64,000 bases of DNA from an uncultured Clostridia bacterium (GCA_947623865.1 CANQIC010000007.1:1406-65405), one strand, 5' to 3'; counted from the stretch's first letter, positions 1 to 64,000 are shown. A program made the numbers and translations. Notes: generated by a model not told the origin, from the sequence alone.

Positions 1-20779: not shown

Positions 20780-22273
20780 CTATGCCAATGGTTTCATAGT
20801 TGGGAACAATAATACATCTCTTATTGATGCTGAATCTGTAAGAAGCATTATAAGTCTATCTACACCTATTCCAAGTCCTCCTGTCGGTGGCATTCCATAT
20901 TCTAATGCTTGAATAAAATCTTCATCCATATCATTTGCTTCTTCATTTCCAGCTGCTTTTTGTTTTGCTTGATCTAAGAATCTTTCATATTGGTCTATTG
21001 GGTCATTTAATTCTGAATAAGCATTTCCATATTCCCTTCCGCCTATAAATATTTCAAATCTTTCTACTAATCTTGAATCAGATGGTTTTCTTTTTGTAAG
21101 TGGTGATACTTCTACTGGATAGTCATATATAAATGTTGGTTGAACTAATGTCTCTTCAACTTTTTCTTCAAATACTAAGTTAATTACATTTCCTCTTGAA
21201 AGTGGTCCCTCTACTTCTATTCCTAATCCTTTAGCAGTACTCACTGCATCTTCATCTGATTCTATTGTATTAAAATCTACACCTGTTACTTCTTTTATTG
21301 CATCTATCATAGTTATTCTTTTCCATCCTGGAGTTAAGTCTATTGGTGTTCCTTGATATGTTATTTTTGTTGTTCCAAGAACATTTTGTGCTACTGTTGA
21401 AATAATTTCTTCTGTTATATCCATCATATCATTGTAGTCTTCATATGCTGAATATAATTCTATGTTTGTGAATTCAGGATTATGCTTTATTGATATTCCT
21501 TCATTTCTAAACATTCTACCTAGTTCATATACCTTATCAAATCCACCAACAATTAGTCTTTTTAGATATAACTCATTTGCTATTCTTAGATACATGTCCA
21601 TATCTAATGTGTTGTGATGTGTAATAAATGGTCTTGCAGCAGCACCACCTGCTATTGTATTTAATATAGGAGTATCTACTTCTACATATCCCTTTTTGTC
21701 TAATACATTTTTTATTTCTTTTATTATTTTGCTTCTAATCATAAATGTTTCTTTTACTTCTGGATTCATTATTAAATCAACATATCTTTGTCTGTATCTT
21801 AGTTCTGTATCTTTTAATCCATGGAATTTTTCTGGAAGTGGTCTTAAAGATTTTGTAAGAAGTACTACTTCTTTTGCATGTACAGATATTTCTTCTGTTC
21901 TTGTTTTAAATACAAAACCTTTTATTCCAATAATATCTCCTATGTCATATGTTTTGAAAGCTAAATAACTTTCTTCTCCTAAATCATTTATACTAACATA
22001 GCTTTGGATTTTCCCTGTTGAATCTTGTATAGTACAAAAAGATGCTTTTCCCATTATTCTTTTTGCCATAATCCTACCAGCCACTGCTACATCTTTTCCT
22101 TCTAATTCATCATAACCCTCTTTAACTTCTTTACTTAAATGTGTTCTATTATATTTTGTTATTTTAAAAGGGTCTTTTCCTTGTTCTTGTAACTCTTTTA
22201 ATTTTTCTTTTCTAATTGATATTAAATGATTCTCATCTAATTGTTCTTGATTATTAACATTATTTTCTGCCAT
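20780..22273 (-). CDS. lysS: lysine--tRNA ligase (class II)
   Basis: ...[27 protein letters not shown]...[20 protein letters not shown]...[15 protein letters not shown] are canonical LysS motifs. Confidence 0.96.
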
Positions 22274-22304
22274 GTTTTCAACTCCTTAAAAAACTTATTT
22301 TAAT

Positions 22305-22333
22305 ATTATATAACAGAAAGTGGTAATTGTAAA
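22305..22333 (-). promoter_or_regulatory. sigma-A-type promoter candidate for lysS
   Basis: On the minus strand: TTTACA (22333-22328), a 17-nt spacer, then TATAAT (22310-22305), about 30 nt upstream of the start. Confidence 0.5.
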
Positions 22334-22451
22334 TATTTAAGTATATAAAAAATAATTGGAAAAACTTTACATTTTATATTGTTTTTAGTATAAGCTTTAT
22401 ATATAATAAACATGCCGACTTGCTTAAGTGACAGGAAGGAGGTTCATATTT

Positions 22452-22520
22452 TTGAAAGACTTCACAAAATTGCTACAACTTATATTGATTTATTACATAA
22501 TAAAGCATTTAAGTAAGTAG
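22452..22520 (+). CDS. candidate 22-aa small ORF (TTG start)
   Basis: A strong GGAAGGAGG sits 8 nt upstream of TTG. The ORF encodes (M)KDFTKLLQLILIYYIIKHLSK and is followed by the hairpin at 22527-22566. Speculative. Confidence 0.25.
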   Translation: MKDFTKLLQLILIYYIIKHLSK

Positions 22521-22526
22521 CACAAG

Positions 22527-22566
22527 AAAAAGACTAGGTAAAGTTTGTAGGCTTCCTAGTCTTTTT
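22527..22566. terminator. bidirectional terminator (tRNA-Glu on the minus strand, small ORF on the plus strand)
   Basis: AAAAAGACTAGG-(16 nt)-CCTAGTCTTTTT. Confidence 0.6.
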
Positions 22567-22662
22567 TGTTCATATCAATTACTTGACTTCACTTTGCAAT
22601 TGCTATAATTATAATACTATATTTTATTATAAATGTCAATACTTTATTATATTAAATATCTT

Positions 22663-22737
22663 TGGTGACCCGTACGGGAATCGAACCCATGATTCAGCCT
22701 TGAGAGGGCTGCGTCTTAACCGCTTGACCAACGGGCC
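22663..22737 (-). tRNA. tRNA-Glu (anticodon CUC)
   Basis: The minus strand reads GGCCCGTTGGTCAAGCGGTTAAGACGCAGCCCTCTCAAGGCTGAATCATGGGTTCGATTCCCGTACGGGTCACCA. The cloverleaf folds, the anticodon loop is CU-CUC-AA, and CCA is encoded. Confidence 0.9.
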
Positions 22738-22807
22738 ATGTAAGTATATTTATAACATTGTTTGTACGTTCTTGTCAATAGTTGATTTTGCAAATTTGTG
22801 AATATAG

Positions 22808-22926
22808 ATAAATTGTTGTTTGTTTCATGTTCGGAAAATTCAGGACAGTCCCAAAAATCCCCAAAATTGGTGATTTTTAGGGACAGTCCCTAGGATTTTC
22901 CTCTCACAAACAAATTACAATTTATC
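22808..22926. repeat. palindromic intergenic element, copy B
   Basis: gataaattgttgtttgtttcatgttcggaaaattcaggacagtcccaaaaatccccaaaattggtgatttttagggacagtccctaggattttcctctcacaaacaaattacaatttatc. Abuts the recN stop codon. Confidence 0.92.
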
Positions 22927-22927
22927 A

Positions 22928-24538
22928 CTATCCCTTGCTAATTAACTCTTTTGCATATTGAATTGATACTTTTGTAATTTCTCCACTTGCTATCCTTGCA
23001 ATTTCTTCTACCAAGCTATTATCTTTTAACAAAAATACATTAGTTTTTGTTTTTCCTTCTTCTACTTCTTTATTTATATAATAATTACTATCACCTTTTG
23101 CTGCTATTGTTGCTAAGTGTGTTACACATATTATTTGATGATTTTTTGCTATTTGTTTCATCTTTTCTGCAACTTTACTTCCAGCTATTCCACTTATTCC
23201 TGTATCTATTTCATCAAATACTAACGTTTCTACTTCATCTACATCTGCAAGTACCCTTTTTATGGCAAGCATTATCCTAGACATTTCTCCACCTGATGCA
23301 ATTTTTGTAAGTGGTTTAAAATCTTCCCCAATATTTGTCATTATTAAGAATTCTATTTCTTCTTGCCCATTTTCGGTAAATTCATTCGCTTCATTATAAT
23401 TGATATTCACTTTAAATTTTGTATGTTTCATTTCTAAATCTACCAAATCTTTTTCAATTTCTTCTGATAATATTTTACTAATTTTTTCTCTAATTTCATG
23501 CATTTGCTTACATTCATCTTTCATTTCAATTTCAAGAAAAGATAAATCTGATTTTAATTTATTTGTATATTCTTCTAGATTTTCTATTTCATATATTTCT
23601 TTTTCTACATCTTCTTTATATTTTAAAATCTCTTGAATATCATTACCGTATTTTCTTTTCATTGAATATATAAGATTAAGTCTTGATTCTACTTCGTCAA
23701 TTTCTTTATCATCAAAATAAATGTCTTGTGCAAATCTCGATATGTTTCTTCCACAGTCTTCCAAATCATAATATATACTTCTTATCTTTTCTGCTGATGA
23801 TTTATATTCATCATTTATATTCTCTATTTTTTCTAATGCCTTCATTGCAGATGTAATAGAGTCAATAGATACATTTAAAATTTCATTTTCTGCTATACCT
23901 AAATTTTTTGAAAGTTTTTCTGCATTTAATATTTTTTTCTTTTTTTCTTCTAGACTATCTTCTTCCCCTTTTATTAAATTTGCTTCTTCTATTTCATTTA
24001 CTTGATATTTAAGCAAATCTAATTTTCTTTGTTTTTCTTTATCATCTCCGTAGTTTTTTGCTATTTCTTCTTTTAATCTTTTATATTGCTTATACTTCTG
24101 TAAATAATCTAATTTTAAATCTTTCAGGTTGTTTCCAGCAAATTTGTCTAAAAGTTTTATATGTACAGTTGGATTTAATAATGACTGATTATCATGTTGT
24201 CCGTGAATATCTAATATTTTCGATACAAAACTTTTAAGTTCTGAGACTGTTACCATTCTTCCATTTATTTTGCATAAATTTTTTCCATTTATATTTATTT
24301 CTCTTGATAATATGATATCTTCATTATTAATTGATACGCTCATTTCAACAAATGAATAATCTTCGCCTTTTCTAATCATATCTTTTAAAAATCTTCCGCC
24401 TGCTAAAATTTCGAGTGAATCTATTATAAGAGTTTTACCTGCACCTGTTTCTCCTGTTAAAACATTAAATCCTTTATTTAAGTCGATGCTTATTTCATCT
24501 ATAATCCCAATATTTTTTATATGTAATGTGTTTATCAT
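22928..24538 (-). CDS. recN: DNA repair protein RecN
   Basis: MINTLHIKNIGIIDEISIDLNKGFNVLTGETGAGKTLIIDSL (Walker A), long coiled coils, and a C-terminal LVFDEIDTGISG. The start at 24538 follows AAGAGGTGG. Confidence 0.93.
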   Translation of the reverse strand: MINTLHIKNIGIIDEISIDLNKGFNVLTGETGAGKTLIIDSLEILAGGRFLKDMIRKGEDYSFVEMSVSINNEDIILSREININGKNLCKINGRMVTVSELKSFVSKILDIHGQHDNQSLLNPTVHIKLLDKFAGNNLKDLKLDYLQKYKQYKRLKEEIAKNYGDDKEKQRKLDLLKYQVNEIEEANLIKGEEDSLEEKKKKILNAEKLSKNLGIAENEILNVSIDSITSAMKALEKIENINDEYKSSAEKIRSIYYDLEDCGRNISRFAQDIYFDDKEIDEVESRLNLIYSMKRKYGNDIQEILKYKEDVEKEIYEIENLEEYTNKLKSDLSFLEIEMKDECKQMHEIREKISKILSEEIEKDLVDLEMKHTKFKVNINYNEANEFTENGQEEIEFLIMTNIGEDFKPLTKIASGGEMSRIMLAIKRVLADVDEVETLVFDEIDTGISGIAGSKVAEKMKQIAKNHQIICVTHLATIAAKGDSNYYINKEVEEGKTKTNVFLLKDNSLVEEIARIASGEITKVSIQYAKELISKG

Positions 24539-24616
24539 ATTACCACCTCTTAACTTTATGTGGATATAATATAACAAACATTTGTTTTTGTCAATAATAT
24601 TTCTATATTTATTTAT

Positions 24617-24677
24617 AAAGAAAGAGACTTAAAATTATAATTAATTTTTATAATTACAGTTTTAAGTCTCTTTCTTT
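24617..24677 (-). terminator. long-stem terminator
   Basis: AAAGAAAGAGACTTAAAA (24617-24634) pairs with TTTTAAGTCTCTTTCTTT (24660-24677). Confidence 0.6.
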
Positions 24678-24700
24678 TGTATCTTATTGAAATTTTAAGT

Positions 24701-25411
24701 TTATCTACTATCATTATCACTTCGTTTTGATTCTTCTTTTATGCTCTCAATTCCTTGAACTTCAACACTTTTTTGTCTTACATTTACTAATTCAGAATTT
24801 GGTTTATATGGTGCATATTCTTCATGAAATTCAAATTCTAATAACTTATCTTCTAATGACTCAATTTTATCATATAGATTAACTATTTTTTGCTCAATTT
24901 CTATTTTTTTCTTTTTTATTATTGTAGCATCTAATTGCCCTTGTAGATAATTCATCTTCATTTTTAAATCTATTATTTCAGATCTAATACTTTCCCTTTG
25001 TTCATAACTTTTTAATAAATTACTTTTGTTTGAAGTATCAGATTTCTTTTTTAATTCTACTATTGATGGCTCTATTAAAGATGTAATTTTTTGACCTTTT
25101 TCTAATACTGAATTTACTGAAGGTTGCATAAGTGTTTCATCATTTATTTCTAAATTTTCTAACTCTTGTTTTAAGCTATTTAAGTTGTCTATATATTTTA
25201 TTATTATGCCTTTCTCATCTTCTTCTGATTGGAATCCTATATTCATTCTTCTTGCTAAATCTTTAAAGATTTCAGACACCCTTGTGATATCATCTTTAGT
25301 TTCTGGTAATTTAGTTTTTATTAAACTTTCTATGTATTGTATCATTCTATTTCTTTCTTGTTCTGCACTTTCTACAATTTTTCTTATACTTTCTTCTCTT
25401 CCAGGTTCCAT
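24701..25411 (-). CDS. hypothetical coiled-coil protein
   Basis: 236 aa, E/K/L/I-rich with heptad-like sequence. No catalytic motif. Confidence 0.55.
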   Translation of the reverse strand: MEPGREESIRKIVESAEQERNRMIQYIESLIKTKLPETKDDITRVSEIFKDLARRMNIGFQSEEDEKGIIIKYIDNLNSLKQELENLEINDETLMQPSVNSVLEKGQKITSLIEPSIVELKKKSDTSNKSNLLKSYEQRESIRSEIIDLKMKMNYLQGQLDATIIKKKKIEIEQKIVNLYDKIESLEDKLLEFEFHEEYAPYKPNSELVNVRQKSVEVQGIESIKEESKRSDNDSR

Positions 25412-25436
25412 ATATAATCCTCCTCATATATTAACA

Positions 25437-25811
25437 TTATATACATTTATTTAATATTTCATCTAGTCTTTCTTTTTGATCAGTTAAATATAAATATCCT
25501 ATTAGTCCTTCAAATGCTGTTGCATACATATAATCTGCTGGATCTGCATTTTTAGGCAAGTGATGATTTTCAGTATTCCTAGTTCTTCTTATAATTTCTT
25601 TTTCTTTATCTGTTAAAATGTTTTGCAAATCTTCTAAAATTTTTGCTTGTGCTTGTGCTTTTACGTATTTAATTGTTTCTATATGTAATTTATGTGGTTT
25701 TAATTTTGTTGTTTCTACTAGATGTGTACGTATAAACAACTCATATACGCTATCTCCCACATATGCCCATACTAATGGCGACATTAAATTTACTTCTGTT
25801 TCATTTTTCAT
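25437..25811 (-). CDS. mrnC: mini-ribonuclease 3
   Basis: LVWAYVGDSVYELFIRTHL...ATAFEGLIGYLYL is a single RNase III-like domain of about 124 aa. Confidence 0.88.
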   Translation of the reverse strand: MKNETEVNLMSPLVWAYVGDSVYELFIRTHLVETTKLKPHKLHIETIKYVKAQAQAKILEDLQNILTDKEKEIIRRTRNTENHHLPKNADPADYMYATAFEGLIGYLYLTDQKERLDEILNKCI

Positions 25812-26697
25812 ATACTTTCTCCAATGTTATTTTTCCTAATTTTCCATTTCTAAAATCATTTAAAATGATATTTGCTGTCTTTTCTTCATCAACATTCCCA
25901 CCTGATACTATTGCTCCTCTTTTTTTACCAATTAAATTCATAAGATTATACATTTCTTCATTTTCATCATCTGACTTAATTGTATCAATATCATTTCCTG
26001 TCAATTTATATCTTTCTATCAAATTTGATTTATAATTGTTATATAGATAAGTCAATAAATTAAATGCAATTTCTACAGTTTGTAATACCTCATCTTTTAT
26101 AGAACCACTATAAGATAGATTTAATGCTACTTTTTCATCCTCAAATTTTGGCCAAAGTACACCTGGAGTATCTAATAGCTCTATATTATTTGCAATTCTT
26201 ACCCATTGTTTTTGTTTAGTTACACCTGGCCTATTCCCTACAATTGTAGTTTTTTTATTACATAGTCTATTTATAAATGAAGATTTACCTACATTTGGAA
26301 TTCCAAGTATCATTATTCTAATGTTCTTTTTTATTCTACCTTTAGATGCTGCTTTTTGCATATCCTCTTCCATTATATTTTCTATTTGCTTTAAAGTTTC
26401 TTTTATGCCTTTTCCTAAATTACTATCAGCTATAATTGCCTTAATTCCATTCTTTCTATAATACTCTACCCATCTATTTGTTTCTTTTTCTTCTGCTAAA
26501 TCACTTTTATTTAATATTACTATTCTTTTTTTATTCGCAATTATTTTTTGTATGTCTGGATTTTTACTAGATACAGGGATTCTTGCATCTAATATTTCTA
26601 TAACTACATCTATTAATTTTATATCTTCAATTATCTGCTTTTTAGTTTTCAGCATATGTCCTGGATACCAGTTGATATTCATTTTATTTTCGTCCAT
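25801..26697 (-). CDS. rbgA: ribosome biogenesis GTPase A (YlqF/RbgA)
   Basis: WYPGHMLKTKKQI...DARIP...LNKSDL...GIPNVGKSSFINRL...DTPG shows the circularly permuted GTPase motif order. Confidence 0.92.
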   Translation of the reverse strand: MDENKMNINWYPGHMLKTKKQIIEDIKLIDVVIEILDARIPVSSKNPDIQKIIANKKRIVILNKSDLAEEKETNRWVEYYRKNGIKAIIADSNLGKGIKETLKQIENIMEEDMQKAASKGRIKKNIRIMILGIPNVGKSSFINRLCNKKTTIVGNRPGVTKQKQWVRIANNIELLDTPGVLWPKFEDEKVALNLSYSGSIKDEVLQTVEIAFNLLTYLYNNYKSNLIERYKLTGNDIDTIKSDDENEEMYNLMNLIGKKRGAIVSGGNVDEEKTANIILNDFRNGKLGKITLEKVYEK

Positions 26698-26817
26698 CTT
26701 TTCACTTCCTTACAATTCTAAGTTAACTCAATACTTTTAATATTTTAACATAAAAGCAAGCCATTTTCAAATAATTGCTTGCTTAAGATAAATTGTAATT
26801 TGTCGTTATTATTTAAA

Positions 26818-27276
26818 TTAAATTTCATTTTTTTTCTTAAATATACTTTTAAAAAATTTTAATATTTTTATGTACCATTTTTCTTCTTTTATAACAGCCG
26901 GTAGCACTACTTCTTGATTATCATCAGTGGTAGTTACATTTATTCCATTTTTAAATATTTTATTTGGATTATATTTTTCATATTTTTCTTTATCTGTTTT
27001 TTCCTGATTTTGTCTTAATAAATTATTTAAAGTATCTCTTTGCTTTTGAGTTGCAAAATAATCTCTAAATAATATAACAAGTAAAGCTTCTGCTTCTTTA
27101 GATATATATTGTTGATTTAAATCAATTTGAGGATTAATTTTATAATTATAGCTTGTATCCATATTCTCTTCATAAAATCTTATTGTTTCACTTGGTATTT
27201 TTGAATATTCTTCTTCAGAAAAGTGACTTATAATTTCTAACACTTCTGTATAAGCTTTAGCATATTTTTCATTCAT
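26818..27276 (-). CDS. hypothetical protein, small partner of two-gene module copy 2
   Basis: 152 aa, homologous to the 12019-12462 product. Its start overlaps the upstream stop (ATGAATGA). Confidence 0.7.
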   Translation of the reverse strand: MNEKYAKAYTEVLEIISHFSEEEYSKIPSETIRFYEENMDTSYNYKINPQIDLNQQYISKEAEALLVILFRDYFATQKQRDTLNNLLRQNQEKTDKEKYEKYNPNKIFKNGINVTTTDDNQEVVLPAVIKEEKWYIKILKFFKSIFKKKNEI

Positions 27277-28003
27277 CTCTTGCTAATTCCTCCATATTTC
27301 TATCATTGCTATTTTCTCTATCTGCTTTTTGTATATCTTCTATATTAATACCATCCATTATGGATTTTGATACTGCATCTTTCATAGAAATTTTATCTTT
27401 TGATTTTATGTATTCTAGCATTTCTGCTAAATCACTATTATTATTTCTTATAATATCTTCTTTTCCGGGATTTTTTTCAAGAATTCTATTATAAATATAT
27501 TGAATAATATCCAAAGAAGTTTTCCCCATTGATGTAACAACCATAGATAATTTATCTGAACTAATATTATGATTTTCTTTTCCTTTTATGTCAAAATCTG
27601 ACCCCAAGCCATGAATTTCATCTCTTGTAAAATCTTCTCCCTCTTTTGCATCAACTTTTAAATATATTTCATCTCTAAATCTCTTTTCCATTGCGTCATA
27701 TACTAATTCTGGGCTTACCTTATTTGTATTAGAAAAATCATTTATTTTAAAATATTTTCTATACTCTTCTGGTATGTCACATACTCTTAAGTTTTTAAAC
27801 ATATGAATAAATGAATTCTTTATTCCTAATATTCCTTTTCCACCTCGTGATAAGCAAACCCTCGGTTTATCATTTACCATTTTCGAGGCATCTCCAATTT
27901 GGGCTATTAATCCTTTTTCATCTATTGATTCTAAATTATCTTTTGCTGTAAAATGAAAAAATGAATTATTTAAATCTATATTTTCAATATTTAAACTATT
28001 CAT
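27269..28003 (-). CDS. hypothetical protein (244 aa), large partner of module copy 2
   Basis: N-terminal FFHFTAKDNLESIDEKGLIAQIGD...RVCLSRGG. No family recognised with confidence. Confidence 0.55.
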   Translation of the reverse strand: MNSLNIENIDLNNSFFHFTAKDNLESIDEKGLIAQIGDASKMVNDKPRVCLSRGGKGILGIKNSFIHMFKNLRVCDIPEEYRKYFKINDFSNTNKVSPELVYDAMEKRFRDEIYLKVDAKEGEDFTRDEIHGLGSDFDIKGKENHNISSDKLSMVVTSMGKTSLDIIQYIYNRILEKNPGKEDIIRNNNSDLAEMLEYIKSKDKISMKDAVSKSIMDGINIEDIQKADRENSNDRNMEELARDE

Positions 28004-28053
28004 TATTAATTATCTCCTTATTATATTATAAATAAAGTATAATTATATATTTC

Positions 28054-28524
28054 CTAAAATTTATACTGGTTTCTATCTGCTCTATCATCATATTGTCTAT
28101 CATAATCTTTATTTTTATAAAACCAATCTGTCTTTTTATCTTTTCCAGTTCCTGTTCTATCTTTATTTAAAAATATATCCATTACAGTTAAAAATGGTAT
28201 TAATACACCTAAAAAAGATACAAATAAAGTTAAATAATCTGATACAATAGGTTGTCCATTTATTATATTCATTACTCCATTGAATAAATCTGTTCCAAAA
28301 TACAATCCATATGCCACAAAATATACTAGTGCTCCTATAATATTTCTTTTTATAATAAATATCATACAAATTAGTGTAAGGAAAAGTAAAATTATTTCTG
28401 TGATAAAGTTTAATGGTTGTATTGGAAAATTCCAGTTCATTGTATAAGCAAGTGCAATTACTAGTCTAAGAAGCCAAAACATTCCTCCAAACATTGTTAT
28501 CAAATAACTAAACATACTTGTCAT
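28054..28524 (-). CDS. hypothetical membrane protein
   Basis: 156 aa with four hydrophobic helices and a charged D/R/K/Y-rich C-terminal tail. Confidence 0.6.
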   Translation of the reverse strand: MTSMFSYLITMFGGMFWLLRLVIALAYTMNWNFPIQPLNFITEIILLFLTLICMIFIIKRNIIGALVYFVAYGLYFGTDLFNGVMNIINGQPIVSDYLTLFVSFLGVLIPFLTVMDIFLNKDRTGTGKDKKTDWFYKNKDYDRQYDDRADRNQYKF

Positions 28525-28579
28525 ATGTGTTTCATCTCCCTTAAATTATTATATTAAATATATTCTAACACAAACATTT

Positions 28580-29431
28580 TTAAATTACTACATCTCTTTT
28601 TAGTAATTTGTTTTTTATAACTCCTAATCCTACAAATTTGCTATTATTGTATATTCTATACAGACCGTCTTCCAACTCATGTGTTAATTGCACTCCATTT
28701 AAAAACAATTCTAATTTTCTATCATTTAAGTCTATCTTGATTCTATTTAAAAATATTTTCTCTATAGATATTATTTTTTCTTCAATATTTATATTGTTTA
28801 AGTCTTTTAAAGAAACAGCATTTTGAATTTTAAATGTATTTACTTTTATTCTTTTAAGCTCTTTCATATATCCAATTGTTCCTAATTTTTTTGCTATATC
28901 CTCACAGAGTGTTCTTATATATGTACCTTTTGAACATTCCACTTCAAATGTTATTTCAGTATTATAACACTCTTTTAATTTTATATCGTATATTTCTATT
29001 TCTCTTGGTTTTATATGTACCTGTTTCCCCTCTCTTGCATATTCATAAAGTTTTTTTCCTTCTACCTTTATTGCAGAATAGATAGGTGGAATTTGATTTT
29101 GTTTTCCAATAAAACTTTTAAGCACATTTTCTATTTTCTTTTTACTAATATTTTCAAAGCTATTATTTTCTTCTATAATTCTACCTTCTGAATCACCCGT
29201 ATCTGTTTTTTTACCTAATTCAATTGTAGCAATGTATGTTTTTTCATGCTCCACTAAATATTTAGAAATTTTTGTTGCTGTTCCAATTAAAATTGGCAAA
29301 ACACCGGTAGCATTAGGGTCTAACGTACCGGTGTGTCCTACTTTTTTAATATTTAATTTTTTTCTTACTACATTTACTACATCATGTGAAGTATATCCTT
29401 TTGGTTTGTTTATTATCAATAATCCATCCAT
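28580..29431 (-). CDS. truB: tRNA pseudouridine(55) synthase
   Basis: MDGLLIINKPKGYTSHDVVNVVRKKLNIKKVGHTGTLDPNATGVLPILIG is the catalytic Asp motif. Confidence 0.95.
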   Translation of the reverse strand: MDGLLIINKPKGYTSHDVVNVVRKKLNIKKVGHTGTLDPNATGVLPILIGTATKISKYLVEHEKTYIATIELGKKTDTGDSEGRIIEENNSFENISKKKIENVLKSFIGKQNQIPPIYSAIKVEGKKLYEYAREGKQVHIKPREIEIYDIKLKECYNTEITFEVECSKGTYIRTLCEDIAKKLGTIGYMKELKRIKVNTFKIQNAVSLKDLNNINIEEKIISIEKIFLNRIKIDLNDRKLELFLNGVQLTHELEDGLYRIYNNSKFVGLGVIKNKLLKRDVVI

Positions 29432-29437
29432 TTATTG

Positions 29438-30388
29438 TTACCTCAAATACTTTTTGCATTCTTCTATTATTTTTGTTTTTGCTTGTTCAAATGGAAGATT
29501 TATATTTCCTCCAGCTGCTCTTATATGCCCTCCTCCTCCAAAGATTAGACATATATCTGAAACATTAACATACTCATTAGAACGAAGAGAAATTTTATAA
29601 CCATTATCAGTTTCTCTTAAAAATATTGAAACTTCTACCCCTTCTATATCTCTTCCCATTTCTACTATTCCATCATGGTCATTATTTCCTGCTCCTAATC
29701 TTTCTTCATCTTCTTTAGTTATATATGTAAAAGTTAATTTACCATCTTCTAGAAATTCTAGTCTGTTAAGAGCTATTCTAGTAAGTTCAAATCTTGTTTT
29801 TGATATTGTTTGTAATACTTTTTTATATACATCAGAAACATTTACTCCTCTATTTAAAAGTTCTGCTACAAATTCAAATGTTTCTGCTGTTACTCCTTTA
29901 TATTTAAATCCACCTGTATCTGTAATTATTCCTGTAAGAAGGCATGTTCCTATTTCTTTATCTATAATTATACCTAACGCTTCAAGAACAATTATTAAGA
30001 TTTGGCTACATGCTGGTGATGTAGGATTAACAAAGTTATAGTCTGCAAACATTGTATTTGAGCTATGATGATCTATTGATATTTTTGTATTCGCATTCTC
30101 AAAATATTTTGCAAATCCATTTAGCCTTTTTATATCTCCTGAGTCTAAAGCTATTGCTAAATCATATGTTTCACTTCTTCCCTCTTTTTTTATCTCTTTA
30201 CTATTAGGTAAAAATTCAAATGTTTTAGAATACTCAGGTATAATTACATCAACATCTTTTCCTAATTGTTTAAGTCCAGTATATAAAGCTAAACTACTTC
30301 CAATTGCATCTCCATCAGGCATTTCGTGTGTAAGTATCACAATGTTTTTTGCATTATCTATTTCTTCAACAATATTATCTAAAGTCAT
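29438..30388 (-). CDS. nrnA: DHH/DHHA1 family phosphoesterase (NrnA-like oligoribonuclease / pAp phosphatase)
   Basis: ILTHEMPDGDAIGS, DSGD, IDHHSS, and GGGHIRAAG near the C-terminus. Conserved position after rbfA. Confidence 0.85.
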   Translation of the reverse strand: MTLDNIVEEIDNAKNIVILTHEMPDGDAIGSSLALYTGLKQLGKDVDVIIPEYSKTFEFLPNSKEIKKEGRSETYDLAIALDSGDIKRLNGFAKYFENANTKISIDHHSSNTMFADYNFVNPTSPACSQILIIVLEALGIIIDKEIGTCLLTGIITDTGGFKYKGVTAETFEFVAELLNRGVNVSDVYKKVLQTISKTRFELTRIALNRLEFLEDGKLTFTYITKEDEERLGAGNNDHDGIVEMGRDIEGVEVSIFLRETDNGYKISLRSNEYVNVSDICLIFGGGGHIRAAGGNINLPFEQAKTKIIEECKKYLR

Positions 30389-30410
30389 ATTAATCTCCTT
30401 TTCTATTTGT

Positions 30411-30539
30411 CTTATTCGGTTTGAGGAACAAACCTTATTCGGATGAGGGACAAACCTCAGTCATAGGCATTTCTCATAGATTGAGGCATTTCCCTCGTTT
30501 CAATAGTATTCCTCATAGATTGAGGTATGTCACTCGTTT
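30411..30539. repeat. cluster of short tandem repeats (2 x ~24 bp, then 2 x ~39 bp)
   Basis: CTTATTCGGTTTGAGGAACAAACC / TTATTCGGATGAGGGACAAACCTC, then CATTTCTCATAGATTGAGGCATTTCCCTCGTTT / TATTCCTCATAGATTGAGGTATGTCACTCGTTT. Each unit contains a small hairpin (CCTCA-TAGAT-TGAGG). The last copy overlaps the final codons of rbfA. Confidence 0.8.
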
Positions 30540-30901
30540 TTATTAATATCCTTCATTATGTCTTTTAAGATTGTGTCTATCTTCTCTCCATACTGCATTG
30601 AATCATCTAATTCAAATACTAATTCAGGTGTAACTCTTAAATTTATTTTTTCAGCTACTCTACTTCTAATAAATCCAGAAGAGGATTTTAGCCCAACTAA
30701 TGTTTGCTTTATATTTTTAGAATTAAGTATGCTTACATACACTCTAGCATATCTTAAATCTGGAGAAATTTTAACAGATGTTACACTAATCATTCCTGTT
30801 ACATTTGAATTAGTAACTTCATAATTAATTATATTGCTAATTTCTCTTTTTAATTCTTCATTTATTCTATTAAGTCGGTTATTTCCGTTTTGCTTTTTCA
30901 T
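30530..30901 (-). CDS. rbfA: 30S ribosome-binding factor RbfA
   Basis: RLNRINEELKREISNIINYEV...GMISVTSVKISPDLRYARVYVS. Confidence 0.93.
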   Translation of the reverse strand: MKKQNGNNRLNRINEELKREISNIINYEVTNSNVTGMISVTSVKISPDLRYARVYVSILNSKNIKQTLVGLKSSSGFIRSRVAEKINLRVTPELVFELDDSMQYGEKIDTILKDIMKDINKNE

Positions 30902-30942
30902 TTTATCTCCTTTGCTAATGTATAAGAATACATCTTGGTGCT

Positions 30943-30985
30943 AGGTATTCCTCATAGATTAAGGTATGTCCCTACTGTGAATAAG
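30943..30985. repeat. third copy of the rbfA-flanking repeat
   Basis: GGTATTCCTCATAGATTAAGGTATGTCCCTACTGTGAATAAG. Same unit and orientation as the 30508-30539 copy. It ends with GAATAAG, the inverse of the CTTATTC at 30411. Confidence 0.75.
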
Positions 30986-31238
30986 TAATATCAGTTTTCT
31001 ATCTTATCGCCTTATTGTATCTTTTTTTATTCTAAAACGAATCAAAATTAGTAGATTATGCATTTTAACGAATGAGTAAAACCAGAGGTGTGCGTGTGCA
31101 CAATCTGTATTATAAAGCGAAACAAATTAGGTATATTGCTAGGAAAACAAATAAAAATTTTTGAAACTATACACTGTATGTTGAAAAAATTTTTATACAG
31201 TTTGACAACGCAAGATGCCTGATTTCATTCACTTTACC

Positions 31239-34040
31239 CTACTGTTTTACTTGTTCCATTATATAAGCCTCAATAATATCCCCTTCTTTAATATCATTAT
31301 AATTTTCGATTTGAATTCCACACTCATATCCTGATGCTACTTCTTTTGCATCATCTTTCATTCTTTTTAATGATATTAATTTACCATCATGTATTACAAC
31401 ATTGTCTCTTAATACTCTTACTCCTGCATTTCTTGCAACTTTTCCATTTGTTACATAGCATCCTGCAATTGTACCAACATCAGAAATTTTAAATGTTTGT
31501 CTTACTTCAGCATTACCAATTATTACTTCTTTGTATACTGGATCAAGCATTCCCTTCATTGCAGCTTCAACATCTTCTATAGCATTGTATATTACAGAAT
31601 ATGTTTTTATTTCTACCTCTGATTTTTCAGCCATATCTTTTGCTATTGGCTGTGGTCTTACATTAAATCCTATAATTATGGCATTTGAAACATTTGCAAG
31701 TGTAACATCACTTTCTGTTATTGCACCTACATTTGCATGTATTACTTTAACTTTTACTTCATCATTAGATAATTTTTCTAATGATTGTTTTACAGCTTCT
31801 ACTGAACCTTGAACATCTGCTTTCACTATAATATTTAATTGTTTCAAGTTTCCTTTTTCTATTTGATTAAATAAGTCATCTAATGTAACTTTCGTAGTTG
31901 CATTTAAAGCTTTATCCCTTGCCTGACGTTTTCTTCTTTCCATTAAGTGTTTAGCAGTTTTTTCATCTTTTACTTCATAGAATGTTTCTCCTGCTTCTGG
32001 AACTTCTGCAAGCCCTGTTATTTCTACTGGTGTTGATGGACCTGCTTTTTTAACTTTTTTTCCTTTATCATTTGTCATTGTTCTTATTCTACCTATAACA
32101 GAACCAACTAATATTGTATCACCAATGTCTAATGTACCACGTTGTACAAGCATTGTAGCTACTGGTCCCTTTGATTTATCTAGTTTTGCCTCTATAACTA
32201 CACCTTTTGCTTGTTTTTTAGGATTAGCTTTTAATTCTTTCATATCAGCTACTAATAATACCATCTCTAGCAAGTTATCTATATTTATTCTTTTCTTTGC
32301 TGAAATTGGTACAAATATTGTGTCTCCTCCCCATTCTTCAGAAACTAAATCATATTCAGCAAGTTCTTGCTTAACTTTATCAGGATTTGCACCTTCTACA
32401 TCAATTTTATTAATTGCAACAATTATTGGTATTCCTGCAGCTTTAGCATGGTTTATAGCTTCTATAGTTTGAGGCATTACCCCATCATTTGCAGCAACTA
32501 CAAGTATTGCTATATCTGTTATTTGTGCTCCTCTTGCTCTCATTGCAGTAAATGCTTCATGTCCTGGTGTATCTAAAAATGTAATTTCTCTTCCATTTAC
32601 CTCAACTTTGTATGCACCAATATGTTGTGTAATTCCTCCTGCTTCACCTTCTATTACATTTGTTTCTCTTACTGCATCTAAAAGTGATGTTTTACCATGA
32701 TCTACGTGTCCCATAACAACAATTACTGGTGGTCTTGCTTTTAATTCTTCTTCTTTATCTTCACTATCATCAAATAGTATATCCTCATCTGTAACTACTT
32801 CCTTTTTATGTGCAGTTACACCAAATTCCCCTGCTACTAAAAATGCTGTATCAAAATCTAATTCATTATTTATTGTTGCCAAAATTCCATATCCTAGCAA
32901 TTTTTTTATGATTTCACTACTTGTTTTTTTAAGTTCTGTGCTTAAATCCTTAACAGTAATTGTCTCAGGTATCGTGATATCAGTTAAATCAAATATTTTT
33001 TGTTTTACTCTATTTTCATTTTGTTGTAATTTCTTTTTACTTCTTCTTCCTCTTGTTGTAGTTAAATCATAATAATCAAGCATTGATCCTTCATCAAACA
33101 TGTTTGATAATCTATTTTCTTGTTTTAAATCTTTTAATTTATGGCTACTTATTTCTTCATATCCATTTCTTCTTGATTTAGGAGATTTCCTATTTGTTCT
33201 TTCTTCATATCTATTATTTTTTTGTTTATCTATAGATTTATTAGAATATTCTCTTACACTTTCTTTTTCCACAATATCTGCTGACATAATGTTCTTAATA
33301 TTCTTTTCAATTCCTTTTTCATCAAGAGGTCTTCTTCCAAAATTAGATTGTCCTTGTCCATTTCTATTAAATGGCCTATTGTTTTGACCATTTCTATTAA
33401 ATGATTTATTTCCATTATTTTGAAAATCTCTATTAAATGGTCTATTTGTATTATTATAATTATTGTATGACCTATTATTATAGCCTTCTCTATTAAATGG
33501 TCTGTTTCCATTATTATATGGTCTTGTTTGGGTAGTGATATTGTTTCTTCTATCTTGTTGTTTTTCATTTACTGTATTTTCTTTTTCATCGCTCTTTTTT
33601 GCTGTTTCTTGTGGTTTTGGTTCTACTTTAATTTCATTTTTAGGTTTTTCTGGAGTAGTTTTCCTGCCAAATAATTCGCTTACCGTTAGAGGTTTGTTAG
33701 GTTTGTTTCTGTATACTATATTGTAATCCGTTTTTCTCTCTCTTTCAATAAATCCTACATCTCTATTTTGCTTCTTTTCAATTTTCTTTTCTTCTTTTAT
33801 CTTTTCACTTTCATAATCCGATACAATTACTTCTCTTCTTATAATTACTGGACCTTCTTTTTTATCTTTTATCTCTTTTTTTACTCCTGAGAATTTTGAT
33901 TCTATTTTTTTAGCATCTACTTCATCCACACTGCTCATATGTGATTTTACATCTAATCCTAATTCTAAAGCTTTTTCTAAAACTTCTTTACTATTTACTC
34001 CTATTTTTTTTGCTATTTCATGTATTTTAACTTTACCCAA
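31239..34040 (-). CDS. infB: translation initiation factor IF-2
   Basis: The G-domain ([15 protein letters not shown]...DTPGHEAF...NKID) and C-terminal domains are canonical. I favour the TTG at 34040, 5 nt after GGGGGTGA, giving (M)[13 protein letters not shown]. The track ORF starts at a GTG five codons upstream. Confidence 0.93.
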
Positions 34041-34087
34041 TAGTATCACCCCCACAATTTGCTTTCATATTAAGTATTTTATCTGTT

Positions 34088-34357
34088 TTACTTATCAATA
34101 ATTACACCCCTTAAATTTTTGTAAATTTCTTCATCTATTTTAGTTTTAAAAATTCTTTCTAATCTTTTTGTTTTTATAAGTTTATCTAGACAATCTGTAT
34201 TATCACATATATATGCACCTCTGCCAGATAACTTTCCGGTTTTGTCTATTGAAATATTACCTTCTTTATTCATAACAATTCTAATAAGATCACGTTTATC
34301 CTTTTTAGCATTGCAGCCCATACACATTCTTTGTACAATCTTTTTCATATTACTCAT
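34088..34357 (-). CDS. ylxR: YlxR/RnpM family (DUF448) RNA-binding protein
   Basis: RMCMGCNAKKDKRDLIRIV...GRGAYIC, in the conserved position between nusA and infB. Confidence 0.88.
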   Translation of the reverse strand: MSNMKKIVQRMCMGCNAKKDKRDLIRIVMNKEGNISIDKTGKLSGRGAYICDNTDCLDKLIKTKRLERIFKTKIDEEIYKNLRGVIIDK

Positions 34358-35465
34358 TTCCTTCTATAATTTCTTCTGTCTCGATTGTTTCTTCATTTTC
34401 TTGATTTTCTAATAATTCTCTAAATTGAGATTCACTTTTTATATCTATTTTCCAGTTTGTTAATTTTGCAGCTAGTCGAGCATTCTGTCCTGCTTTTCCA
34501 ATTGCTAGAGATAATTGATCATCTGGAACTATAACTTGTGCAAATCTTTCTTCCTCTTTTATATCTACTGCCATTACCTGTGCTGGTAATAATGCTGATG
34601 AAATAAATATAGCTGGATCTTCATCCCATTCTATTACATCTATCTTTTCACCTTTTAATTCATTAATTATATTTTGTATTCTAATTCCTTTTTGTCCTAC
34701 ACATGAACCAACTGGATCAATATTTTCATTTATAGAATACACTGCAACTTTACTTCTAGAACCTGCGTCTCTTGCTACACTTTTTATTTCTATTAATCCT
34801 TCATATATTTCTGGTATTTCAAATTCAAATAATTTTCTTACAAAGTCTGGATGACTTCTTGAAACTAATACTTGTGGTGCACCTTTAATTCCTTTTTCTA
34901 CGCTCACTACATAGGCTCTTATTTTATCATTTACTCTATATTCTTCAGTAGGTATTTGATCTTTCACAAGCATAATTCCTTCTAATTTCCCTAAATCTAA
35001 TACTACTGTTCCCCCATCTGCCTTTTGTACAATTCCAGAAACTATTTCTCCTTTTCTATCATTGTATTCAGTAAATATCATGTTTCTTTCTGCTTCCCTA
35101 ATTTTTTGTACTATTACTTGTTTTGCTGTTTGAGCTGCTATTCTACCAAAGTCTCTAGGAATAATTTCAAATTCTACTGTGTCTCCAACTTTTGCTTTTT
35201 TATTTTCTTTTTTAGCTTTTTCTAAACTAATTTGTAGCATTTCATCTTCTACTTCATCTACAACTTCTTTTACTGAATAAACCTTTATATCACCTGTTTC
35301 ACTATCCATTGTTACTTTTACATTTTCAGCAGAATCAAAATTTCTTTTATATGCTGTTACTAGTGCTGTTTCTAATGATTCCAGCAAATATTCTTTGTTT
35401 ATTCCTCTTTCTTTTTCTAGTTCTTCAATTGCAGTTATTAATTCTTTAGTTTCAATTGATTTCAT
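34350..35465 (-). CDS. nusA: transcription termination/antitermination factor NusA
   Basis: S1 domain (GEIVSGIVQK...) and KH domains (...GSCVGQKGIRIQNI..., ...LAIGKAGQNARLAAKLTNWKIDI). The ATG at 35465 has better RBS spacing than the first ATG. Confidence 0.94.
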   Translation of the reverse strand: MKSIETKELITAIEELEKERGINKEYLLESLETALVTAYKRNFDSAENVKVTMDSETGDIKVYSVKEVVDEVEDEMLQISLEKAKKENKKAKVGDTVEFEIIPRDFGRIAAQTAKQVIVQKIREAERNMIFTEYNDRKGEIVSGIVQKADGGTVVLDLGKLEGIMLVKDQIPTEEYRVNDKIRAYVVSVEKGIKGAPQVLVSRSHPDFVRKLFEFEIPEIYEGLIEIKSVARDAGSRSKVAVYSINENIDPVGSCVGQKGIRIQNIINELKGEKIDVIEWDEDPAIFISSALLPAQVMAVDIKEEERFAQVIVPDDQLSLAIGKAGQNARLAAKLTNWKIDIKSESQFRELLENQENEETIETEEIIEGNE

Positions 35466-35482
35466 TTTTCTCATCCTTTCTT

Positions 35483-35935
35483 TTACCAGTTATATACTGT
35501 TTTTATTTGTGATATATTTTTTCTATCTATTTTTATCTCTTGATTATTTAAGATAATTATATAGTCATTATTAAAATCTTTTAATATTCCTTTATATTGT
35601 TTTTTTCCATCCATTGCTTTAAATAACTTTATTTGAATTTCATTATCTATGTTATCTTTTAAATGTTTTTCTTTTCTTAAAACTCTTTCGACTCCAGGAG
35701 ATGATACCTCTAAAAAATATTTCTCCTTAATATAGTCTTCTTTATCTAACAGTTCTGTTATGATATTACTTACCTTTTCACAGTCATTTAAGTCTATTCC
35801 CTTTTCAGAATCAATATATATTCTTAGAAAATAGTCTTTTCCTTCTTTAACATATTCGACATCATACAAATCATATCCTAAATTATTAACTATTTTAGAT
35901 ATCAATTTTTCAATTTTTTCTTCAATATTAGCCAA
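35483..35935 (-). CDS. rimP: ribosome maturation factor RimP
   Basis: LGYDLYDVEYVKEGKDYFLRIYID...LEVSSPGVERVL. TTG start, 8 nt after AAGGAG. Confidence 0.9.
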   Translation of the reverse strand: MANIEEKIEKLISKIVNNLGYDLYDVEYVKEGKDYFLRIYIDSEKGIDLNDCEKVSNIITELLDKEDYIKEKYFLEVSSPGVERVLRKEKHLKDNIDNEIQIKLFKAMDGKKQYKGILKDFNNDYIIILNNQEIKIDRKNISQIKTVYNW

Positions 35936-36110
35936 TTAAATTTCTCCTTTTCAAAAGTTAAGAGTGGGATTTGTTCCCACCCTTCTAGTTATTTTAACAT
36001 TTGCTTTAGTATTATATACTATTTATTAAAAAAAATCAAGTTTTTTCCAATAAAAAGTTATGGTTTTAAATAATGTATAATTACTTATTATTTATATACA
36101 ATAATATATT

Positions 36111-36743
36111 ATGAACCAAATTTTATTTACTAATGATAATAATTCAAAAAATAATAGGAAAAATGTTAAAAATTTAAAATTAATTTTTTTTACTTCATTA
36201 ATTGTAATCTTTTTCTCACTTTCATATTATATATATGGTTATATAATATCTAATAAAAAAGAAAACATGTCTTCAATACTATTAAATAGTTTTAATATCC
36301 AACGTTTATATTCAGATGAAAATAATTATACTACAATACCTTTAAACAGTAATGAAGACTTCTTTGTGATTGGTAGTATAGAAATTCCATCTATACAAAT
36401 TAATTATCCTATACTTTCTGATGTAAATAATGAATTACTAAAAATTTCTCCATGCAGATTTTATGGACCATACCCTAATGAAAATGGTAATTTGTGTATT
36501 GCGGCTCACAATTATGATGATAATCGTTTTTTTAGTAATCTTAATAAATTAAATATTGGAGATAAAATCAATATATATGATTCTAATAATTCTTTAATTA
36601 GCTATTATGTTTATAATAAATATGAAACTAATAAAAATGATACTTCATGCACTTCTCAAAATACTTATGGAAAAAAAGAAATAACCTTAGTTACATGTAA
36701 CAACTTAAATGGTAACAGATTAATTGTTAAAGCAAAACAATAA
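36111..36743 (+). CDS. sortase (class D/A-like)
   Basis: N-terminal TM anchor, IEIPSIQINYPIL, the His in CIAAHNYDD, catalytic ITLVTCN (TLxTC), and the Arg in NRLIVKA. Confidence 0.82.
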   Translation: MNQILFTNDNNSKNNRKNVKNLKLIFFTSLIVIFFSLSYYIYGYIISNKKENMSSILLNSFNIQRLYSDENNYTTIPLNSNEDFFVIGSIEIPSIQINYPILSDVNNELLKISPCRFYGPYPNENGNLCIAAHNYDDNRFFSNLNKLNIGDKINIYDSNNSLISYYVYNKYETNKNDTSCTSQNTYGKKEITLVTCNNLNGNRLIVKAKQ

Positions 36744-36767
36744 AGGCTATCTTATTGAATAGCCTTT
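36742..36767. terminator. bidirectional terminator between the convergent sortase gene and its putative substrate gene
   Basis: AAAGGCTAT-(8 nt)-ATAGCCTTT. Confidence 0.6.
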
Positions 36768-36791
36768 ATAAATTTATTTGTATTCATTTTA

Positions 36792-37142
36792 TTACACATT
36801 ATAATCTCTTATTTTTTTGTATGCATAAATTGCAGATACTCCACATATTGCTATTATTATTACTACTGAATAATCTATTCCTGTATATGGTATGGCTGTT
36901 GTTGTATTTGTATTATTATTTACATTTGCATTAATATTTGTATTTGTATTAACATTTGTATTTGTGTTTGTGTTATTTGTTGTTTCACCAATTTCTTCAA
37001 AATTATTATTTTCTGTATTGTTATTTGCCATTAAACTGTTAATATCTGGTGTTCCTTCTGTTGCAAATGCACTTGTAGTAATAGTTAAAACTAATGCAAT
37101 AATTGCTATTATACATATTATTAATTCTTTTGTTTTTGACAT
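36792..37142 (-). CDS. small N/T-rich surface protein with a C-terminal sorting signal
   Basis: Signal peptide (..ITTSAFA), a NTNTNTNVNTNTNINANVNNNTN low-complexity core, then IPYTG followed by a hydrophobic stretch and a KKIRD tail. Confidence 0.7.
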   Translation of the reverse strand: MSKTKELIICIIAIIALVLTITTSAFATEGTPDINSLMANNNTENNNFEEIGETTNNTNTNTNVNTNTNINANVNNNTNTTTAIPYTGIDYSVVIIIAICGVSAIYAYKKIRDYNV

Positions 37143-37259
37143 TTTACCTATCTCCTCTTTATTTTTATAATATTATTATAAATTGTTCTCTTATATTTAT
37201 ACAACATTTTTCAAAAAAATGCAATACCTTTTTTAAATTTTTTTTAAATTTTTTATTTT

Positions 37260-38351
37260 TTATACATTAAATTTAAATAATACTATGTCTCCTTCTTGCA
37301 TTATGTATTCTTTTCCTTCTGATCTTACTAATCCTTTTTCTCTAGCAGCAATCATTGAGCCCTCTTTTATTAAATCATAATATGATACAATTTCGGCTTT
37401 TATAAATCCTCTTTGTATATCTGAATGTATTTTTCCTGCAGCAATTGGTGCTTTCGTTCCTTTTTTTATTGTCCAAGCTCTAACTTCTGGTTCTCCTGCT
37501 GTTAAGAAAGACATTAGTCCTAATAAAGAATAACTTTCCTTAATAACTCTATCTAAACCTGATTCTTTCAATCCCAGTGCTTCTAGCATTTCTTTTTTAT
37601 CATTTTCTTCTAATCCTGTTAACTCTTCTTCAATCTTCGCACAAAGTGGAATAGCTATAGTATTTTCAGACTTAGCATATTCTTTTACTTTTATAATGTT
37701 TTCATCATTTTCTACATTATTTAATTGTTCTTCTGAAACATTACATATATATATAATGGGTTTAGCTGTGAGAAACATTATCTCTTTTAGAATTTCTTTT
37801 TCATCTTCATTAAATTCCATTGTTCTAACTGGTTTTTCATCTTCTAAATGTTTTTTTATTCTCTCTAGACAATCTATTTCTATCTGATACTTTTTATCTG
37901 CTTTTAACATTTTCTTTGATTTATCTAATCGTTTATCTACTGTTTCTATATCTGCAAATATTAATTCTAAATTTATAGTTTCTATATCTCTTAATGGATC
38001 TATACTTCCATCAACATGCACAATATTAGGATTTTCAAAGCATCTTACAACTTGTGCAATTGCATCTACTTCTCTTATATGTGCTAAAAACTTATTTCCT
38101 AAACCTTCTCCCTTGCTTGCACCTTTTACTAATCCTGCAATATCCACAAACTCAACAATTGCATGTGTTGTTTTTTGCGCATTGTACATTTTTGTTAAAA
38201 CATCTAATCTTTCATCTGGTACAGGAACAACACCTACATTTGGCTCAATTGTACAAAAAGGATAATTTGCGCATTCAGCTCCTGCATTTGTTATACTATT
38301 AAACATTGTACTTTTTCCTACATTTGGAAGTCCTACTATTCCTATTTTCAT
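37260..38351 (-). CDS. ychF: redox-regulated ATPase YchF (Obg-family)
   Basis: MKIGIVGLPNVGKSTMFNSIT...ANYPFCTIEPNVG...DIAGLVKGAS, with a C-terminal TGS-like domain. Confidence 0.95.
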   Translation of the reverse strand: MKIGIVGLPNVGKSTMFNSITNAGAECANYPFCTIEPNVGVVPVPDERLDVLTKMYNAQKTTHAIVEFVDIAGLVKGASKGEGLGNKFLAHIREVDAIAQVVRCFENPNIVHVDGSIDPLRDIETINLELIFADIETVDKRLDKSKKMLKADKKYQIEIDCLERIKKHLEDEKPVRTMEFNEDEKEILKEIMFLTAKPIIYICNVSEEQLNNVENDENIIKVKEYAKSENTIAIPLCAKIEEELTGLEENDKKEMLEALGLKESGLDRVIKESYSLLGLMSFLTAGEPEVRAWTIKKGTKAPIAAGKIHSDIQRGFIKAEIVSYYDLIKEGSMIAAREKGLVRSEGKEYIMQEGDIVLFKFNV

Positions 38352-38800
38352 TTATTTCTCCTTATCTCAATAATATATTTTGCTTTTAACTTTTAATTTG
38401 AATTTTCCCTATAAAATAAGTCGCTTACTAAAATAAACCGAGTCAAGATGTGTTTTTACAACACTTATTATAAACTATATAATTTTTTAATATTATTGTT
38501 TCAATAAACTGTATATACATTTTAGCATAACTTTTATAAAAAGTATACTCCCTAAAATCGAAAATTTATAAAAGACTTTATTAACTTTCATATATTATAT
38601 TTTTCTATCTTGTTTAAAGTGTTTTGAACCTATAACTCCACTATTTAATTATAGATTATTTATTGTTTTTTTACTATACTTATATTTAATTTGTAATATT
38701 ACTGAAATATTCTGTAATTTTTAACTGTCTCACAGAAATACTATATATAATTTTAATATAAATATTAAAACCTTTGGAAATTTCTGTAAAAACATTAATT

Positions 38801-38830
38801 AAAAAATATCACATCAATAAATTGATGTGA
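38801..38830 (-). terminator. terminator after tRNA-Thr
   Basis: TCACATCAAT-AA-ATTGATGTGA, followed on the minus strand by TATTTTTT. Confidence 0.65.
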
Positions 38831-38844
38831 CGAAAATGCTATTT

Positions 38845-38920
38845 TGGAGCTTCCAGCCGGAATTGAACCGGCGACCTCTTGCTTACCACGCAAGTGCTCT
38901 ACCTACTGAGCTATAGAAGC
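38845..38920 (-). tRNA. tRNA-Thr (anticodon GGU)
   Basis: The minus strand reads GCTTCTATAGCTCAGTAGGTAGAGCACTTGCGTGGTAAGCAAGAGGTCGCCGGTTCAATTCCGGCTGGAAGCTCCA. The anticodon loop is GU-GGU-AA. Confidence 0.9.
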
Positions 38921-38935
38921 ATTTAAATGAGGAAC

Positions 38936-39580
38936 TTAGTCCTCATTTATTATATTTTTACTTGCTTTTTTTCTTATTCTTTGTATTGCATTATCAATAG
39001 ACTTAACTGGGCTATCTAGTTTTTCTGCTATTTTAACATAGCTATCTCCGGCTGCAAATCTTGTTAATACTTGCTTTTCAAAATCACTCAAATTTTCATC
39101 TATTTTATTTCCAACTAGTTTATAATATTCTTTTTTCGTTATTGTATCTAGTGGATCTTCTGCTATTTTTGAATTAAGAAGTTCCATTAATGATACATCA
39201 TCATCATTTTCATATGCAGGTGTACTAAGTGATAATGATGAATTTAGTGGCATGTGTTTTTGCCTATTTGAAGTTTTTATAGCGGTAATCAATTGTCTTT
39301 CAATACATAAATTAGCAAATGATTTGAAAGAATTCTGCTTGTCATTTTCATAGTTTTTTATAGCCTTATATAATCCTATCATTCCTTCTTGGATAATATC
39401 TTCTTTTTCTGCTCCTATTATAAAATATTTGCTTACTTTCATATTTACAAGTTCTTTATATTTATCAAATAAGCATTCTAAAGCCTCTTCATCGCCGTTC
39501 TTTGCTGAAGCTACTAACTCATTATCTGTTTTATTTATCAAGTTATCATTTGTATAATAAGCTAACTTTCTTTCTGCCAT
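38936..39580 (-). CDS. sigH: RNA polymerase sporulation sigma factor SigH
   Basis: EDIIQEGMIGLYKAIKNYENDKQNSFKSFANLCIERQLITAIKTSNRQKH.PLN is the sigma-H signature, plus a C-terminal region-4 HTH. Confidence 0.9.
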   Translation of the reverse strand: MAERKLAYYTNDNLINKTDNELVASAKNGDEEALECLFDKYKELVNMKVSKYFIIGAEKEDIIQEGMIGLYKAIKNYENDKQNSFKSFANLCIERQLITAIKTSNRQKHMPLNSSLSLSTPAYENDDDVSLMELLNSKIAEDPLDTITKKEYYKLVGNKIDENLSDFEKQVLTRFAAGDSYVKIAEKLDSPVKSIDNAIQRIRKKASKNIINED

Positions 39581-39669
39581 ATGTTTTTTTGCCTCCGCTT
39601 TGATTTAATTTCAACTTTATTATATTAGCTGAGTCCACTAATGTCAATACTTTCAAAACATTTTTTATT

Positions 39670-40107
39670 TCATTTTTCTAGTATTATCGTAACTGGTCCA
39701 TCATTTAATAAACTTACCTTCATATCTGCTCCAAATATGCCTTTTTTGACACTTTTTACTAATTTTTTACACTTATTTATAAAATATTCATATAATTCAT
39801 TTGCCTGCTCAGGCGGAGCTGCATTTACAAAGCTTAGTCTGTTTCCTTTTTTACAATCTGCATATAGTGTAAATTGTGAAACTACTAATAATTCTCCATC
39901 AATATCTTTTATTGATAAATTCATTTTATTATTTTCATCGCAAAATACTCGCAAGTTACACATTTTTTCTGCTAAAAAGTCTACTTGTTCTTTTGTGTCT
40001 CCTTGACCAGCTCCAAATAAAACCAAAAAACCTTGTCCTATTTTACCTATTATTTCATTATCTACTTTCACTTTTGCCTCAGACACTCTTTGGATTACCA
40101 ATTTCAT
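39670..40107 (-). CDS. dtd: D-aminoacyl-tRNA deacylase
   Basis: [32 protein letters not shown]...SQFTLYAD...GNRLSF...NDGPVTI. Confidence 0.94.
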
Positions 40108-40139
40108 TTATTATTCCTCCGATTTTTTTAAATTACATA

Positions 40140-40382
40140 TTAATTATCCATTTTATATTCAATATCCTCCATAAATGGATAAAGTTCTTTTACTGTTTTT
40201 AATGTTATTATTTGATTTCTAGGATGTGGCCCTTTGCCATCAAATTTGACAATTTCTCTTGAATAACAATTTTTATTTAGTTTACTAAGTAAGTATCTCA
40301 TACCCATATAAGTATAATAGATTTGATATCCATCTCTTAAATCTTTCCATAATTGTTCAAAACTATAATCTTTGTAATCCAT
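40140..40382 (-). CDS. hypothetical protein (80 aa)
   Basis: ORF with normal composition, co-directional with dtd. Confidence 0.5.
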   Translation of the reverse strand: MDYKDYSFEQLWKDLRDGYQIYYTYMGMRYLLSKLNKNCYSREIVKFDGKGPHPRNQIITLKTVKELYPFMEDIEYKMDN

Positions 40383-40402
40383 ATTTTCTCCTCTATACTT
40401 TA

Positions 40403-40512
40403 ATAAATTGTTGTTTGTGAGAGGAAAATCCTAGGGACTGTCCCTAAAAATCACCAATTTTGGGGATTTTTGGGACTGTCCTGAATTTTCCGAACATGAA
40501 ACAAATTATAAT

Positions 40513-40515
<3 letters not shown>
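40403..40515. repeat. palindromic intergenic element, copy C (inverted relative to A and B)
   Basis: ataaattgttgtttgtgagaggaaaatcctagggactgtccctaaaaatcaccaattttggggatttttgggactgtcctgaattttccgaacatgaaacaaattataatttat. Its end overlaps the ligA stop codon. Confidence 0.92.
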
Positions 40516-42501
<1,986 letters not shown>

Positions 42502-42516
42502 CTAAATTCTTGAATA

Positions 42517-42540
42517 AAAGGGGATATATCCCCCTTTATT
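42517..42540 (-). terminator. terminator after pgsA
   Basis: AAAGGGGATAT/ATCCCCCTTT palindrome, followed on the minus strand by TTTTATT. Confidence 0.6.
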
Positions 42541-42551
42541 CCTTTTTTAAT

Positions 42552-64000: not shown

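Follow-up and report, generated by a model that had tools for sequence, protein, structure and literature searches.

The question raised by the locus at 22808-22925 is whether a ~115-bp palindrome that recurs beside genes of an uncultured Clostridia bacterium is a mobile element, a structure that serves its host, or something of both. The window, meaning the whole 64,000-nt stretch of DNA that was analyzed, has a composition of ~27% GC and carries nearly all of its genes on one strand. With 28 nt of the reported core as the probe and 100 shuffles as the control, exactly four sites in the window are matched at 0-1 mismatch (0 expected). Boundaries set by alignment and repeat finding place copy A at 1554-1667 (+), copy B, the copy under study, at 22808-22925 (+), copy C at 40403-40516 (-), and copy D at 47641-47758 (-). 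Identity among the four is 94-100%. Copies B and D have a 118-bp form and are 100% identical across 118 nt, whereas copies A and C have a 114-bp form that is 94-96% identical to B and lacks 4 nt near one end. The original prediction of four near-identical copies, with C and D inverted relative to A and B, agrees with the core probe, the alignment, and the repeat finding, and its coordinates were right to within 1-3 nt of the refined boundaries.

The genes beside the four copies had been named tsf, recN, ligA, and pdaA, and Pfam gives the same identities (EF-Ts, RecN/SMC-like, NAD-dependent ligase, and a pdaA-like polysaccharide deacetylase). The accompanying claim that every copy abuts a gene's 3' end is correct for B, C, and D but not for A. 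Copy B lies 2 nt from the recN stop (22928-22930, -) and 70 nt away from a tRNA gene (22666-22737). In copy C, the ligA stop codon is itself the TAA at element positions 2-4 (40513-40515), and the RBS of the next gene lies 10 nt beyond the other end of the copy. The TAA at positions 2-4 of copy D is likewise the stop of the pdaA-like gene; at the other end of this copy the yabP/yqfC start is 23 nt off, and the interval (47618-47640) holds an RBS. The tsf stop is 46 nt away from copy A, and the start of the next gene lies 145 nt downstream of this copy. Copy A sits just downstream of the canonical terminator of tsf (1679-1708, -), which has a stem of 12 bp and a T-run.

Each window copy is framed by perfect 16-bp terminal inverted repeats (TIRs), beginning with ATAAATTGTWRTTTGT and ending with its reverse complement, ACAAAYWACAATTTAT. 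In copy B the left TIR, ATAAATTGTTGTTTGT, occupies 22808-22823 (+), and the right TIR, which reads ATAAATTGTAATTTGT on the minus strand, occupies 22910-22925 (-). The 16-mer terminus has 14 matches in the window at up to 2 mismatches against 2.55 expected, which bears out the predicted inverted-repeat termini. Among 140 ends, positions 3-9 of the terminus are 99-100% conserved and positions 1-2 are 82-86% conserved. The 61-nt core of copy B (22837-22897, +) contains two GGGACAGTCCC-type boxes (22842-22852 and 22880-22890) that flank a hairpin composed of A5, a stem-loop, and T5 (22853-22878). This core is nearly invariant in an alignment of 59 distinct copies, partly as an ascertainment effect, the loci having been fetched with the core 22-mer. 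The linkers of ~10 nt between terminus and core vary by genome, reading TTCCGTATT in one MAG, TTTCATGTT in the window and a second MAG, and either GTGTTTCAG or TTTGTTTTT in a third. Small asymmetries within the core are identical in all copies, so that every copy has a definable orientation.

As predicted for an imperfect palindrome, copy B folds into a single long hairpin with arms of ~45 bp (-52.1 and -55.1 kcal/mol on the two strands; z -9.2 and -7.5; none of 200 shuffles equally stable). A single hairpin is also the fold of all 60 full-length copies, with a mean MFE of -46.8 kcal/mol and 43 center-spanning pairs. In the arms, pair 30-95 occurs as GC in 30 copies and as AU in 24, and a compensatory change from G-C to A-T across the arms (pair 42-81) is private to copy A. 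This double change retains the long hairpin and breaks both of the small box palindromes, and the long hairpin is therefore the structure that has been preserved. Chimeras joined from halves of different genomes fold ~2 kcal/mol worse than natural copies, which is a weak test of arm co-evolution. Two inverted units, one long hairpin, and compensatory change form a trait of REP/REPIN sequences, and all three are present in the element. No ORF is specific to the element, which is non-coding as originally described. Searches of Rfam (Rfam 15) at the gathering threshold with the window and 12 loci gave no element match (only two tRNAs reach threshold in the window), and a search with a composite element gave no relevant match even at E<=1.

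The distribution of the family was examined by scanning one genome per species of GTDB with the exact core 22-mer, which gave 70 matches at 64 loci. All matches except one are in rabbit-gut ("Lapin") MAGs, and all but one of these are labelled uncultured Clostridia, the other being on a contig of 2.9 kb that comes from the same sample and was binned as Bacilli. The exception, an Acidaminococcaceae match (L051), sits within an ORF, has no further element feature, and was set aside as chance. Two matches only came from a JGI metagenome scan; every other feature of the element is absent from them, they were likewise judged chance, and one falls in the same Acidaminococcaceae gene. The element had no match in IMG/VR (exact core) or, by blastn, in PLSDB plasmids and INPHARED phages. 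BLAST of the window and loci with copy B found 84 copies, 60 of them full length (105-120 bp, mostly 113-118), and the element occurs at least 80 times in ~0.5 Mb drawn from related rabbit-gut Clostridia, which amount to five or six MAG species. Exact-core counts are 23, 19, and 22 in three fragmentary MAGs, where they are lower bounds, and fewer in two more; the high copy number that had been expected from the window is thereby confirmed. The window is 75-95% identical to syntenic stretches of these MAGs and so represents a further species of the same clade.

Crude gene calls around 39 copies assign 29 to tandem, 7 to divergent, and 3 to convergent gene pairs. In the typical layout, the upstream stop lies in or against one terminus and the next start codon follows 10-45 nt past the other. 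Gene-facing ends (ORF of at least 80 codons) number 91; the TAA at element positions 2-4 is the stop in 28, a stop abuts the end in 6, and TAG at position 9 accounts for 4. At a further site in the window, termed site E (52785-52982), a 65-aa protein takes its last three codons from the terminus. The copies are randomly oriented with respect to transcription. The terminator role that had been proposed for the element is weak, given that no U-tract follows the full hairpin (there are only weak internal terminator-like matches, with a 9-pair stem and 3 GC), that tsf keeps its own terminator beside copy A, and that downstream starts are so near. For most copies a co-directional start lies those 10-45 nt downstream, which means that transcription within operons has to pass through the element. 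Strong termination is unlikely, and protection of 3' ends or RNase III processing between cistrons would be the most reasonable role and more likely than termination.

Relatives in which the same sites are empty bear on how the element came to be there. Outgroup loci were fetched via homologues of YabP/YqfC, encoded beside copy D, at 81-91% protein identity. At site D in four outgroup species (L072/L075, L073/L076, L079, and L080), the element is absent and the deacetylase and yabP are 10-12 nt apart or overlapping. The junction reads ...AAA TAG AGAGGTCAAT ATG in L079, ...ATA TAG AGAGG... in L080, and ...CAA TAA AGAGGGG... in L075, and the two genes overlap in L076. The deacetylase is equally long with or without the element, which places the insertion exactly at the deacetylase stop codon. 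Site E is a spacer of 17-38 nt in L075, L076, and L077. Every ingroup species compared has sites D and E filled, whereas 4-5 outgroup species have them empty, so the empty sites that the original prediction had proposed to look for in relatives do exist. These comparisons show that the element is an insertion, acquired by the ancestor of a small rabbit-gut Clostridia clade in spacers at gene ends and between cistrons. Both sites work without the element in outgroups, and any function it has is therefore not essential. Two intermediate relatives have short site D fillers of 77 nt (L077 5924-6000) and 38 nt (L078 3179-3216) that start with ATAAATT and have no core; these may be degenerate remnants or excision footprints.

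Outgroup DNA also contains parts of the element. At site C, directly after the ligA stop, L076 has a 64-nt hairpin (17055-17120) with two boxes, another center, and neither linkers nor termini, and L075 has permuted, tail-to-tail arms of the box hairpin after the ligA stop (18003-18060), again without the 16-bp termini. The outgroup hairpins after ligA are 60-64 nt long with two GGGACNGTCC boxes each, which suggests that the box unit may be older than the TIR-framed element. Given such a core-only hairpin at the end of ligA, the core may also have a host function. One alternative goes further and takes the whole element to be a host-functional intercistronic structure of RNA or DNA (operon punctuation, a partial or bidirectional terminator, or a protein-binding site) that is no longer mobile, with its sites kept by selection and its uniformity a by-product of recombination. 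Besides the box-hairpins after ligA in outgroups that lack the termini, this proposal would account for the occupation of every resolvable orthologous site in compact 27% GC genomes, for the A5-stem-T5 symmetry of the center, which is like that of a bidirectional terminator, and for the tight packing of stop codon and RBS against the two ends. It also draws on a core that is nearly invariant while the linkers drift, although that invariance is inflated by core-based locus fetching. However, sites D and E function empty in several outgroups, unrelated interiors are swapped in at the same site, orientation is random relative to transcription, and copy A stands behind a perfectly good terminator. 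We consider a purely host-functional structure unlikely.

Within the ingroup, positions are fixed and contents change. Orthologous site pairs between ingroup species were matched by their flanks (74-93% flank identity), and no clean empty site was seen among them. In one pair (L027 site vs L014), the other species has a different ~400-bp region with no termini, and the pair is not resolvable. Core orientation across orthologous pairs is inverted in about 9 and the same in about 7, and at several sites the standard copy of one species corresponds to a composite or a different interior elsewhere in the clade. Positional orthologues have a mean identity of 89.5%, compared with 97.9% for the best paralogue in the same genome. 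Since its insertion, the element has been inherited at fixed sites. Recent transposition would make lineage-specific filled sites and so cannot explain this pattern; copies have instead been replaced or corrected in place. Neither presence/absence nor orientation polymorphism was seen in the window's own species, in which three further contigs are identical at site D. It had been allowed from the outset that the copies might prove to be ordinary terminators conserved syntenically in relatives. Syntenically conserved they are, but they are not ordinary terminators, because the closest match of a copy is a paralogue in its own genome rather than its positional orthologue.

The same termini also frame other interiors. 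In the window, the sister element of ~198 bp at site E (52785-52982) has the family termini and an unrelated palindromic interior, with a fold of -68.3 kcal/mol (z -10.2), and at the orthologous site one other species has the standard element and two more have composites that bear REPs. An exact solo terminus with no partner (ATAAATTGTAATTTGT, 26788-26803, +) adjoins a terminator-like hairpin and is probably a remnant. In the other loci, family termini enclose an AT-rich palindrome (L011 3845-4030), GC-rich hairpin doublets or arrays (L024 7293-7449, L041 5997-6230, L030 5168-5560, and L068 1333-1479), and composites of 400-450 bp that include the standard core (L034 and L035). Several of these different-interior elements occupy sites orthologous to standard copies. 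The two composites L034 and L035, which belong to one MAG, also contain a conserved module of ~180 nt, AGAGAAGCGCGAAATGGTTCATTTATATTTTACGAAGTGAGC...GGGAGCGGTCTATTT (L034 930-1110 and L035 225-400); it has no Rfam match and could be a small RNA or a further mobile module.

The GC-rich hairpins are classic GTAG-tagged REPs, in which GTAGGGG is followed by a GC-rich palindrome and then CCCG, and they have 82 matches in the DNA of the window and loci. One inverted doublet, GTAGGGGTCGTCGCCCTCGGCGACCCG ... CGGGTGCTGTGGGCAGCGACCCCTAC, is free of any terminus frame in the window (60295-60362), and the same REP family is also nested within composites bearing the 16-bp termini. REPs are mostly known from Proteobacteria. 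In these 27% GC Clostridia, GTAG REPs form inverted doublets and arrays with a period of 52-65 bp; besides the window doublet there are 80 sites in the loci (e.g., L030 5208-5440 and L023 40-290).

A cognate transposase of the IS200/IS605 or RAYT type, as suggested in the original prediction, was not found in the ~0.5 Mb of DNA searched, which is a fraction of each MAG. Within the same ~0.5 Mb, no pair of termini up to 5 kb apart spans a gene-sized segment, and no multi-copy or transposase-like ORF was found. Queries with IS200 and YafM sequences (RAYT, Y1/HUH) returned nothing significant by phmmer among 741 ORFs, the two weak matches being YqeY and DUF1647 by Pfam and not transposases. By sequence inspection, integron attC sites were also rejected, the flanking genes being core housekeeping genes and the ends unlike RYYYAAC/GTTRRRY.

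The presence of true REPs in the same genomes bears on a second alternative, in which the element is of the REPIN/BIME type and is moved by a RAYT-like (HUH, Y1) tyrosine transposase. The (C)TAG-GGGAC-N-GTCCC boxes would then be minimal REP units in an inverted doublet, and spread or correction would occur via single-stranded hairpins, with no target-site duplication. In such a REPIN-type reading, the GGGACNGTCCC boxes are putative recognition units. REPs are not only abundant beside the element but interleaved with it inside the same termini, and the right-hand box, CTAGGGACTGTCCC on the bottom strand, is one base from the GTAG tag. That one base counts against the proposal, however: the tag is CTAG, and the boxes read CTAG-GGAC-N-GTCC(C) or CAGGAC-N-GTCCC, whereas the RAYT-type enzyme of E. 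coli requires GTAG and a stem mismatch (PMC3333891). Judged by its boxes, the element falls outside the GTAG/REP definition. The outgroup box-hairpins are arranged head-to-head and tail-to-tail like REP dimers, but a 5-bp stem with a 1-nt loop is unlike a REP hairpin. Compensatory changes in the hairpin and the lack of a convincing target-site duplication (TSD) are both in favor, as are TIR families carrying a GGGGWSAS motif, which have been linked to RAYT-like genes (PMC3733652). Against these stand the very different interiors that have only the 16-bp termini in common, which points to recognition of the termini, and the failure to find a Y1 transposase in ~0.5 Mb with the phmmer queries and Pfam on the two weak matches. 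Mobilization by a RAYT-like enzyme appears improbable.

The flanks of the element bear on a third alternative, an active cut-and-paste MITE of a TA-targeting DDE transposon (IS630/Tc1-mariner-like), with ends AATTGT...ACAATT, duplication of TA, and changes of content and orientation by repeated excision and re-insertion at a hot-spot TA. Site D of one species, WF, reads AGA-TA-[AATTGT...ACAATT]-TA-G AGGAGAG, which compared with the empty sites of L079 (AAA TAG AGAGG) and L080 (ATA TAG AGAGG) is a clean TA duplication inside the TAG stop. Nearly every copy has TA at its two ends, and the outermost base is the most variable, as flanking target DNA would be. The A of this TA (position 3), however, is 99% conserved, against 86% for position 2, and removal of the element together with one TA restores nearby in-frame stops in 19% of cases compared with 35% in control frames. 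The sole enriched direct repeat is of 2 bp and lies outside the termini, just beyond ATAAATT...AATTTAT (16 of 59 copies vs 7 expected, z ~4), and direct repeats of 3-5 bp are not enriched. The search for a target-site duplication that had been proposed for the element thus yielded one site that fits TA and an enriched 2-bp repeat outside the ends, but the TA reconstruction has no general support. A weak flank consensus, TTAR before and YTAA after the element, was rejected both as a TSD and as a longer TIR, since the state of the left flank is independent of that of the right within copies. Site D in the window has an extra TA-rich stretch, TATATAATATAG, that could represent excision footprints. 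Yet it is implausible that re-insertion took place independently at every orthologous pair compared and left the ingroup without a clean empty site, and the ~0.5 Mb yielded no transposase. An active element of this type is very doubtful.

The element is probably a member of a non-autonomous, TIR-bounded family of palindromic mobile elements with MITE-like anatomy and BIME-like mosaic behavior. Its initial spread would have relied on a trans-acting enzyme that recognized the 16-bp termini, and its present homogenization would proceed mainly by copy-to-copy replacement, for which gene conversion anchored in the shared termini is the likely mechanism. With termini that are inverted repeats, a donor could align either way, which would explain the random orientation. 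For RecA-dependent exchange 16 bp is short, and this counts against conversion at the termini; instead of gene conversion, copies could be excised and re-inserted repeatedly at hot spots. The copies would be co-transcribed with the flanking genes and form an RNA hairpin with arms of ~45 bp, and the terminus, A-TAA-ATT, would often provide the stop codon of the upstream gene. Somewhat unlikely is a reading in which the termini are fixed "slots" at gene ends whose contents are actively exchanged and flipped between copies within a genome by a dedicated or hairpin-triggered replace-in-place process, as opposed to ordinary transposition into new sites, with host roles in operon punctuation and the donation of stops. 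The contents seen in such positions are the standard core, REP doublets, and other palindromes. If true, the slots would constitute a mode of persistence for bacterial repeats that is unlike those of classical MITEs and REPINs.

The favored reading of a non-autonomous mobile family can be placed among known systems. The family is classified as new and the kind of element, small, non-coding, and mobile, as already known, and the original assignment to the MITE/REP/Correia kind stands for a multi-copy, non-coding, TIR-bounded palindrome. In anatomy it is a MITE, being small (well under ~300 bp), non-coding, TIR-bounded, and multi-copy, with empty sites in relatives; of two further defining MITE features, a target-site duplication of fixed length is suggested by TA at one site, and no cognate IS was found in the DNA searched. 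Correia/NEMIS elements of Neisseria are ~100-155 bp long, non-coding, present in many copies, bounded by TIRs, and hairpin-capable; they are intergenic beside genes and co-transcribed, their RNA hairpin is a substrate of RNase III, and a TA target has been proposed. The Clostridia element is like them in size range, copy number, lack of coding capacity, TIRs, whole-element hairpin, and intergenic placement. It differs in host phylum and has no known sequence similarity to Correia elements, and a TA duplication fits one of its sites but has no general support among its copies. Correia elements also have abundant presence/absence polymorphism between strains, whereas the Clostridia element fills every resolvable orthologous site in the ingroup.

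In behavior the element is closest to REP/BIME/REPIN sequences, with mosaic loci, conserved positions that hold genome-specific sequence, a compensated hairpin, and co-resident GTAG REPs. The likeness extends to a palindromic structure, placement mostly downstream of coding regions, and a ~100-nt inverted-doublet architecture (PMC3733652, PMC3333891), as well as to the mixing of several motif types at one locus and variable content at a conserved locus. The Clostridia system as a whole resembles the mosaic BIMEs of enterobacteria (PMC3333891, PMC3733652). It differs in that its boxes are CTAG-tagged 11-bp palindromes, whereas REPs combine GTAG with imperfect hairpins of 20-40 nt, in that its 16-bp TIRs are common to other interiors, and in that no RAYT was found in the DNA examined. 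ERIC/IRU of enterobacteria and RUP of Streptococcus pneumoniae are imperfect palindromes of ~107-127 bp that lie in transcribed intergenic regions, including operons, in either orientation and do not code for protein; the TIRs of RUP are related to an IS630-family element, and its target is TA. Length, imperfect palindromy, operon spacers, both orientations, and lack of coding capacity are shared with the Clostridia element. It has no known sequence similarity to these families, no Rfam match, and no cognate IS in the DNA searched. Its own TAA is the upstream stop at 28 of the 91 gene-facing ends, which is not known as a hallmark of ERIC/IRU or RUP.

Small palindromic repeats have been well studied in Proteobacteria and a few pathogens, and we know of hardly any description of them in gut Clostridia. 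The element and the GTAG REPs form a rich mosaic repeat system in an uncultured, small-genome, 27% GC Clostridia lineage. Such repeats break MAG assemblies and alter gene 3' ends, and the stop codons and last codons that the element supplies to some genes matter for annotation. The family is a natural experiment, with an insertion time bracketed by empty outgroup sites, dozens of orthologous sites, and clear turnover in place, and it could serve to measure gene conversion against transposition for elements of this kind. The dynamics of replacement in place at fixed "slots" are its most interesting, as yet unproven, aspect.

Several further features of the window were recorded. Beside the element at 52785, a SAM-dependent methyltransferase (51893-52754, -) is represented by a 209-aa ORF followed by an overlapping 89-aa ORF; its orthologues in L075, L076, and L077 are 256-287 aa long, and the window copy may be a frameshifted gene. 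In uvrC (53237-55025, -) there are two overlapping ORFs of 412 aa and 192-199 aa, an arrangement also found in the outgroup L076 (2930-4727), and L075 (2931-4718) has a single ORF of 595 aa. Two species share the position of the split, which points to a conserved frameshift or an arrangement of two genes and away from an error in sequencing. AT-rich intergenic palindromes that have no sequence relation to the element lie at 51747-51821 (arms of 32 nt, 100% complementarity), 55604-55669 (30 nt, 93%), and 58741-58825 (41 nt, 85%), and may be terminators or members of other repeat families. A candidate large conserved non-coding region at 1-1516 was rejected, since the 5' part of an 877-aa ORF, which leaves the window, accounts for it (L055). 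Three tandem paralogous genes, with ORFs of 311, 437, and 329 aa, occupy 4724-8480, where their DNA segments (repeat families D1-D3) are 63-94% identical.
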